In this document: piece by piece, positions 1 to 48,892 of the stretch | Layout of the letters: every line of letters starts with the position of its first letter | Position numbering within the stretch: the stretch's first letter is position 1 | Source: Promethearchaeota archaeon | Lineage (GTDB): Archaea; Asgardarchaeota; Lokiarchaeia; Sigyniarchaeales; SOKP01 | Direction of reading: 5' to 3' | NCBI GenBank assembly: GCA_048941015.1 | Contig: JBHLNZ010000018.1 | Span: 1-48,892 of the forward strand | DNA: 48,892 nucleotides | The notes under the pieces: model-generated | What the model was told of the DNA's origin: nothing | Database searches by the model: none | Seen by the model: the letters and a program-made list of their open reading frames with translations, nothing else | Position numbers and translations under genes: made by a program

Positions 1-233
1 TAAGTCGCTTTTGCATTTCCAGGTTTTACAGGACAACACATAGCATAAGATCCAACATAGACAGTACTATCAGTTTCGCCCTTAATAAAGAACGAATCAT
101 CGTGTATTTTTAGTTTGATTGTATCTTTTTCTACACCGGGTAATGTAATTTCAATATGATAATTATCATTTTCATCGTCAGCCCAGGCACATATCTCAGG
201 TGACATTACAAATTTTTCTTTTACTTCTGTCAT
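1..233 (-). CDS. Hsp20/alpha-crystallin small heat-shock protein (3' end runs off the window)
   Basis: Manual translation from ATG at 233: MTEVKEKFVMSPEICAWADDENDNYHIEITLPGVEKDTIKLKIHDDSFFIKGE...; 'LPGV.K..I' alpha-crystallin motif; SD TGAGGTG at 241-247. Not in ORF track. Confidence 0.85.
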   Translation of the reverse strand, partial: MTEVKEKFVMSPEICAWADDENDNYHIEITLPGVEKDTIKLKIHDDSFFIKGETDSTVYVGSYAMCCPVKPGNAKAT

Positions 234-269
234 AAAATTTCACCTCATTTTTTAAAATAATACAAATTT

Positions 270-281
270 TGTTCTAGAACA
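270..281. promoter_or_regulatory. Perfect 12-bp palindrome TGTTCTAGAACA upstream of hsp20, candidate operator
   Basis: Palindrome read directly; lies between a minus-strand TTTATAT box (316-322) and the hsp20 SD/start. Confidence 0.4.
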
Positions 282-386
282 GCTAATTAGGAATTTTAAA
301 AGTTAGTTTAATGAAATATAAAGAATTTAACGAATTTTCATTTTAAAGCAAATTGCAATTAATAAAGATTTTTAAAATATAAGCGA

Positions 387-1055
387 TTAAAAATCTAATA
401 AAGGAACGTCCCCATTATAGTAAAGCATACTTCCATCGAAACTAATTTGAGCAGTTATTATTGATATGTCCCTTTTTCTTGCCTCTATTAACTTATTTGA
501 AAATTTTGGATCAGTCTTGTAGTTTGGACCAAATTTAAACGAATTTCGGAATATCAGAAAAAGCAGTTTTCCGTTATGGTTAATAATTTCTTGAACATGC
601 CTTGTTCCACGCTCAGTTGGGGCGTCAGGGAATAAAGCAATTCCATTTTTAACGAGAGTAACCCCTTTCACTTCTAATGGTACCCCATCTAAGAGAAAAT
701 CTATTCTACTTTTCCCTATTGATACTTCTTTTTTGATTTCTTTAATTTTTGAAAATTCTGGCAAATATTCAAACAATTTTAATGCGATTTTTGAATGAAG
801 AGAGGTGTCAATTAAAACCCATTCATTATCACATTTTACTGCTTTCACATAATATTTCAGTTTTCCTTTAGATGAAGTAAATAAAATTTCTTTTCCAGGT
901 ATCAATAATTCTTTTAATCGTCCAGGATCGTGTATATGTGCTAATTCATTCATATTTTTATATTTTATTCTACTTACAAATCTATTCGGCCGATCCAAAA
1001 AAATCCCTTTTTTTAATTCAGGGATTTTAAAAATTGGAAATTTAATTGAAGACAT
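387..1055 (-). CDS. sfsA: SfsA-family DNA/RNA nuclease (sugar fermentation stimulation protein)
   Basis: RPNRF, H..DPGRL.ELL.PG, SRIDFLL, EVKGVTL, FPDAPTERG.RH motifs. Confidence 0.93.
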   Translation of the reverse strand: MSSIKFPIFKIPELKKGIFLDRPNRFVSRIKYKNMNELAHIHDPGRLKELLIPGKEILFTSSKGKLKYYVKAVKCDNEWVLIDTSLHSKIALKLFEYLPEFSKIKEIKKEVSIGKSRIDFLLDGVPLEVKGVTLVKNGIALFPDAPTERGTRHVQEIINHNGKLLFLIFRNSFKFGPNYKTDPKFSNKLIEARKRDISIITAQISFDGSMLYYNGDVPLLDF

Positions 1056-1167
1056 AATAATAATTGAGACTCAAAATTTGAGGATAAATATTGTACAAGA
1101 AATTAATATCATTTTATTATTTTCTATAAACTTAATAGATAAAAGTCTTAGCTATTTATTTACAATT

Positions 1168-1407
1168 ATGAGCGACGCTAAAAATGAAACTTGCGTCGAA
1201 AGCTATAAGTTTCATCACATAGATATAAGTAAATGTAAAGAATGTAAGGAATTTTCCTGCGAAGATGCGTGTTTCAGGGGGATTTATGAAGTTATTAATA
1301 AGAATTCTGAACCAAGATGCGTCGTGATTGAAGATCGAGAAGATCGTTGCATTAAATGCCATATTTGTACGACTGCTTGTGCTAAAAAAGCGATATTAAT
1401 TGATTAA
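1168..1407 (+). CDS. 4Fe-4S dicluster ferredoxin-like protein
   Basis: CKECKEFSCEDAC and CIKCHICTTAC clusters; ATG at 1168 preferred over the upstream TTG at 1078. Confidence 0.85.
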   Translation: MSDAKNETCVESYKFHHIDISKCKECKEFSCEDACFRGIYEVINKNSEPRCVVIEDREDRCIKCHICTTACAKKAILID

Positions 1408-1502
1408 TTATCTAAAATTATTCAATAAATCTTAATCAAAGTCTAATTTTTATATTGAAGAAATTATTATTTAATAATAGTATAAAATTATGGGGTTATT
1501 AA

Positions 1503-2042
1503 ATGATCTCTGAAAAATTAAAGTTAGATGATATCGATCGTCAAATAATAAGCTTAGTACAGGAAGATCCAAATCTTACTCATACTCAAATTGCTGAAAA
1601 GATAGATAGAAGCCAACCAACGGTCGGTATGCGTATAAAGAAGCTTGAAAAGGCAGGTGTATTACAATTTCAGCCGGGTATTAACTTCAAGGTTGTAGAT
1701 TTATTCCTGGCTACTGTAGAAATCAATACCAAAAATCCTCAAGAAGTTTTAGATATGGCTTCTTGCTGTCCCTTTATGCTTAACGCGTTTCGTTTAAGTG
1801 GTGGACACAATATATGCATTTTATTAGCAAGTTCTAAATTACAGAAATTAGATGCTATTATTAATTATCACTTTCGCAAAAATCCAGATATAACCGCTGT
1901 ATCCTTGGAAGTTGTTACTGATATAGCTAAGGATTTTATTTTACCCGTAGATTTTGACAGTGAAAACCATGAGCCTAACGAGGAAGAAGGTTGCGGAGAA
2001 AAGTGTAAGTATTTACTAGCTAAAAAGATGGGCAAGTTTTAA
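1503..2042 (+). CDS. Lrp/AsnC family transcriptional regulator
   Basis: LDDIDRQII..L..DP HTH, RAM domain (AFRLSGGHN); C-terminal CGEKC tail. Confidence 0.92.
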   Translation: MISEKLKLDDIDRQIISLVQEDPNLTHTQIAEKIDRSQPTVGMRIKKLEKAGVLQFQPGINFKVVDLFLATVEINTKNPQEVLDMASCCPFMLNAFRLSGGHNICILLASSKLQKLDAIINYHFRKNPDITAVSLEVVTDIAKDFILPVDFDSENHEPNEEEGCGEKCKYLLAKKMGKF

Positions 2043-2101
2043 ATACTCTTAATATATTCTGAGTTATCAATTAAACCCTAAGGAAATAAAAAAAGTAAGA
2101 T

Positions 2102-2671
2102 CTATTCTTCTTCTTCAGCTTCATCGAATTGATATTTAGGAAGATTTGGGTTTAGATTACAATCGGGACCACAACTAGATGAATAAAAGTCAAACCTTTC
2201 AATTTTAAAGTCAATAGGTACAACGAAATCATGTATGGATTCAATCAGTATATTAGTTTTGACATTAATTACGTTTGGATCTTTTCGGAAACATATATCC
2301 ACTAATTTCTCAATTGTCTGTAAATCAGAAGCAGCAATGAAGCATAACAAATTGAATTCTCCAGAGATTTTGAATGCATGGTTTATAAAAGGACAATTTC
2401 TAACTTTTTCTACAATACTTTCGACATCTTTAGTTGATATAAAGACAATTGCTGTTTTGATATCAACTTTTTTAATATTAAAACCAACTTGTTTTGTTAA
2501 GAGGTTTTTGCGTTCCAATTTTATAATTCTGGCACCCACAGCAGGTTGAGATTTTTCAATTTCTCTCGCAATCTCACTATGAGTAATATCAGGGTCTTTT
2601 TCAATCATTTGGATGATTTTATAATCATCATCATCTATATCCAATAATTCTTTAAAGGTTTTTTTTATCAT
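2102..2671 (-). CDS. Lrp/AsnC family transcriptional regulator (paralog of 1503..2042)
   Basis: IDDDDYKII..I..DP HTH, SQPAVGARI, AFKISGEFN; C-terminal CGPDC tail. Confidence 0.92.
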   Translation of the reverse strand: MIKKTFKELLDIDDDDYKIIQMIEKDPDITHSEIAREIEKSQPAVGARIIKLERKNLLTKQVGFNIKKVDIKTAIVFISTKDVESIVEKVRNCPFINHAFKISGEFNLLCFIAASDLQTIEKLVDICFRKDPNVINVKTNILIESIHDFVVPIDFKIERFDFYSSSCGPDCNLNPNLPKYQFDEAEEEE

Positions 2672-2851
2672 ATTCTTGTACCTAGAGATGCTATTTTAAT
2701 TTAAATTTTATTTCTATGAATATAAAATTTAAGTGTGGTTAATATTAAAAATTATGAATAGTTTTGATTATGGGATTTTATTTTATAAATTATTTATAGA
2801 AATATTGTTAAATGATATAAGTTTTGACTTTATATTTTGTTTTTTTATTTT

Positions 2852-3835
2852 TTACAAAAAACTAGTAAATATTTGGAGAAAGAAAATAATTATAGTATAT
2901 CCAACAAATCCCAGAATAAAGTAAAGCGGTTTCCCTTTTTCCTTTTCTGGAATTACTTCACGAACAATAGTATATAAAATTACTCCTGAAATGAAAGAAT
3001 ATAATACGTAAAAAACTTCTAAATCAAATGGATTTATTGGAAAAATAAATTCAAAAAATAGTTCAATAAAAATTCCTAATAAAACACCACTTGCTAAGAT
3101 ATATTTTTTAACTTTATTATCGGCGATATCTGTTTTATCATAAATCTCTAAGTCTGTAAATATAATATGGGTCTCAGATCTATTTGTTATAATGGCTCTA
3201 GACCAAGCAAATATAAAGAACAGAATACCAGATATGAATTCAATTGAAAGTAAACCTGCTAATATGATTCCTACAAGCAAATGATATATAAAATTTGTAA
3301 AAAATCGCAATCTTGATAAATCTTCACTAATACGATTTTGAATTTTAATTTTATAACGATTTATTTCACTTAGCATTTCTTCTTCCTGTTGATTTAAGTT
3401 CGAAATTGTTTGAGCAATATCTCTTACCGCAGATTCATCTAAACTGTCGTTAGTTAGTTCTTTCGTTAATATTTTTTCGATATTTCTCTCAACTTCTTCC
3501 AGTGTTTTCTCTTTTTGTACTAATTTACGCATTCTTTTCTGAGACTTTGCTTCTACTTTCTGAAGGATTAATTTTTCTGATATGTGGACAAAAGAAAAAC
3601 CAATTACCACAAAAAGATATTCAAAAATTACAATTTCAAAGGGATAGACTGGAATACCTATTGCAACCTCTGGAAGCAAAACAAGAAAAAAGTATGATAA
3701 TGAAATTCCAGCTATTAAAGAAATATGGAGTCTAGGATGTTTATGTTCATAAAAATCAGCGATAAAGAAAAAAATACCAAAGACCAAGGATATTATCGCT
3801 ACAATTAAAAAATTCTCAATCATTATTATTCTCAA
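2852..3835 (-). CDS. ZIP-transporter-like membrane protein with cytoplasmic coiled-coil insertion
   Basis: About 7-8 hydrophobic segments; AGISLSYFFLVLLPE and SGVILYTIVREVIPE resemble ZIP TM2/TM7 motifs; charged helical insert of about 85 aa after TM3. Confidence 0.55.
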   Translation of the reverse strand: MRIIMIENFLIVAIISLVFGIFFFIADFYEHKHPRLHISLIAGISLSYFFLVLLPEVAIGIPVYPFEIVIFEYLFVVIGFSFVHISEKLILQKVEAKSQKRMRKLVQKEKTLEEVERNIEKILTKELTNDSLDESAVRDIAQTISNLNQQEEEMLSEINRYKIKIQNRISEDLSRLRFFTNFIYHLLVGIILAGLLSIEFISGILFFIFAWSRAIITNRSETHIIFTDLEIYDKTDIADNKVKKYILASGVLLGIFIELFFEFIFPINPFDLEVFYVLYSFISGVILYTIVREVIPEKEKGKPLYFILGFVGYTIIIFFLQIFTSFL

Positions 3836-3929
3836 GATTGAAGTTTTTAATATAAGGTTTTTGGTAATTTAAATAATTTTTATTTTTATAATTTCATAAT
3901 GACTATCTGAACATTTAAAGTGAAAAATC

Positions 3930-4835
3930 ATGGAATTTCTGATAATAAGTTCAACTGAAGATAAGGCTTCAATGAACATTAGGGATAAATTATTGAATTC
4001 AAACATGTATTCATTTAGTGAGATTGATTTATTTTGGCATGACAAAAGATTATATCAATTTGAGGGTTTTAAAGAAAAGAAAACAAGGAATAACATTTTA
4101 GACCACAATCAAATTTATCTCGGTTTAACTGATGAGCGATTAATTTTTTTGGATAGCTTAAAATTAAATAAATCCAAAATAAATCCAGATTTAGTTATAT
4201 TTGCTAGTCGCCACGTATCTAAAACAGAGAGACCTGCTCTATTAACACATACAACAGGAAATTGGAGTAAAGAAGCTGATTTTGGAGGAGTTCCTTGCGA
4301 TTTATCTTTAACGAGTGCTTTACTCCATAAAGCAGTTTTTATTAGTTTAATAAAAGAATCAAATATACAGAATCTAAAAAAATTTTCAATTGATATTGAA
4401 GTTACTCATCATGGTCCAACATCATTAGAAAAACCTTTAATTTATATAGAACTGGGTAGCAGTAAAGAAGAATGGGGATTTGAAAAAGCAGGTATAGTAT
4501 TAGCAAATGCTATAATAAACAGCATTTATCAGGTATTAGATTTCCAAATAGAAGGAAAGCAAAAAATTGGACTTGGATTTGGGGGTACCCATTATGCTCC
4601 AAATTTTAATCGTATAATTAAAAATAAAGATATTGCGATGTCTTTTATATGCCCTAAATACTTTATTCAAGAGCTTAATAAAGAAATTATCTCATTGATG
4701 ATTAAAAATACTTATGAGAAAATAGATTATTTCATTATCGATTGGAAAGGAACAAATTCCGAGGATAAAAAGCATTTGATTCCAATTTTAGAAGGTTTTA
4801 ATATACCTATTAAAAAAACTAAAGAATTCGACTGA
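3930..4835 (+). CDS. dtdA: Archaeal D-aminoacyl-tRNA deacylase (DTD2)
   Basis: S..D.AS.NI, FASRH.S, L..HTTGN, EVTHHGPT, ELGS, GFGGTHYAP motifs. Confidence 0.93.
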   Translation: MEFLIISSTEDKASMNIRDKLLNSNMYSFSEIDLFWHDKRLYQFEGFKEKKTRNNILDHNQIYLGLTDERLIFLDSLKLNKSKINPDLVIFASRHVSKTERPALLTHTTGNWSKEADFGGVPCDLSLTSALLHKAVFISLIKESNIQNLKKFSIDIEVTHHGPTSLEKPLIYIELGSSKEEWGFEKAGIVLANAIINSIYQVLDFQIEGKQKIGLGFGGTHYAPNFNRIIKNKDIAMSFICPKYFIQELNKEIISLMIKNTYEKIDYFIIDWKGTNSEDKKHLIPILEGFNIPIKKTKEFD

Positions 4836-4846
4836 GCCTACTTTAA

Positions 4847-5704
4847 TTATTTAAATCGTTCATAGTATTGAATTAAATTTTTAAAAACGTAATGAGATGC
4901 TATATAACCTTGAGTTGCTGCTTTTAATAAAACTTTATTTAAAAACTCTGGATCCTTACAATCTTGATCCACAGCGACATTTAATTCTCTAATGTTATAA
5001 TAACTTCTCCAAAAAAGAGTAGGCCATTCAACTAAGGAACGTAATGTTGTTTTATAATAATTTTCCCCTTCTTTACTCAATTCTAATTCTTTAGATAGAC
5101 GATAATATAGATATCTTCCCCGACTAGTTTTGATAATCAAATTATCATTCACAATTTCTTTCATTATTTTTTTCAATTGTGGCAAAGTCAGTTCAATTTT
5201 AATTTTTTTTAAATTATCTAGTATTTCCGTGTCCCGTAATTCTTTAAATTTCATCATTGTATAATTTCTTGCTAAGATATTATACTTTAATGGTACAGTT
5301 TCATGATCTAAAGTATTATATTGAATTAAATCTCCCAATATTTTTTTTGCAACATAATATTTTAAAATTAATTGATCTTCTTTTGAATAATTGTTTTTAA
5401 AAAGTTCAGATTTTTCAAAATAGATATGATAGAGAGTGTGTAAAAGTGTTTTTATTGAATGAAAACCATCTTCAAAGGATTGTTTCACTGTATTTAGTAC
5501 TTCAATTCTATAATTAATATCATTCAAAAATTTATCTTTTTGAACTGTGATTGGTCGGACCAAATGAGGTTTTTGATTTAAACTGCTCAGACATTCTTCC
5601 CATTCTTTATTAAAGCGATATGATTGTGTTTTTGAAATTCCCGAAAGTTTATAGACAACTTCATATAATTTATTTAGAAAAAGTTCTTCATTTACATTCG
5701 TCAT
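4847..5704 (-). CDS. Hypothetical protein (helical, possible winged-helix in C-terminal half)
   Basis: 285-aa ORF with host-like composition; no recognised catalytic motif. Confidence 0.7.
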   Translation of the reverse strand: MTNVNEELFLNKLYEVVYKLSGISKTQSYRFNKEWEECLSSLNQKPHLVRPITVQKDKFLNDINYRIEVLNTVKQSFEDGFHSIKTLLHTLYHIYFEKSELFKNNYSKEDQLILKYYVAKKILGDLIQYNTLDHETVPLKYNILARNYTMMKFKELRDTEILDNLKKIKIELTLPQLKKIMKEIVNDNLIIKTSRGRYLYYRLSKELELSKEGENYYKTTLRSLVEWPTLFWRSYYNIRELNVAVDQDCKDPEFLNKVLLKAATQGYIASHYVFKNLIQYYERFK

Positions 5705-5849
5705 TAAATAGCAACCTTAACCGAATTAGTAAAAATTGTTTCAAATTAATAATTATTAAATACTAAATGTTTTTAAAGTTTCATTAAATAAGTTTAAAAA
5801 AAAAATAATAAGTTAATATTAGATGATAACTAGGTTATAAATTGAAAAA

Positions 5850-6248
5850 ATGTTGTTGGATATGAAGATTGAACATATAGCTATCGCTTGTAAAAATAAA
5901 GCAGAAAGCGATAGATTTTTTATTAATTTACTAGGCTTATCAGAAAAAAGAAAGTTTACTGTTCCAGCAGATCTAATGAAATGTTTCTTTGGTGTTAAGG
6001 AAGAGAAGATTGTAGTAAGGTATGGAAATGATTATTTTGACGTAGAAGTGTTTTTAACTGAAAATGATTCAAGGGCTTTAGATATTTTTACCCATCTATG
6101 TCTAATAATAAAAGATCGTGATAAAATCGTTAATGATGGGATGAAAATGGGGTATGAAATAGCTAAAGTTCCTCGAAAGGATAGTGAGAATTACTACCTA
6201 TTTATTAAAGATAGTTTTGGTAATTTATATGAAATAAAATCACCATAA
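5850..6248 (+). CDS. VOC/glyoxalase family protein
   Basis: IEHIAI...FF..LLGL, THLCL, FIKDSFGNLYEI motifs. Confidence 0.88.
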   Translation: MLLDMKIEHIAIACKNKAESDRFFINLLGLSEKRKFTVPADLMKCFFGVKEEKIVVRYGNDYFDVEVFLTENDSRALDIFTHLCLIIKDRDKIVNDGMKMGYEIAKVPRKDSENYYLFIKDSFGNLYEIKSP

Positions 6249-6343
6249 AGCTTTTTAGAATAAAAATTTATTTAAGAAATAATATTAGGTATAATGTTTT
6301 ACACATTGAATGGAGGCATATTAAAACGCCTAAATCTTACAAA

Positions 6344-7111
6344 TTGAAGATTATATTAGGAGGGGCTAAAGGCGTAGGTAAAACTTCATTCATTAGTGGA
6401 GATGATGGAAATGACTCTCCTATTGGTGTTTCATTTAAACCAATTGAATGTTATGCTAATCAAGGCGATTCTTATAAATTTGTTGTATGGGATTTAAAAG
6501 ATAGAGAAAGATTTCGTTTTCTTTTTCCTTTATTTTGTCGAGGAGCTTGTTCTGGATTGCTTTGTTTTGATTTGTCTAGTAAAAAGTCATTTTATGAGTT
6601 AAATAGCTGGGTAGACCTATTTAGAGAAAGTGCTGGAAACATTCCAATTATTTTAATAGGAACTAAAAACGATTTAAACAAAAGAGCTATTCCTGAGGAA
6701 CAAATCAACAAATTCATTCAAGAGAGAAAGCTTGAATGTGTTTTTTATACATCAATATTTGATGATAGTAATACTAAAGAGGATATATTTAAGAACATTG
6801 TTCAAAAGATTGATAAGGATTATCCAATAAATGATTTTACTATTATCTCCACTCAAAAAGTATTAGATGAAGAATTTAAGAAATTTCTTGATATCTTTGA
6901 TAAATGTCCAATCTGTAAACGGGAAAATCATTTTGAAAGTTTAAAGAACTTTTATTTTAATAAGAGTAATCCTGATATAATAAGATTAAGAGAATCGTTA
7001 TTATATTTAATTGAACACTCAATTAATATTCAGAAGTTACCTATTAATAGAATATCGTTTGGAATACCATGTTGTAATTGCTATAAATCTATTTTCAAAG
7101 AAAATTGTTAA
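6344..7111 (+). CDS. Ras/Rab-like small GTPase (divergent) with C-terminal Cys-rich Zn-binding domain
   Basis: G1 GAKGVGKT, IGVSF, WDLKD..RF, LCFDLS...SF..L..W, IILIGTKND; CPIC...CCNC at the C-terminus. Frame is open upstream, so the start is uncertain. Confidence 0.85.
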   Translation: MKIILGGAKGVGKTSFISGDDGNDSPIGVSFKPIECYANQGDSYKFVVWDLKDRERFRFLFPLFCRGACSGLLCFDLSSKKSFYELNSWVDLFRESAGNIPIILIGTKNDLNKRAIPEEQINKFIQERKLECVFYTSIFDDSNTKEDIFKNIVQKIDKDYPINDFTIISTQKVLDEEFKKFLDIFDKCPICKRENHFESLKNFYFNKSNPDIIRLRESLLYLIEHSINIQKLPINRISFGIPCCNCYKSIFKENC

Positions 7112-7133
7112 TAAAGCAATAGTAAATAGTTGT

Positions 7134-7949
7134 TCAGTCATCCCAAACTTCAGAACTTAATAAATGTTCAATTCGAGTTCTTCGAGGGCGAATAAATTTA
7201 GTATGATTTTCTTTTCTTTCAAGGAGAAGAGCTTTTTCAAGATTGACAGAATTTACCATATATACTTCTAAATCACCCTCATCAAGAAAGATATGATTAA
7301 AACAAGGATTATCATTTGCACGAACTTTCTTGGAAGAAGATGTTCCACAGTATAACAAAGTTGTTGGACCAATAACGTATGCATGAGGGACGTGTCTGTG
7401 ACCCATTAGAACGAGATCTACTTCAAATAATTGAGTTAACTCAAGAATTTCACCCGCATCTCTCACTGTTGTGAACTTTTGGCCGGATAATGGTGGAGAA
7501 ATTAAGTGATGGTGTAGAGCTAAAACTCTATTTTCTAATACTTTATTAAAACATCTTCCCATCCAATCTAATTGTTCATCACCTATCATTCCCTCACTCA
7601 TATCATCTTTAGCGGAACAAACTCCTACAATAATTGTATCCTTTTCTTCTAATACCAACCTAGAACGGCGAGGACCTATAATTTTTTCCCAAAATATTAG
7701 TCCAGAATTTTTTGCATCATGATTTCCTGGAACTGCTACAAATTTTGTAACATTTTTTATTCGATTGAAATACGGCATCACTGCTTTAAATTGGGGAATC
7801 CTACCTTTATGAACAACATCACCAGTACATATTACAACATCAGGCTTTACTTGTTCAATATATTTTACAACATTTTCCATATATTCGTCGACAAACTCTG
7901 ATCCATAATGAAGATCAGATATATGTATAATCTCTACGATTTTGAGCAC
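7134..7949 (-). CDS. Calcineurin-like metallophosphoesterase (CpdA-like)
   Basis: DLH, GD, GNHD, HH, GH.H motifs. Confidence 0.9.
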   Translation of the reverse strand: MLKIVEIIHISDLHYGSEFVDEYMENVVKYIEQVKPDVVICTGDVVHKGRIPQFKAVMPYFNRIKNVTKFVAVPGNHDAKNSGLIFWEKIIGPRRSRLVLEEKDTIIVGVCSAKDDMSEGMIGDEQLDWMGRCFNKVLENRVLALHHHLISPPLSGQKFTTVRDAGEILELTQLFEVDLVLMGHRHVPHAYVIGPTTLLYCGTSSSKKVRANDNPCFNHIFLDEGDLEVYMVNSVNLEKALLLERKENHTKFIRPRRTRIEHLLSSEVWDD

Positions 7950-8105
7950 CTATTTACATTTTTTATTTAGATTTAAGATGATAATCCACTAAAAAATTAA
8001 AAATAATATTATAATAATTAACGATACCTACTTTATAAAAAAAGTTTTTGTTCAAATGGTTTTTTTAAAGATTTATCGAGATTAAAAAAAACAATTTGAT
8101 TCGAT

Positions 8106-8249
8106 TTAAATTTTTAATCTTGAATCACGAGATTCAATAACCTTATTAAGAATTTCAATGTCCCTACAATTTACACAAAAATCCTTTACTTTTAATCTTC
8201 TAATTTGACCACATCCCGGACAATAAAATTCTTGAAAAATTGGTTTCAT
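8106..8249 (-). CDS. Small (47 aa) zinc-ribbon protein
   Basis: Manual translation MKPIFQEFYCPGCGQIRRLKVKDFCVNCRDIEILNKVIESRDSRLKI; CxxC-x11-CxxC; AGGTGA just upstream. Not in ORF track. Confidence 0.65.
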   Translation of the reverse strand: MKPIFQEFYCPGCGQIRRLKVKDFCVNCRDIEILNKVIESRDSRLKI

Positions 8250-8279
8250 TTCACCTTTCACTTCACAGTATTTTAAATT

Positions 8280-8447
8280 CTAAATGGTTAAAAGCTTACT
8301 TAACATCAAAATCTTATTGATATCTTTATCTATTTGAGAAATGACTTTTTTAATAGATCCTTCCAATGGAGTACCAGAAACCGAATGCTTTAATTCTAAG
8401 TATTCATTTTTTTGTTTTAAAAGATTCAATAAGATATACTGAAACAA
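8280..8447 (-). CDS. Small (about 55 aa) helical-hairpin hypothetical protein
   Basis: Manual translation (M)FQYILLNLLKQKNEYLELKHSVSGTPLEGSIKKVISQIDKDINKILMLSKLLTI; purine-rich GAAGGA upstream; tandem with 8106..8249. Start TTG 8447 or ATA 8456. Confidence 0.5.
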   Translation of the reverse strand: MFQYILLNLLKQKNEYLELKHSVSGTPLEGSIKKVISQIDKDINKILMLSKLLTI

Positions 8448-8617
8448 TTTAGATATACATCCTTCTTTTTTCTTTAAATTAATAAAATTATTTTATAGAT
8501 TTAAGCGATTTCGCAATATAATATAAATCTTATATACTCTATATAGATTAAAAAAGTGGCTATATTATAAAATTTAAATAAAATTACAATATCTAATATT
8601 TTCGTCTTAAATCTATA

Positions 8618-11596
8618 TTAAGAAGAATTTAATAATTTTAACTTTTCAATAAGAGCATTTTTTAATTTAATAGTATTTATTTCTTTATTACTAATAAATC
8701 CTTGACCAAAATCTTTGCGTCCACCACCTTTCCCACCAAAATCTGCTACAATTTCCTTTATAAAATCTCCAATATTTAACTTGGATTTTTGTTTAGGTTC
8801 CTCTCCCTCCATTCCTAGAATCATTACCCCCTTTTTATTTTTATTTAAGAAAATTGTGATTAGATCTTTAGAATACTTCATTACTCTTATTGAGAAGTTT
8901 TTTAGGTCATCTTGAGAAAGGCCTTCGAAATTCTCAATAATTAGTTTGTAATTTTTATATTTCTGAGCATTATTGATGAGATCTTTTATATATTCATCAT
9001 TAAGAAGATTTTTCATCTGTTTAATTTTCCTTATTCCTTCATTCCATTCATCATAGAGTTTCTGAATTTTATTTGGAACATCTTCCTTTTTGATATTTAA
9101 AAATTGAGATACGTTTGAAAGAACATCAGCTTCAAACGTTTCAGAAGAAGTCAATTTTAGATCATTCTCATCTATTTTACCAGATTTTATTGCCTTATTT
9201 ATATTTTTCCACTTTTCAAATAATTCAGTAATTCTTCCAACGAGTAATCTACGATCCACACCTAAAATTCGCTTTAATTCAGTAAGGATTTTTTTATGCT
9301 TTTCCTTCAGTTTTTCTGTAGCTTCTCCTGCTACAAAAGTTAGTCTTACAATATCATCTTGTACTTTTTGAGACTTTGTAATATGTATATTTCCTGTTTC
9401 AGAGGTATTATTTAAATGAGTTCCTCCACAAGCCTCAACATCAACTCCAGGTATCTCCACAATCCTTAGATACTTTCCAGGAACTGCTCCACCTTGATAT
9501 ATCCTCATACCATATTTTTGCTCAGCCTCGGAACGAGGAATAAAACTAAGATTTAATTTTATTCCTTTTTTAACTATTTCATTAGCTTTTTTTTCGATTT
9601 CATACAATTTTTCTTTTGGAATTTGTTCGTAATGTGTTATATCTAAATGAGAGTTTTTCAACGTTTTTTTAGCACCTGCTTGATTCACATGATTTCCTAA
9701 AATTTCTCGAGCTGCTGCATTTACAATATGTGTAGCTGTATGATGCTGGGAAAGTTGCTTCCTCCAAGACTTATCAACTTCGACTATTACATTATCACCT
9801 TCTTTAAATTTTGGTTTCTCATTAAGAAAGTGAATGATATAGTTACCATGTTTTACAACATTATTGAATTTTTGATTATTAATTTTTCCTACATCGTGTA
9901 ATTGGCCACCAGAAGTTGGATAGGCAACAGTTTTATTCAAAATAACCATATTATCGATTATTTTAAGAACTTTAGCTTCATTTGAAGTTTTAGTATAATC
10001 ATAATAATATAATGCTTCTGTTTCTGGGATATCATCTAAATTTAAATTAAGTTCCGTATCTGTTGCATGAATCTGTTCTACTTTTTCATGTTTTTCAACT
10101 ACTAAGCTATAAAAATCATCAGGGATTTGAACTTTTACATTATAATTTTTTGCCATATTTTTTACCATATCAGGACTTATTCCGTTTGAATCATATAATT
10201 CTATCAAAGTCTCAGTAGAAATTTCTTTTTCTTTTTGCATTATTTTTTCAAGAATTTTCCCTGCTTTTTTCTTAGATTGATAATATTTTTCCCTTTCTAC
10301 ATTAAGAATCTCTTTCACATCATCTAGATGATCAGAAACTTCAGGAAAAAGATTTTTTAATTCTTCTGCATGCCAGCAACACACATCCGCTAAATCAATT
10401 TCCCACCTGAAATTATCAATAAAACTAATTGCACGCCGAAAGATTACTCTAAGATTATACCCTCCTCCAACATTAGAAGGCAACTTTCCATCATTAATGG
10501 CAAATAGTAAACTACGAGTATGTTCTGCAATTGAATAAATAGCAGTCATTGGGAGAATTTTTTCTCTTAATGTATCCACTTCAAGGTTTAATTCTTTAGC
10601 AACTCTCTCCCATGCAGCATTCATATCATCTACTTCATCCATATTTAGATAAGCAGAATAGAGAGAAAATCTTTTATATAGATCTAAATCTAAATCTATT
10701 TTCGTAATAGCTCTTAATTTAGATAAAACATAAGGGAAAATAGCTTCATACATATTCGGAGTACCCTGTGAGAACCAAGCAACCCTTTCTTGACCAAGCC
10801 CCATATCTAGCACTTTTAATTTGAGTTCACGAGGTCCATCTGGTGTTTGTTCAAACATAGTATAGACTTGGTTGAAAAGTTCAACACCTCTACTAAAAAA
10901 TTCGAGACTACATCCAAATGATCCACCACCTGCCCAGGAATCCTCATGAATTGTTATTTCTTCTTTTTCTAAACCCACTCCTTTATGAATGAAATCATGG
11001 ATATCCATAAACAATTCGCCTTGATTCCATTCTTCTGGAGGTACAAATGAATGTTGACCAATCATTACAAAGCCACAATTGTGTGATCCTGTCAATCCCA
11101 CATTTTCAATATCATTAAATCTTAAACAAAATTGAGGAATAATTAACTTTTTAGCAGGAGGCTCCATTTCTCCACTAATGACATAGGGTTGAAATGCTGA
11201 TATAGATGCTATTGTAAATTCTGACGTGGGGTTCCATCTAGCTACACACGGATATCTTTTTATTGGTTTATATCCTCGAGGTTCTAAAATTTCAACTATT
11301 TTTTCCCATACTCCTATAAATGAAAGTTTTATTTTTGCAGGATTATCTTTTATGACTTTAAATCCTCCAGAACAAATAGGATCTCCACAAACTGTTCTAT
11401 CTTTAAGTACTGTCCAGAAATACCTTCCACAACATTCACATTTTTTTCTGATATATCCTAGTTTTTTGAGTTCTTTAGTAGGAAAATAATTATCAGGCTT
11501 TTTTGAAGCAATGTCTTTAAAAATTTTTTTTAATTCCTTATCATTATGAGCTTTTTTAAGTTCATTTTGCTCTTTCGGAGTTAGCATCTTTTTCAA
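8618..11596 (-). CDS. alaS: Alanine--tRNA ligase (archaeal type)
   Basis: CxxC-x2-FWT N-terminal Zn motif, ARW, ASIS.FQP, DMGLG.ER, AEH.R, GGGYNLR, editing HxxxH and ACGGTH, C-terminal GGKGGG DHHA1. Confidence 0.96.
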   Translation of the reverse strand: MKKMLTPKEQNELKKAHNDKELKKIFKDIASKKPDNYFPTKELKKLGYIRKKCECCGRYFWTVLKDRTVCGDPICSGGFKVIKDNPAKIKLSFIGVWEKIVEILEPRGYKPIKRYPCVARWNPTSEFTIASISAFQPYVISGEMEPPAKKLIIPQFCLRFNDIENVGLTGSHNCGFVMIGQHSFVPPEEWNQGELFMDIHDFIHKGVGLEKEEITIHEDSWAGGGSFGCSLEFFSRGVELFNQVYTMFEQTPDGPRELKLKVLDMGLGQERVAWFSQGTPNMYEAIFPYVLSKLRAITKIDLDLDLYKRFSLYSAYLNMDEVDDMNAAWERVAKELNLEVDTLREKILPMTAIYSIAEHTRSLLFAINDGKLPSNVGGGYNLRVIFRRAISFIDNFRWEIDLADVCCWHAEELKNLFPEVSDHLDDVKEILNVEREKYYQSKKKAGKILEKIMQKEKEISTETLIELYDSNGISPDMVKNMAKNYNVKVQIPDDFYSLVVEKHEKVEQIHATDTELNLNLDDIPETEALYYYDYTKTSNEAKVLKIIDNMVILNKTVAYPTSGGQLHDVGKINNQKFNNVVKHGNYIIHFLNEKPKFKEGDNVIVEVDKSWRKQLSQHHTATHIVNAAAREILGNHVNQAGAKKTLKNSHLDITHYEQIPKEKLYEIEKKANEIVKKGIKLNLSFIPRSEAEQKYGMRIYQGGAVPGKYLRIVEIPGVDVEACGGTHLNNTSETGNIHITKSQKVQDDIVRLTFVAGEATEKLKEKHKKILTELKRILGVDRRLLVGRITELFEKWKNINKAIKSGKIDENDLKLTSSETFEADVLSNVSQFLNIKKEDVPNKIQKLYDEWNEGIRKIKQMKNLLNDEYIKDLINNAQKYKNYKLIIENFEGLSQDDLKNFSIRVMKYSKDLITIFLNKNKKGVMILGMEGEEPKQKSKLNIGDFIKEIVADFGGKGGGRKDFGQGFISNKEINTIKLKNALIEKLKLLNSS

Positions 11597-11775
11597 TATT
11601 TTGAAATCATCGATTTAATTGTATTAATGAATATTAAAGTAAATGATCTCCTAAAATCTTTATTCTTAATAGATAAATTCTAGTTTTAAATCAATACTTT
11701 TAAATAAACTTCTTGTTATTATAAAACATAATATCCTTAAAAATTAAATTAGCAGAAGATTAAGTGGTTAATTAA

Positions 11776-12165
11776 ATGACATTCCCCTATTCTGATCCAT
11801 TTAATTTCATGTTTATGATAATACCAATTATAAGTTTTGCTAGTTGCTGCTGTTCGATATTATTAGCAGTTTGGGTATACAAGGATGCCCAAAAAAGAGG
11901 AATGGATGCTACTGTCTGGTTATTAGTTGTTTTAGTCGTAGGTTGTATTGGTTGTATCATTTATTTAATAGTTAGGCATCCAATCGGTGGTGAAGTGAGC
12001 GAAAGACCTTCATATCAACCCCAACCTTCATATCAACCACAGCAAATTTCCACACCTTCATATGAACCTGAAAAGGTTTCAGAAGCAACTAAATATTGTA
12101 GTAATTGTGGGGAAAAAATACCATACGATGCAAGTTATTGTCCTATTTGTGGTTCAAAACAATGA
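11776..12165 (+). CDS. Small membrane protein: two TM helices, P/Q-rich linker, C-terminal zinc ribbon
   Basis: WVYKDA..RGM...W (PLDc_N-like hairpin), YCSNCG...YCPICG. Confidence 0.8.
   Translation: MTFPYSDPFNFMFMIIPIISFASCCCSILLAVWVYKDAQKRGMDATVWLLVVLVVGCIGCIIYLIVRHPIGGEVSERPSYQPQPSYQPQQISTPSYEPEKVSEATKYCSNCGEKIPYDASYCPICGSKQ
12007..12069 (+). repeat. 18-bp coding tandem repeat (PSYQPQ x2 plus degenerate PSYEPE)
   Basis: ccttcatatcaaccccaa / ccttcatatcaaccacag / ccttcatatgaacct. Confidence 0.75.
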
Positions 12166-12198
12166 TATAAAAAGGACTTTTTTATACTAATTTTTTCA

Positions 12199-12648
12199 TT
12201 ACATATTAAGACTTTGATGCCTTGAATAGCCTCTTTTTATGAAATCATAATCAAGTAATTCAATTTTTTCAGGTATAATCTTTAAAATTAAATCTCTCCT
12301 CCCACGTACAATTGTTTGAGCCTTTTTAAACTCTTGATCACCTTTTTTTAGAAAGATTAATCTTTCTTTTCCTGTTGCTGTTATTTGCATGCCTTGAATT
12401 TTTCCTGTATCCATTGGTGTATATATACCAATACTAACTATAGGATTTTCTTCAATATTTTTAATTTTTCTTCCAGGTGCCAGTCCGACATAAATATTAA
12501 AATTATCTTGCGATTTATCCATGTAAAAATCCATAGGAGTTGCGCGAGGAATGTTATTTGAACAGGTACAGAGTACTAATACTTTTCGAACGTTTAAGAA
12601 CTCGCGAATTTCTTTCTTAATCTTTTTTTCCGTCATCTTATTGTCCAT
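12199..12648 (-). CDS. Pyridoxamine 5'-phosphate oxidase-like split-barrel protein
   Basis: L.T...N.P...P, K..NI..NP.VS motifs. Confidence 0.85.
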   Translation of the reverse strand: MDNKMTEKKIKKEIREFLNVRKVLVLCTCSNNIPRATPMDFYMDKSQDNFNIYVGLAPGRKIKNIEENPIVSIGIYTPMDTGKIQGMQITATGKERLIFLKKGDQEFKKAQTIVRGRRDLILKIIPEKIELLDYDFIKRGYSRHQSLNM

Positions 12649-12729
12649 ATTAAAAAACCTTATTATTTAGTATTAATCAGAAATGTTTGAAAACTATAAG
12701 ACTTAAAGAATTAATACTAGAAATTTCTA

Positions 12730-13872
12730 TTATAATCTTTTCAAATTTGGTGTTGGAAATTCTGAATCATTTACTGCGGCTTTTACATATGGAGAAATAG
12801 GGCCTCTTCCAAGTGCCATTATCCGTATTTTAGAACCAAGAGAAGGATCTAAAGCAGTTCCAAATTTTAGGGATGCTTTTCCTGGAATCTCATTTGTAAT
12901 TGTTGATATTATCTTATCTACTTTAGATAAAGAAAGCTGGTGATCCCCAGCTACAGATACAATACATCTATCGACTTTCTTAGGATCTGGTTCTAAAAGA
13001 GGATTATTTAAAGCCAGTTTTGCCTTCTTAATGAGATCTGACTCTTCTCCAAGAGATTCTGTAATACCAATTAGTCCAGAAGGACAGTTTCCTTTCTTTT
13101 CAAGAACTCTTTTTACATCTGCATAATCAATATTAATTAAACCACAATTATCTATCAGATTTAGAATCTCTCTGATACATCTTATTAAAACCTCATCCAT
13201 TATTTTAAATCCTGTAAGAATAGGTAAATCTTGATTGAATCTTAGGAGGTTATCATTAGGGATAGGTATTAGTGTATCAGAATAACTGGCAAGTTCTTTC
13301 AAGCCCTTTTTAGCCCTGATTCTTCTCTCCTTTCCTTCAGATAAAAAAGGTATAGAACAAAATGATACCACCATAGCATTATTTTTTTTAGCTTCTCTTG
13401 CAATAACGGGTGCAGCACCAGTTCCGGTACCCCCTCCTAGCCCAAAAGTAATGAATACTACATCAGCGTGTAGCGCTTCAGATATCCTTTCAATGTCCTC
13501 TTCTGCAGCAGTCGCACCTATGATAGGATCATTACCTGAGCCTAATCCATTACATGTGTCTTTTCCAATAAGTAACTTTTGCTTAGCGTTAGAATAATAT
13601 AAATCGTGAGCATCTGTATTAATGTTTAAACTATCAACATCAATTGTTCCTATATCTTGCATTCTAGATATCGTATTATTGCCTGCTCCTCCAACCCCTA
13701 CGACTAATGATTTTACTTTTAAAACTTTTAATAGATTTGATAAATATGCATCACTATCTAAATTAACTGATTTATTTGTGCTCTGATTTTGACGGGCAAT
13801 TTCATTAAATCTTGTTCTTAGAGATGATCTTGACTTTGCTAATTCAATTAAATCAAAATCTTTATCGCTCAT
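12730..13872 (-). CDS. ftsZ: Cell division protein FtsZ
   Basis: VGVGGAGNN, NTD, GLGSG..P..G..AA, GLGGGTGTGAAP, PF..EG..R, N..L, GLINIDYAD (T7 loop). Confidence 0.93.
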   Translation of the reverse strand: MSDKDFDLIELAKSRSSLRTRFNEIARQNQSTNKSVNLDSDAYLSNLLKVLKVKSLVVGVGGAGNNTISRMQDIGTIDVDSLNINTDAHDLYYSNAKQKLLIGKDTCNGLGSGNDPIIGATAAEEDIERISEALHADVVFITFGLGGGTGTGAAPVIAREAKKNNAMVVSFCSIPFLSEGKERRIRAKKGLKELASYSDTLIPIPNDNLLRFNQDLPILTGFKIMDEVLIRCIREILNLIDNCGLINIDYADVKRVLEKKGNCPSGLIGITESLGEESDLIKKAKLALNNPLLEPDPKKVDRCIVSVAGDHQLSLSKVDKIISTITNEIPGKASLKFGTALDPSLGSKIRIMALGRGPISPYVKAAVNDSEFPTPNLKRL

Positions 13873-14134
13873 GAATTAAATCAACAGGGATAGTTAAATT
13901 AATTATAATATGAGTATTATATCCGAATAATATAAGATAGTAATATGCTTGTAATATCTTCCTTAGGGTAAAAAGATACAAGTAAAAGCAATTTAGTTTC
14001 CCCTTGCTTATGTTATTAACTTAGGAAACATTTGCTATTTAAGCTTGAGAAAAATTGAGAATTAAATCTTCCTTCAAATAGAATCTTATTTCTATATTTA
14101 AATAAATTTATAAGAATGTATTTTCACTATTACT

Positions 14135-14395
14135 ATGAACGGGGTTGACTATATGGAGATTGAATATAACAAGGAGAATAGCGGACAGGCTCTAAGAAAT
14201 TCAGAATTGGAAAGTAATAAGATAAATGTCAGAGCAGTTATAAGTTGCCCCACCTGTGGCTACATAAAGAAATTTAAAAACCAATTCGCTCGAAAAGAAT
14301 TAGAATTAATGGTTGTTGCAGTAAAAGTATTCGATTGGATGGTTTGCTCTACTTGTGGAGAACTTTTAAAACTCGATTTAGAATTTAATATTTAA
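14135..14395 (+). CDS. Small Zn-binding hypothetical protein
   Basis: CPTCG...CSTCG pair; divergent from ftsZ. Confidence 0.7.
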   Translation: MNGVDYMEIEYNKENSGQALRNSELESNKINVRAVISCPTCGYIKKFKNQFARKELELMVVAVKVFDWMVCSTCGELLKLDLEFNI

Positions 14396-14433
14396 ATAAT
14401 TAATTACAATTTTTAGATTATATACTCACTAGT

Positions 14434-15744
14434 TTATATTTCAAATTTGATCTGACCGTATATACCTCCTCCTCCAGGTGTGTATTTTATTTCATCATTT
14501 CTTATTGCTTTAATTATTGAAGCAATATTTTCATCGAAATTACTTATCAAATCAATTGGTTTTTCAATTAAGATATTATATTCAGTTCCCAGCTGATGAA
14601 TAATTTTATCATAATATCCTAAAACAGTTTTACTATTTGTGCTTTTAATGTTTTTAACAGCGCGAATTATATCTATCAATGGTACTGCATTAATATATGG
14701 CGGTCTATGTTCTGGATGTATAGATTCTTTCGATGATGATATAACTCTTATTCTTTCACTCACGCCTAATTTAATTTTAAAACTTTTATTTAATTTTTCT
14801 TTACAAGCTGGGCAGATGCTTTTTTCTTTTGAAACCATATTGATGAATTCATTCTTGGCTTTTAGTGGCTCCTCGGAAAAATATATAATAAAATTATCTG
14901 TAATAGAATATTGATTAAATACTGTATTTGTTGATTTTGTTGATTTTTTAAATAAGATTCTTCTTCTACATTTATTACAAAACATATTATAATATTTACC
15001 AAGTTTAGGATGAAGTCCTACATTTAAGACAATGCGTCGAGAATCTTTCCTTCTAATAGCTAGTAAAATTTCTTCAAAAGAACCATTTTCTATTTGCATT
15101 TTATTAAATTCTCGACCTAGAGATCTAGGATCTTGAGAATGAGCATCACTATTACTTAAAAAACTTATATCTCTTAGATCAAACAATTTATCTGCGAGAT
15201 CAGTATTAGCAGATAAACCTAATTCTAAAAAATATACGTTTTTTGAAGCATCCTGATAACATTCTTTTAAGTTCTTATATTTATTTTGACGAAAAATAGC
15301 CTTAAAAGGAGTGAAAGCATGGGCGGGACCAATTAATCCTCCTAAATTTGTAATTTTATCCACTAATTCAGGTGCAGTCAAATTAACTCTAGGTCTTCCT
15401 CCCCACTCATCTAAAATATTCTTAGAGTGCAATTTTAATTGAATTTGGGCTTCCATAACCGATTTAAAATCAGGAAAAAATACTAGATGATGAATACTCT
15501 CTGAATCTTCTATTTCAGTTTGTAAAATGAAGGAAATATTCTTATACAGAAATGTCCCGTCATTAGCTTTATTAAGATTATTTTGCATATACTTTAACCA
15601 ATCTGGTTGAAGAATATCTCCTGTGGCTAAAATATCTAAACCTTTCTTCTTACAAGTATCAACCATCGTGTCTAAATTCAAAGATTTAGATACTGCAATT
15701 GAGTGAGGTGAGTGAATATGTAAATCACAATTAAAAATGTCCAT
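14434..15744 (-). CDS. Endonuclease Q family protein (PHP domain, TIGR00375-like)
   Basis: DLHIHS..S, GPAHAFTP, ELGLSA, SNSDAHS, LGREFN, P.LGKY, CxxC..CxxC, GV.ERI, H..HRPPY, PGGGG.YG. Confidence 0.88.
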   Translation of the reverse strand: MDIFNCDLHIHSPHSIAVSKSLNLDTMVDTCKKKGLDILATGDILQPDWLKYMQNNLNKANDGTFLYKNISFILQTEIEDSESIHHLVFFPDFKSVMEAQIQLKLHSKNILDEWGGRPRVNLTAPELVDKITNLGGLIGPAHAFTPFKAIFRQNKYKNLKECYQDASKNVYFLELGLSANTDLADKLFDLRDISFLSNSDAHSQDPRSLGREFNKMQIENGSFEEILLAIRRKDSRRIVLNVGLHPKLGKYYNMFCNKCRRRILFKKSTKSTNTVFNQYSITDNFIIYFSEEPLKAKNEFINMVSKEKSICPACKEKLNKSFKIKLGVSERIRVISSSKESIHPEHRPPYINAVPLIDIIRAVKNIKSTNSKTVLGYYDKIIHQLGTEYNILIEKPIDLISNFDENIASIIKAIRNDEIKYTPGGGGIYGQIKFEI

Positions 15745-15819
15745 TAGTTTTAAAAAATCTTGATTTAATATAAAGGTTAATTAGCTTCTACTATCTTGTA
15801 TTTAGTTTTAGAGCAAATT

Positions 15820-16869
15820 TTATCTTTTTTTACGAATTTGGGTTGCTTTTTCGAAATTTCCTAACTTTTCATAACAATTTGAAAGCAGTTGAATTGATTC
15901 TAAATCATAAGGGTCAAGATCTAGTGCATTTTCAAAAAATCTAATTGCTTCTTTATAATCTTGCTTTACTTTATAAATTAAATTTCCCAACTTTTTTAAT
16001 ACAGAAATATAGTTAGGGTTAATATTAAGTGCTTTATGGTAATATTTTATTGCATTGTCATAATCCTTTAAAGCATTATAGCTAAATCCCAAATTTTCAT
16101 AAAGTGTGGCATCATTGGGTTCGATTTCAAGTGCAGATTTATAACATTCTATTGATTCTAAGTATTGTTCATTAAAGGTGTAGGATAATCCTAAATCATT
16201 CCAAGCATCAATTAAATAAGGATCTAGTTCTACTGCTTTTCGATAATATTCAATTGCATTGACAAAATCATTAAGTTCATAATAAATGTCTCCCATATCA
16301 CACCAAAAATCTGCATTTTGAGGATCTAATTCAATTGCTTTTTTATAATAATATATTGCTTTCTCATAATTTTTCTTATCAAAATATATGATAGCTATAT
16401 TGTTAAAAAGAAATGGATCATCAGGATTAATTTTTAGAGCTCTTTCATAGAAATTTATTGCTAAATCATATTTTTTTTTATCTCTATAAATTAAAGCGAT
16501 GTTATTTAATACATCGGTATAGCTGGGCTCTAATTCTAAAGCTTTCATATAATATGCAATCGCATCATCAAAACTTTCTAAATCCTCAAATAATGATCCT
16601 AAATTATAATAAATATTAGCATCTTCGGGATCTAATTCTATAGCTTTTAAATAACATTCTTTTGCATTCTTAAGTTTTCCTATCATTGAGTAGGCAAGTC
16701 CTAAATTATTATAAACCTCGGAAAAATAGGGACTAATCATTAAAGATTTTTTATAGCATTCTATTGCCTTATGAAAGTCTCCTTCGTCGTAATATGCATC
16801 GCCTAAATTAATCCAGGCATCAATATCATCTGGGTCTAGTTCAACAGATTTCTTATAGCGATCAATCAT
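15820..16869 (-). CDS. Tetratricopeptide repeat protein (about 10 TPRs)
   Basis: Regular 34-aa units 'W.NLG..Y...G.Y..A..CY.KAIELDP'. Confidence 0.95.
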   Translation of the reverse strand: MIDRYKKSVELDPDDIDAWINLGDAYYDEGDFHKAIECYKKSLMISPYFSEVYNNLGLAYSMIGKLKNAKECYLKAIELDPEDANIYYNLGSLFEDLESFDDAIAYYMKALELEPSYTDVLNNIALIYRDKKKYDLAINFYERALKINPDDPFLFNNIAIIYFDKKNYEKAIYYYKKAIELDPQNADFWCDMGDIYYELNDFVNAIEYYRKAVELDPYLIDAWNDLGLSYTFNEQYLESIECYKSALEIEPNDATLYENLGFSYNALKDYDNAIKYYHKALNINPNYISVLKKLGNLIYKVKQDYKEAIRFFENALDLDPYDLESIQLLSNCYEKLGNFEKATQIRKKR

Positions 16870-16934
16870 GTTTTTGTCTATACAATTTTATTTTTTTTAA
16901 TGTACTATAACTATTATTTTTTTAGAAATATATT

Positions 16935-17975
16935 TTAGTTTAAAATTAGCATTTTATCTTTAACTTGATCACTAAGTAATATTCTATAATAGTTTGCTTG
17001 ATTGCGATAGCTTACTTTTTCTAATTTGCCTTCAACTAAAACAAGCTCATCATCTTTAGCTTGCTCACAAAATCTACCTCTAAAGGAATTTATTTCTGTT
17101 ATTTCTCTTATATTAAAATTTTTAAATGTTAAATCGCTTTCTAATAACGTTAAAGGTTCGATTTTGTAAGAACAAGGAGTGAAAATAGAATTACTCGAAT
17201 TAGTTATCTTAGCCTTAATTTTTACCCTTCCTAGATTCTTAAATTGATAATCATAATAAGAACCCTTCCAATCTCTCGGGCTTTTAATATATCTAATAAA
17301 AAAATCTGTATTTAGAAATTTACCTTGATGAAGTTTTCGCTGTTCGCTTTTAAAAAAATCTTCATATTTGATATCTGAACCTCCTACTCTCCAAAGATAA
17401 TGAGAGTGATATTCATTTATATCATATCTTCTGCAAATATTCGATTGTTCTAAAATCTCCTCTAAACTAGTTTGAAAATTCAAACTTGTTTTAGTTCCAT
17501 ATATTATAATATCAATATCTGAATTTATTTTATTTAAGCCAATCATAAGAGAACCTGAAATACCAATTGATTCTTTAGGTATCTTTCCTTTATCTATAAA
17601 TAATTCACATAATTCTTTTGATTCTTTTTCGATATTATTTAAGTTATTTTTTATTTGTAAATTTTTTAAACAATCTCTTGGATGATAAATAATCTTAATA
17701 TCTTTAAGTTCTACTCCTTGAAGTTCTAAATCAAATTGATTTGAATAAAATAAATATTGAGGAAATTTCTCCTTTAAAAGTGAATATCTCTCATTGAAAG
17801 CATAAACCTTTTTATAAGAGAGATTATCTTTTATTCTATCTCCAGTTTTATCGGGATAGAATCTTATAAAACAAATTTTTCGATCTTTTGGATGATGGTA
17901 ACCTTTTACATCAAAAAATAAGTGATTTTCTTTCGTTTCTACGTAATCTCCTTCAATACCTAAAGGAATTTTCAT
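16935..17975 (-). CDS. Predicted nucleotidyltransferase (archaeal pol-beta-like family)
   Basis: GISGS...G....SDIDIIIYG motif; N-terminal F.VKGY.HP, C-terminal OB-like V.GKLE. Confidence 0.75.
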   Translation of the reverse strand: MKIPLGIEGDYVETKENHLFFDVKGYHHPKDRKICFIRFYPDKTGDRIKDNLSYKKVYAFNERYSLLKEKFPQYLFYSNQFDLELQGVELKDIKIIYHPRDCLKNLQIKNNLNNIEKESKELCELFIDKGKIPKESIGISGSLMIGLNKINSDIDIIIYGTKTSLNFQTSLEEILEQSNICRRYDINEYHSHYLWRVGGSDIKYEDFFKSEQRKLHQGKFLNTDFFIRYIKSPRDWKGSYYDYQFKNLGRVKIKAKITNSSNSIFTPCSYKIEPLTLLESDLTFKNFNIREITEINSFRGRFCEQAKDDELVLVEGKLEKVSYRNQANYYRILLSDQVKDKMLILN

Positions 17976-17995
17976 GAGTCTCCCATAAATTATAA

Positions 17996-19099
17996 TTAAT
18001 ATTTTGAAGGAGTTTTTGTTTTTATTTTATGTTTTGGTATTTCTTTAACTTTCCGTAATTCTTTCTCAAAATTTCTTTTTTCGCTAAGAAACCTTTCTTG
18101 ATCCCTTTCTAACTTCTCGCGTTCTCTCCTTATTACATTCTTTTCATTATCTATAAGTAATTTTTCTTTATCTAATTGTTTATAGTTATCATTAAGTTTT
18201 TTTAGTTTACTCTCTAAATCATTAATGTTGCGCTCTAAAGAATAATAAGTATCTTCCGCTTTAGGAATTTTTTTATTTAACTCTTTTAATCTTGCTTCTT
18301 GTTGTTTTTTTTTATTCTCCAAACTTTTTACATCATTTTCTACCTTATCTCTTAACTTTTCCAATTCAGATTTTTTTTTATCAATTTCACGAGCCTTAAG
18401 CTTTAAATCTTTTTTCTTATATCGTGATTTTTCTCGCTCTTCTTTTAATTTTCTTTTCTCATCTTCAATTCGATTCTTTTCATCATAAATTTCTCTTTTT
18501 AGATCATTAATTTCTTTTTTTATACTATCTCTTTCATTAGAGAGGCTTTTAATTTGATTTCTTAAGTCCATTAATTCATTTTCTAATTTTTCAATGGTTC
18601 TTTGTAAGGCATCTTCCCTTCTTTCCATACCTGGTATTTTAGATTTGATTTCTTTTATACGATCTTCCGCGTTATCTCTTTCTCTATGTAAATCTCTCTT
18701 TTCTTTTTCCAAATCGTCTTTTAACTTGTCTAATTTCGCTTGATAATTATTTAATTCAGCATTTTTTTGATCTAGTTCTCTTTCTTTTAATCGTAGTGCA
18801 TTTTGATTTTGCTTTTTTTCATTACTCATTCGTTGTAGGTCGCTTTGTAATTTTTCTCGTTGATTCAAAAGATCTTTAACTTCAAGTTCTTTCTCTTTTC
18901 TTTTTTTTTCAAGATCCTTTATATTGTCTTTATAACCCTCAAGCTTTTCAATTAACTTTTCCCATTCAATTGTTTCTTTCTTTAATTTAACCCTTTCTTC
19001 CTTAATTTGTTTGAGTAATTTTGCATCTGGAATTATATCTAATTCTTCTTCCGGAGTTTTTTCTCGAATTTGATATTTCGGTATTTTATTATCTTTCAT
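17996..19099 (-). CDS. Long coiled-coil protein with internal duplication
   Basis: About 320 aa of K/E/R/L heptads, short Pro-containing head and tail. Confidence 0.8.
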   Translation of the reverse strand: MKDNKIPKYQIREKTPEEELDIIPDAKLLKQIKEERVKLKKETIEWEKLIEKLEGYKDNIKDLEKKRKEKELEVKDLLNQREKLQSDLQRMSNEKKQNQNALRLKERELDQKNAELNNYQAKLDKLKDDLEKEKRDLHRERDNAEDRIKEIKSKIPGMERREDALQRTIEKLENELMDLRNQIKSLSNERDSIKKEINDLKREIYDEKNRIEDEKRKLKEEREKSRYKKKDLKLKAREIDKKKSELEKLRDKVENDVKSLENKKKQQEARLKELNKKIPKAEDTYYSLERNINDLESKLKKLNDNYKQLDKEKLLIDNEKNVIRREREKLERDQERFLSEKRNFEKELRKVKEIPKHKIKTKTPSKY

Positions 19100-19294
19100 A
19101 TTATCATGATGGCCTTTTCTTCTTAATAAAATAAATGTGTAATAATTCTAAAGTTTTAGTACCATAAAAGCAAAAATATAATTTAATCAATATCCTAATT
19201 TCATTTATATAATAAGACAATCATTATTTATATACAATATAATAAGAAGAAAATTCAAAATAATTTTAATCATCCGTATGAAGGTGGTAAATCT

Positions 19295-19684
19295 TTGGAT
19301 TTTGATGAGGAATTTGATGAGGAATTTGATGAAGATTTGGATGAAGATCTAGATGATGAATTAGATGAACCTACTGTAAAGAGTCCTGAAGAAGAAGTTA
19401 AATCCAAAACTCCTACTATAAAAACACCTGCTAAAGGAAAAAAGATTTCAGTATTCTTTTTATCTACTATTGGGCCTGGTGAGAAAAAACAAAAACTTTT
19501 AGTTTATACTGGAAATAAGATAGGAGATATAAAAGAAACTGTTGCTAATTTATTCGGTCTAGATCCTAGAGATTTTCATTTATCATCTGGCGGAATTACC
19601 ATGGAAGAGGACGCTGCATTAAGTGAATATAATGTAGTTGAGGGAGATGACATTTTACTGATTCCAGCAAGCACTGCTGGTTAA
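19295..19684 (+). CDS. Ubiquitin-like modifier 1 (acidic N-terminal extension; mature C-terminus ...IPASTAG)
   Basis: Beta-grasp pattern: I.DIK..V...FGL.P..F.L...G..M.ED..L.EYNV.EGD.I.L; SD AAGGTGG then TTG. Confidence 0.88.
   Translation: MDFDEEFDEEFDEDLDEDLDDELDEPTVKSPEEEVKSKTPTIKTPAKGKKISVFFLSTIGPGEKKQKLLVYTGNKIGDIKETVANLFGLDPRDFHLSSGGITMEEDAALSEYNVVEGDDILLIPASTAG
19301..19369 (+). repeat. 12-bp coding tandem repeat x6 encoding (F/L)D(E/D)(E/D)
   Basis: tttgatgaggaa x2, tttgatgaagat, ttggatgaagat, ctagatgatgaa, ttagatgaa. Confidence 0.8.
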
Positions 19685-19724
19685 AGATGTTATAACAATT
19701 TAAATGGATATTAACGTTAAATTT

Positions 19725-20519
19725 TTATTTTTTTTCTTTTCTAGAAGGAATTAAAACTATTTCATCATCATCTTCTATGTTATAATCAATAATTTCTAAA
19801 TTTTCATCCAATATTATGCCTCCAGAAGATAACACAAAATTGCTTAGATCATAATTAAATAAAATTGCGATCTTTTCTTTAATTTCAATTACCAATTCAG
19901 AAGTTTCAATAATAATTATTTTTGTTTTTTCACCCGGTTCTATTAATGATCTAATGTAAACTCGGATTTTATCTTGCATTCCAATATTTATTTTAGGTGG
20001 GGTAAAAATGATTTCTTGATCAGTATTATCTTTGTTTCTAAACATATCTTCAATTAATTGATTTCTTTCCTGAGGAGAAAAATATAATAATTCTCTTAAG
20101 AAAAATATTTTATCCATTTTTGAAAGATCTAACAGATTTATTTTATCTAATTCCTCTGGAGTAAAAACTGAAAATATATAGTCATCCATTGTATCTACAT
20201 CTTCAAACAATTCATTTGAATTCGCGTATTTATCTATTAAAGGCATTGCATCAAAATAATCCTCAATAAATTCATTTGATTGTTTTTTTAGTGATTTCTG
20301 CTTTGAAATATATTTAGGTTTTATGATTCTTTTATCTGGAATAGATCTAGATTGTATTATTGTATAAATGGTACCAGTAGATAATACTGCCATACTGCTA
20401 ATATTAAAAATAACATAAAATGGAAGAGAGTCTATTTTTAAGAAGAAGAGAATAATGTAGATTAAGATGAAAATGAAGTAAAGAGCGATTAAGCTAAAGA
20501 ATCTATAGTTTCTTCTCAT
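19725..20519 (-). CDS. Membrane-anchored protein with C-terminal ubiquitin-like domain lacking a terminal Gly
   Basis: Two N-terminal TM helices; last about 80 aa align with the two Ubls (S.I.PGEK, EIKE.I..LF, F.LSSGG, DYNI.D.DEI.LIP); ends SRKEKK. Confidence 0.85.
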   Translation of the reverse strand: MRRNYRFFSLIALYFIFILIYIILFFLKIDSLPFYVIFNISSMAVLSTGTIYTIIQSRSIPDKRIIKPKYISKQKSLKKQSNEFIEDYFDAMPLIDKYANSNELFEDVDTMDDYIFSVFTPEELDKINLLDLSKMDKIFFLRELLYFSPQERNQLIEDMFRNKDNTDQEIIFTPPKINIGMQDKIRVYIRSLIEPGEKTKIIIIETSELVIEIKEKIAILFNYDLSNFVLSSGGIILDENLEIIDYNIEDDDEIVLIPSRKEKK

Positions 20520-20601
20520 GGTTATTATTCAATTTTTTTCTAATTTTCTAATGTGTCTTTTAAAATATAAATTCAATTGGAATAAATTTGAAATTTAAAT
20601 C

Positions 20602-21273
20602 TTATCTATTAATCATTGATTTGATTAAATTTTGATATCTATCTAAATCTAACATAAATATTGTTTTTTTATTTTCCTTTTCGGTTTTTACTATTTTTAA
20701 ATCACTTAAAATATTAAGGTATTTTTTAATTGTGTTATAGTTCTTTTTTAATTGAGTTGCTATATCTGTTAATTTTAATTTTTTATTTTCTCTTTTCATA
20801 AACTCAATTATTTGTTTTGTAATATCTTGATTTAAGTAATAATAAAGTTCATCAAATTCTGGATTTGATTCAAAATGAAAAATTATTCGTTGATTTTCAA
20901 TTTTTCTTGACCTAGTAAATTGAAATTTTTCCAAGCATGAAAGATGCCAGAGAGCTTGATTGCTTCCAATATTTATCGCTCTCATGATTTCATTAATATT
21001 GGATGGATTCTTCTTGATATAATTATAAATTTCATTTCTTATTGGATGCTCAATAATGTTATTTCTCATTAATTTCGTTCCTGGAATTAATATTCGTTTT
21101 TTAATTAGTTTTTTAATGATTTTCTCAATCATATTCCTATTTAAATAAGGATAACCTCTTGCCCTATTACTAATAAAACTTATAATATCTTCTAGTGAAA
21201 AGAAGGGCTTCTTTTTTAAGTATTCCTTAACTAATTCAAAAACGACAGAATCAACTTTATCAGGAGAACTCAT
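20602..21273 (-). CDS. Multi-winged-helix transcriptional regulator
   Basis: R.EIY.YIK.NP..INEI.RA...G.....WHL..L and TDIA..L...YNTI.KYL..L wHTH segments. Confidence 0.8.
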   Translation of the reverse strand: MSSPDKVDSVVFELVKEYLKKKPFFSLEDIISFISNRARGYPYLNRNMIEKIIKKLIKKRILIPGTKLMRNNIIEHPIRNEIYNYIKKNPSNINEIMRAINIGSNQALWHLSCLEKFQFTRSRKIENQRIIFHFESNPEFDELYYYLNQDITKQIIEFMKRENKKLKLTDIATQLKKNYNTIKKYLNILSDLKIVKTEKENKKTIFMLDLDRYQNLIKSMINR

Positions 21274-21516
21274 AATTTATTTCTTTGATTTTATTGAGAA
21301 ATTTACACTTTACATCCAAATCTTCTCTCTAAAACGATATTTTCTACCTTATATATATTATTAGATGTTCATTTAATTTATAGATATATCTTAGTAAAAT
21401 TCGAATAGAATTAAATTAGCTTTTAAAAATTTCAAATTCATTCCAAAGGGTTTTATAATACTATATTTTCATGTTTTTAATAAAAAAAAAACACATAAAA
21501 GAAAGAAGTGATTTGA

Positions 21517-21852
21517 ATGAGTTTTAAAGAAAATTTTGATGAGGAATTAGAACCTGTCAAATCTAAAACACCAATATCTAAAACTCCTGCAGCAGGAAGA
21601 AAATTAACTTTATATTTCATGTCTACCATAGGGCCTGGTGAAAAAAAGGAAAAGTTAATCGTAAATGACGCTAACTATGTAAGAGATATAAAGCAAACCT
21701 TAGGAAATTTATTTGGACTTGATCCTGATGAGTTTCATTTATCATCTGGTGGAGTGACTATGGATGAAGATAATCAATTGAGAGATTACAATGTAAATGA
21801 CGGCGACGATATTCTTTTGATTCCTGCCAGTACTGCGGGTAAACTTATATAA
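21517..21852 (+). CDS. Ubiquitin-like modifier 2 (pro-form, ...IPASTAG-KLI)
   Basis: Paralog of 19295..19684; L.DYNV.DGD.I.L ubiquitin-like signature; first gene of the E1-E2-JAMM-RING run. Confidence 0.9.
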   Translation: MSFKENFDEELEPVKSKTPISKTPAAGRKLTLYFMSTIGPGEKKEKLIVNDANYVRDIKQTLGNLFGLDPDEFHLSSGGVTMDEDNQLRDYNVNDGDDILLIPASTAGKLI

Positions 21853-21875
21853 ATATTCTTCATAAATTATAATAT

Positions 21876-21912
21876 AAAGGCTTTAAGCCTTTCATTTTTT
21901 TTATTTTTTTAT
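21876..21912 (+). terminator. Hairpin AAAGGCT-TTA-AGCCTTT followed by T-tract between Ubl2 and E1
   Basis: Perfect inverted repeat 21876-21892 then catttttttttatttttt-type run. Confidence 0.45.
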
Positions 21913-21932
21913 TAATATGGATAGTGATAATA

Positions 21933-23156
21933 ATGGATAAAAATTCAGATTTTTTTGCAAAAGAATTGTCTATCGAAGAGAGAAACTTATATGATCGGCA
22001 GTTCCGTCTCGAGGGGTGGTCACAAAAATTAGTAAAGAACTCAAGAATATTAATTATTGGCATTGGAGGATTAGGGTGCGAAATTGCTAAAAATCTAGCT
22101 ATGTTAGGTTTGGGCCACTTGGATCTTGTTGATTTAGATATTATTGAGCATTCTAATTTAAACCGTCAAATTCTTTTCACGGGGGCTAAGATAGGAGCAC
22201 CTAAAGCTGTTGTAGCAGCTAAAAAATTATCAGAAATAAATCCTAATATTGTTGTTAAAGGATATCACACTTCACTTGAGCGGTTAGACCCTGCAATATA
22301 TCAAAATGCAGACGTTATTATCGGGGGTCTTGACTCAATGAATGCACGATTAAACTTAAATACTCAATGTATACGATTTAGAAAACCATTAGTAGATGGA
22401 GGGGTATCTGGTTATCATGGTCATATATATACGATCTTTCCTTATGAAAATGCTTGCTATGAATGTAATCCCTTACCTGAAGTAGAAAGCGATGAAATGG
22501 CAGCATGTACTGTGGTTGGAATACCACGGAAACGGATTCATTGTGTTTTTAAAGGAGATATGGCATTTAGAGAAAAATTTGATAGAGATCCAAATCCAAA
22601 AGATATAAACGATATAGAATTTATTCAAAAGTTTGCAAATGATTTGGTAAATAAACATAATTTTTTACCGGAATATACCGCAGATGATATAGTGAAAATC
22701 CTTGATAGACACGATCCTGGGATAATTACTATAAATGCAGTTATTTCTGCTCTACAATCACATGAGGCTATAAAAATTCTCCATTGGAATAAGGGACATA
22801 AAGGATTAGGAGAACCAATAAAAAGTTATGTAATTTTTAATGCAATGACAATGAAATTCTATCATATTGAAAAACCGAGAAATCCAGATTGTTCTCAATG
22901 TGGTAAAAAAGTTCGAAGAGTAGCTATAAAAATGAGATCTCAATCACCCTGTATAAATATAATTAAGATATTGGAGAAAAATGGATTTAAATTAGAACCT
23001 GATTTTGAACCTGTTATAACTTTGCTAGATTTCAATGAGATTAAAGTAATTGATTTAGAAAAAACTCCAATTAATAATGGTTTAAGAAATTACGAATTTT
23101 TAACCGTTGCAGGATTTATGGGTGGAGAAATTTATGTAACTTTAAAATTAAAATAA
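21933..23156 (+). CDS. Ubiquitin-like activating enzyme E1 (ThiF domain plus catalytic-Cys domain plus UFD-like tail; UBA2/UBA3-like)
   Basis: YDRQ, GIGGLGCE, D.D.IE.SNLNRQ.LF, LDS..AR, CYEC, catalytic AACT...PR...HC, NAVI, CSQC. ATG 21933 or GTG 21924. Confidence 0.93.
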   Translation: MDKNSDFFAKELSIEERNLYDRQFRLEGWSQKLVKNSRILIIGIGGLGCEIAKNLAMLGLGHLDLVDLDIIEHSNLNRQILFTGAKIGAPKAVVAAKKLSEINPNIVVKGYHTSLERLDPAIYQNADVIIGGLDSMNARLNLNTQCIRFRKPLVDGGVSGYHGHIYTIFPYENACYECNPLPEVESDEMAACTVVGIPRKRIHCVFKGDMAFREKFDRDPNPKDINDIEFIQKFANDLVNKHNFLPEYTADDIVKILDRHDPGIITINAVISALQSHEAIKILHWNKGHKGLGEPIKSYVIFNAMTMKFYHIEKPRNPDCSQCGKKVRRVAIKMRSQSPCINIIKILEKNGFKLEPDFEPVITLLDFNEIKVIDLEKTPINNGLRNYEFLTVAGFMGGEIYVTLKLK

Positions 23157-23258
23157 CTTTTAAATCAAAAAATGTTTTTAATAAAATTTGATGAAATAGG
23201 CATTTATAAAAGAGAAAATTTTTAATATTAAATTAAAGAATAAAAAAGTGTTTAGAAA

Positions 23259-23786
23259 ATGAGTATAAGAAGTAGTCGGGTATCCCGTGATTTTGCGGGA
23301 CTAAAAAAAATGCTTAAAGAAGGGAGTCTTGTTCAGTTAATACCATTTAATCCTAAAAACAAAAGTATTGATCACTTAGCGTTAACAATTAAAGGCCCTA
23401 AAGGTACTGCTTATTCAGGTGGACTTTTTAAATTAGAAATGAAGTTCCCTACTCAATATCCGAAGCAACCACCTTTTGTAAGAATGCATACTCCTATTTG
23501 GCACCCCAACTTTTGGCCAAAACCGAGTGAATATAAAGGTCAAAGAAATATTTGCCTAGCATTAATAGATCCATCTTTAATTGGACAAAAAGGTGGATGG
23601 AGCCCATCAAAAACTGCTGTAACAGTTGTTCAGGCAATAATTGCTATGTTAAACACTCGAGGTAAATTTGTAAATCCAACAGATGTTTTTAATAAAAAGG
23701 CAGCCATGGAAATGATGAAAAACCCTAAGTTTTTTGAGAGAAAAGTTAAAAATTTAGTTAAAAAGTATGCTAAAAGTAAGTGGTGA
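23259..23786 (+). CDS. Ubiquitin-conjugating enzyme E2 (UBC fold)
   Basis: I.GP.GT.Y.GG.F.L...FP..YP..PP.V...TPIWHPN...ICL, W.P; catalytic Cys codon at 23553. Confidence 0.95.
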   Translation: MSIRSSRVSRDFAGLKKMLKEGSLVQLIPFNPKNKSIDHLALTIKGPKGTAYSGGLFKLEMKFPTQYPKQPPFVRMHTPIWHPNFWPKPSEYKGQRNICLALIDPSLIGQKGGWSPSKTAVTVVQAIIAMLNTRGKFVNPTDVFNKKAAMEMMKNPKFFERKVKNLVKKYAKSKW

Positions 23787-23794
23787 AATTTAAA

Positions 23795-24613
23795 ATGGGA
23801 GAGTTAAATAAACATAGAGCATCTATTAAAGAAGAAATAAAGACAAAAATTAAGGAAATAATCAAGAAAGAATTGTTAGAAGAAATCTATGAAGAATTAA
23901 AGTTAGAAGAAAAAGAACTAGTTAATGAAATTAGTACTATGATTACAAAAAGGGTACCTGAAATGCAAACAATAAAACATTCAAATAATCAAGCTCCCAT
24001 AGAAGCCACAATAAAAAAAGAGCAACTAAAAGTAATTCCTATAGATAATATTGAAAAAGAAGTATACATTTCAGTTAAAGCGATTTTAAAGGTCGCTAGT
24101 CATGCACTAAAATATGCTAATTCAAAGGTTCCAAGAAATAATTGGGTAGAAGTTATAGGTTTACTTGCAGGTAAATTAGATAATAAAAATGGAGTCTTAC
24201 ATATCGAGGATTACTATCCTATGGGGCATGGAACGGCTGTTTATGCTGAAATAAAAGATTATAAAAATTATGCCAGGGCATTTAGAGATATTAAAAGAGA
24301 GAAATTATTTATATGTGGTTGGGCACATAGTCATCCTTCTTATGGTTGTTTTATGAGTAATGAGGATATTGGGACTCAATCGAGGTATCAAACTCTCTGG
24401 GATAAAGCTGTTGCACTAGTTATTGATCCTTACCTTATTGATGGAACATCTGCAGGTTTTGAAATCTATCGTGCAGATCTGAAAACAAGAACCTGGTACC
24501 CTTTAGTATATGGTATTAAAGGATCTTTAGATATAAGAATGTTGCCTGAAATCTTAGAATTTATGAATCCTATAATTCAAGGGAAACCAGCTTATTTAGA
24601 ATATGATGAATAG
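23795..24613 (+). CDS. JAMM/MPN+ metalloisopeptidase (Rpn11/CSN5-like) with N-terminal helical extension
   Basis: VYIS..A.LK...HA, EVIGLL.G, GW.HSHP.YG.F.S..D..TQ, A.VIDP. ATG 23795 follows SD GGTGA overlapping the E2 stop. Confidence 0.93.
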   Translation: MGELNKHRASIKEEIKTKIKEIIKKELLEEIYEELKLEEKELVNEISTMITKRVPEMQTIKHSNNQAPIEATIKKEQLKVIPIDNIEKEVYISVKAILKVASHALKYANSKVPRNNWVEVIGLLAGKLDNKNGVLHIEDYYPMGHGTAVYAEIKDYKNYARAFRDIKREKLFICGWAHSHPSYGCFMSNEDIGTQSRYQTLWDKAVALVIDPYLIDGTSAGFEIYRADLKTRTWYPLVYGIKGSLDIRMLPEILEFMNPIIQGKPAYLEYDE

Positions 24614-24645
24614 TAAATTAAAATATATTTGGTGATAATGAAACT

Positions 24646-25779
24646 GTGGCTAAAAAGAAGGTTTTAGCAATAATTTTCATTCTTTTTTTAATAATTGGTA
24701 TAATACACGGTGCAATTATCTCAACTTCATTAAATATTTTTTTAACTTGGCCACTTATCGGTCTATGGATCATCTTTACACTTAAGATTTTAGAAAATGT
24801 AAAAAGGCATCGAGAATTTAATTCTCCACACAACACTGCTTTTTTTGTTATGATTCCTTTATTTATCGGAATTTTTTATTCTATTTGGGGTTATTTTACA
24901 GGAATATTAGGTGAGAATCTGATTGAAGGTTCAAATTTATATTTCAGTTGGTGGAGTATTATTTTCGGATTTCCATTTGTACTTTATGGATCTTTTTCAT
25001 TATATCGTTGTTTTAAGAAATATAATGTAATCTATTTTGGAACTAAATCAGTAAAAGCTAAAGCAGTAGGATACGTTTTAAGTTTCATTATTATTCTTTT
25101 TATTGTGATATACTGGATAGCATTTTATGCATTTATGGAGTTTTATAATTCTCCGTTAATCCCATTTCACTTCTCTTTAGATCTTAATCTTTTACTGGTT
25201 TTAATTATGACAATCTTAATACTAATTGTTTTTGGATTTATTAACTCACAAAGATCGTTACCATCGTTAACTCGTGATTATATTACCCAACGATCAAGAA
25301 GATTAAACGCATTAACATCTGCATCCACACTTAATTCTCCAAATAGACAAAATAGGTCAGCCAGACCGAGCCGATCATCTAGAACAACTACGCGTACCAC
25401 CATAAGAGCAACACCAAATATACTTAGGCGAACAACTAAAACTAAAACAAGAGTGACTACTCAGACTAAAAGTATAAAAGTTCGAGACTTTACAAAATAT
25501 AGACCGAAAGCATCATATTTATCTGTAGAAGATTTTAAGTGCATTTTCTGTTTTAAGTTGCCAAAACTACCAGAAGATCGAGGAAGAGGGATAGTTATAT
25601 GCCCAAACTGTAGATATCCTGCACATGCAGATGAATTCAAAGATTGGATGAGAACGTCAAATCTTTGTTCAAGATGCAGTGCTCCTATTTCATCTAACTA
25701 TAGAAGAAATCCTAAAATAATTAGTGTAAAGGATTATTTAGTTATTTGTTCGCATTTTGTAAAGAAAAAGAATCAGTAA
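24646..25779 (+). CDS. Polytopic membrane protein with C-terminal RING-like finger, putative E3 ligase
   Basis: Six hydrophobic segments, R/S/T-rich linker, C-x2-C-x16-C-x2-C-x4-H-x2-E-x3-W-x6-C-x2-C (25540-25677); operonic with E1/E2/JAMM. Confidence 0.8.
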   Translation: MAKKKVLAIIFILFLIIGIIHGAIISTSLNIFLTWPLIGLWIIFTLKILENVKRHREFNSPHNTAFFVMIPLFIGIFYSIWGYFTGILGENLIEGSNLYFSWWSIIFGFPFVLYGSFSLYRCFKKYNVIYFGTKSVKAKAVGYVLSFIIILFIVIYWIAFYAFMEFYNSPLIPFHFSLDLNLLLVLIMTILILIVFGFINSQRSLPSLTRDYITQRSRRLNALTSASTLNSPNRQNRSARPSRSSRTTTRTTIRATPNILRRTTKTKTRVTTQTKSIKVRDFTKYRPKASYLSVEDFKCIFCFKLPKLPEDRGRGIVICPNCRYPAHADEFKDWMRTSNLCSRCSAPISSNYRRNPKIISVKDYLVICSHFVKKKNQ

Positions 25780-25805
25780 TTTAAATTTTAGAAGAAAATA
25801 GAAGC

Positions 25806-26765
25806 TTATTTTGGTACTTTAATAATCTTTCTTAATTCTCCTATGGTAGTACTTAATTCTGAATAAACATTATGAGGGTGAATTGATTCAAAACTTTCTA
25901 TTTTGAATTTGATTTTAAAATTATCTTCTAAATTTGGAAATTCCTTTAAAATAAAATTTTTCGCCATTTCTCTTATTACGTCTTCAGCGAATAATGGTTT
26001 TAAATGAGCAATTCTAACTAACTTTGCTTCTTCAGGCCTTTTTAAGACAGATTGCATTCTTCCGCTCATACTTTCTTCGATAATATCAATGATATCTAAA
26101 ACATCTATTTTGTAGTTATTTAGATCCTTAATTTGAACCATAATTGAACCTGTAGATCTTTGATTGTGAGAACTAAATGGTAAAATATTTAGAAGTTTTT
26201 TTACTATCTCATTGGAAAGATTGATATCTTGCCTATTTTTTATAATTTCTTCAGCATATTCTTGACTCATTTCCTTTGCACATGGGCAGACAGTCATTCC
26301 AATCGCATTTGCTCCAATATAGTAATTAAAATTAATAATTCCAGATTCTTGCTTTTTTGCCTTTACAAGAGAACTAATATCGTATGCTTTTTGAATCATC
26401 CTTTGTTGGGAATCTTTAGCTTGAACTATTATTTTTCCTTCTAATTTTACATGTACCTTTTCTGTATAAGGATGCTTTTCCAATAATTTTCTTGCAATTC
26501 TGTCACCAACAACTTCAACTGATGGAGTGGGTGTAAAAATAACTTCATTAATAATCTCCTCAATTGTTTCTGAAGTACGAGACATATGAATCCCCCTTTG
26601 TCTAGCAGGCAGTGAAATTAAGGCTGATATTTTCGGATAAAAAGAATATCTCTTATTTTCTTGAATAATCTCTACTTTCTTTTCTACACCAACTATTCCA
26701 ACTTTATCTATCGGAATGTCTACAATCGAACCAGAATCTTGTAAGTCTTTTTTGAATTGATTAAT
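25806..26765 (-). CDS. mptA: GTP cyclohydrolase MptA (FolE2 family)
   Basis: Frame extends upstream of the track ATG through DLQD...I.IDKVGI.GV...L...RGIHMSR; T.CPC, SHNQR, LKRPEE, F.ED, ESIHPH. The only available start is ATT at 26765. Confidence 0.9.
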   Translation of the reverse strand: MNQFKKDLQDSGSIVDIPIDKVGIVGVEKKVEIIQENKRYSFYPKISALISLPARQRGIHMSRTSETIEEIINEVIFTPTPSVEVVGDRIARKLLEKHPYTEKVHVKLEGKIIVQAKDSQQRMIQKAYDISSLVKAKKQESGIINFNYYIGANAIGMTVCPCAKEMSQEYAEEIIKNRQDINLSNEIVKKLLNILPFSSHNQRSTGSIMVQIKDLNNYKIDVLDIIDIIEESMSGRMQSVLKRPEEAKLVRIAHLKPLFAEDVIREMAKNFILKEFPNLEDNFKIKFKIESFESIHPHNVYSELSTTIGELRKIIKVPK

Positions 26766-26871
26766 TTATTACCACCGACTAAATTGCTTTTAATTTAAAA
26801 GATGTACCAAATTTAATAATATATATTCAATTATATTATTTTTTGAATTATTAAAAAAAATCGATTAATTT

Positions 26872-28041
26872 ATGTTTAGTAAACAAATTGATAGCGATTA
26901 TGGTCTTATTGGAGATAATCTGGAAATAAAAAAGAATATAAAAATAGAAATAAGTAAAAATGGAAAGATTAACAAAATATCTTATGAGAATATAGATAAA
27001 TCTGTTATTATTTCTAAAAGTAGACCTACTTATTTGCTAATTCCTGGGTTAATAAATTCTCATATTCATATAGGTGATAGTTTTGCAAAAGAAGAAGGTT
27101 TTAATAACAATTTAATTGATATTGTTGCTCCTCCAAATGGATTAAAACATAGGTTGTTGAAATCAACCTCTGAAGAAAATATAATTGAAGGGATATATAA
27201 GGCATCAAGGGAAATGATCTCAAGTGGTACTACTTTTTTTATGGATTTTCGAGAAAATGAGTTAGATGGAATAAATCTATTGAGAAATGCATTAAAGGGA
27301 TCTTCTATAAATTATCTTGTATTAGGTAGGTTTAATGATATAAGGGATTTAGAAGGAGTATATAATGCCGCTGATGGTATTGGTTTTGCAAGTTATAAAT
27401 ATTTATCTCCAAATGTTAAAGAACAACTAAAAGAATTAAAAAGTGTAAAGAAGAAAATATTTGCTTGCCATGATGCTGAAAATATTAGAGATAAGAATGT
27501 AATTGAGAAAATTTTAAATGATAAAATAATTGATGTCATAGTTCATGGCACTAAATATATTGAAGAAGATTTAATTGAAATTAAAAAGAACAAAATTGCA
27601 TTAGTAATTTGTCCCAGAAGCAATGGCTATTTTGGGATTGGATTTCCTCCGATCAATGAAATTTTAAGTTTAAATCTTCCTATAAGCATAGGTACGGATA
27701 ATGTTATGGCAAATAATCTGGACTTATTCGAAGAGTTACGTTACATTTATCGTATTTATCGGGTTTTAAGACAAGATTCGAATGCACCATTAATTACAGC
27801 AAAAGATTTACTTAAGATGATAACTATTAATGCTGCTAAGAATTTTGGCTTAGAAAGTGAAATTGGATCGATATCAGAAGAAAAGTTTGCAGATTTTTTC
27901 ATGATTGATTTGAATGATCCTAACCTTTATCTACATAAAGTTGATAAAGAGAATATTTATCCAATTATCGTTCAAAGAACAAAATCAGAAAATATAAAAA
28001 AGGTATATATAAGAGGTGACTTAATCTTTGAAAGGATCTGA
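26872..28041 (+). CDS. Metal-dependent amidohydrolase/deaminase (cytosine/guanine deaminase-like)
   Basis: PGLINSHIH, H.AE, VHG, CPRSN, GTDN, M.TIN.A, GS....K.AD motifs. Confidence 0.88.
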   Translation: MFSKQIDSDYGLIGDNLEIKKNIKIEISKNGKINKISYENIDKSVIISKSRPTYLLIPGLINSHIHIGDSFAKEEGFNNNLIDIVAPPNGLKHRLLKSTSEENIIEGIYKASREMISSGTTFFMDFRENELDGINLLRNALKGSSINYLVLGRFNDIRDLEGVYNAADGIGFASYKYLSPNVKEQLKELKSVKKKIFACHDAENIRDKNVIEKILNDKIIDVIVHGTKYIEEDLIEIKKNKIALVICPRSNGYFGIGFPPINEILSLNLPISIGTDNVMANNLDLFEELRYIYRIYRVLRQDSNAPLITAKDLLKMITINAAKNFGLESEIGSISEEKFADFFMIDLNDPNLYLHKVDKENIYPIIVQRTKSENIKKVYIRGDLIFERI

Positions 28042-28714
28042 AAAGCCATACATAATATTAAGCGCTGCGATGAGTATTGATGGAAAAATAGCTTCGAAGG
28101 ATGGAGATCCTGATTTATCAGATGAAGATGATTGGAAAGAAGTTCATAAACTAAGAAGTCAAGTAGATGCAATAATTGTTGGTAAGCAAACTATCATAAG
28201 AGATAATCCTAAACTTCACATTAAATATTATGACCATAAAGGCTATTATCGTATTGTTTTAGATAGTAATTTATCAATTCCATTGGATTCTAATGTTATT
28301 TCGTACAAACAAGATGTATATCCAACAATAATTTGTACAACAGAAAATATATCTTTGGAGAAAATTAAAAAGTTTGAATCAAAAAGTATTAAGGTAGTAA
28401 AATCTGGAGAAGGAAAAAGAGTAGATCTTCTAAAATTAATGCCATTATTGTCTAATCAAGGGATAAAATCCATATTATTAGAAGGTGGTGGAAATTTAAA
28501 TTGGAGTTTCATTAAAAATGATTTAATTGATGAAATTCGATTAACTATTGCTCCATGGATAGTAGGCGGGAAAGAAGCTATATCTTTAGTTGAAGGAGAA
28601 GGATTTTCAAAGATGATCGAGAGTCCAAGATTTATTTTGACCAATATCATAAATAGAAATAATTATGTAATTCTAAATTACAAAAAAAAATATAATGAAA
28701 AGTACAATACTTAA
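28028..28714 (+). CDS. arfC: 2,5-diamino-6-(ribosylamino)-4(3H)-pyrimidinone 5'-phosphate reductase (RibD C-domain only)
   Basis: AAMSIDGKIA, VH.LR...DAI.VG..T...DNP.L, LEGGG.LN, DEI...IAP...GG. Confidence 0.9.
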   Translation: MKGSEKPYIILSAAMSIDGKIASKDGDPDLSDEDDWKEVHKLRSQVDAIIVGKQTIIRDNPKLHIKYYDHKGYYRIVLDSNLSIPLDSNVISYKQDVYPTIICTTENISLEKIKKFESKSIKVVKSGEGKRVDLLKLMPLLSNQGIKSILLEGGGNLNWSFIKNDLIDEIRLTIAPWIVGGKEAISLVEGEGFSKMIESPRFILTNIINRNNYVILNYKKKYNEKYNT

Positions 28715-29783
28715 ACAGTTATCTCTTAAAAAGTTAAAAGAAAAAGTTAAGGAAGTAAAAGCTTATCTATCTTCAAACGAGCAAAACATCATTACATTTT
28801 CAAAAAATTTTACAATCTCACTTTCAAATTATTGTCAAAATCAATGTAAATATTGTTTTTATAACTACAAAATTCGAAAAGCAAAAGGTCAAGAAAATGA
28901 AATTCTAATACCCGATTTTAAAATAGAGAATTTAATTCAAAAAGCAATTAATTATCATTGTAAAGAAGCACTTATAATGTCTGGAGAAAAACCAGATATT
29001 TTCCAAAATGTCAGAGAGGAACTAAGATCGAGAAAATATAAAGATTTTATTCATTTTGTTAAAGATCTATGCGTGAACTTGATAAATCATAATCTATTAC
29101 CACATACGAATATTGGAACCTTATCTTATGATGATTTAAAATCATTAAAACCCCTCAATGCTAGTATGGGTCTAATGTTGGAGAGTACTTGTGAGAAGTT
29201 ATTTTTAAAAGGAGGAGTACACGAATACTCACCTGGTAAAATACCTAAATTTAGATTGGAACACATAGAGAATGCGGGGAGACTTAAGATACCCTTTACA
29301 ACAGGTTTACTTTTAGGCATTGGAGAGACAATTGATGATAGAATCAGAGATCTTTTTATTATAAAGAAGCTACATCAAAGGTTTGGTCATATCCAGGAGA
29401 TTATCTTACAAAATTTTGATTATAAAGAAGGAATCCCATATAATCCGCAAAAATCAATCCAGATTATAGATATTTTAAAAATAGTTGGAATTGCAAGATT
29501 AATATTTCAAAATGAAATTGCAATTCAAGTTCCTCCAAATTTAATTACTGGATATGAAAAGGATTTTCTTGAAATGGGTATCACTGATTTAGGTGGAATT
29601 TCACCAATTACCCGAGACTTCATAAATCCTGATAAACCTTGGCCTAAAATCGAATATTTGAAAATAATATGTGCTAAAAGTGGATTTAAATTGAAAGAAC
29701 GGCTTCCTATTTATGAAAAATTTATTAATAAACCAGATTTTTGTCCAGAAAGTATTAAAAAAAGAATTAATAATATTAATTAG
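28695..29783 (+). CDS. cofG: FO synthase subunit CofG (radical SAM)
   Basis: ITFSKN, CQNQCKYC, EAL..SGE.P, LPHTN.G, SMGLMLE, H..SPGK.P, IPFTTG.L.GIGE, HIQE.I.QNF, IQVPPNL, D.GGISP.T.D.INP..PWP. Confidence 0.93.
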   Translation: MKSTILKQLSLKKLKEKVKEVKAYLSSNEQNIITFSKNFTISLSNYCQNQCKYCFYNYKIRKAKGQENEILIPDFKIENLIQKAINYHCKEALIMSGEKPDIFQNVREELRSRKYKDFIHFVKDLCVNLINHNLLPHTNIGTLSYDDLKSLKPLNASMGLMLESTCEKLFLKGGVHEYSPGKIPKFRLEHIENAGRLKIPFTTGLLLGIGETIDDRIRDLFIIKKLHQRFGHIQEIILQNFDYKEGIPYNPQKSIQIIDILKIVGIARLIFQNEIAIQVPPNLITGYEKDFLEMGITDLGGISPITRDFINPDKPWPKIEYLKIICAKSGFKLKERLPIYEKFINKPDFCPESIKKRINNIN

Positions 29784-30917
29784 ATGGTAGAAGCAAACTT
29801 TTTTGATCAAATCTCCCCAGAGATTAGAAAAATATTATTAAAATCTCTTAATTCTGAAGAATTAAATGTTCAAGATGCCCTAAAGCTTCTCAAAGTTAAG
29901 GGAAAAGACTTTTTTGCATTACAGTATGTCGCTGATAATATTTGTTATGAGAAGAAAAAAAATCTTGTTACTTTTGTAATTAATAGGAATATTAATTTTA
30001 CAAATATATGTTTCCAAGGCTGTAAATTTTGTTCATTTAGCGTTCCTAAGAATCATAAAGATGCATTTTTATTAAGTAATCAACAATTAGAAGATAAAGT
30101 CATTGAAGCAAAAAATAATGGATGTACTGAAGTTTGTATTCAAGGCGGAATAAACCCTGAGCTTAATTTTGAATATTATTTAGATTTACTTAAAACAGTT
30201 AGGTCAGTCGATTCAGAACTTCATATTCACGCATTTTCTCCTCAAGAAATTTATTATATGTCACAATTATTTGAAAATTCAATAAAAAATACTTTAAAAG
30301 AACTAAAAAAAGCTGGTTTAGGTTCCATACCAGGAACAGCAGCAGAAATATTAGTTGATAACATAAGAAAAATAATATGTCCTAAGAAAATTAGTACCTC
30401 TCAATGGATAGAAGTAATAAAGGAGGCTCATAAAGTAGGAATTCCAACAACATCTACCATAATGTATGGTCATATCGAAAGTTTAAAAAATAGAATCGAA
30501 CACTTGGAAATTATAAGAACAATACAAAAAGAAACTAAAGGGTTTACAGAATTTGTTCCATTACCTTTTGTTAAAGAAAAACCAATACTTTCTAGATTAA
30601 AAAGTTATCCTTTAAAATCAACTTATGGAATGGCAGATTTAAAATTGTTTTGTGTTTCTCGGTTATTTTTTAATAATTATATTGATAATATACAAGGTTC
30701 TTGGGTTAAATTAGGACCAAAATTCGCCCAAATCTCTCTAAATTACGGTGTAAATGATTTTTCTGGAACACTTATGGAAGAAAATATATCTAAAAGCGCT
30801 GGAGCTGAATATGGAGAGTATTTATCTCCAGAAGAGATGATTGAAATTATAAAAGAAGCTGGCAAAATACCCGCACAGAGAGATACGTTATATAATATTA
30901 TAAAATTTTTTGAATAG
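29784..30917 (+). CDS. cofH: FO synthase subunit CofH (radical SAM)
   Basis: VTFVINRNINFTN.C...C.FC.F, TEVC.QGG, HAFSP.E, PGTAAEIL, T.TIMYGH.E, FTEFVPLPF, NIQ.SWVKLG, GTLMEE.IS..AG. Confidence 0.93.
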   Translation: MVEANFFDQISPEIRKILLKSLNSEELNVQDALKLLKVKGKDFFALQYVADNICYEKKKNLVTFVINRNINFTNICFQGCKFCSFSVPKNHKDAFLLSNQQLEDKVIEAKNNGCTEVCIQGGINPELNFEYYLDLLKTVRSVDSELHIHAFSPQEIYYMSQLFENSIKNTLKELKKAGLGSIPGTAAEILVDNIRKIICPKKISTSQWIEVIKEAHKVGIPTTSTIMYGHIESLKNRIEHLEIIRTIQKETKGFTEFVPLPFVKEKPILSRLKSYPLKSTYGMADLKLFCVSRLFFNNYIDNIQGSWVKLGPKFAQISLNYGVNDFSGTLMEENISKSAGAEYGEYLSPEEMIEIIKEAGKIPAQRDTLYNIIKFFE

Positions 30918-30918
30918 A

Positions 30919-32775
30919 CTATTGAGTTTGAAGTAAACTTAATAGATAACGTTGGGCTATCAAATCTGAACTAACCATACCTAGTACTTTTCCTTCAAGT
31001 ACTACTGGCATTGCTGAAATTTGATGTTGTTCAAATTGACGAACTATATCTAAAATCGTGAACTCTGGGGATGCTGTAATAACTTCCTTTGTCATGATTG
31101 ATTCAATATTACCTTCACAAAATCCCTCAGCACTAGATTTTGTTATATCCCAATCCGTTACAACACCAACTAATTTTTCTTCTGAAAGAACTGTGATAAT
31201 ACCGCTATTTTTTTCTATCATTAATGCAGCTACTTCTTGAACACTACTTTTAACATCTATAGTTGGTATAGGAATCATTATGTCTTTTGCGGTGCGTTCA
31301 CTTTCCTTGGTTGTAAGACGCTGGAGACTTATTCTTTCGGCAGCTGTAGAAGGAAGCATATCTGGATTTCCAGATAAGAGATCTATTAATTCAACCATAT
31401 TATGACGAATAACTTCCTTTCTATATTGTTCACCTGCAATTAATCGTTTTTTCGATAGATTAGAAAATTCTTGGGATTGAGTTTCAAGCCAATCTTTTAC
31501 AGCTTGTCGGTCCCCTAGAATATTTTCAGGAATTTGTAAATGATCGGGTGTTTTAATGATATGTTCTTGAGCTGCGAATATAACTCCTCCAGAATTTACT
31601 AGATAATCATTAGCTATCATTACGCCTTTTTCTCGATATACAATTTGTTCCATACGAATTCGAGCTGCTTTTCTATTTGGATCAGGAGAATAAGTATTGG
31701 CGCCTTCAACTATTAATGACCACTTTCCCATCCGATCAACTAACATTGAGGGATTCTCCGATTCCCAAACTCCTAAATAATTAAAAATAGGTGCCGCTGG
31801 AATCAAACAAAAAGCATTCTCAAGTAATAAATTATTCGGATTTGTCGAAAATTTAATGGGGTGTTTAAAACTTTTTTCCATAATGTTGCTTTTATAATAT
31901 TTATTGCTGACTAATCCATGTTCTTTCCACAATTTAAATAGTTCATCAATCGGCAAACCATTCTCACTATAGAGATAACCTTCTAGATCACTTATTCCTA
32001 TTATCTTTGCTTTAGGAATTCTTTCCTTCAAAATTCGAGCAGCATGAGCACCAACTGCTCCAAATCCTTGAATGAGAACCTTCAGATTTTGCTTCTCAGG
32101 GATTTCTAAATTAGTAAATTGAGATAAAACTCTTAATCTAGGCATTATCTCAAGCAAAGTTTGTAATGCTGTAATTACACCACCAGCAGCAGCACCGATT
32201 TCATCGATACGATTCCCCCCCATATCAGCAGGTTTGGATAACACATTATCTAAACCATTTTCAATAGCGATTGTTTTCATATCTGCATCATTTGTTCCTA
32301 CATCTGGTCCGGGTAGATAAATATCTCGATAACGTTTAATGAGTTTAGCAAAACCTTTCACAATTTCTATATGAACTTCAGGCGGAAGATCTCTCTCAGC
32401 TATAATACCTGATTTACCACCTCCATAAGGAAGATTCGCTGCTGCATTCTTTAAGGTCATTCCACGAGCAAGATTATAGATATCAGATGGCTTTATGGTA
32501 GGAAGCATTCTTATACCACCCATAGAGGGAGTTCCCATAGATAGATTATCAACAACTAAATATCCACCTATTTCTAGATTGGAATCGTCGTCCCACATAC
32601 ATGAAACTAGTTTTGGACCAACTTTATCACGAATTATGCCTAATTCAGACAGAAGTTGCTCATCTTTGTACCCAAATTCTAAGTAACGTTTTCCATTATC
32701 TTTAATAAGGCGTGTTTTAAAAGCAGCATCTGGAATTTTTTCCTTTAGAAAGAGTTCCATATTTTTTGGAATCAT
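30919..32775 (-). CDS. Glu/Leu/Phe/Val dehydrogenase fused to a C-terminal CBS pair
   Basis: GGIRM, LARGMTLK, GGGKSGI, GPDVGT, QGFGAVG, EGAN, D...N.GGVI; last about 120 aa are two CBS motifs. Confidence 0.88.
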   Translation of the reverse strand: MIPKNMELFLKEKIPDAAFKTRLIKDNGKRYLEFGYKDEQLLSELGIIRDKVGPKLVSCMWDDDSNLEIGGYLVVDNLSMGTPSMGGIRMLPTIKPSDIYNLARGMTLKNAAANLPYGGGKSGIIAERDLPPEVHIEIVKGFAKLIKRYRDIYLPGPDVGTNDADMKTIAIENGLDNVLSKPADMGGNRIDEIGAAAGGVITALQTLLEIMPRLRVLSQFTNLEIPEKQNLKVLIQGFGAVGAHAARILKERIPKAKIIGISDLEGYLYSENGLPIDELFKLWKEHGLVSNKYYKSNIMEKSFKHPIKFSTNPNNLLLENAFCLIPAAPIFNYLGVWESENPSMLVDRMGKWSLIVEGANTYSPDPNRKAARIRMEQIVYREKGVMIANDYLVNSGGVIFAAQEHIIKTPDHLQIPENILGDRQAVKDWLETQSQEFSNLSKKRLIAGEQYRKEVIRHNMVELIDLLSGNPDMLPSTAAERISLQRLTTKESERTAKDIMIPIPTIDVKSSVQEVAALMIEKNSGIITVLSEEKLVGVVTDWDITKSSAEGFCEGNIESIMTKEVITASPEFTILDIVRQFEQHQISAMPVVLEGKVLGMVSSDLIAQRYLLSLLQTQ

Positions 32776-32934
32776 TATTTATATAGGGTTAATTTATTAA
32801 TTTGATAGAAGTATGATTATTAAATCTACCAATTATTTAAATTTCTGTTTATCTCGGGGATTGGTTAAAAGTTAAGTTTTTTAATTTTAATTCTAGTCGA
32901 AATTTATTAATAGCTTCTTTAATACCTTAAAGGT

Positions 32935-34839
32935 ATGGGAATTAGGGCTAAAAAACTCCTTTTAATAGGTATTGATCAGGCTATACCGTATCTTTTAAAT
33001 AAGTTTCTAAATGAAGGTATTTTACCTAATATTAATTATTTAGTTGATAATGGGATTTTAGGGGAAGCTTATTCATCGGCTCCTTGTGATACTCCTACAA
33101 ACTGGGCGACAATAGCAACCGGAGCAACATGTGCGGTGCATGGCGCTACTAGTTTTTATATGCACCAACCAGGGGAACCTCTTGATTTTGGATTAAAATA
33201 TAGATCCAGAACCCAATTATCAAAATATTGCAATGCAGAATATTTTTGGGATGTAGCTGATAGAAATGGGATGACTCCTTTTGTAATAAACTATCCAGCA
33301 GGATGGTTTAGTATTTTTAGAAAAGGTGCAATGTGCATTTTTACATGGAATATTCCTGATTCATTGCCAAGAATTTTAATTGGTTCAGAGGTCCAGGTTT
33401 TTTCTATTGAATCAAAAATTCCGAATGAAAAATTAATTCCGGTTAATAAATCTATTGAAAATATAAATAGCACTTCTTCAGTGTTCAAAGCAGTAATCGA
33501 AATAATGGGAACAGAAATTAAAGCACCTTTTTCATTTGAAATGTTTCTATTTAGTAGTAATGGGGACAATTATGATTCAATTTATATTCCAATTCTACAA
33601 GGGAAAAATCAAAAGGTTATTAGAGAGAATTATAGGAGTGATTGGATACAAATACAATTAGACACTATCTATGGGAAATTACCTTGTTTATTGTATATTA
33701 AGATTTTAAATATTGATCCTAAAGGTAATTTTCTTGAAATAAAACGTTCTGCTGTATATAATACCAAAGGATGGAGTTTTCCTGAAGAATTTGGAAGAGA
33801 TCTGGTAATTAATGCTTTTGGAATTGATTTGCCACCTAAACAAAAAGTTGAATTTATGATTTATGGGAAATTTTCAAAATATATTCGAACCGCCAGACAA
33901 GAAAGTTTAACATTAGCAAGAGCGATTAATTACTCTAAACAAGCAATTAATTGGGATATTTGCTATTTCCATTATCATCCTTTAGATACTATTAACCATG
34001 ATTCATTAGCTTTTTTATACAAAGCGTCGCCTATTTATGATGAAAAAAAGGCTGAAAAAACTTGGGAAAATGTTCGAATAGCTTATAAAATTGTTGATGA
34101 AATGGTTGGATCGTTATTAAAGTCATCTGTTGATAAGAATACAGTAGTTGTTTTTGTTTCAGACCATGGTGCTGTTCCAGTATGGAAAATGGTTAATATA
34201 TCGAAAGCTTTTAAAGAAGCTGGTTTGCTAAGTTATAAATGGGACAGCTCAAAAAAAAAATATTTGATTGATTGGAAACACAGCTTAGCTTTTCCTTATA
34301 TGGAACCTCCATTTGTGTGGATTAATTTTGAAGGAAGAGATCCTCATGGTATTGTGAAAAAAACTGAATGTGAAAGCGTTAAACAGAGGATTATTGAAAC
34401 TTTATATAACATCAGAGATCCTGAAACAGATGAAGAAATAGTAGAGCTAGCTCTTCGAAGGGAAGATTCTACCGAATTAGGGCTAAATGGTGAAAGGGTT
34501 GGTGATATTATATATTTTTTAAAACCTCCCTATGGAATATTTGATGGTAATTTTGATACAATAAATGCTTCTTATATCTCACAAGAGCTTTTAAATAAAC
34601 CATTAATATATGGAGCTAGATTTTTCTTTGGTGCCCATGCATATTTTCTCCCCACTGCGAAATTTGGCAAATACTCTATAAGTGCTCCAGTAATCATTAG
34701 TGGTCCAGGAATTAAACAAGGATTTAAACTGAAAAAGGCAGTAAATTTGATCGATTTAGCTCCTACTCTAGCAAACATATTAGATTTACCTCATCCGAAA
34801 AATTCTCAAGGGAGAATTCTGAATGAAATATTTGATTGA
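32935..34839 (+). CDS. Alkaline phosphatase superfamily / type I phosphodiesterase-nucleotide pyrophosphatase
   Basis: IGID, T.TNW.T..TG....HG, D...H, VSDHG, G.H, D.APT motifs. Confidence 0.85.
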   Translation: MGIRAKKLLLIGIDQAIPYLLNKFLNEGILPNINYLVDNGILGEAYSSAPCDTPTNWATIATGATCAVHGATSFYMHQPGEPLDFGLKYRSRTQLSKYCNAEYFWDVADRNGMTPFVINYPAGWFSIFRKGAMCIFTWNIPDSLPRILIGSEVQVFSIESKIPNEKLIPVNKSIENINSTSSVFKAVIEIMGTEIKAPFSFEMFLFSSNGDNYDSIYIPILQGKNQKVIRENYRSDWIQIQLDTIYGKLPCLLYIKILNIDPKGNFLEIKRSAVYNTKGWSFPEEFGRDLVINAFGIDLPPKQKVEFMIYGKFSKYIRTARQESLTLARAINYSKQAINWDICYFHYHPLDTINHDSLAFLYKASPIYDEKKAEKTWENVRIAYKIVDEMVGSLLKSSVDKNTVVVFVSDHGAVPVWKMVNISKAFKEAGLLSYKWDSSKKKYLIDWKHSLAFPYMEPPFVWINFEGRDPHGIVKKTECESVKQRIIETLYNIRDPETDEEIVELALRREDSTELGLNGERVGDIIYFLKPPYGIFDGNFDTINASYISQELLNKPLIYGARFFFGAHAYFLPTAKFGKYSISAPVIISGPGIKQGFKLKKAVNLIDLAPTLANILDLPHPKNSQGRILNEIFD

Positions 34840-34883
34840 ATATTATAATCTCAAAATTGATATTAACTTAACAAATGATTTTA

Positions 34884-36467
34884 TTATTCATCTTGAATAT
34901 ATGGCTTTTCTAAAAAAAGATAATTTTCTGCTTTCTTTAATTCACGTCCTATATAGTTAACATGATATAAATCTTCAATTAATTTTAATTGTATTATTTT
35001 CTTACTTAAAGCTTCAGCATTATCCCCAATCAAGGTATTAAGTAATTGATGATCATTAGAAAAATGGAGAACATAAATTTTATGTTTATAATGGTTTATA
35101 TAGATCTTGAAATAACCTTTTTTATCTTGTATATAAGTAGGGTCAACTTTATTAACCTTTATTGCATTAATTTCATCAATTTCAGGATGTTCCTGATTAG
35201 TTTTACCTTTAGCTCTGAATACTTGAATTCCTTGATTTATTGGAGGTGTTCTTTTACTTTTAGCAATATAATTTAATTTAACACTTTCTTTCAATTCAGC
35301 TACTCCTCCCATTAACTTGGTACTATGCTCTACTGTGAATAATATACCCATATCGAGTTCAATTGCAATACTAGCTAGAAGTCCATTTATTCCTATAGAA
35401 TCTATATCCATCAATTCAACAACATTTGAAATGCCAAAAAAAAGTGGCAATTCTAAATCGGAATTTTCTTTTTTTGCTACCTCCTTTTTGTATAGAAAAT
35501 ATGATTCTAATGAATTACTTAATCCTGGTGCTATTGGTGTTTCTAATAAAGGATCAGCAATTAGCTTTTTGAATCCCGCTTCTTTCAACTTTTTTGTTAA
35601 TTTAAGTAAATTCATAACTCGTTCTTGAGGTTCCTTTGGAAAATATGCTTTTCTTAGATTTGTTGGAAGGATGACAATTGGAATTTCTTTTGATATATTC
35701 AAAAATTCTTTATAATTTCCCATATCAAAACTAAGTATTAAGTCAATATGATTTTCAACAGCAGCTAGAATTTCAGTCTTGTCCATTGAGTCTATGCTGA
35801 TTAGGGTATTGAAATTTTTTCTAATAAGATGAATGATTTCTTTTACTCTTCCCGGATTAGGTTTATTCGAAATACATCCTATATCAATTACATCTGCTCC
35901 TGATTCAAGATAATGCCTTGCTTTATTAAGGATACTATTATTATCCTTATCTGTACAATTTACAATTTCAGCAATAATTGGAGGGGGAAGGTTACGGCCA
36001 ATAAGTAAATCTGATTTCTGCTTATTTATGTGATAAGTATGATTAGAAATATGATCTTTTGCTTTATTCATATTTTCTTCTACAATTCTTTTAAATTCTT
36101 CTTCTCCTGAGATTTCAAATAATCTATTTGCGGGAATACTAGTTGATAATTTAATTCTTTTTATATTTTTAAGAATCATAGGTAAATCTGAAGCAAATTC
36201 AGGACCTTTTCTTATAGCAATTACCCACTTTTTTTCTAAAGAAGAAGTATCCCATTGAACAAAACCAGGAAGTAAAATTAAATCATAAGACAGCGAATAT
36301 AATTCATTTAATATTTCATCTACCATCGATTCTGATAAGAATGCAGAAATAGAGATATTGGCTTTATAAATTTCAATAATATATTCTTTAATGGGCTGAA
36401 CAATTTTCTTTATGATAGAATAACTATTCAAACCCGTAATTATTAAAATATTTTTAATCAAAATCAC
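34884..36467 (-). CDS. Dihydropteroate synthase-like protein (archaeal methanopterin-type) with C-terminal DUF4346-like domain
   Basis: I.AEI, GAD.IDIG, SIDS, ADP.L, G.SNV.EL.D.DS.G.N, D.KGYFKI, H..YIGREL.KAE. Confidence 0.88.
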   Translation of the reverse strand: MILIKNILIITGLNSYSIIKKIVQPIKEYIIEIYKANISISAFLSESMVDEILNELYSLSYDLILLPGFVQWDTSSLEKKWVIAIRKGPEFASDLPMILKNIKRIKLSTSIPANRLFEISGEEEFKRIVEENMNKAKDHISNHTYHINKQKSDLLIGRNLPPPIIAEIVNCTDKDNNSILNKARHYLESGADVIDIGCISNKPNPGRVKEIIHLIRKNFNTLISIDSMDKTEILAAVENHIDLILSFDMGNYKEFLNISKEIPIVILPTNLRKAYFPKEPQERVMNLLKLTKKLKEAGFKKLIADPLLETPIAPGLSNSLESYFLYKKEVAKKENSDLELPLFFGISNVVELMDIDSIGINGLLASIAIELDMGILFTVEHSTKLMGGVAELKESVKLNYIAKSKRTPPINQGIQVFRAKGKTNQEHPEIDEINAIKVNKVDPTYIQDKKGYFKIYINHYKHKIYVLHFSNDHQLLNTLIGDNAEALSKKIIQLKLIEDLYHVNYIGRELKKAENYLFLEKPYIQDE

Positions 36468-37545
36468 TTAATAGTTTATCTTTATCAAATGGAATAAAAA
36501 TATCATCAAGTATTGAACCTGATGCATCTTTTAATCTTAAATTTCTTATAATTGGTTCAAAATTTCCTCCTAATAAGCCATTTGCTATGAAAGCGGCTCC
36601 TTGAGCAGCACGCTTAGATAAATGGCTATATGATTTCATTAATTTAACTGGAGCAACCCCTTCTAAACTTTTTATAATTTTCTGTCTTAAATAAGCCAAA
36701 TCTGCACCTCTTCCAGCTAATAGAACCTCTCTGATTTGACTCTCGTTCGAAAATGATGCACTGATCCCATATACTGCTTTTTTTACATCAGAAATGTAGG
36801 CATTTAGAGCCATATTGGTTTGTTCATCCTTTTGTGCTAATAAAAGAATTTCTCCTAAGCTTAAATCATCGTAACCAGCTATAAAGGAAACTCCTCCTTT
36901 ATAAATATTCTTTTTCTTTACATTTTTAATCAAATAGGCTAATTCGCCATCAAGACTACCACATGCTCGGAAACCCATAATATTTGAGCCACCAATTCCA
37001 TCAATTATTTGCCCGTTTTCAATTGCTAAAACTGCTGTAAATCCATAACCAATCTCAACCATAATAAAATTTGTGTGTTCTGGATTAATTTGAAAACGTT
37101 CTGTTTGATCTCTTATGCCCGTTACTGCAGTACATAACTTATCCGCGGTTCCCATATCAATTTTGTTAATTTTACGAAACCTTGGAATAGTAGGTAGATG
37201 TTTTACTCCTGGAACAATAATACCGGGTATATTTTCAGCTTTAATCAAACGTAAAACTTCACCTAATCCAACCAGCATATTTTTTTCTTGTTTATCAAAT
37301 TTTAAAAGTGTATAAAATATATCTTCTTCAGTAAGATCCTTGACTTTCTTTAATGGTAGTCCAAATCCACTAGGTGCAACCATTAAATCAATATCTTCCA
37401 CAGATTTTATTATTGAGATAGCCTTTTGTGGTTCCTTAATCAATTCTTTTGAAGGAATAGAGGTATCTAATATTATAGTTTCGTCTTCTAGACCAAAAAA
37501 GTCCCAGCTTAAAGATCCAGGATCGATTCCTATGACTCTATACAA
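36454..37545 (-). CDS. DUF1464 family protein (ASKHA/butyrate-kinase-like fold)
   Basis: GIDPG..S.D, PSGFG, PGV.HL.T.P..RK.NKIDMGTADK, G.I.DG.GG, DGE.AY, K.AA.GAA.IA.G..GG. Confidence 0.85.
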   Translation of the reverse strand: MYRVIGIDPGSLSWDFFGLEDETIILDTSIPSKELIKEPQKAISIIKSVEDIDLMVAPSGFGLPLKKVKDLTEEDIFYTLLKFDKQEKNMLVGLGEVLRLIKAENIPGIIVPGVKHLPTIPRFRKINKIDMGTADKLCTAVTGIRDQTERFQINPEHTNFIMVEIGYGFTAVLAIENGQIIDGIGGSNIMGFRACGSLDGELAYLIKNVKKKNIYKGGVSFIAGYDDLSLGEILLLAQKDEQTNMALNAYISDVKKAVYGISASFSNESQIREVLLAGRGADLAYLRQKIIKSLEGVAPVKLMKSYSHLSKRAAQGAAFIANGLLGGNFEPIIRNLRLKDASGSILDDIFIPFDKDKLLSDFD

Positions 37546-37708
37546 TAAAAATCAGATTTTTTGTAATTTGACTATTCATGAAAGTTCAATAATTTTCTTT
37601 ATATTTATTAGTTTTTAATAGTTGCTTTTCTTTTACATTGATCTTTTAAAATTCAATAAGAAAATTAATAAGGTTGAAAATTTTCTTAAAAGTAAAAAAA
37701 AATATAAG

Positions 37709-38251
37709 GTGAGAATTAAAATCACAATAGTAAATGTTTATGTTTGTAAAATTTGCGGAGAAGCCTATATTGGTGAGAAGCCTCCAAGTCGTTGTCCTTT
37801 CTGTGGTGCATATAAAAAGTATTTGATAAAAGCTGAGGATTATAGTGAAAACGGAGATTGGAATGTTGAATTAAACGAAAAAGATAAAGCAAATGCTGAA
37901 TACGCTTTAGAAGTTGAAATATCAAATACGATTTTTTATAAATGTGCAAGTAAAAAATCACCTAATATTGAAGGACAGAAATTGTTTAAAATCTTATCTA
38001 AAGTTGAAAATGAACATGCTTCTGTTTGGAAGAAAATTTTAAAACTAGATAAAATTGAATTACCAGAATATAAAGCTTGTTCTGAAGAATATAAACCAAA
38101 TCTCGAGGAATCCCACCAGAGGGAAGAAAGAGCTATAAAATTTTATCAACAAGCTGCAAAAGAATCATCAAATCCTCGTGTTAAAGAAATTTTTCAAGCA
38201 TTTGTAGAAGTAGAAACGGATCATCTACATTTATCAGAACAGAGACTATAA
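37709..38251 (+). CDS. Rubrerythrin-type protein (N-terminal rubredoxin CxxC..CPFC plus ferritin-like di-iron domain)
   Basis: YVCKICG...P..CPFCG; E..N..FY, E.EH, E..A..FY, E..H. True start is near the AGGTGA at 37707-37712, not the TTG at 37622. Confidence 0.88.
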   Translation: MRIKITIVNVYVCKICGEAYIGEKPPSRCPFCGAYKKYLIKAEDYSENGDWNVELNEKDKANAEYALEVEISNTIFYKCASKKSPNIEGQKLFKILSKVENEHASVWKKILKLDKIELPEYKACSEEYKPNLEESHQREERAIKFYQQAAKESSNPRVKEIFQAFVEVETDHLHLSEQRL

Positions 38252-38332
38252 AATCTATAAAATTGATTTTATTTTTTTATTAATTCTAATATAGTTTCAT
38301 TAAAAAAAATATTATTATGCAGGATTAAGCTA

Positions 38333-39070
38333 ATGGAACTCAATTATCATAAACTTGGATTAAAAAAAAATTATTTATATGAAGTTCTGGCTACAACTTA
38401 TAGTGTTTTTGAAGGTAATGTTATACCTAATACTGCGTGTATGGGAATTAGAATAATAAAAGATAAAGTAATTAAAATAAGACCTTATCATAATACAAAA
38501 ACTTACGAAAATATCAAAGCAAATAAGTTTATAGTACTAAATTTTGTTGAAAATGTTTATCTATATGCATTAGCGGCTCTAAAAGGGATTAAATCCAAAA
38601 TTGATTTATATATTTTTCCTGAAAATTTATACAGTTTTTTAGAAATTGATAAACAAACTGCAATCGAAAAAATTTATAATGAAAAAAAGTATTCTGAAAA
38701 AATTCTCCTTCCTTTCATTACTGAATCATGGGCGATTGTAATATGTGAAGCTTTCAAGGAAGAAGAAGGTGTAAAAGAAAATGACATTGGTAAATCTCTC
38801 TTATCAGAATTCCATTTAAATATTATTAAAATAATAAAATTCAAAGAATCGTTCAAACTGTTTAATAGAGCTGAAAATCTTGCTTTAGAATCAATTTTAT
38901 CAGCTACTCGCTTGAAAATAGCTTATAATAAAAAAGATCAACTACTATATTCAAAATATCTAGAACTTATAAAAAAAAATATTGAAAATGTAAAAAGGTT
39001 TGGAAAAAACTTAAATGCGTTAAAAGCAATAAATTTAGTTGAAAAATATATTAAGCAATTTGAAGATTAG
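38333..39070 (+). CDS. DUF447 family protein
   Basis: E...TT.....N.A.MG, T.T..N, NRA....LE.....TRL motifs. Confidence 0.8.
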   Translation: MELNYHKLGLKKNYLYEVLATTYSVFEGNVIPNTACMGIRIIKDKVIKIRPYHNTKTYENIKANKFIVLNFVENVYLYALAALKGIKSKIDLYIFPENLYSFLEIDKQTAIEKIYNEKKYSEKILLPFITESWAIVICEAFKEEEGVKENDIGKSLLSEFHLNIIKIIKFKESFKLFNRAENLALESILSATRLKIAYNKKDQLLYSKYLELIKKNIENVKRFGKNLNALKAINLVEKYIKQFED

Positions 39071-39462
39071 TCTTTTTCGGTAATATCTTCAATAAACATA
39101 AGAGGATATTTTAATTCCTCAACCCACTCTATTTTTGCTAAAATTTGAATCGATTCATACTCAACAACCAATTCTGCTCTAATAATTTTTCCAGTAATTT
39201 CATCGTATGCAAATTCAGATGATTTATCCCCGCTGATTTTCATTTTATCTATATTAATTTTAACGAATTTTACAAAAGGTTGACAAGATATAGCAGCTTC
39301 AATACCGTTTTCAATAGAATTTATAATTTTTTTTTCTGAAGAGATTGGAATTCCACATAAAATATGGTAAAGAGCTCCAAGTTTAATTCCCGTCTCAAAA
39401 CAGGCTCGTTCTCTAACACTTATCTTAGGAGAGAAATAAATATTTTCATTGAAGTTTGACAT
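39067..39462 (-). CDS. mptD: Archaeal dihydroneopterin aldolase MptD
   Basis: RERA.FE.GIKLGALYH...G.P, IE.AI..QP, L.YPLM. Confidence 0.9.
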   Translation of the reverse strand: MSNFNENIYFSPKISVRERACFETGIKLGALYHILCGIPISSEKKIINSIENGIEAAISCQPFVKFVKINIDKMKISGDKSSEFAYDEITGKIIRAELVVEYESIQILAKIEWVEELKYPLMFIEDITEKD

Positions 39463-39464
39463 AA

Positions 39465-40475
39465 TTAATCATCCAAAAAATCAATTTTTGCTCCACAATT
39501 ATTAGGTTTGCAGATATATATATGTCCTCCTATTTCTTTCAGTCGCATTTGGACTAATTTTAGTAATTTATTTGCTTCTTCATCATTTTCTGTGATTCCT
39601 AAAACACTTGGTCCAAATGATGACATACCATAAGCTTTTAATCCATATTCCTCGAAAAATCTTAATATTTGCTTCACGATTTCATGTTGGAGATCTATTT
39701 CAATTTTTTTAAAACCTATACTTTGAATTCGCATCAGACCCTGTCCAAAACACTCCAGATCATTTCTTAATAAACCAGGAATTACTTTCATTAAGATTTG
39801 ATGTGAAACTTCATTTACTTCGACTTTGGGAATAGGAGCATGACTTTGAAAAACGCTTATTTCTTCATCTCCATAAGCTCCTTTCTTTACGTTTGGAATG
39901 ACAAGAACAAAACGCCAATTTTCGGGAATAGGATATCTTATGATTGTAAGCGCGGGATCTGCAGATTTAGAAGCAGATGACGGTAAAAAAGTTTCTTTCT
40001 CTTTTCCTTTTCCAAAATCATGTCCTCCATCAAGAATGAAACCTCCATTTTCAAATCCACGCCATCCAATACCAGAGGTTCCACCTCGCTCTACAAGTTT
40101 AGTTAATTCTAAAATAGAAATATTATTAATATTCCTCAATTTTGTAATAGCTTTTGCTATAGCTAAAGATAATTGCGTTTTTGAGCCAAGCCCTACATGA
40201 CTAGGATAATATCTTCTAAGATAAAAATGAAAATTTTTATTACTGATATTGAACGCTTTAAAGATCTTTGATGCTTGCTCATTTATTACTTCAATAGATT
40301 CTCTATAATATTTATGGGCTTCAATTTTGAATTCTTTTGCATGATTAGATGCTTCAAAAATTACATTGGGACGGTCTAACATTAAACCAATCCCTCCATC
40401 TACTCTGCCGGTGTATCCATTTTCATCAATTAAAGAAAGATGGATGCGACACGGAGTTGTTATCCTTATCTTCAT
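39465..40475 (-). CDS. mptG: Beta-ribofuranosylaminobenzene 5'-phosphate synthase (GHMP family)
   Basis: TP.R.H..LID.NG..GR..GG.G, P.HVGLGS.TQL.L, RG.TSGIG...F..GGFI.DGG, G.SS.GP. Confidence 0.92.
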   Translation of the reverse strand: MKIRITTPCRIHLSLIDENGYTGRVDGGIGLMLDRPNVIFEASNHAKEFKIEAHKYYRESIEVINEQASKIFKAFNISNKNFHFYLRRYYPSHVGLGSKTQLSLAIAKAITKLRNINNISILELTKLVERGGTSGIGWRGFENGGFILDGGHDFGKGKEKETFLPSSASKSADPALTIIRYPIPENWRFVLVIPNVKKGAYGDEEISVFQSHAPIPKVEVNEVSHQILMKVIPGLLRNDLECFGQGLMRIQSIGFKKIEIDLQHEIVKQILRFFEEYGLKAYGMSSFGPSVLGITENDEEANKLLKLVQMRLKEIGGHIYICKPNNCGAKIDFLDD

Positions 40476-40587
40476 TATAACGGGAAATGTAAAATTTTAA
40501 AGCTAAGATAATGAATTTATAAAATAATTTAAATTTGTTATAATATCAGAATTTTTTCATTGAATAACATTTTAAATTAATATTAGA

Positions 40588-40616
40588 AATTATGTGAACT
40601 ATATGTGCACATAATT
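40588..40616. promoter_or_regulatory. 12-bp inverted repeat (11/12 match) with 5-bp spacer in the mptG / response-regulator divergent region
   Basis: AATTATGTGAAC-TATAT-GTGCACATAATT. Confidence 0.5.
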
Positions 40617-40740
40617 GTCTTTTTTTTAGAATTTAAATAAAAGATATTTATATTAGCTTTTCTTATTTTAATTTTAATTGGGTTGTTGAGATATAAGTTT
40701 TAATTATTTTAAACAGTAATACCTCACTCATGGTGAAAAT

Positions 40741-41127
40741 ATTATAAAAAATGTATTTATTGTTGAAGATGATCATTCTTTAAGGCTACTTTATGAAAAA
40801 GCTCTCACTTTAAATGGATATAATGTTTTGGGATCAGCAAAGGATGGTCATGAAGCTGTAAATATGTATAATAATTTCAAAAACAAACCAGATGTTATTT
40901 TAATGGATCATAGAATGCCCATTAAAAATGGAATTGAAGCTAGTAAAGAAATATTAAGCAATTCTACTAATTATAAACCAAAAATTATATTTGTAAGCGC
41001 AGATAAAACGGTTAGGGAATTAGCACTCTCTATTGGCATATTTAGTTTTAAAGATAAGCCTTTTTCTCTTGAAAGATTATTTAAAAATATTGACAAAGCA
41101 ATAAGTTTAAGGGAAGTATCTCATTAA
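40741..41127 (+). CDS. Single-domain response regulator (CheY-like receiver)
   Basis: In-frame IIKNVFIVEDD upstream of the track start; PDVILMD..MP..NG, VSA, KPF. Start ATT 40741 or ATA 40744 after SD GGTGA. Confidence 0.9.
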   Translation: MIKNVFIVEDDHSLRLLYEKALTLNGYNVLGSAKDGHEAVNMYNNFKNKPDVILMDHRMPIKNGIEASKEILSNSTNYKPKIIFVSADKTVRELALSIGIFSFKDKPFSLERLFKNIDKAISLREVSH

Positions 41128-41217
41128 GAACCTTTAATCTTATGATTAAGATTAGATTTTTTTCTAAATCAAATCTAAATTGGTTAAAATTAATAATAGA
41201 AGGTTAGGTGAGTTTTA

Positions 41218-42612
41218 TTGAGTGATTTAGAAGGTTTAACAAGAAGACTCTTAAAAAAAGGATTTTCTGATGAAAATATAATTATGCGACTAATTACCGA
41301 GTATTTAGACTTTAAAGAGATAGAGAGAGATGTCGCTCTTAAATATGCTCAAGCTATTTTAGAAGAATGCAAAAAAAGTGATATTGAAAATGTTTCTAAT
41401 CCATTTGTTAAAAATTTATTAGATTTTAATAAATCGAATATAACCGTTGGGAAACAAGGTGTTGGGTGCCGAGGGATTGGGGACTTTTTTGTTCATAAAT
41501 TAATCGCAAATTTATCAGAGACAGAATCTAAAGCATATTTAGCACCTAGCTCATTAGATGACGCGGGAGCCGTTCGTTTAAAAGATATAGCTTGGCTAAA
41601 ACATCACGGTTATGGTGAAGATTTAATAATTGTATCAAAAATGGAGGGAATACATTCAAGATTAAGCGATTTTCCCTTTATTTGTGGATTTCATGTGACA
41701 AGAGCTGCGTTAAGAGATCTATATGTAAAGGGAGCCAAGCCAATTTCGATTATGATAGATGCTCATCTTGGAGATGATGCTGACGTAGGAAAATTATTTG
41801 ATTTTATGGCAGGAGTGTCTACTATATCAGAGTTAGCTGGAGTTCCTATTACAGCAGGTTCCACACTAAGAATTGGAGGTGATATGGTAATAGGAGACAG
41901 ATTTGTGGGTGGGATTGGAGCAATAGGAATTACTAAGAAAGTTTTAGCTAGAAGGAACATAGAGCCGGGAGATAAAATTTTAATGACGGAAGGTGCTGGG
42001 GGAGGTACTATAACCACAACCGCAATTTATTCTGGAAATCATGATATTGTCGAACAAACACTTAATATTAAATTTCTAGAAGCATGCGAAATCATTCTCT
42101 CCTCGGAATATATCGATCAAATCCATGCTATGTGTGATGTAACAAACGGAGGTCTTAGAGGGGATTTATATGAAATTAATTATGAAGCTAAGTGTGGAGT
42201 AACCATTTTTGAAAATGAAATCAGAAAACTTGTTAATCCAAAAGTTCTTAAGTTGTTAAATAAAGCAGGTGTAGATTATCTTGGAGTATCATTAGATGCT
42301 CTTTTAATATATTGTCCAGAAAAAATTACTCCTATAATAATTAAGAATCTTAAAAAACATAATATCCTATGCGCTGAAATAGGATATGTTAATAGTTCAA
42401 AACAAATTACGATGATTTATGAAGAGAATCAAAAGGAAGACATTTTACCACGTTTTCGAGAATCTGCTTATACCAAAATTAAGCAAGCAATAGGAGAAGA
42501 GACTCCTGAAAACAAAGAATCAATGGAAAAAATTGTAATGAAAACAGCAGAAATGGCTTTGGAAAAAAGGACAAAAGTAATTGATTTTGTTAAAGGACGA
42601 TCAAATATCTAG
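41218..42612 (+). CDS. AIR synthase-related (PurM/HypE/ThiL-like) protein, archaeal family
   Basis: GVGCRG.GDF..H, DDAG, G.HSRLS.FP, A.LRD..V.G, GSTLRIGGD, D.TNGG.RGD. Confidence 0.85.
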   Translation: MSDLEGLTRRLLKKGFSDENIIMRLITEYLDFKEIERDVALKYAQAILEECKKSDIENVSNPFVKNLLDFNKSNITVGKQGVGCRGIGDFFVHKLIANLSETESKAYLAPSSLDDAGAVRLKDIAWLKHHGYGEDLIIVSKMEGIHSRLSDFPFICGFHVTRAALRDLYVKGAKPISIMIDAHLGDDADVGKLFDFMAGVSTISELAGVPITAGSTLRIGGDMVIGDRFVGGIGAIGITKKVLARRNIEPGDKILMTEGAGGGTITTTAIYSGNHDIVEQTLNIKFLEACEIILSSEYIDQIHAMCDVTNGGLRGDLYEINYEAKCGVTIFENEIRKLVNPKVLKLLNKAGVDYLGVSLDALLIYCPEKITPIIIKNLKKHNILCAEIGYVNSSKQITMIYEENQKEDILPRFRESAYTKIKQAIGEETPENKESMEKIVMKTAEMALEKRTKVIDFVKGRSNI

Positions 42613-43422
42613 GATTTCATTCATTGAGCCAGATCTAAAACCTTCTAAGTCAATAGTGATATAACAGAAACCTAAGTCCTTGAATTTATCTTTAATTATC
42701 TGTAAATTCTTAGCATTTAAAATTTTTAACATTTCATTTTGTAAAAGTTCAATACGAGCTAATTTTTCATCGTGGTATCTTACTCGCAATTGAGTTAGCG
42801 GAAAATTATCTTTTAAGAATTTTTCTGCTTCTTTTATCATTTTTAGTTTTTCTTCATCAATTATTTGATTATAGGGAATTCTAGATGAAAAACATGCCAT
42901 GGAAGGCTTTGATTTAACATCTAATTTATAAAAATCTGAAATTTCTCTTATTTCTTGTTTTGTAATCTTATAGTCTATATAAGGTGTCGAGATATCTAAT
43001 TCTTTTAATGCCTGCATTCCAGGTCTATAATCGGAAAGATCATCTAAGTTTGATCCATCAAGGATAATATCAAAATTCTTTTTATTTTTAATTTTAGTAA
43101 TATCTGAATATAAACCGGTTTTGCAGATATAACATCTGTTTAGAGGATTTTTTTTAAATTGTTCATCTTCAAGAGGATTTCTTTCAATAATAACATGAGA
43201 TATATCATAATATTTTGCAAATTCAATTGCTTCTTTAATTTCTTCATCAGGATAAAGAATTGATTTTTCAGTTACAAGAAGAGTTTCATCTGAGAACTTT
43301 TTCGAAAGAAATGCTAATAGACTGCTATCAACCCCACCTGAGAATGCGACTATTACTTTTTTATTCATTAAAAAAGAACTAAGATTTTGGAGTTTCTGCT
43401 TTAATTGTTTTGATAAATCCAT
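42601..43422 (-). CDS. larE: ATP-dependent sacrificial sulfur transferase LarE
   Basis: AFSGGVDS, N...RCY.CK, DG.N.DD..DYRPG, KPS.AC.SSRIPY, RVR.H...ARIE, DL.GFRSGSMN. Confidence 0.93.
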   Translation of the reverse strand: MDLSKQLKQKLQNLSSFLMNKKVIVAFSGGVDSSLLAFLSKKFSDETLLVTEKSILYPDEEIKEAIEFAKYYDISHVIIERNPLEDEQFKKNPLNRCYICKTGLYSDITKIKNKKNFDIILDGSNLDDLSDYRPGMQALKELDISTPYIDYKITKQEIREISDFYKLDVKSKPSMACFSSRIPYNQIIDEEKLKMIKEAEKFLKDNFPLTQLRVRYHDEKLARIELLQNEMLKILNAKNLQIIKDKFKDLGFCYITIDLEGFRSGSMNEILDI

Positions 43423-43513
43423 TGCTATTCTAAAGACTAATAAAATGAAAAAGATAATAAATCTTTATTTTAAGAAATATAAAAAATACAAATGTTTATA
43501 TATAATGGATATA

Positions 43514-43548
43514 ATACTATTCATAGTATAGTATCTAATAAATACTAT
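43514..43548. promoter_or_regulatory. Clustered ATACTAT/ATAGTAT half-sites upstream of padR, candidate autoregulatory operator
   Basis: ATACTAT (43514) TC ATAGTAT (43523), overlapping ATAGTAT (43528), ATACTAT (43542). Confidence 0.45.
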
Positions 43549-43648
43549 TTTATTCAAAAAATCGAAATTATTATACAAAAAGGCTATATATGAACATTTT
43601 TAATATAAAAAAAAAACAAAAAATATTTAAAAAATGGAGTTGAAGTAG

Positions 43649-44167
43649 ATGATAAAACGAGTAAAAGGATTGGATCCACAATTTCAAGATTATGCATCCA
43701 AAATTGAGTCTGAAATAAATCGAGGACTTTCAACACTATGCATCTTATCGATTATTAATCAATATGGTGAGGATGGAGTACATGGATATCAAATATCGAA
43801 GGATTTATTGGATCGAACAAATGAAATGCTAGTTATCGAAGAAGGTACATTATATCCAATACTGCGAAAACTTCAAGATGAAGGTATCATTAAATCAGAA
43901 CGAGAAAAAGAAGGTAGAAGAAGAAAGTATTATTTTATGACTGATTATGGTATAAAACTATTCAATTACCTATCTGGCTTTTACTCTAAATTAAGTGAAG
44001 CGATTGCATCGCTATTTGATGTGAATGTCCATTTAAAACAAGATCGATATTTATATTGTCCAATGTGCGCAAATAAGATTGAACTAACAAATTTAGAATT
44101 GCGCTATTGTGATGTATGTGGACATAACATCGAAAAAGAATTACATGAAAGGGGTTTAGTAAAATGA
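43649..44167 (+). CDS. PadR family transcriptional regulator with C-terminal zinc ribbon
   Basis: HGYQI, EGTLYP.LRKL...G.I, R.RKYY..T..G; CPMC...CDVCG. Confidence 0.92.
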   Translation: MIKRVKGLDPQFQDYASKIESEINRGLSTLCILSIINQYGEDGVHGYQISKDLLDRTNEMLVIEEGTLYPILRKLQDEGIIKSEREKEGRRRKYYFMTDYGIKLFNYLSGFYSKLSEAIASLFDVNVHLKQDRYLYCPMCANKIELTNLELRYCDVCGHNIEKELHERGLVK

Positions 44168-45174
44168 GTGAAAAAATAATGGAAGAATCTGTAAAAGAAT
44201 TTATTAAGGATGTGAAAAAAGCACTTCCTGATTGGCTAAAAGATAAAAAAGAACATAAAGATATCTTAGCCGATCTCGAGGAACATATTTGGGCAAAAGC
44301 AGAGGAATTATCTGAAACAGGACAGGCAACACAAGAAAGTGTTCGTAAAGCAATTTCCCATATGGGAACTCCTGAAAGTATAGCAAAAGAATATAAAAAG
44401 AGAGGTACCCCCAAAGTATATATAACTCAGGAAATGTGGCCACTTTATATTAAAGTAATTAGTATTGTCTTCACAATTGTCATAGCACTTACCATTCTTG
44501 CACAAGTAGTTACTGCAGTTTTTGAAGGCTTTAATTTAGGTAATTTCATCGCAGGTTTAGTAGAGGGTATTCAACTTGGGTTGCTGTTCTCTTTTACAAT
44601 AATAACAATCATCTTTGTTGTTCTTTCGATGGAGGGATATTTCCCTGAGGATTTTAAATCAAAAAAGCAACTCAAAAAAGAAAAGCTAGCTGTTGAGGGT
44701 GTAATACCAATAAAACCCTTCATAAAACCTGTTGGTGAGATAATTGGTGGTGGTATACAAATAATAGTTGGTGTGGTTTTTATAATCCAACCATTTCCTG
44801 TGACATTATTGAATCCAAACTTTCTATTTTTACTTAGAATTTTTGGTTTGTTTATAATCGGAGAAGGTACCTTGGACATGACAAGGGGAATTATTGGTAA
44901 TCGCCAACCAGGAACTCATCAAGTAATACACCTTATAACATTATTTATAAAAGCAATTTCAATACCATTTGTCATTGTCCTAATGAACCATCCAGAAATA
45001 ATTCCATGGTTGCAGTATGATAATGTAACTGACACTTTTATCAACATAGGAATGTCACCTGAATTCTATGATGCTTTTAGATGGGGAATGATAGCGATTA
45101 TTGTTATTTTAATCCTAACTGGTATTGAAGATCTCTATAGAGTCTTTAAAATTGAAAGATATAGAACCAAATAA
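44164..45174 (+). CDS. PadR-associated membrane protein with N-terminal HAAS-like helical domain
   Basis: DL.EHI...AEE......AI..MGTP..IA..Y, then about 6 TM segments; ATGA overlap with padR. Confidence 0.82.
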   Translation: MSEKIMEESVKEFIKDVKKALPDWLKDKKEHKDILADLEEHIWAKAEELSETGQATQESVRKAISHMGTPESIAKEYKKRGTPKVYITQEMWPLYIKVISIVFTIVIALTILAQVVTAVFEGFNLGNFIAGLVEGIQLGLLFSFTIITIIFVVLSMEGYFPEDFKSKKQLKKEKLAVEGVIPIKPFIKPVGEIIGGGIQIIVGVVFIIQPFPVTLLNPNFLFLLRIFGLFIIGEGTLDMTRGIIGNRQPGTHQVIHLITLFIKAISIPFVIVLMNHPEIIPWLQYDNVTDTFINIGMSPEFYDAFRWGMIAIIVILILTGIEDLYRVFKIERYRTK

Positions 45175-45239
45175 TTTTTTAACTTTTTTTTTATTTTTTG
45201 AAATAAATATTTATTTAGATTTTTAGAAGATAATTTTGA

Positions 45240-45971
45240 TTAATACTCTTTTATAATTTTTTTAAACATAATTAGAGCGCCTGGAATTAGCCATAGAAAA
45301 GCTGCAAATAACATCATCCATTCGAAAAAAGGGCGAGTATATAAGGGGGGAAATATAAATAAAAAACCCGCAGTAAACGGTCCAATCATCATATATAAAC
45401 CCATTAGCTTTGGAAATATCGTTTTTTTCAATAATATTACCACTCCGTTAAATAAAGCTGCAAATGTTAAACCAGAAAATACAACAATAGAAAATAGGAA
45501 ATGTAAACCTAATTCAGTAGTTCTGTCTTCACTAAATAACCCTATACCAAACAATCCAATAACAGTGAAAAGGAGTGCAATGAAACCAAAAAAACCGAAT
45601 ATAATAATTATTAAATGATAGATTTTTCTACTCAAAGCTTGATTCTGATTTAACAAAAGTGGAACTTCTTTCGAAAGTATTTCTTTAGATAAGTAAAAAA
45701 AGATAGGAATTAATAATACTGCAGTTACCATTGCTATAATATCCAAAATGAACGGTACGGGAGTATACCGAAATGAACCAAGATCACTGATATAATTGTC
45801 CCATATATTATAACTTTCAGGACCAAACACATAAGCTATTATTACTCCTATTAATAAACCTGTCAAAAAAATTGAATTAGTCAATATTATACATATTTTT
45901 ACTAATTTTGGATTTGATATTTTGTTATAAAGTAATTTAAAATCCTGAAAGATTTGTTTATTTTCTCGCAT
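45240..45971 (-). CDS. DUF998-like polytopic membrane protein
   Basis: Y....NYISDLG, G.G.F.ED....H, EW motifs; 6 TM. Confidence 0.75.
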   Translation of the reverse strand: MRENKQIFQDFKLLYNKISNPKLVKICIILTNSIFLTGLLIGVIIAYVFGPESYNIWDNYISDLGSFRYTPVPFILDIIAMVTAVLLIPIFFYLSKEILSKEVPLLLNQNQALSRKIYHLIIIIFGFFGFIALLFTVIGLFGIGLFSEDRTTELGLHFLFSIVVFSGLTFAALFNGVVILLKKTIFPKLMGLYMMIGPFTAGFLFIFPPLYTRPFFEWMMLFAAFLWLIPGALIMFKKIIKEY

Positions 45972-46032
45972 ATAAATTTGAGATATATAATTAGATAAAT
46001 ATTAATAAAAAAAAGAAAAATAGAATAAAAAT

Positions 46033-47262
46033 TTAATACTTCAGTTTCTGCAATTTGTAAACTTTGTAAAAATTGCTTATCATTCCAATTATTATGGCAA
46101 CTATAATTAGAACAATTACCCAGAAATAAATAATATATGCAAGTGAGAATGGTTGTGATGCAGTTATAGGGGGCACGAGTCCTCCTGAAAACAATGAAAT
46201 TGGGAAGATCTCTGGTTGGTTTAAGAGATTTAAGAACAATGGGATATATACAGCACTATAGAATGCTACAACAAACAGCATTATTTGCTGTCCGGTAAAG
46301 TTTCTTACACCAATAGCTAATCGAGCTAAATCTATCAACCCTCCAACAAAAATAAACAAGCCAAAAAGCTTTAACCAATCAAGGAATGCTTGTTCAAATA
46401 ACCCTATGACAGAAAAGGGTTGAAAAATGAGAATTAATCCAAAAATTACTCCTGCAATGAATCCAAAAATTAATTCTCCTAGTGAAATTGGTTCTTTCTT
46501 CTTTAATTCTCTTCTTACTTTTGCTTCTTCCCTTCGAATTTTTGCTTGTTCTCGTCTTTCTTCTCTCCTGATCTCAGCTTTTACCATTCTTTCTTCATGA
46601 CGTACTTTTGCTTCTGCTATTTTCTCATGAGCACGTAATCGTGCTCCTTCTATCTTTTCTTTAGCTTTAGCTTTTGCCTCTGCTAAACTCTGCTTGGTGC
46701 GTAATTCCATTTCTTCTATTCTTTCCTGTGATAATGCTCGCATTGGAAATATAATAGCTAATCTTTTAGGTAAAATACCGAAATCCTCGGGAAGGAATCC
46801 TTCATGCGAAAAATATACAAAAATAGCAGTAATGACAACAACTAGGATTAAAAATCCTATCCAGATTCCACTTAATGCTCCTAAAATAGCATCTAATGGG
46901 TCTATAAATATCCGAAAAATCATTATGACAATATTAATTAATACTATGATTATAGAGAAAAATATTAGACTTCGAAGGTAAAATTCGAAAAGTTCTTCAG
47001 ATAAATAAAATTTGGGGGTACTTCTTTGCTTATATATTTTTGCAATACTCTGAGGAGTTCCCATTTGATTAATTGCTTGTTCTATATCATCAATATTTGG
47101 TTCTGCCCCATTAGCTATTAAACGTGCTTCATTCAGAATCTGGGCTTCTAAATCATCTAATACACTCTTAAGTTCTTCTTCCTTCCACTTTAGCCACTCA
47201 GGTAATTTACTTTTTACCTGTTCTAGGAATTCTTTTACGATATCACTACCTTGATAACTCAT
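46033..47262 (-). CDS. HAAS-like domain membrane protein (paralog of 44164..45174) with 11-residue-repeat helical insert
   Basis: KEF...VK..LP.WLK, AI..MGTP.SIAK.YK.R.TPK.Y, EG..PEDF, QPF shared with the paralog. Confidence 0.82.
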   Translation of the reverse strand: MSYQGSDIVKEFLEQVKSKLPEWLKWKEEELKSVLDDLEAQILNEARLIANGAEPNIDDIEQAINQMGTPQSIAKIYKQRSTPKFYLSEELFEFYLRSLIFFSIIIVLINIVIMIFRIFIDPLDAILGALSGIWIGFLILVVVITAIFVYFSHEGFLPEDFGILPKRLAIIFPMRALSQERIEEMELRTKQSLAEAKAKAKEKIEGARLRAHEKIAEAKVRHEERMVKAEIRREERREQAKIRREEAKVRRELKKKEPISLGELIFGFIAGVIFGLILIFQPFSVIGLFEQAFLDWLKLFGLFIFVGGLIDLARLAIGVRNFTGQQIMLFVVAFYSAVYIPLFLNLLNQPEIFPISLFSGGLVPPITASQPFSLAYIIYFWVIVLIIVAIIIGMISNFYKVYKLQKLKY

Positions 47263-47386
47263 TTTAGTTCTCCTATAAATATTAGTTAAAAGTTTTTTAT
47301 TTTAATTAAATTGATTATTTTAATTAAAAGAAAACCCTAATATTTTATTAAAAAATTGGAGACCAATTTTCGATTTTGAAGAAATT

Positions 47387-48802
47387 ATGGATTCAAAGAT
47401 AAGAAGAACTTATGGACTACATTTAACATCAATCGATATCTTTAATAAGTATATATTTCCTGAGATTAAACACAAATTATTAAATTACTTATGGATTGAT
47501 TTATATGCTGGTGAAGGAAATTTAATTTTACCTATTTTAGAGCAAATCAATAAAGAAGAAAGAATAAAATTTTTTAGAAATCATATTTTTTTATCTGACT
47601 CGCAAGAAAAGATGGTTAAGAAATGTATACGTGCAGCAGAAAGATATGGAATCCCTAAGGAAATTGCAGAAAAAAGGATTTTATTAAGAGATAATCTTAA
47701 AAGCTTTCCTCAGTTTTTAATTAGATCGGAATTTCCTATTTTTCATATAACAAATCCCCCTTATCTTTATCTTGGATATATTCGGAAACATACTGATACT
47801 CAAAAATATTATAAATTATTTAAAGATGAAAATAAGGGCTATCAAGATCTGTATCAAATAGCAATGATTAATGATTTTAGGAATGAAATTGAAAATTTAA
47901 TTTATATAATACCTTCCAATTTTCTATTTGGAGCCTCTATTTCGAATAAATTTCGCATGGATTTTTTAAAAAAATATAAAATTCTTAAGATGATTATATT
48001 TGAAACTAAAATATTTGAATTTACAGGAACAAATATTTGTATTGGTTTTTTTAAGAAAAAAAAGACTGCAAAAGTAGAAGATTTAAAATTTTCTGGAATT
48101 AAAATAAAGAAAGAAACTCAGATTACTACCAAGGATTATCATTTAAAACCCAAATATAAATATCGTGCTGGATTTGAATTTGATGAATTCTTAGAGAAAT
48201 TTAAAGTAGAATATCCTCTTAAGATTAAGTTTTATCTAATGAAGGAAGAAGTTTTAAAAAAAAACGGAAAGTTCGAAATTTTTGTAATTGATGCTAATCA
48301 ATACAGAAATAGTAAATACAAAAAATTAACACTTAAAGTTAATGAAGAATTAAAAAAGAAAATTGAATCAAATATATTATATGTGAGAACTGTTGATACA
48401 GGGTCTTATGATGGCAGAGTTGGCTTAAATCTAATTCAAGATGATTTTGGTGTTCAAGGTATATATGTTTCTTCAAATACCTATAGAACTCATCCAATCC
48501 AGATCTTTTTCAGAGATCAAATTTCTATAAATAATCAACTTTTATTGAAAAACTATTTCAATTTTGTACTAGAACACTTTAGAGATAAGTTAGATAGCGA
48601 ATTCTTAACAACTTATAAATATTCCAATGCAATATATACAAGAAAGTATCTTGGTTTAACCCAAGCCAAGAAGTTAATCGAAACATTTCCCTATAGAAAA
48701 TTAGAATCAAAAATAAGAAACAAGTTACATTTATTTATTCATCATAAGGATTTCAATAATGTGATTTCGCTGTTAAATACTTGCAAAAATGAAAGCTATT
48801 AA
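47387..48802 (+). CDS. N6-adenine DNA methyltransferase (gamma-class motif order)
   Basis: Motif I-like DLYAGEG precedes ITNPPY; DLY, IIP.NF motifs; C-terminal putative TRD. Confidence 0.82.
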   Translation: MDSKIRRTYGLHLTSIDIFNKYIFPEIKHKLLNYLWIDLYAGEGNLILPILEQINKEERIKFFRNHIFLSDSQEKMVKKCIRAAERYGIPKEIAEKRILLRDNLKSFPQFLIRSEFPIFHITNPPYLYLGYIRKHTDTQKYYKLFKDENKGYQDLYQIAMINDFRNEIENLIYIIPSNFLFGASISNKFRMDFLKKYKILKMIIFETKIFEFTGTNICIGFFKKKKTAKVEDLKFSGIKIKKETQITTKDYHLKPKYKYRAGFEFDEFLEKFKVEYPLKIKFYLMKEEVLKKNGKFEIFVIDANQYRNSKYKKLTLKVNEELKKKIESNILYVRTVDTGSYDGRVGLNLIQDDFGVQGIYVSSNTYRTHPIQIFFRDQISINNQLLLKNYFNFVLEHFRDKLDSEFLTTYKYSNAIYTRKYLGLTQAKKLIETFPYRKLESKIRNKLHLFIHHKDFNNVISLLNTCKNESY

Positions 48803-48892
48803 ACCAAGTAGACATCCAATTTTTAAGAGTAAACTAATTTTCTTAAAATCTTTTTGATTTAATGGGGTTTTTAACATTAAAATTACGGCATA
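48773..48892 (-). CDS. C-terminal fragment of a membrane protein, resembling UbiA-family prenyltransferase (DGGGP synthase-like)
   Basis: Manual translation YAVILMLKTPLNQKDFKKISLLLKIGCLLGLIAFIFASI*; S..LK....LGL.AF ending is typical of this family; 5' part lies outside the window. Confidence 0.5.
   Translation of the reverse strand, partial: YAVILMLKTPLNQKDFKKISLLLKIGCLLGLIAFIFASI

Follow-up and report, generated by a model that had tools for sequence, protein, structure and literature searches.

The ubiquitin-type systems published for archaea combine a modifier ending in Gly-Gly with a small soluble RING protein (PMC5654768; bioRxiv 10.1101/2023.07.25.550441). Caldiarchaeum subterraneum carries a Ub/E1/E2/srfp operon with an adjacent Rpn11-like JAMM gene, and the processing of its pro-ubiquitin by Rpn11 has been demonstrated (PMC5654768). 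The Asgard ESCRT-linked system consists of a GG pro-ubiquitin, E1, E2, and a soluble RING E3 that acts on UEV-Vps23 (bioRxiv 10.1101/2023.07.25.550441; PMC9192718). In a stretch of 48,892 nucleotides from a Promethearchaeota archaeon (the window), an earlier note had described a complete Ubl/E1/E2/JAMM/RING cassette differing from these systems. An ORF check of the window recovered all eight genes reported (Table 1), and the domain matches and motifs of every component were located. The cassette shares the parts list of the Caldiarchaeum locus, namely a precursor modifier, a Cys-domain E1 with a C-terminal extension, a UBC E2, a RING, and a JAMM. However, the Caldiarchaeum modifier ends in Gly-Gly, and its RING is a small soluble protein in which all ligands are Cys. 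In the cassette, the modifiers end in Ala-Gly, and the RING has Glu as ligand 6 and is part of a protein with six transmembrane (TM) helices; the cassette also has two modifier genes, a Ubl domain anchored in the membrane, and a coiled-coil partner that bears a motif. With the ESCRT-linked system it has in common the phylum, the enzyme classes, and precursors with a short C-terminal extension; unlike that system, whose genes are clustered with those for ESCRT and whose soluble RING bears a substrate loop at the N-terminus, it possesses its own E1, E2, JAMM, and membrane RING. The claimed difference from the published archaeal systems thus holds. What was observed, from gene content and catalytic motifs to fold, topology, conservation, and synteny, makes the cassette a genuine and new version of the archaeal E1/E2/RING system. 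No characterised orthologue or published description of this variant was found in the literature.

Table 1. Genes and subregions of the conjugation cassette, with positions in the window.
Feature	Position	Strand	Evidence or remark
Coiled-coil protein, 367 aa	17996..19099	-	divergent from Ubl1
Ubl1, 129 aa, stop directly after ..PASTAG	19295..19684	+	Pfam ubiquitin 24.7 bits
TM-Ubl, 264 aa, C-terminus ..PSRKEKK	19725..20519	-	Pfam ubiquitin 31.1 bits, residues 195-257
Double wHTH regulator, two ArsR/SmtB-type winged-helix domains	20602..21273	-	Pfam HTH_5; NCBIfam ArsR/SmtB and SdpR
Ubl2, 111 aa, C-terminus ..PASTAGKLI	21517..21852	+	Pfam ubiquitin 26.8 bits
E1	21924..23156	+	ThiF 2.7e-60
E2, UBC fold	23259..23786	+	UQ_con 6.3e-26
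JAMM/MPN+ metalloprotease, Rpn11/CSN5-like	23780..24613	+	JAB 2.2e-13
TM-RING protein, whole gene	24646..25779	+	AlphaFold model; no Pfam match
TM-RING membrane domain, six helices	24646..25245	+	AlphaFold pLDDT >90 here
TM-RING disordered R/S/T-rich cytosolic linker, residues ~200-285	25246..25500	+	pLDDT <50
TM-RING cytosolic RING-fold finger, helices on both flanks	25501..25779	+	pLDDT ~96; candidate E3 domain

The genes from Ubl2 to TM-RING are separated by 71, 102, -7, and 32 nt, the negative value being the overlap of the start of the JAMM gene with the end of the E2 gene. The order Ubl-E1-E2-JAMM-TM-RING was observed in nearly all of 80 loci fetched (E2, 74-93% identical; E1, 67-90%) and in a closed genome (6.04 Mb) from the same taxonomic order. 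It is kept in well over 100 Asgard species genomes, from relatives with 97% TM-RING identity to those with only about 20-30%. Since this gene order recurs in nearly all of the loci fetched and in distant relatives, the cassette is far beyond chance; synteny of the RING gene was strict in both. The double wHTH gene, whose product has two matching stretches for the NCBIfam ArsR/SmtB and SdpR models, was syntenic in the window-type loci among the 80. Of the 134 genomes in the family to which the window belongs, 117 had a full-length match to the TM-RING protein, as did genomes from several further Asgard families, and a pattern scan placed the TM-RING family in 127 species genomes. The six-TM domain forms a family of its own, which was seen only in Asgard archaea in the searches done. 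The TM-Ubl gene occurs in window-type loci, and none was seen in the divergent loci examined; in a second architecture, a copy of the TM domain that lacks the RING takes its place, and in divergent loci this paralogue is encoded beside TM-RING. In ca. 70 species, the cassette occupies one fixed chromosomal site beside cofactor-biosynthesis genes, and within the window it does not adjoin ESCRT genes. Apart from this cassette, the same genome encodes a JAB-E1-E2 cassette that includes a GG-FF Ubl, as well as a Ubl ending in ..AGG. Their presence indicates that the AG-Ubl cassette is a distinct pathway. Overall, the locus is probably an Asgard operon that has been inherited vertically and encodes a second conjugation pathway of the ubiquitin family, apart from the GG-ubiquitin systems of this genome.

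The catalytic residues reported for the three enzymes were found intact at their motif positions. E1 has one adenylation domain (GIGGLG, residues 46-51) with an inserted catalytic-Cys domain (Cys195 in AACT, 193-196), a CxxC...CxxC zinc site (CYEC, 178-181; CSQC, 323-326), and a UFD-like C-terminal extension of ca. 80 aa. Its closest solved relatives are SAE2 (1.6e-38), UBA1 (6e-38), and UBA3 (4e-35), and the catalytic Cys aligned with the Cys of GCTIRN in SAE2. E2 contains YPKQPP, HPN (82-84), WSP, and Cys99, its sole Cys and the catalytic one; the 14-residue spacer between HPN and this Cys (FWPKPSEYKGQRNI) is invariant in distant loci, and the protein is strongly basic (32 Lys and Arg against 9 Asp and Glu). 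The top PDB matches of E2 were Ubc15, Cdc34/UBE2R, UBE2T, Ubc13, and Ubc9 (1e-15 to 1e-11), and no single orthologue was found in this search. JAMM has a charged N-terminal extension of ca. 90 aa, EVIG (124-127), and an intact H-S-H-x7-S-x2-D motif (183-196); in the PDB it matched the Caldiarchaeum Rpn11-like protein best (6fjv, 7e-15), and Rpn11 and CSN5 of eukaryotes ranked next.

In Ubl1, an acidic tail at the N-terminus and the motif V-K-S-K-T-P-T-I-K-T-P precede a beta-grasp domain; the protein ends exactly at ..P-A-S-T-A-G, which is the mature form. Its orthologues open with a matching acidic tail, supporting the choice of the TTG start. In Ubl2, the tail motif is V-K-S-K-T-P-I-S-K-T-P, and since K-L-I follows ..P-A-S-T-A-G, Ubl2 is a precursor from which three residues must come off. 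As claimed earlier, the modifiers have a non-GG end: S-T-A-G is kept across the entire free-Ubl family, in near and distant relatives. The C-terminus of Ubl2 orthologues is either AG or AG plus 1-5 residues, and in one relative a second Ubl unit directly follows STAG to give a head-to-tail di-Ubl precursor, both of which fit JAMM processing. The Ubl family profile matched ubiquitin, Caldiarchaeum Ubl structures (6fnn, 6fj7, and 2mqj), and ubiquilin-type domains in the PDB; neither UFM1 nor Atg8 was among the matches listed. At its N-terminus, TM-Ubl has about two hydrophobic helices (residues ca. 7-27 and 33-55), and its middle part is helical as well; the Ubl domain at the C-terminus is 41-42% identical to Ubl1 and Ubl2. 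Since this domain ends in ..I-P-S-R-K-E-K-K and lacks the terminal Gly, it cannot be conjugated; every orthologue terminates in IPSRK...

The product of the last gene had been described as a polytopic membrane RING protein, and AlphaFold and structure matches bore this out. The model (overall pLDDT 87) contains helices at residues 2-25, 29-57, 65-81, 102-124, 138-163, and 180-199. The six-helix arrangement and the positive-inside charges of the loops indicate an N-in/C-in topology with the RING in the cytoplasm. The cytosolic loops are conserved (..REFNSPHNTAFF.. and ..RCFKKYNVIYFG..), and structure searches with the membrane domain revealed no Hrd1-like fold or other specific relative. The linker (residues 200-285; 16 Arg, 18 Thr, and 12 Ser) varies in length and composition between relatives. 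The finger has the pattern C-x2-C-x16-C-x2-C-x4-H-x2-E-x3-W-x6-C-x2-C, with C299/C302, C319/C322, H327-x2-E330-x3-W334, and C341/C344; the first four Cys are invariant, and H327, E330, W334, C341, and C344 are present in 88 of 89 members. Its structure matches (Foldseek, VIA-align) were RING/U-box E3 domains nearly throughout, with Z of 5.4-7.8, values of 5-8 being moderate for so small a domain: 3lrq (Z 7.8, 4.2 A over 76 aa), Ring1b (Z 7.0, 3.4 A over 70 aa), and RNF4 (Z 6.0, 2.6 A over 68 aa). The finger of the window's own protein received no Pfam or NCBIfam assignment; many family members gave weak Pfam RING matches (zf-RING_2, best 9.9e-6; Prok-RING_1 in 46 of 89, best 8.4e-5).

The pathway outlined next is inferred from these components, in all its chemical steps as well as in its ligase activity and its targets. 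JAMM would trim precursors after S-T-A-G, removing K-L-I from Ubl2 or cutting the poly-Ubl precursors of relatives. The single-subunit Cys-domain E1 would adenylate the terminal Gly and form a thioester, and the Ubl would then be handed to Cys99 of the UBC-type E2. At the inner membrane face, the RING-fold domain may bind E2~Ubl and promote transfer to Lys of nearby targets; JAMM may additionally reverse the modification. TM-Ubl would be an accessory partner providing a recruiting or regulatory surface. The cassette would have its role at the membrane, with membrane proteins as presumable targets.

The boundaries of the cassette proposed earlier are too narrow, and the coiled-coil protein appears to belong to the conjugation system. 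Its gene adjoins the Ubl gene in nearly all of the 80 loci, including the two most divergent, and in the closed 6.04-Mb genome. The protein, which gave only generic coiled-coil matches in Pfam, has the sequence I-R-E-K-T-P close to the N-terminus and ..H-K-I-K-T-K-T-P-S-K-Y at the C-terminal end, and K-[ST]-P is kept at these ends in 46 and 45 of 48 orthologues, respectively. [IV]-K-x-K-T-P is common to this protein and the N-terminal tails of those free Ubls that have a tail; the coiled-coil protein encoded in the closed genome has it too, and it is repeated in a K/P-rich gene 3' of TM-RING in the second architecture. By a simple ORF call, [IVL]KxKTP was found genome-wide in four ORFs of at least 80 aa and in Ubl1, and three of these five are in the cassette. 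The coiled-coil protein is a candidate substrate or scaffold of the pathway, with the motif as the foremost candidate docking or acceptor site. These observations could also mean that conjugation is dedicated and motif-directed, with few targets, chiefly the coiled-coil or K/P-rich neighbour and the Ubl's own tail. Recognition of the motif, possibly by the conserved E2 insertion beside the catalytic Cys, would then build a Ubl-decorated scaffold at the membrane rather than a general membrane-protein tag, as in Atg12-Atg5-Atg16 or SUMO chains on SUMO2/3 tails. The enzymology would overlap with that outlined above, and targets and purpose would differ. The motif could, however, instead bind the TM loops, JAMM, or TM-Ubl, or be a phosphorylation site, and its near confinement to the cassette depends on the ORF call; we regard this reading as credible but rather unlikely.

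It is less likely that the six-TM protein is a membrane receptor, anchor, or substrate whose finger binds Ubl or E2 without catalysis, E2 transferring the modifier directly. Arg or Lys directly after the last Cys is the usual linchpin of active RINGs; in the finger, this residue is Ser, Asn, or Asp, and ligand 6 is Glu. Weak matches to the ubiquitin-binding zinc finger zf_UBZ were found in 27 of 89 family members (best 0.031), and modification could take place on the long Lys/Arg/Ser/Thr linker. Nevertheless, the structure matches are catalytic RING/U-box domains, many solved with their E2, and the E2-contact-type positions (C1+2, which is hydrophobic, and the Trp four positions past ligand 6) are kept in the family. 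The ligand spacing is identical to that of Pfam-positive RINGs of the same genome apart from the Glu, and the TM-RING gene always lies directly 3' of E2 and JAMM. An Atg8-like attachment of the Ubl to an amino-lipid head group, with TM-RING positioning E2~Ubl on the bilayer, would agree with a single terminal Gly exposed by a protease and with the sole E3-like component being integral to the membrane. This is very improbable, since E1 matches ATG7 at only 1e-8 as against 1e-38 for UBA2/UBA1, E2 is a standard HPN UBC rather than Atg3/Atg10-like, and the Ubl profile matches are of the ubiquitin type. Bacterial E1, E2, and JAB operons act in defence (PMC10557695), and the E1 adenylation domain weakly matched PADLOC CBASS E1-E2 models (1e-16). 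An antiviral module of the Bil or CBASS Cap2-Cap3 kind has even slighter prospects, because E2, JAMM, the Ubls, and TM-RING had no PADLOC match, and enzymes that are 80-90% identical between species and encoded at a fixed site in ca. 70 species are the opposite of patchy, fast-evolving defence islands. Assignment to a known defence system was rejected, as the cassette matches none.

Compared with systems outside the archaeal ones, the membrane pathway favoured here shows partial likenesses. Prok-RING_1 (PF14446) fingers of prokaryotes were reportedly described by Burroughs, Iyer and Aravind in 2011 in Ub/E1/E2/JAB neighbourhoods, and the Pfam entry includes bacterial members with TM helices. 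They share with the cassette finger a C4HC3-type ligand order and Ubl, E1, E2, and JAB as neighbours; unlike them, the window protein scored 10.4 bits in the protein scan and 15.1 bits in the six-frame genome search, below the cut-off of 29.1, and in the searches done its six-TM domain is a separate Asgard family. Prokaryotic RINGs have been described as C4HC3 (PMC11354881).

The analogy with UFMylation drawn in the earlier note failed on enzyme type. The UFM1 pathway comprises UBA5, UFC1, UFL1-DDRGK1, and UFSP, and has in common with the cassette a single-Gly modifier exposed by a protease and membrane-anchored ligase machinery; the Ubl ending ..IP-x4-G presumably resembles the UFM1 C-terminus. 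However, the E1 of the cassette is far nearer to UBA2/UBA1/UBA3 than to UBA5 (only ca. 1e-15), its E2 retains HPN, its protease is a JAMM and not a Cys protease, and Pfam Ufm1 matched none of 18 Ubl family members and nothing in the genome. Asgard 'Ufm1 homologues' have been identified by structure (PMC12962969).

The analogy with ERAD is one of architecture, and the structure searches gave no Hrd1 or other specific match for the TM domain. Hrd1/gp78 of ERAD and MARCH RING-CH proteins are eukaryotic polytopic RING ligases, and HERP/Usa1 is a membrane partner with a Ubl domain. In the searches run, the TM domain of the cassette had no detectable likeness to solved membrane ligases, and the cassette differs further in the Glu at ligand 6 and in a modifier that is not ubiquitin proper. 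On the other hand, in both, a cytosolic RING with an H-x2-[C]-x3-W signature comes after several TM helices (compared in part on the basis of PMC4021871), the HRD1 RING was among the Foldseek matches of TM-RING (6f98), and the MARCH RING-CH and the cassette finger have the C4HC3-type ligand order. TM-Ubl, as a separate membrane protein with a non-conjugatable Ubl domain, holds a position comparable to that of HERP/Usa1 in Hrd1 complexes. As a conserved Asgard cassette whose likely ligase is a membrane protein, it suggests that membrane ubiquitin-type tagging predates eukaryotes.

The source bin (3.59 Mb, 95% complete) is an Asgard archaeon (Promethearchaeota, Lokiarchaeia-type), and the G+C content along the window was 24–33%. 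An ORF check recovered, with the same boundaries, all eight ORFs that the earlier note had named. In Pfam searches, E1 matched ThiF (2.7e-60), E2 matched UQ_con (6.3e-26), JAMM matched JAB (2.2e-13), and Ubl1, Ubl2 and the C-terminal domain of the membrane-anchored TM-Ubl matched ubiquitin with 24.7–31.1 bits. The regulator matched an ArsR-type wHTH in Pfam, and NCBIfam marked two such stretches. The gaps between the plus-strand genes were 71, 102, −7 and 32 nt. Downstream of the cassette lie genes for an MptA-type GTP cyclohydrolase (folE2 family, 1.1e-43), an amidohydrolase and a RibD-C-like reductase; these are syntenic in most relatives, form a cofactor-biosynthesis context and are apparently unrelated to the Ubl system.

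Positions of the genes discussed in the window, in other contigs of the source genome (C-numbers) and in loci of relatives (L-numbers; L098, L099, L101, L102 and L104 are distant, L118 is from a closed 6.04-Mb genome)
Sequence	Positions	Strand	Feature	Remark
Window	16935-17975	-	346-aa protein	pol-beta-type nucleotidyltransferase motif
Window	17996-19099	-	Coiled-coil protein	K-T-P motif
Window	19295-19684	+	Ubl1	K-T-P motif
Window	21517-21852	+	Ubl2	K-T-P motif
Window	24646-25779	+	TM-RING	
Window	25806-28714		MptA, amidohydrolase, reductase	
C50	106314-108620		Compact JAB, 303-aa E1, 187-aa E2-like protein	Opposite-strand Ubl ends ..VIGG-FF
C126	235-486		Ubiquitin-like protein	Ends ..QAGG
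C90	3369-3878		Solitary E2	40% identical to cassette E2
C7	12563-15254		587-aa frame	E2/UEV match
C122	~67000-68300	-	RING protein	
C105	~600-1700	-	RING protein	
C124	18484-18621		RING protein	
C15	50238-50378		RING protein	
C118	45359-45490		RING protein	
C101	14129-14269		RING protein	
L104	3330-4019		Di-Ubl fusion	
L104	11039-11719		K-T-P motif-bearing gene	
L102	8292-8942		K-T-P motif-bearing gene	
L118	12326-13561		K-T-P motif-bearing gene	
L101	5884-6462		RING-less paralogue	Directly after TM-RING
L104	10259-10846		RING-less paralogue	Directly after TM-RING
L099	1456-2052		RING-less paralogue	Directly after TM-RING
L098	4861-5334		RING-less paralogue	Directly after TM-RING
L102	8948-9526	-	RING-less paralogue	Few genes from TM-RING, other strand
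L118	4674-5789	-	Polytopic membrane protein, 371 aa	Two genes past TM-RING

The E1 consists of a ThiF adenylation domain with an inserted, predicted catalytic-Cys domain, and carries a GIGGLG motif and two CxxC pairs. Its nearest solved relatives were the catalytic subunits of the eukaryotic canonical E1s, SAE2 (1.6e-38), UBA1 (6e-38) and UBA3 (4e-35), and Cys195 aligned with the catalytic Cys of SAE2 in the same sequence context. The E2 contains YPKQPP, HPN at residues 82–84, a sole Cys at 99 and WSP. Ubc15, Cdc34, UBE2T, Ubc13, UBE2F and Ubc9 were all retrieved from the PDB at 1e-15 to 1e-11, and the protein is a generic UBC without a single eukaryotic orthologue. Its HPN-to-Cys spacer of 14 residues is longer than in the aligned PDB relatives, and the spacer sequence, F-W-P-K-P-x-E-Y-x-G-[KQ]-R-N-I, was invariant in both architectures of the cassette. 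The metal site of the JAMM is intact, with EVIG at 124–127 followed by HSHPSYGCFMSNED at 183–196 (E...H-S-H-x7-S-x2-D); its nearest solved relative was the Caldiarchaeum Rpn11-like protein (7e-15), followed by Rpn11 and CSN5.

All 18 aligned free Ubls of the family matched Pfam PF00240 (best, 3e-8), and a profile of these sequences from near and distant loci retrieved ubiquitin, the Caldiarchaeum Ubl, ubiquilin/Dsk2 domains, ISG15 and FAT10 from the PDB. A sulfur-carrier (ThiS/MoaD) identity was rejected in view of the E2, RING and JAMM. The free Ubls examined all end in S-[TIV]-A-G and stop there or continue for 1–5 residues; a mature Gly-Gly end was absent from them, the terminal Gly being preceded by Ala. 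In the window, Ubl1 ends in the mature form and Ubl2 carries K-L-I after STAG. Neither Lys nor Arg occurs in the last 20 residues of the mature Ubl, so that a tryptic remnant would be long. At a distant locus (L104), two complete Ubl units are fused head to tail; both have a K-T-P tail and end in STAG, and the tail of the second directly follows the first STAG. This poly-Ubl precursor is reminiscent of polyubiquitin genes. The extensions and the di-Ubl would fit cleavage after Gly by the JAMM of the operon, as has been demonstrated for Caldiarchaeum pro-ubiquitin (PMC5654768). Since all TM-Ubl orthologues end in ..IPSRK.. without Gly, the Ubl domain of TM-Ubl is not expected to be activatable.

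The six-TM protein (377 aa) had no match in Pfam or NCBIfam. AlphaFold gave a poor model with 22 close homologues (pLDDT 57), and a model with a mean pLDDT of 87 was obtained from 89 diverse sequences and used. It comprises six TM helices, a disordered R/S/T-rich linker and a compact C-terminal domain (residues 290–377, pLDDT about 96) with helices on both flanks. The loop charges obey the positive-inside rule for an N-in/C-in topology, which places the C-terminal finger on the cytosolic side. In a Foldseek search of the PDB, essentially all best rows were RING and U-box E3 domains, including the RINGs of HRD1, Rad18, Ring1b/Bmi1, Arkadia, TRIM32, RNF8 and RNF4 and the U-boxes of CHIP and LubX, with E-values that were weak (0.03–1), as expected of a small domain. 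VIA-align, in a representative search and a second look, likewise returned RING/U-box E3 domains almost exclusively (Z 5.4–7.8); these matches included the U-box (E3) 3lrq (Z 7.8, rmsd 4.2 Å, 76 aa), the RINGs of Ring1b (2ckl; Z 7.0, 3.4 Å, 70 aa) and RNF4 (4ap4; Z 6.0, 2.6 Å, 68 aa), and the U-box of Prp19 (2bay; Z 6.0, 2.2 Å, 59 aa).

The finger was compared with three RINGs of the same genome (C124, C15 and C101) whose Pfam zf-RING_2 scores lie above or close to the cut-off. These share C-x2-C-x12-13-C-x2-C-x4-H-x2-[C/H]-x3-W-x6-C-x2-C, and the TM-RING finger differs from this spacing only in its first loop (x16) and in having Glu at ligand 6. Seven of the eight Cys/His zinc ligands are present, and position 6 is Glu in 88 of the 89 family members. 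The first four Cys were invariant in all 89, whose identities reach down to about 20%, and H327, E330, W334, C341 and C344 were each kept in 88. Against the Pfam RING models, the finger of the window gave sub-threshold matches only (zf-RING_16, 0.19; Prok-RING_1, 0.65), and many family members gave weak matches to zf-RING_2 (best, 9.9e-6), Prok-RING_1 (best, 8.4e-5) and zf-RING_16. Searches of the PDB by single sequence and profile, with the finger or the whole family, yielded no significant RING match; weak rows for the IFT144/WDR19 zinc domain and RNF24 and low-complexity matches to membrane proteins were obtained. We conclude that the finger is a RING-fold domain of C4HC3 order with a fixed Cys-to-Glu change. 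For the TM domain, Foldseek, VIA-align (whole library) and the ESM Atlas found no specific relative, only unspecific helical matches with Z of 8.3 or less and Atlas TM-scores below 0.5. A Hrd1 TM match was not listed by Foldseek or VIA-align, and the likeness to ERAD drawn in the earlier note was not supported as homology. Nothing supports and nothing excludes a Hrd1-like channel, and we claim neither a Hrd1-like nor a new fold.

Because the genome holds other Ubl, E1 and E2 genes (see the table), the cassette appears to be an additional, separate pathway and not the only ubiquitin system of the organism. The genome also encodes at least six further RING proteins. Two of them, of about 375 aa, have RING fingers after an apparent N-terminal vWA-like domain; one is a 195-aa protein with a single TM segment; and four share C-x2-C...C-x2-C-x4-H-x2-[C/H]-x3-W-x6(12)-C-x2-C spacing.

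The TM-RING family comprises 402 clusters at 90% identity and 121 at 50%, and a pattern scan found it in 127 species genomes. Among the 80 loci fetched around TM-RING homologues, nearly all that reach far enough have in common a twelve-gene order: nucleotidyltransferase, coiled-coil protein, Ubl1, TM-Ubl, wHTH, Ubl2, E1, E2, JAMM, TM-RING, MptA and amidohydrolase. Identities across the 80 loci were 74–93% for E2 and 67–90% for E1. Contigs whose TM-RING is only 20–30% identical to that of the window again carry Ubl(s)-E1-E2-JAMM-TM-RING; in one distant contig, E2-JAMM-TM-RING lie together, and Ubl-E1 is a few genes off. The earlier note had named a lack of conserved synteny of the RING gene as grounds for refutation; this did not arise, since the gene is kept in place at near and distant loci. 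The closed 6.04-Mb genome (same order) has coiled-coil/Ubl-E1-E2-JAMM-TM-RING. When 400 genomes of the phylum were searched with a profile, 117 of the 134 from the window's family had full-length matches, as did several further families; others gave weak, finger-level matches only. In a 4.4-Mb single-contig genome of this order, the TM-RING profile matched weakly (2e-11), so that the cassette may be missing from some members of the order. In window-type loci, the 346-aa nucleotidyltransferase-motif gene is kept upstream of the coiled-coil gene, but the most divergent loci lack it. Family members with a named source were Asgard except for one contig, DATKTW010000176.1, labelled 'Candidatus Nanopelagicaceae bacterium', which has Ubl-E1-E2-JAMM-TM-RING with an E1 81% identical and is probably mis-binned. 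The NCBI labels of close relatives (proteins 57–84% identical) vary among Hod-, Hermod-, Odin- and Thorarchaeota.

Two architectures were distinguished. The window type has TM-Ubl, the double wHTH and the coiled-coil protein. The distant type has, near TM-RING, a RING-less TM-domain paralogue of about 195 aa that shares the ..RCF-x-[KR]-Y.. loop (26% identity over 139 aa), together with a K/P-rich protein in which I-K-x-K-T-P recurs and a small protein containing two RHH-like repeats. The paralogue was absent from the 80 window-type loci, which have the TM-anchored Ubl instead, and the two may be alternative membrane partners. The polytopic protein near TM-RING in the closed genome ends in a C-x2-C...C-x2-C zinc ribbon.

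In nearly all free Ubls, the N-terminal tail is acidic, and [IV]-K-S-K-T-P-x2-3-K-T-P, or a close variant, comes after it. The coiled-coil protein, encoded divergently from Ubl1, starts with ..I-[RQ]-E-K-T-P.. and ends with ..I-K-[ST]-K-T-P-S-K-Y, and these ends were kept in 45–46 of 48 orthologues; in the closed genome its K-T-P motifs are multiplied. The K/P-rich protein of the second architecture also carries [IV]-K-x-K-T-P. Four ORFs of at least 80 aa in the source genome carry [IVL]KxKTP, as does Ubl1; three of these five lie in the cassette. Shuffled ORFs gave 1–6 occurrences genome-wide. Since the K-T-P ends are conserved and the motif is concentrated in the cassette, the coiled-coil gene is likely to belong to the system, and the motif is the most promising clue to recognition or acceptor sites.

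The best-supported reading is a standard relay, with its enzymology suggested by homology and its location at the membrane by the predicted topology. JAMM would mature the Ubl precursor, E1 and then E2 would form thioesters with the Ubl, and the RING would assist transfer at the cytosolic face of the membrane; TM-Ubl may provide an accessory surface, and the K-T-P motif proteins would be the first candidate partners or targets. As a less likely alternative, the TM protein may be a non-catalytic receptor: in favour, the usual basic linchpin after the last Cys was missing from the family; against, the E2-contact positions were kept (F/I/L/V at C1+2 and W334 after ligand 6). Conjugation of the Ubl to lipid is another, improbable alternative; Atg8/Atg12 conjugation employs an Atg7-type E1 and an Atg3/Atg10-type E2, whereas the cassette E1 is distant from ATG7 (1e-8) and its E2 is a canonical UBC.

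A more specific reading, which we regard as doubtful, takes the cassette as a self-contained, motif-directed builder of membrane scaffolds. The E2, with its invariant insertion near the catalytic Cys, and the six-TM Glu-RING would put the STAG modifier on the lysines of [IV]-K-x-K-T-P; because the modifier bears the motif in its tail, chains could grow as they do in SUMO2/3, and the motif is also present at both ends of the coiled-coil partner. What would result is a lattice of coiled coils linked by Ubl on the inner side of the membrane, an Asgard invention akin in logic to Atg12-Atg5-Atg16 or polySUMO scaffolds, serving membrane organisation or remodelling and not degradation. An antiviral defence module is unlikely because the chromosomal context is fixed, the sequence is strongly conserved, and PADLOC matches were confined to the E1 adenylation domain (CBASS E1-E2 models), with none for E2, JAMM, Ubls or TM-RING. 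The bacterial defence E1/E2/JAB systems (Bil, CBASS Cap2/Cap3) are patchy and island-like, whereas the context of the cassette is fixed across species.

Membrane tagging of the ubiquitin type, as in ERAD, endocytic sorting, ER UFMylation and Atg8 lipidation, is regarded as a eukaryotic hallmark, and the cassette is of high interest for how eukaryotes came by ubiquitin signalling at membranes. Much of the Asgard archaea has kept the cassette, as apparently has a closed genome from the same order, and it would thus become directly testable whether Ubl conjugation at membranes is older than eukaryotes. The five proteins make a compact set for reconstitution, the RING is a natural one in which Glu replaces a zinc-binding Cys, and the common K-T-P motif supplies a concrete first hypothesis on substrate recognition.

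Homology to UFMylation, to which the earlier note had likened the cassette, was not supported. The UFM1 system has a UBA5-type E1, a UFC1-type E2 without HPN and a UFSP cysteine protease, whereas the cassette E1 is at 1e-38 to SAE2/UBA1 against about 1e-15 to UBA5, HPN is present in its E2 and its protease is a JAMM; Pfam Ufm1 (PF03671) matched none of the 18 free Ubls and nothing elsewhere in the genome. A structure-based survey of 2026 describes Ufm1 homologues in nine Asgard clades (PMC12962969). The Caldiarchaeum study reconstituted a cascade in which the ubiquitin ends in GG and the RING is small and soluble, listed E1/E2 clusters of Asgard archaea, among them Lokiarchaeum, and noted that the only RINGs identified in archaea were small RING finger proteins (PMC5654768); the reconstituted ESCRT-linked system of Asgard archaea has a GG pro-ubiquitin and a soluble RING (bioRxiv 10.1101/2023.07.25.550441; PMC9192718). 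A literature search for an Asgard membrane RING found none. The STAG ends, the six-TM RING-fold protein and the conserved synteny uphold the earlier note's description of a variant that is distinct, non-GG and membrane-anchored. RINGs in the archaeal systems examined to date are soluble, whereas the one predicted here is membrane-integral, with its own modifier, E1, E2 and protease in the operon.

Follow-up and report, generated by a model that had tools for sequence, protein, structure and literature searches.

Paralogous ubiquitin-family proteins with an Ala-Gly terminus and drifting C-terminal extensions in an Asgard archaeal E1-E2-JAMM gene block

A conserved gene block with two tag genes

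The window, by which we mean the whole stretch of 48,892 nucleotides that was analysed, belongs to a Lokiarchaeial genome and contains a block of ten genes in the order NT, CC, Ubl1, TM-Ubl, wHTH, Ubl2, E1, E2, JAMM and RING-TM. This order is kept in most of the 80 species loci, and the cassette of AG-Ubl, E1, E2, JAMM and RING-TM is also found in other classes of the phylum. The conserved upstream members are a nucleotidyltransferase-like gene (16935-17975, minus strand) and a coiled-coil gene (17996-19099, minus strand). Ubl1 (19295..19684, plus strand) encodes a ubiquitin-family modifier of 129 aa, composed of an acidic (FDEE)n N-terminal tail, a KSKTP motif, and a beta-grasp core that closes with LIPASTAG, directly followed by TAA. 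Its start codon is TTG, located 8 nt downstream of GGTGG, and this start is backed by orthologues with the N-termini MDFDEEFDEEF or MGFDEEFDEEF. The last codons, GAT GAC ATT TTA CTG ATT CCA GCA AGC ACT GCT GGT TAA, spell DDILLIPASTAG (19646..19681, plus strand) and the stop (19682-19684). On the minus strand follow TM-Ubl (19725..20519), a membrane protein with a C-terminal Ubl-family domain (PF00240, 31.1 bits; 37% identity to Ubl2) that occupies the same position in most loci and, since it ends in LIPSRKEKK without a Gly, is not conjugatable, and a winged-helix (ArsR/TrmB-like) protein (20602..21273), a conserved block member and possible regulator.

Ubl2 (21517..21852, plus strand), a paralogue of Ubl1 with 111 aa, is the first gene of an operon that continues with the E1, E2, JAMM and membrane RING-like genes. 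Here the codons for DDILLIPASTAG (21805..21840, plus strand) run on into a KLI extension and stop (AAA CTT ATA TAA, 21841..21852, plus strand), so that the protein ends as a pro-form, LIPASTAG-KLI. The two tags are 57% identical (BLASTP, E 9e-50), and they share all of the final 12 residues, counted back from the Gly, a match that is not due to chance, because L100, I102, P103, A107 and G108 are invariant across the family. The preliminary description of this locus had pointed out the identical ends in Ala-Gly instead of Gly-Gly, with one gene stopping at the Gly and the other reading through, and these observations are borne out by both sequences. As encoded, Ubl1 would be ready at synthesis, and Ubl2 of the present genome would need trimming.

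The E1 gene (21924..23156, plus strand; start GTG at 21924 or ATG at 21933) encodes a ThiF adenylation domain (PF00899, 204 bits) with a CxxC zinc motif, a catalytic-Cys loop, CTVVGIPRKRIHC, that aligns to CTIRNTPSEPIHC of SAE2, and a C-terminal extension; it contains no rhodanese domain. With a similarity to SAE2/UBA1/UBA3-like enzymes of 1e-38, versus 1e-15 to UBA5, the enzyme is, judged by its sequence, an E1 of the canonical kind with a catalytic Cys loop, and not of the UBA5/ATG7 kind. The E2 (23259..23786, plus strand) has a UBC fold (PF00179, 91 bits), the HPN motif, and the Cys of NICLAL, and is adjoined by an Rpn11-like JAMM/MPN+ metalloprotease (23780..24613, plus strand). The last operon gene, also conserved (24646..25779, plus strand), encodes a polytopic membrane protein whose C-terminal part contains a Cys/His-rich, RING-like finger, which makes it a candidate E3. 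The locus therefore unites the members of a Caldiarchaeum-type cluster, i.e. tag, Cys-domain E1, UBC E2, RING protein and Rpn11-like JAMM, with the RING-like finger recognized by eye and the protein giving no Pfam match.

Family placement and the Ala-Gly terminus

The AF2 model of Ubl2 displays the ubiquitin-type beta-grasp fold, with elements in the order b-b-a-b-b-3/10-b and a core pLDDT of 85-89. Foldseek returned Caldiarchaeum ubiquitin (6fno_D, E 8e-8) as the best match, and gave a probability of 1.00 for Caldiarchaeum ubiquitin, ubiquitin, ISG15, NEDD8, Hub1 and SUMO. The family profile, when compared with the PDB, matched nona-ubiquitin at 1e-40 and single ubiquitin at approximately 5e-4, and the PF00240 cut-off of 25.4 bits was passed by Ubl2 (26.8 bits) and narrowly missed by Ubl1 (24.7 bits). 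No Pfam match to Ufm1 (to E 0.1), ThiS (PF02597) or MoaD was obtained for either protein.

The preliminary description had seen a UFM1-like spacing in IP-x4-G, and there is indeed a resemblance, consisting of a single terminal Gly after a non-Gly residue, a Pro five residues upstream, and a two-residue pro-peptide in UFM1. Kinship with UFM1 was nevertheless rejected: P-x4-G is ubiquitin's own spacing, UFM1 is absent from the top 50 fold matches and the top 60 profile matches, and it is the ubiquitin profile and fold that match instead of those of UFM1 or ThiS/MoaD. In the ungapped alignment, L100 of Ubl2 corresponds to H68 of ubiquitin, so that A107 and G108 fall on G75 and G76, respectively. 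The enzymes agree with this placement, as the E1 is far nearer to SAE2/UBA1/UBA3 than to UBA5, and the E2 is a canonical UBC enzyme with HPN, a motif that the UFC1-type E2 of the UFM1/UBA5/UFC1 system lacks. PF07910 (UFSP, C78) was not found in the 95%-complete genome, and the control genomes gave no match either.

Where ubiquitin-family proteins carry a C-terminal Gly-Gly, this branch carries Ala-Gly. We collected 279 homologues whose end carries the motif, 240 of them close and 39 standing for clusters at 50% identity; every one has the pattern [ILVMF]-P-x-[ST]-x-A-G, and no free member of this set ended in Gly-Gly. In a 37-member alignment reaching down to approximately 40% identity, the five residues named above form the only invariant columns. 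Across species-representative loci, 41 of the 63 operon copies and 43 of the 53 copies at the Ubl1 position stop exactly after the Gly, which, together with the invariant Ala before it, upholds the earlier suggestion of a modifier-type family whose single Gly is the mature end; the possibility raised there, that orthologues mostly end in Gly-Gly or lack the Gly, did not materialize. The branch, large and strongly conserved, is present in 100 of 121 sampled Lokiarchaeial genomes as well as in several other classes, and we found no mention of an Ala-Gly-ended Asgard tag in the searchable literature.

The gene context of E1, E2, RING-like protein and JAMM suggests that the tags would be attached covalently via their terminal Gly through an E1-E2(-E3) pathway. 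In such a cascade, the canonical-type E1 of the operon would adenylate Gly108 of Ubl2 (Gly129 of Ubl1) and move the tag to its own catalytic Cys, from which the UBC-type E2 would take it over; the membrane RING-like protein would steer it to targets, and the Rpn11-like JAMM would cut after Ala-Gly, both stripping C-terminal extensions and reversing conjugates. Acceptance of an Ala at the penultimate position by a canonical-type E1 is unproven, and precedent counts against it, given that the G75A/G76A double mutant serves as the standard non-conjugatable control for ubiquitin and NEDD8. The literature we found on G75A is confined to such double mutants, with G75A alone absent. Taking the explanation as a whole, including the cascade and the origin of the tails described below, we consider it probable that Ubl1 and Ubl2 are old paralogues, and that the ubiquitin-family branch to which they belong is Asgard-wide and has Ala-Gly as its reactive end.

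Trimming and the origin of the extensions

The best candidate for a trimming protease is the operon JAMM. Its catalytic residues E124, H183, H185, S193 and D196 are intact and do not vary among 27 orthologues, and its best PDB relative is the Caldiarchaeum Rpn11-like enzyme (6fjv). We modelled JAMM residues 90-277 with Zn and Ubl2 residues 26-111 against three controls, applying a mark that 58 of 80 solved complexes had reached, as had 2 of 110 mismatched pairs. The pair scored 0.87, compared to 0.01 for the best control, a pass that may merely echo the already solved Caldiarchaeum Rpn11-ubiquitin complex (6fnn) and that shows likeness only. Contacts agreed by at least 94% between runs, partner pLDDT was at least 90, and the modelled interface places Ubl2 residues 100-110 at the zinc site among the five invariant JAMM residues.

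In eukaryotes, the enzymes that mature the precursors of ubiquitin-like proteins are usually not the main deconjugases. By analogy, another protease, e.g. another JAB/MPN protein, could trim and deconjugate the tags here, leaving the operon JAMM as an isopeptidase only or in some other role. The genome offers candidates, with at least five further PF01398 matches on contigs C62 (three), C38 and C50, in a search that missed the operon JAMM itself. We nonetheless regard this as unlikely, because the operon JAMM co-occurs with the Ala-Gly tags across classes, its nearest solved relative is the enzyme that matures Caldiarchaeum pro-ubiquitin, and the predicted complex runs the Ubl2 end across the zinc site, with the reservation already made on the solved counterpart. 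Searches of the genome for OTU, C48 and C78 proteases came back empty, a negative that carries little weight for OTU and C78, whose controls were also without a match.

With the operon JAMM as the candidate trimming enzyme, the arrangement in this genome could be taken for a designed gate, as the preliminary description proposed, in which Ubl2 stays inactive until the JAMM clips KLI, Ubl1 is always activatable, and the two are regulated separately. The pattern as such is real in the present genome and in 10 of the 49 species that have both genes, extensions are about twice as common among operon copies (22/63) as among Ubl1 copies (10/53), and the JAMM is co-transcribed with Ubl2. As a conserved design, however, it does not hold: both tags are mature in 29 of the 49 species, both are extended in 8, and the reverse combination occurs in 2. 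Mapped onto the E1 tree, each paralogue has undergone at least eight changes of tail state, and the JAMM is still present in 26 of the 29 loci where both tags are mature and there is nothing to trim. The extensions themselves, when present, measure 1-7 residues and show no conservation of sequence or length. Thus the split into one mature gene and one pro-form survives as a description of this genome, and the gating role assigned to the JAMM is not supported; we judge such a gate to be quite improbable. The paralogues are set apart mainly by their N-terminal acidic tails and not by their mature or pro-form state.

The origin of the tails can be read from the DNA, as 3' UTR that is translated after a point change or a one-base deletion. 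First extension codons are one base away from a stop codon in 27 of 36 cases, and KLI, RLI and TFK correspond to the 3' UTR of neighbours as read after a one-base deletion. Mature orthologues read GGA/GGG TAA ACT TAT ATA A where the window and its close relative L035 read GGT AAA CTT ATA TAA; KLI is the conserved 3' UTR TAAACTTATATAA shifted by one base, with the Gly wobble base lost, and the loss of this base at the junction of Gly wobble and stop has caused the conserved 3' UTR to be translated. In Ubl2, the change would have been from GGA TAA ACT TAT ATA A by a single-base loss, and KLI would represent a tolerated accident, made harmless by a trimming protease, with no conserved regulatory gate. 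Metagenome contigs of related strains contain further tail variants in their DNA. The KLI-type deletion is recent and common only to the closest relatives (L035); among 120 close homologues, KLI occurs in 2 and RLI in 10. YF and some other tails are common to many relatives and may reflect shared descent, with selection being possible as well.

A recent deletion could also have ended the covalent role of Ubl2, such that Ubl2-KLI remains unprocessed, as a non-covalent adaptor or a decaying gene, and Ubl1 does the conjugating. The restriction of the deletion to the closest relatives fits this scenario, and the block already holds a non-conjugatable Ubl domain in TM-Ubl. It is very unlikely all the same, as extended copies are conserved like mature ones (the former differ from the consensus at 6.9 positions and the latter at 6.4, in a comparison of 80 columns that includes 52 invariant ones), and repeated loss in an operon-heading gene is hard to reconcile with extensions that recur in many lineages and with head-to-tail poly-Ubl precursors (tri-Ubl P0241 and di-Ubl P0242), whose units are joined directly after Ala-Gly. 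Because extended copies are equally conserved and such precursors exist, trimming after Ala-Gly appears to be needed, and the drift of the tails is in itself indirect evidence for an existing trimming activity. It is extremely improbable that the Ala-Gly proteins are not modifiers, but sulfur carriers (ThiS/MoaD/SAMP/Urm1) or purely non-covalent ubiquitin-like domains: two family members are annotated as 'molybdopterin converting factor small subunit' in one source, and tri-Ubl P0241 has a summed ThiS Pfam E-value of 9e-9, yet Ubl1 and Ubl2 have no PF02597 match, end in Ala-Gly, and resemble ubiquitin proper in profile and fold, the E1 has a catalytic Cys domain with a CT...HC loop aligned to SAE2 and no rhodanese, and a UBC E2, RING-like protein and JAMM are fixed neighbours.

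Possible parallel cascades and known systems

Archaeal E1-E2-RING systems are regarded as forerunners of eukaryotic ubiquitylation, and to our knowledge, every such system characterized to date uses a Gly-Gly end. An invariant Ala-Gly together with a canonical-type E1 would show that canonical E1 chemistry does not of itself impose the di-glycine rule, and would make this branch a clean system for learning how the tail is recognized by E1, E2 and JAMM enzymes. Contig C50 of the same genome holds a compact E1-E2-JAMM cassette with an 86-aa partner protein, for which the end is always Gly-Gly (its AF2 model is poor, with a mean pLDDT of 52). It is conceivable, although we hold it with considerable doubt, that the cell runs at least two parallel cascades and that the penultimate residue is a specificity code, with Ala preventing crosstalk, at the level of the E1, the JAMM or both, between the membrane-directed Ala-Gly cascade and the C50 Gly-Gly cascade. 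If true, insulated multiple Ubl pathways, comparable to those of ubiquitin, NEDD8 and SUMO, would already exist in Asgard archaea, and the discriminator would be a position used by no eukaryotic canonical-E1 pathway.

The closest known system is the Caldiarchaeum subterraneum operon, which comprises pro-ubiquitin, an E1-like, an E2-like and a small RING finger protein, and an Rpn11-like JAMM (PMC5654768, PMC6043591; PDB 6fj7, 6fnn, 6fno). Common to both is a beta-grasp tag clustered with a single-chain Cys-domain E1, a UBC E2, a RING-type protein and a JAMM; in structure, the Ubl2 model is matched best by Caldiarchaeum ubiquitin, and in sequence the JAMM by Caldiarchaeum Rpn11. The Caldiarchaeum precursor is cut by its Rpn11 homologue and charged by E1 only afterwards (PMC5654768), and the Ala-Gly tags can likewise be precursors, for which their JAMM is a candidate trimming enzyme. 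The Caldiarchaeum tag has Gly-Gly and a nine-residue pro-peptide, whereas the end is an invariant Ala-Gly here and the extension is absent or short and drifting. The Ala-Gly system also differs in having two or three paralogous tags and, in addition, a Ubl domain tethered to the membrane, in the long acidic N-terminal tails with KSKTP, and in a RING-like protein that is a polytopic membrane protein.

Asgard systems studied so far include a Helarchaeial operon with a pro-ubiquitin ending GG-SPKN (bioRxiv 10.1101/2023.07.25.550441) and those of a Ub-ESCRT survey (PMC9192718). They share with the present locus the phylum, the E1/E2/RING logic and short-tailed precursors, but their tags have a di-glycine end, in contrast to Ala-Gly, and are tied to ESCRT genes. 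For the tails, the nearest parallel is Plasmodium NEDD8, in which the tail is present or absent depending on species and the tail-less form skips the processing step (PMC7677368). Seen beside it, the split between a ready-made and a protease-gated tag is an ordinary case of a drifting, tolerated extension, to which the window contributes a clear one-base-deletion origin. Plasmodium NEDD8 differs in being eukaryotic, in its Gly-Gly end and in its maturation by a cysteine protease; what it has in common with the Ala-Gly tags, as does Atg8, is a functional modifier whose tail is labile between close species.

Paired tag genes in a conserved block

The source genome bin is Lokiarchaeial (Promethearchaeota) and low in GC (about 28%), and its contig encodes two paralogous ubiquitin-like tags, Ubl1 (19295-19684, plus strand, 129 aa) and Ubl2 (21517-21852, plus strand, 111 aa), with 57% identity overall and no difference over the 12 residues that end in the Gly. 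As read in the preliminary description, both share the end DDILLIPASTAG, followed directly by TAA in Ubl1 and by KLI and then TAA in Ubl2. Ubl1 starts at a TTG with GGTGG upstream, a start confirmed by orthologues beginning MDFDEEFDEEF. A [KS]-K-T-P motif is conserved in the disordered N-tail of both tags (19295-19440 and 21517-21600) and of relatives in other classes, with acidic (FDEE)n repeats added in Ubl1; by analogy with the SUMO N-tail, these elements may be chain-building or recognition sites.

Ubl2 opens an operon that continues with an E1 (PF00899, 204 bits), an E2 with the HPN motif (PF00179, 91 bits), a JAMM protease (23780-24613; PF01398, 50.5 bits in hmmscan) with an intact HxHx7Sx2D motif, and a polytopic membrane protein bearing a RING-like finger rich in Cys and His (RING-TM). 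The E1 start is ambiguous (21924-21935): the ORF opens with GTG at 21924, and three codons further on stands an ATG (21933; MDKNSDFF). Between the tags, on the opposite strand, lie a winged-helix protein (wHTH) and TM-Ubl (19725-20519), a membrane protein whose C-terminal domain is of the same Ubl family and ends LIPSRKEKK; this conserved basic tail (SRKEKK) stands in place of ASTAG, and relatives end PSRKEKK, PKRK or PSRKNKKK.

Across 80 loci from species-representative genomes, the block order was nearly unchanged: nucleotidyltransferase-like, coiled-coil, Ubl1, TM-Ubl, wHTH, Ubl2, E1, E2, JAMM, RING-TM. Some genomes hold a third, orphan tag copy. Of 121 genomes sampled within the class, 100 have the tag family. 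It also occurs in five families that belong to other classes of this phylum, where orthologous E1, E2, JAMM and RING-TM genes adjoin tags that are often two in tandem; it was not found in several other Asgard families searched (e.g. 0/43 and 0/19 genomes).

The Ala-Gly end and ubiquitin kinship

A modifier family ending -AG, not -GG, had been proposed from the two tags, and the homologues agree. The best 120 Ubl2 homologues all end IP[AS]STAG plus 0-4 residues, the best 120 Ubl1 homologues all end IPAS[TVI]AG, with Gly mostly the last residue, and [IL]P-x-[ST]-x-A-G is kept in 39 cluster representatives of greater distance; orthologues that mostly end in GG or lack the Gly were not what we found in these sets. 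In a 37-sequence alignment reaching down to about 40% identity, the sole invariant columns were L100, I102, P103, A107 and G108 (Ubl2 numbering). Among the free members collected, none ended Gly-Gly, and an SGG variant occurred only once, inside a 937-aa multidomain protein. The family profile places L100 on ubiquitin H68 without gaps, so that G108 corresponds to ubiquitin G76 and A107 to G75. Judged from sequence, the Ala-Gly end is the hallmark of this tag family. AG-type Ubl domains also occur at the extreme C-terminus of a HerA-like ATPase (end SSRAG) and of CDC48_N-VWA proteins (ends ASTAG or ASHAG plus a tail), and internally in giant proteins of 937-1395 aa (set P0258, P0272, P0274, P0370, P0385).

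The AlphaFold model of Ubl2 shows a disordered N-tail and, after it, a beta-grasp of the ubiquitin type (core pLDDT 85-89). Caldiarchaeum ubiquitin matches it best in structure, ahead of ubiquitin variants, ISG15, Hub1, NEDD8 and SUMO; UFM1 and MoaD were not in the top 50 matches. For the tags, all Pfam matches were of the ubiquitin type. The nearest relatives of the E1 are SAE2, UBA1 and UBA3 (about 1e-38), far nearer than UBA5 (1e-15) and ATG7 (1e-8), and the CxxC zinc motif and the catalytic CT...HC loop of the E1 can be aligned to SAE2. Since profile, fold and E1 all point to the ubiquitin type, the UFM1 resemblance earlier noted in the IP-x4-G spacing is superficial, P-x4-G being ubiquitin's own spacing. 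The JAMM protease is nearest to the Caldiarchaeum Rpn11 homologue, then to Rpn11 and CSN5, and across 27 orthologues the catalytic Glu, both His, the Ser and the Asp show no variation.

Drifting tails and probable trimming after Ala-Gly

The preliminary description had further read the pair as a design, with Ubl2 gated by the JAMM protease and Ubl1 constitutively available. The E1-adjacent copy is mature (stop directly after Gly) in 41 of 63 species loci and extended by 1-7 residues in 22, and the copy at the Ubl1 position is mature in 43 of 53 and extended by 3-7 residues in 10. Among 49 loci holding both genes, both are mature in 29, the pattern seen here (Ubl1 mature, Ubl2 extended) recurs in 10, both are extended in 8, and 2 show the reverse. 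Mapped on the E1 tree, tail state changed at least 8 times per paralogue, and the first extension codon is a single-base neighbour of a stop codon in 27/36 cases. The JAMM gene is kept in 26 of the 29 both-mature loci, with nothing to trim. The family itself stands as real on sequence grounds; the gated/constitutive design is not supported.

The DNA accounts for KLI. Mature orthologues of Ubl2 end GGA or GGG, then TAA ACT TAT ATA A, and in the contig and its nearest relative the sequence is GGT AAA CTT ATA TAA: the Gly wobble base was lost, the T of the stop fills the Gly codon, and conserved 3' UTR is translated to the next TAA. RLI tails arose by the same route from GGG TAG ACT TAT AA, and TFK tails from a YF form; GGA TAA, GGT TAG and GGA TAC TTT TAA versions coexist in related strains (public sediment metagenome contigs). 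Given the repeated state changes and the one-base loss, the tail is a recent, trivial mutation product and not a conserved pro-peptide. The 3' UTR past the Ubl2 stop (TAAACTTATATAA...TTCTTCATAAA; 21841-21870, loci L035-L073) is conserved in many species and may be a terminator or regulatory element.

Extended copies differ from consensus over the 80-residue core about as much as mature ones (6.9 and 6.4 differences), and 52 of 80 core columns are invariant in 63 species. The metagenomic proteins P0241 (tri-Ubl, 372 aa) and P0242 (di-Ubl, 250 aa) consist of complete units head to tail, as in polyubiquitin, that abut directly after IP[HF]S[TQ]AG, each with its own acidic/KSKTP N-tail. Because the equal conservation of extended copies and the existence of such precursors are both hard to explain otherwise, some activity must, we infer, cut after Ala-Gly. 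For this step the operon JAMM suggests itself as the candidate, as its Caldiarchaeum relative does trim pro-ubiquitin (PMC5654768). Modelled as a complex with zinc and Ubl2, the JAMM domain scored 0.87, and the best of three controls reached 0.01, a result that speaks for likeness, not binding, because a similar complex (6fnn) is already solved; the score mark was reached by 58/80 solved complexes and 2/110 mismatched pairs. Across runs at least 94% of contacts agreed, with partner pLDDT at least 90, and Ubl2 residues 100-110 lay against JAMM E124, H183, H185, S193 and D196. Another protease could possibly trim instead: a PF01398 profile search found at least five other JAB genes in the genome, a search that omitted the operon's own JAMM and so can miss true members. 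Three JAB/MPN-domain ORFs (353-481 aa) lie within 3.5 kb on another contig (C62:10415-13753).

A second cascade and known systems

The genome also carries a compact JAMM-E1-E2 cassette (contig C50, L136:1815-4121), with JAMM (1815-2315, plus, 166 aa), E1 (2360-3271, plus, 303 aa), E2-like (3284-3847, plus, 187 aa) and, beside these, an 86-aa ORF (3861-4121, minus) ending VIGG-FF; P-loop NTPase-like genes flank the locus. The ORF has no Pfam match and a poor AF2 model. Of 121 Lokiarchaeial genomes, 55 have orthologues, which invariably end [IV]GG with 0-8 drifting residues after it, and 52 of the 54 other genomes with the ORF also hold the AG family. As each cassette has its own invariant terminal dipeptide, the penultimate residue may keep the two pathways apart. 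No protein in the genome scores higher for ubiquitin (PF00240, 39.5 bits) than an 83-aa protein (contig C126, L135:235-486, minus) ending ...ATQAGG without extension; its gene adjoins a winged-helix gene, with a ThiF-family gene about 6 kb off.

In the literature found, no Ala-Gly-ended Asgard tag is described, and the family is apparently unstudied. Plasmodium NEDD8 occurs with and without a tail among close species (PMC7677368). The system works like the archaeal ubiquitin operons of Caldiarchaeum and Helarchaeial archaea, and we group it with these as a variant, whose own features, compared with those operons, are the invariant Ala-Gly end, paralogous tags with acidic N-tails and the KSKTP motif, a membrane-tethered Ubl, a membrane RING-like protein, and drifting tails.

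Follow-up and report, generated by a model that had tools for sequence, protein, structure and literature searches.

A membrane-anchored ubiquitin-fold protein with a dead tail as candidate tether of a winged-helix regulator in an Asgard archaeon

The ubiquitin-like systems of Asgard archaea are being studied as forerunners of eukaryotic ubiquitylation, and we know of no account of how they are controlled. A stretch of 48,892 nucleotides from a Promethearchaeota archaeon (positions 1 to 48,892 of contig JBHLNZ010000018.1), referred to here as the window, carries such a system as an operon for a ubiquitin-like modifier (Ubl), E1, E2, a JAMM protease and a RING ligase, and next to it a gene for a protein, termed TM-Ubl, in which a further copy of the modifier sits behind a membrane anchor and ends in a different tail. 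What purpose could a modifier serve that is held at the membrane and cannot be attached to anything? An earlier note on this stretch of DNA, made from the letters alone, had proposed an adaptor or decoy for the tagging machinery and had added that the protein might form a regulatory unit with the product of the adjacent winged-helix (wHTH) gene. The interpretation as a whole is partly supported: the adaptor lost ground in our analysis, and the unit with the wHTH gene is now its best-supported part.

The features on which the argument is built are compiled in Table 1. Full-length TM-Ubl orthologues with identities of 46–73% were found in four genera of one family of Loki-type Asgard archaea, and 401 homologues are present in a database of 5.8 billion proteins. 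Linkage of the gene to the operon, the absence of which in related genomes the earlier note had named beforehand, along with a lack of interaction, as its refutation, is conserved in these four genera. Sister genera possess the Ubl-E1-E2-JAMM-TM-RING operon without a TM-Ubl gene. The second free modifier, Ubl2, whose gene converges with that of TM-Ubl, belongs to the same lineage-specific insertion. A search, not exhaustive, of the literature on the Asgard ubiquitin system, on membrane Ubl domains, on archaeal membrane-tethered regulators and on HVO_0163 retrieved no description of the protein or the cassette.

Table 1. Features of the TM-Ubl locus, with positions in the window
Feature	Position	Strand	Basis
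Free Ubl2 with ASTAG as its very end; gene converges with that of TM-Ubl	19295..19684	+	Alignment, synteny
TM-Ubl gene (membrane hairpin, linker, three-helix module, dead ubiquitin-like domain)	19725..20519	-	Open frame, 264 aa
Basic tail SRKEKK, replacing the ASTAG conjugation tail	19728..19745	-	Alignment, 66 homologues
Ubiquitin-fold domain (residues 183–258)	19746..19973	-	PF00240; AF2; paralogous to both free Ubls
Three-helix cytoplasmic module (residues 116–162; profile match 108–166), predicted wHTH-binding surface	20034..20174	-	AF2, hmmsearch
EDYF[DE]AMPLIDxYA motif (residues 84–100) in otherwise low-confidence linker	20220..20270	-	72% identity
TM helix 2 (residues ~33–55), S/T/G-rich	20355..20423	-	Kyte-Doolittle; AF2 helix 32–46
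TM helix 1 (residues ~7–27)	20439..20501	-	Kyte-Doolittle peak 2.93; AF2 helix 3–26
TM-Ubl promoter: 21-nt element (20573–20593), then TATA-like box (20560–20572)	20560..20593	-	Lies in the 82-bp interval that follows the wHTH gene
Triple winged-helix protein (223 aa), predicted partner, likely regulator	20602..21273	-	AF2 pLDDT 89.7, three WH domains
Ubl1 operon promoter: same 21-nt element (21430–21450), then TATA box	21430..21463	+	Intergenic alignment and matrix
Operon for Ubl1 (ends ASTAG-KLI), E1 (ThiF), E2 (UQ_con), JAMM and TM-RING; presumed regulatory target	21517..25779	+	Pfam, conserved synteny

The membrane-anchored protein and its ubiquitin-fold domain

The two transmembrane (TM) helices read from the sequence earlier are borne out by hydropathy and by the AF2 model (Table 1). 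They differ in conservation: TM helix 1 has a mean pairwise identity of 62%, and TM helix 2, with 80%, is the most conserved segment of the entire protein. As detailed below, TM-Ubl has sibling proteins that share its middle region; BLASTP alignments with these siblings begin at residues 28–34, TM helix 2 corresponds to their sole TM helix, and TM helix 1 stands where they have an ectodomain. The N-terminus is basic (MRRNYR) and nine lysine or arginine residues lie within residues 56–90, so that both ends of the protein should be cytoplasmic according to the positive-inside rule. A stretch resembling the conserved motif in the linker (Table 1) also occurs in some of the sibling proteins. Outside the Ubl domain TM-Ubl has no match in Pfam or NCBIfam, and a feature search of the ESM Atlas with residues 84–170 gave no usable match.

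The C-terminal domain is recognised by Pfam PF00240 (residues 195–257, 31.1 bits against a cut-off of 25.4) and is modelled as a beta-grasp fold of the order beta-beta-alpha-beta-beta-(3-10)-beta, with strands at residues 184–191, 198–205, 228–232 and 252–258 and a helix at 210–221 (pLDDT 70–92). Foldseek matches it to ubiquitin, ISG15 and the ubiquitin of Caldiarchaeum (6fno_D) with target TM-scores of 0.79–0.91, those for ubiquitin and ISG15 being 0.84–0.91, and this domain also dominates the matches of the full-length model. Its similarity to both free modifiers of the cluster, claimed earlier on the strength of common motifs, is far beyond chance in BLASTP (37% identity and E 5e-20 with the free Ubl encoded at 21517–21852; 42% identity and E 3e-18 with that at 19295–19684). 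All three share the motifs PGEK, LSSGG, DYN and LIP, and in the model PGEK, LSSGG and LIP fall on the beta1-beta2 loop, on beta3-beta4 and on beta5, respectively, which are the positions of the main binding patch in ubiquitin.

The domain is evidently constrained, with a mean identity of 76% and a near-invariant IPSRK tail. Where the free copies read IPASTAG, TM-Ubl reads IPSRKEKK. Free paralogues of the domain end in AS[TVI]AG followed by zero to six residues, while the last residue of the 66 TM-Ubl homologues is lysine in 49 cases, asparagine in ten and otherwise I, T, Q, Y or D; glycine occupies this position in none of them, and neither AG nor GG follows the LIP strand. Lacking a terminal glycine, TM-Ubl is ruled out as a conjugatable modifier, just as the replacement of ASTAG by SRKEKK had suggested. 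These comparisons support the view that TM-Ubl is a membrane-anchored, non-conjugatable paralogue of the two modifiers.

The three-helix module and its winged-helix neighbour

Between linker and Ubl domain lies the region that had earlier been described merely as helical. In the AF2 model it is a conserved module of three helices (residues 121–129, 134–144 and 149–161), and a profile of this module matches TM-Ubl from residue 108 to 166, following TM helix 2 and the linker, with an E-value of 1.3e-30 in hmmsearch. The module comprises about 55 amino acids and turned up in no more than 294 protein clusters when 1.84 billion representatives were searched. Nearly all of its occurrences are at the C-terminal, cytoplasmic end of surface proteins with a single TM helix, and the sole folded domain ever seen on its C-terminal side is the Ubl domain. 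Neither the module nor the ectodomain sibling belongs to a family in Pfam or NCBIfam.

The distribution of module genes relative to wHTH genes is revealing. The source genome has exactly two genes for module proteins, and the two closest wHTH paralogues are encoded beside them, one at each. Among 30 loci from across the order, a wHTH paralogue is the immediate same-strand neighbour of all 15 TM-Ubl genes and of 11 of the 15 genes for unrelated module proteins; 18 larger TM-Ubl loci have such a same-strand neighbour without exception. Some genomes contain up to about 20 module matches. Five multi-copy genomes together hold 56 module genes, 30 of which have a wHTH paralogue no more than 300 bp downstream and about eight more have one directly upstream, as judged by the lengths of open frames. 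No adjacent wHTH gene was present in the DNA seen for four of the 15 unrelated module proteins and for about 17 of the 56 genes in the multi-copy genomes. On these grounds the middle region of TM-Ubl is no spacer but an undescribed module, found in many unrelated membrane proteins and accompanied there by wHTH paralogues. What emerges is a family of single-pass surface proteins with a three-helix cytoplasmic module, each with a triple winged-helix partner of its own. To our knowledge archaea have no sigma factors, and this family may be a major route of transmembrane signalling in the archaea concerned.

The wHTH gene next to that of TM-Ubl lies 82 bp upstream and is read in the same direction, as already noted. 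Its product scores 26.5 bits with Pfam HTH_5 (cut-off 22). The NCBIfam model for ArsR/SmtB is matched with E 3e-9 and 36.5 bits, below its curated cut-off and at the level of the domain only, and the third winged helix matches the SdpR family of NCBIfam with E 9e-9 and 35.1 bits, likewise below the curated cut-off. Taken singly, the winged-helix domains resemble the DNA binders ArsR, CzrA, SdpR and Lrs14 in sequence as well as in fold, with target TM-scores of 0.70–0.73.

When module and wHTH protein were modelled as a complex, the median score was 0.63, compared with 0.00 for the best of three controls. Among reference pairs, 58 of 80 solved complexes and two of 110 mismatched pairs scored this high, the counts being approximate with own alignments. 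Contacts agreed between runs to at least 52%, and the pLDDT of the partner was only moderate, at least 60 (60–64). The predicted interface occupies residues 130–170 of TM-Ubl and involves residues that are invariant among paralogues, namely W109, K116 and F117 in the wHTH protein and E143 and E151 in the module. The docking site on the wHTH protein is helix 104–116, the third or recognition helix of the second winged-helix domain (WH2). The module is thus predicted to contact its partner on the very helix named for recognition. The earlier idea of a unit with the wHTH gene has gained most from this part of the analysis, in which module and wHTH paralogues travel together and the predicted binding comes with clean controls.

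The same findings bear on the adaptor or decoy that had been placed first. According to this proposal, the tethered Ubl domain works in the manner of HERP/Usa1, TMUB or MUB proteins, its direct targets for recruitment or inhibition being E1, E2, JAMM, the six-TM RING ligase, the proteasome or Cdc48, and the wHTH gene is merely that of a neighbouring regulator. The loops PGEK, LSSGG and LIP of the free modifiers are indeed kept at the binding-patch positions, the RING ligase of the operon is itself a polytopic membrane protein with six TM helices, and the unusual conservation of TM helix 2 would fit a partner within the membrane. Against it stand the sister genera, in which the same operon runs without TM-Ubl, the middle region, which is the module of many Ubl-unrelated ectodomain proteins paired with wHTH genes, and the build of the protein, with a domain order opposite to that of HERP and no CAAX box. 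A HERP- or MUB-like core adaptor is weakened by these observations and we consider it unlikely as the full explanation, although a role in recruitment would be compatible with TM-Ubl acting on the regulator.

A shared promoter element and the proposed circuit

A 21-nt element upstream of the Ubl1 operon is conserved in 17 of 17 aligned orthologous intergenic regions. With a matrix built only from these Ubl1-operon sites, the second-best match in the whole window is the element in front of the TM-Ubl gene, which scores 16.5 as compared to 9.2 for the next one. The same two sites are the best matches in the 3.59-Mb genome, with 29.1 bits for the Ubl1 operon and 27.7 bits for TM-Ubl, in a ranking whose matrix was trained on the very sites ranked first; the next match (21.6) lies within an open reading frame and all others remain at or below 16.5. 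Of 18 orthologous loci, 17 have the element at the corresponding position in front of TM-Ubl, as do six loci of a second genus, some with weaker scores, and in both genera it is conserved at both promoters. Ahead of the Ubl operon in four genomes of sister genera, which have neither the wHTH nor the TM-Ubl gene, no such element was detected; this co-occurrence of element and cassette draws on few independent lineages. The sister genera thus keep the operon without TM-Ubl, regulator and element, which points to TM-Ubl as a lineage-specific regulatory addition and not a core adaptor. Comparison of the wHTH–Ubl1 and cc367–Ubl2 intergenic regions yielded only TATA-like A/T words among exact shared words of 7–10 nt, and a position matrix revealed no second copy of the element in them above shuffled controls.

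We infer that the wHTH protein binds DNA at this element. Its position immediately next to the TATA box would also allow it to be an unusual BRE or core-promoter feature that is read by a different factor.

A further explanation takes the triple winged-helix protein as a scaffold instead of a transcription factor. Tandem winged helices also act as protein scaffolds, as in ESCRT-II or in UFL1 with its membrane partner DDRGK1; the module proteins would then be membrane docks, and TM-Ubl together with the winged-helix protein would be a platform at the membrane on which Ubl is ligated or sorted. When the full-length model is searched with Foldseek, the tandem winged-helix scaffolds Rpc34, TFIIIC, UFL1/DDRGK1 and ESCRT-II do come out best (E ~1e-4), but their TM-scores reach only 0.24–0.30 with an rmsd above 11 Å, whereas the single domains match DNA binders with target TM-scores of 0.70–0.73 (see above). 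The pair is located within a Ubl gene cluster and the predicted contact commits the "recognition" helix to protein binding, both of which would suit a scaffold; the many paralogous pairs with varied ectodomains, on the other hand, resemble signalling cassettes, and the common promoter element co-occurs with the pair. We therefore hold the scaffold to be quite improbable. That TM-Ubl is a paralogue in decay, or a fusion that arose by chance and has no specific function, as its place as the least conserved gene of the cluster (52–73% identity versus 84–92% for E2) and its confinement to four genera might suggest, is hardly credible for a gene with an intact frame in about 70 genomes, 49 invariant alignment columns across 66 homologues (including the module core and the Ubl core), a conserved tail and a conserved promoter element of its own.

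The domain architecture, the dead tail, the pairing of module and wHTH genes, the common promoter element and the lineage-specific insertion are computational observations. The reading of them that we favour, if with reserve, is that TM-Ubl is a membrane-anchored anti-regulator of the SdpI/SdpR or anti-sigma type with a dead ubiquitin-like domain as its input. The cytoplasmic three-helix module (residues ~116–162) would bind the triple winged-helix protein encoded upstream and hold it at the membrane, probably off DNA. The regulator would most likely act at the 21-nt element of the Ubl1-E1-E2-JAMM-RING and TM-Ubl promoters, such that tether and tagging machinery are co-regulated and the regulator of the tether is itself subject to feedback from it, an arrangement known from anti-sigma/sigma and SdpI/SdpR pairs; the sign of the regulation we likewise infer. 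In the sibling proteins a sensor domain lies outside the cell, and the corresponding input of TM-Ubl would be its cytoplasmic ubiquitin-fold domain. With its dead tail and its preserved modifier-like loops, this domain may be a mimic of the modifier that cannot be consumed. The Ubl machinery or a receptor for Ubl could use this domain to change the duration or the strength of the regulator's retention, either because free Ubl or conjugates compete with it or because the tether is passed on for extraction and degradation.

A more specific version of the anti-regulator reading sees the dead Ubl domain as a gauge: free modifier, conjugates or an unfoldase/proteasome would compete for the domain or act on it and thereby set the release of the regulator, which in turn would drive the Ubl-E1-E2-JAMM-RING operon. 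We regard this version as speculative and, in its particulars, doubtful. In any case the locus offers a concrete candidate circuit of three parts, namely a soluble regulator with winged helices, a tether in the membrane that bears a non-consumable mimic of the modifier, and an operator-like element common to the promoters of the tether and of the tagging operon, and all of its components are small and could be expressed in Escherichia coli.

Comparison with known systems

The closest parallel is the SdpI/SdpR pair of Bacillus subtilis, in which an ArsR-type winged-helix protein that regulates its own expression is captured by a membrane protein on the cytoplasmic side; the genes are adjacent with that for the regulator first, the regulator controls expression of the membrane protein, and the signal is an extracellular toxin (PMC2910880). 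At the locus described here an ArsR/SdpR-type winged-helix protein is likewise encoded beside a membrane protein on the same strand, 82 bp apart, with binding and DNA recognition being predicted. SdpI, however, has six TM helices and is unlike the three-helix module, whereas TM-Ubl has two TM helices and no homology to SdpI according to Pfam and NCBIfam; the archaeal regulator has three winged helices, and its input would be a cytoplasmic ubiquitin-like domain, not an extracellular toxin.

The pairs RseA-sigmaE, RsiW-sigmaW and RsgI-SigI each combine a single-pass anti-sigma factor, consisting of a variable outside domain and a small cytoplasmic domain that holds the regulator, with a partner under whose control the anti-factor is expressed. 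The many paralogous two-gene cassettes per genome recall these anti-sigma/ECF systems. In contrast to them, the partner here has three winged helices and does not belong to the sigma-70 family, the module is C-terminal rather than N-terminal, and TM-Ubl has no outside domain.

Among eukaryotic proteins, HERP (HERPUD1), its yeast counterpart Usa1 and TMUB1 are membrane UBL proteins of ERAD ligase complexes, and MUBs occur in plants and animals. TM-Ubl has in common with them a non-conjugated ubiquitin fold that faces the cytosol at the membrane, in a system that includes a multi-pass RING ligase, and with HERP also a TM hairpin whose two ends lie in the cytosol. Its order of hairpin, module and Ubl domain is nevertheless the reverse of the N-terminal UBL and C-terminal hairpin of HERP and Usa1, which rules out membership in this family, and there is no similarity outside the Ubl fold. 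Nor is it a MUB, having neither a CAAX box nor a cysteine near the C-terminus and being anchored by an N-terminal TM hairpin instead. In addition, TM-Ubl carries a module predicted to bind a regulator, which is absent from these eukaryotic proteins, and it is dispensable in sister genera with the same operon.

Caldiarchaeum subterraneum possesses a eukaryote-type ubiquitylation operon for ubiquitin, E1, E2 and RING proteins plus an Rpn11 homologue. The operon next to TM-Ubl resembles it in encoding a Ubl, a ThiF-type E1, a UQ_con E2 and a JAMM protease, and differs in that the modifiers end in AG, not GG. We know of neither a membrane-anchored dead Ubl nor a dedicated tethered regulator in the Caldiarchaeum system.

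In concept, finally, a membrane-held transcription regulator whose availability is tied to the ubiquitin system recalls Spt23/Mga2 and Nrf1 (NFE2L1), factors inserted into the membrane and released by ubiquitylation, Cdc48 and proteolysis, of which Nrf1 controls genes of the same system. There is no homology, and the archaeal factor is soluble and would be held by a separate tether. Should the dead Ubl domain indeed work as a gauge, the locus would represent a prokaryotic counterpart of the logic of Nrf1, Rpn4 or Spt23, in the archaeal lineage nearest to eukaryotes and built from an otherwise unknown family of receptor-regulator cassettes.

Architecture of TM-Ubl and its unconjugatable ubiquitin-fold domain

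TM-Ubl, the membrane-bound ubiquitin-like protein under study, is encoded in a Loki-type Asgard archaeon (Promethearchaeota/Lokiarchaeota, according to the source names of its homologues) with a genome of 3.59 Mb in 144 contigs, a G+C content of about 28% and the window as contig C29. Hydropathy analysis revealed two membrane segments, about residues 7–27 and 33–55, with a five-residue loop in between; given the basic N-terminus and a K/R-rich stretch past the second helix, the positive-inside rule would place both termini in the cytoplasm. An AlphaFold2 model calculated with an alignment of 66 homologues (mean pLDDT 62.5) consists of four parts, namely the two transmembrane helices, a linker of low confidence (residues 41–116), a three-helix unit (helices 121–129, 134–144 and 149–161, pLDDT 66–84) and a beta-grasp domain (residues 184–258, pLDDT 70–92). 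The second transmembrane helix is S/T/G-rich and unusually conserved (80% identity vs 62% for helix 1), which, speculatively, would fit a partner inside the membrane or a site of cleavage.

The C-terminal domain scores above the Pfam cut-off for ubiquitin (31.1 vs 25.4 bits), its model superposes on ubiquitin, ISG15 and Caldiarchaeum ubiquitin, and both free modifiers of the locus, Ubl1 and Ubl2, are clearly paralogous to it (E 5e-20 and 3e-18). Loops common to the free modifiers are retained, whereas the tail differs: free modifiers end in AS[TVI]AG plus 0–6 more residues (18–19 genomes), TM-Ubl in IPSRK plus 0–3 charged residues, and a terminal glycine is absent from all 66 TM-Ubl homologues checked. 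The domain is therefore predicted to be amenable neither to activation nor to trimming to glycine. The earlier note had described two transmembrane helices, a helical middle, a modifier-paralogous C-terminal domain and a replaced tail, and was right in every detail.

Ubl1 and Ubl2 end in AG rather than GG (window and loci L023–L040), and the extension behind it differs from genome to genome. In the window, nothing follows the AG of Ubl2, and that of Ubl1 is followed by KLI; this split into 'ready' and 'precursor' forms is not conserved across the genomes compared. Other Ubl fusions were seen in relatives. A weak Roadblock/LC7-like N-terminal part precedes a Ubl that looks conjugatable, with STAG right at the stop codon, and vWA-Ubl fusions ending in ASTAG plus a tail occur in another family of the order, one of them (L046) adjoining a homologue of the coiled-coil gene. 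Each member of a paralogous pair directly 3' of the TM-RING gene in a sister genus has a CxxC-containing region at its N-terminus and, after a helical middle, a C-terminal Ubl ending in SSTAG plus 5–7 residues; judged by sequence, both resemble modifiers extended by a large N-terminal part.

Coordinates of the features discussed (L-numbers, genomic loci compared; G-numbers, genomes, G000 being that of the window)
Feature	Location	Strand	Remarks
TM-Ubl gene	window 19725-20519	-	ORF, 264 residues
TM-Ubl promoter site	window 20560-20593	-	in 82-bp gap before TM-Ubl start, sense orientation, TATA-like box after
wHTH gene	window 20602-21273	-	223 aa
Ubl1	window 21517-21852	+	
Ubl2	window 19295-19684	+	
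Separate conserved element	window 19140-19160		between coiled-coil gene and Ubl2
Coiled-coil gene	window 17996-19099	-	367 aa
Last operon gene	window 24646-25779	+	
Second module protein	G000 contig C15 42370-43662 (L049:6371-7663)	-	430 aa
Its triple winged-helix paralogue	G000 contig C15 41689-42333 (L049:5690-6334)	-	37 bp downstream
Roadblock/LC7-like Ubl fusion	G018 contig C6, L045:1583-2506	+	307 aa
vWA-Ubl fusion	L046:6692-8449	-	583-585 aa
vWA-Ubl fusion	L047:714-2465	+	583-585 aa
Paralogous pair, first gene	G069, L088:12703-13470	+	
Paralogous pair, second gene	G069, L088:13765-14658	+	

Distribution and gene order

A large protein database contains 401 TM-Ubl homologues, mostly of 262–264 aa and annotated at most as 'ubiquitin-like protein' or 'hypothetical protein'. 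Among species-representative genomes, the full-length protein is encoded by 30/36, 32/35, 4/10 and 3/6 members of four genera, all belonging to one family; nine further genera sampled from that family yielded no copy, nor did other families of the order with TM-Ubl as the query. The order coiled-coil gene(-), Ubl2(+), TM-Ubl(-), wHTH(-), Ubl1-E1-E2-JAMM-TM-RING(+), with wHTH denoting a triple winged-helix protein, is fixed in 18 larger loci. Taken alone, this says little because the wider neighbourhood is also syntenic, and the related genomes compared are not independent of one another. In four genomes from sister genera without TM-Ubl, a single Ubl-E1-E2-JAMM-TM-RING operon lies immediately next to the coiled-coil gene in divergent orientation, and second Ubl, wHTH and TM-Ubl are all missing there. 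This comparison identifies the three genes as a lineage-specific insertion at the operon's promoter. Linkage to the operon, named in the earlier note as a check on its proposal, holds in the 18 loci. The existence of the conjugation machinery without the trio argues against a core adaptor role.

In all genera examined, among them those that lack TM-Ubl and one represented by a genome of another family, the gene for the long coiled-coil protein (homologues in L088–L091 and L046) and the first Ubl gene are divergent; the coiled-coil protein may belong to the Ubl system. In the product of the last operon gene, several hydrophobic segments are combined with an R/S/T-rich linker and, at the C-terminus, a Cys-rich finger; neither Pfam nor NCBIfam gave a match, and its homologues share 34–42% identity between genera, far below E1 or E2.

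A module family paired with triple winged-helix proteins

In genome searches, the whole TM-Ubl query also matched unrelated large proteins across residues about 30–170. In these siblings, an N-terminal ectodomain is followed by one transmembrane helix, which aligns to TM-Ubl helix 2, and the extreme C-terminus carries the three-helix unit once or twice. A WD40/PQQ-like propeller and a concanavalin-like domain were recognised among the ectodomains, most of which lack a Pfam match. Searched with a profile of the unit, 1.84 billion representative proteins yielded only 294 clusters, in which the unit nearly always occupies the extreme C-terminus, and all proteins with a folded domain after the unit are TM-Ubl relatives. 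Within TM-Ubl's archaeal family the unit is common (94/101 genomes, up to about 20 matches per genome).

A triple winged-helix paralogue usually adjoins the unit-bearing gene. Across 30 loci of the order, a wHTH paralogue is the same-strand neighbour of 15/15 TM-Ubl genes and 11/15 other unit-bearing genes; in five multi-copy genomes, such a paralogue lies no more than 300 bp downstream of 30 of the 56 unit-bearing genes and, judged by open-frame lengths, directly upstream of about 8 more. The genome under study encodes exactly two unit-bearing proteins, TM-Ubl and one on contig C15 with a signal-like N-terminus, an ectodomain without Pfam match, one transmembrane helix and a C-terminal module; its gene is followed by that for the paralogue closest to the window's wHTH (E 1e-26). 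As read from gene neighbourhoods, the pairing looks like a two-gene signalling cassette whose sensor varies.

The complex of wHTH (32-sequence alignment) with TM-Ubl residues 80–170 was predicted alongside three controls and yielded a median score of 0.63, the best control reaching 0.00; 58/80 solved complexes and 2/110 mismatched pairs attain this mark, counts that apply only roughly to our own alignments. The runs share at least 52% of contacts, with a partner pLDDT of at least 60. The prediction supports binding of wHTH to the module without showing it. The wHTH model (pLDDT 89.7) comprises three winged helices, and the predicted interface (wHTH residues 73, 76, 94 and 103–117; module residues 130–170) falls on helix 104–116, the third ('recognition') helix of the second winged helix. 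Contacts include W109, K116 and F117 of wHTH and E143 and E151 of the module, all invariant across paralogues with only about 30% identity, and the K116–E151 pair is among those of least expected error. The full-length tandem array weakly resembles the protein scaffolds Rpc34, ESCRT-II and UFL1/DDRGK1, and wHTH could likewise be a scaffold; its domains, however, resemble DNA-binding ArsR/SmtB, SdpR-family, Lrs14 and CzrA proteins in both sequence and fold.

Shared promoter element, proposed mechanism and known systems

The region between wHTH and Ubl1 contains a strongly conserved element directly 5' of the operon's TATA box (consensus CTTCAAAATCATTCCAATTGG). For a matrix built solely from the Ubl1 sites, the second-best match in the entire 48.9-kb window lies in the 82-bp gap before TM-Ubl, and the element recurs there in 17/18 orthologous loci. 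When both site sets were combined in a 21-nt matrix, these two sites came out as the genome's top matches (29.1 and 27.7 bits), a rank that is partly by construction because the matrix was trained on them; informative is the gap to all others, the third match reaching 21.6 bits within an ORF without TATA box and the remainder at most 16.5. Both sites occur in six loci of a second genus, where the TM-Ubl site scores weaker in some. No such element precedes the Ubl operon in the four sister-genus genomes without wHTH and TM-Ubl genes, and in the genomes compared its presence coincides with that of the wHTH regulator; nor was it found upstream of Ubl2 or the coiled-coil gene. Because the element is shared, TM-Ubl is apparently transcribed from a promoter of its own, under joint regulation with the tagging operon, and we infer that wHTH binds the element. 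A different conserved element, TTCTAAAGTGTTTG in most orthologues, lies at the coiled-coil/Ubl2 junction.

TM-Ubl is most likely a membrane anti-regulator. The module would keep the wHTH regulator at the membrane via the helix normally used in DNA recognition; the regulator would control the tagging operon as well as the gene for the tether itself, and thus the tether would close a feedback loop. TM-Ubl is set apart from its siblings by its input, with only a hairpin in place of an outside domain and a ubiquitin-fold domain behind the module. Through this domain, the tether is most likely sensed or acted upon by the Ubl machinery or a Ubl receptor. Competition with the free modifier and conjugates may be the means or, with lower probability, delivery of the tether for extraction and turnover.

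Membrane tethers in a feedback loop with a regulator are familiar from anti-sigma/sigma pairs, which the proposed loop would resemble, and eukaryotes possess membrane-bound UBL-domain proteins (HERP/Usa1, TMUB1, MUBs). TM-Ubl departs in a defining feature from each of the known sequestration and membrane-UBL families, and our literature search found no paper describing TM-Ubl or the module cassette. Regulator sequestration at the membrane is an already known principle: the proposed loop would likewise parallel that of SdpI/SdpR, which runs through a regulator sequestered at the membrane (PMC2910880). What is new is the module family, its pairing with triple winged-helix proteins and, inside an Asgard eukaryote-type ubiquitylation cluster, a dead modifier copy as the putative cytoplasmic input of such a pair.
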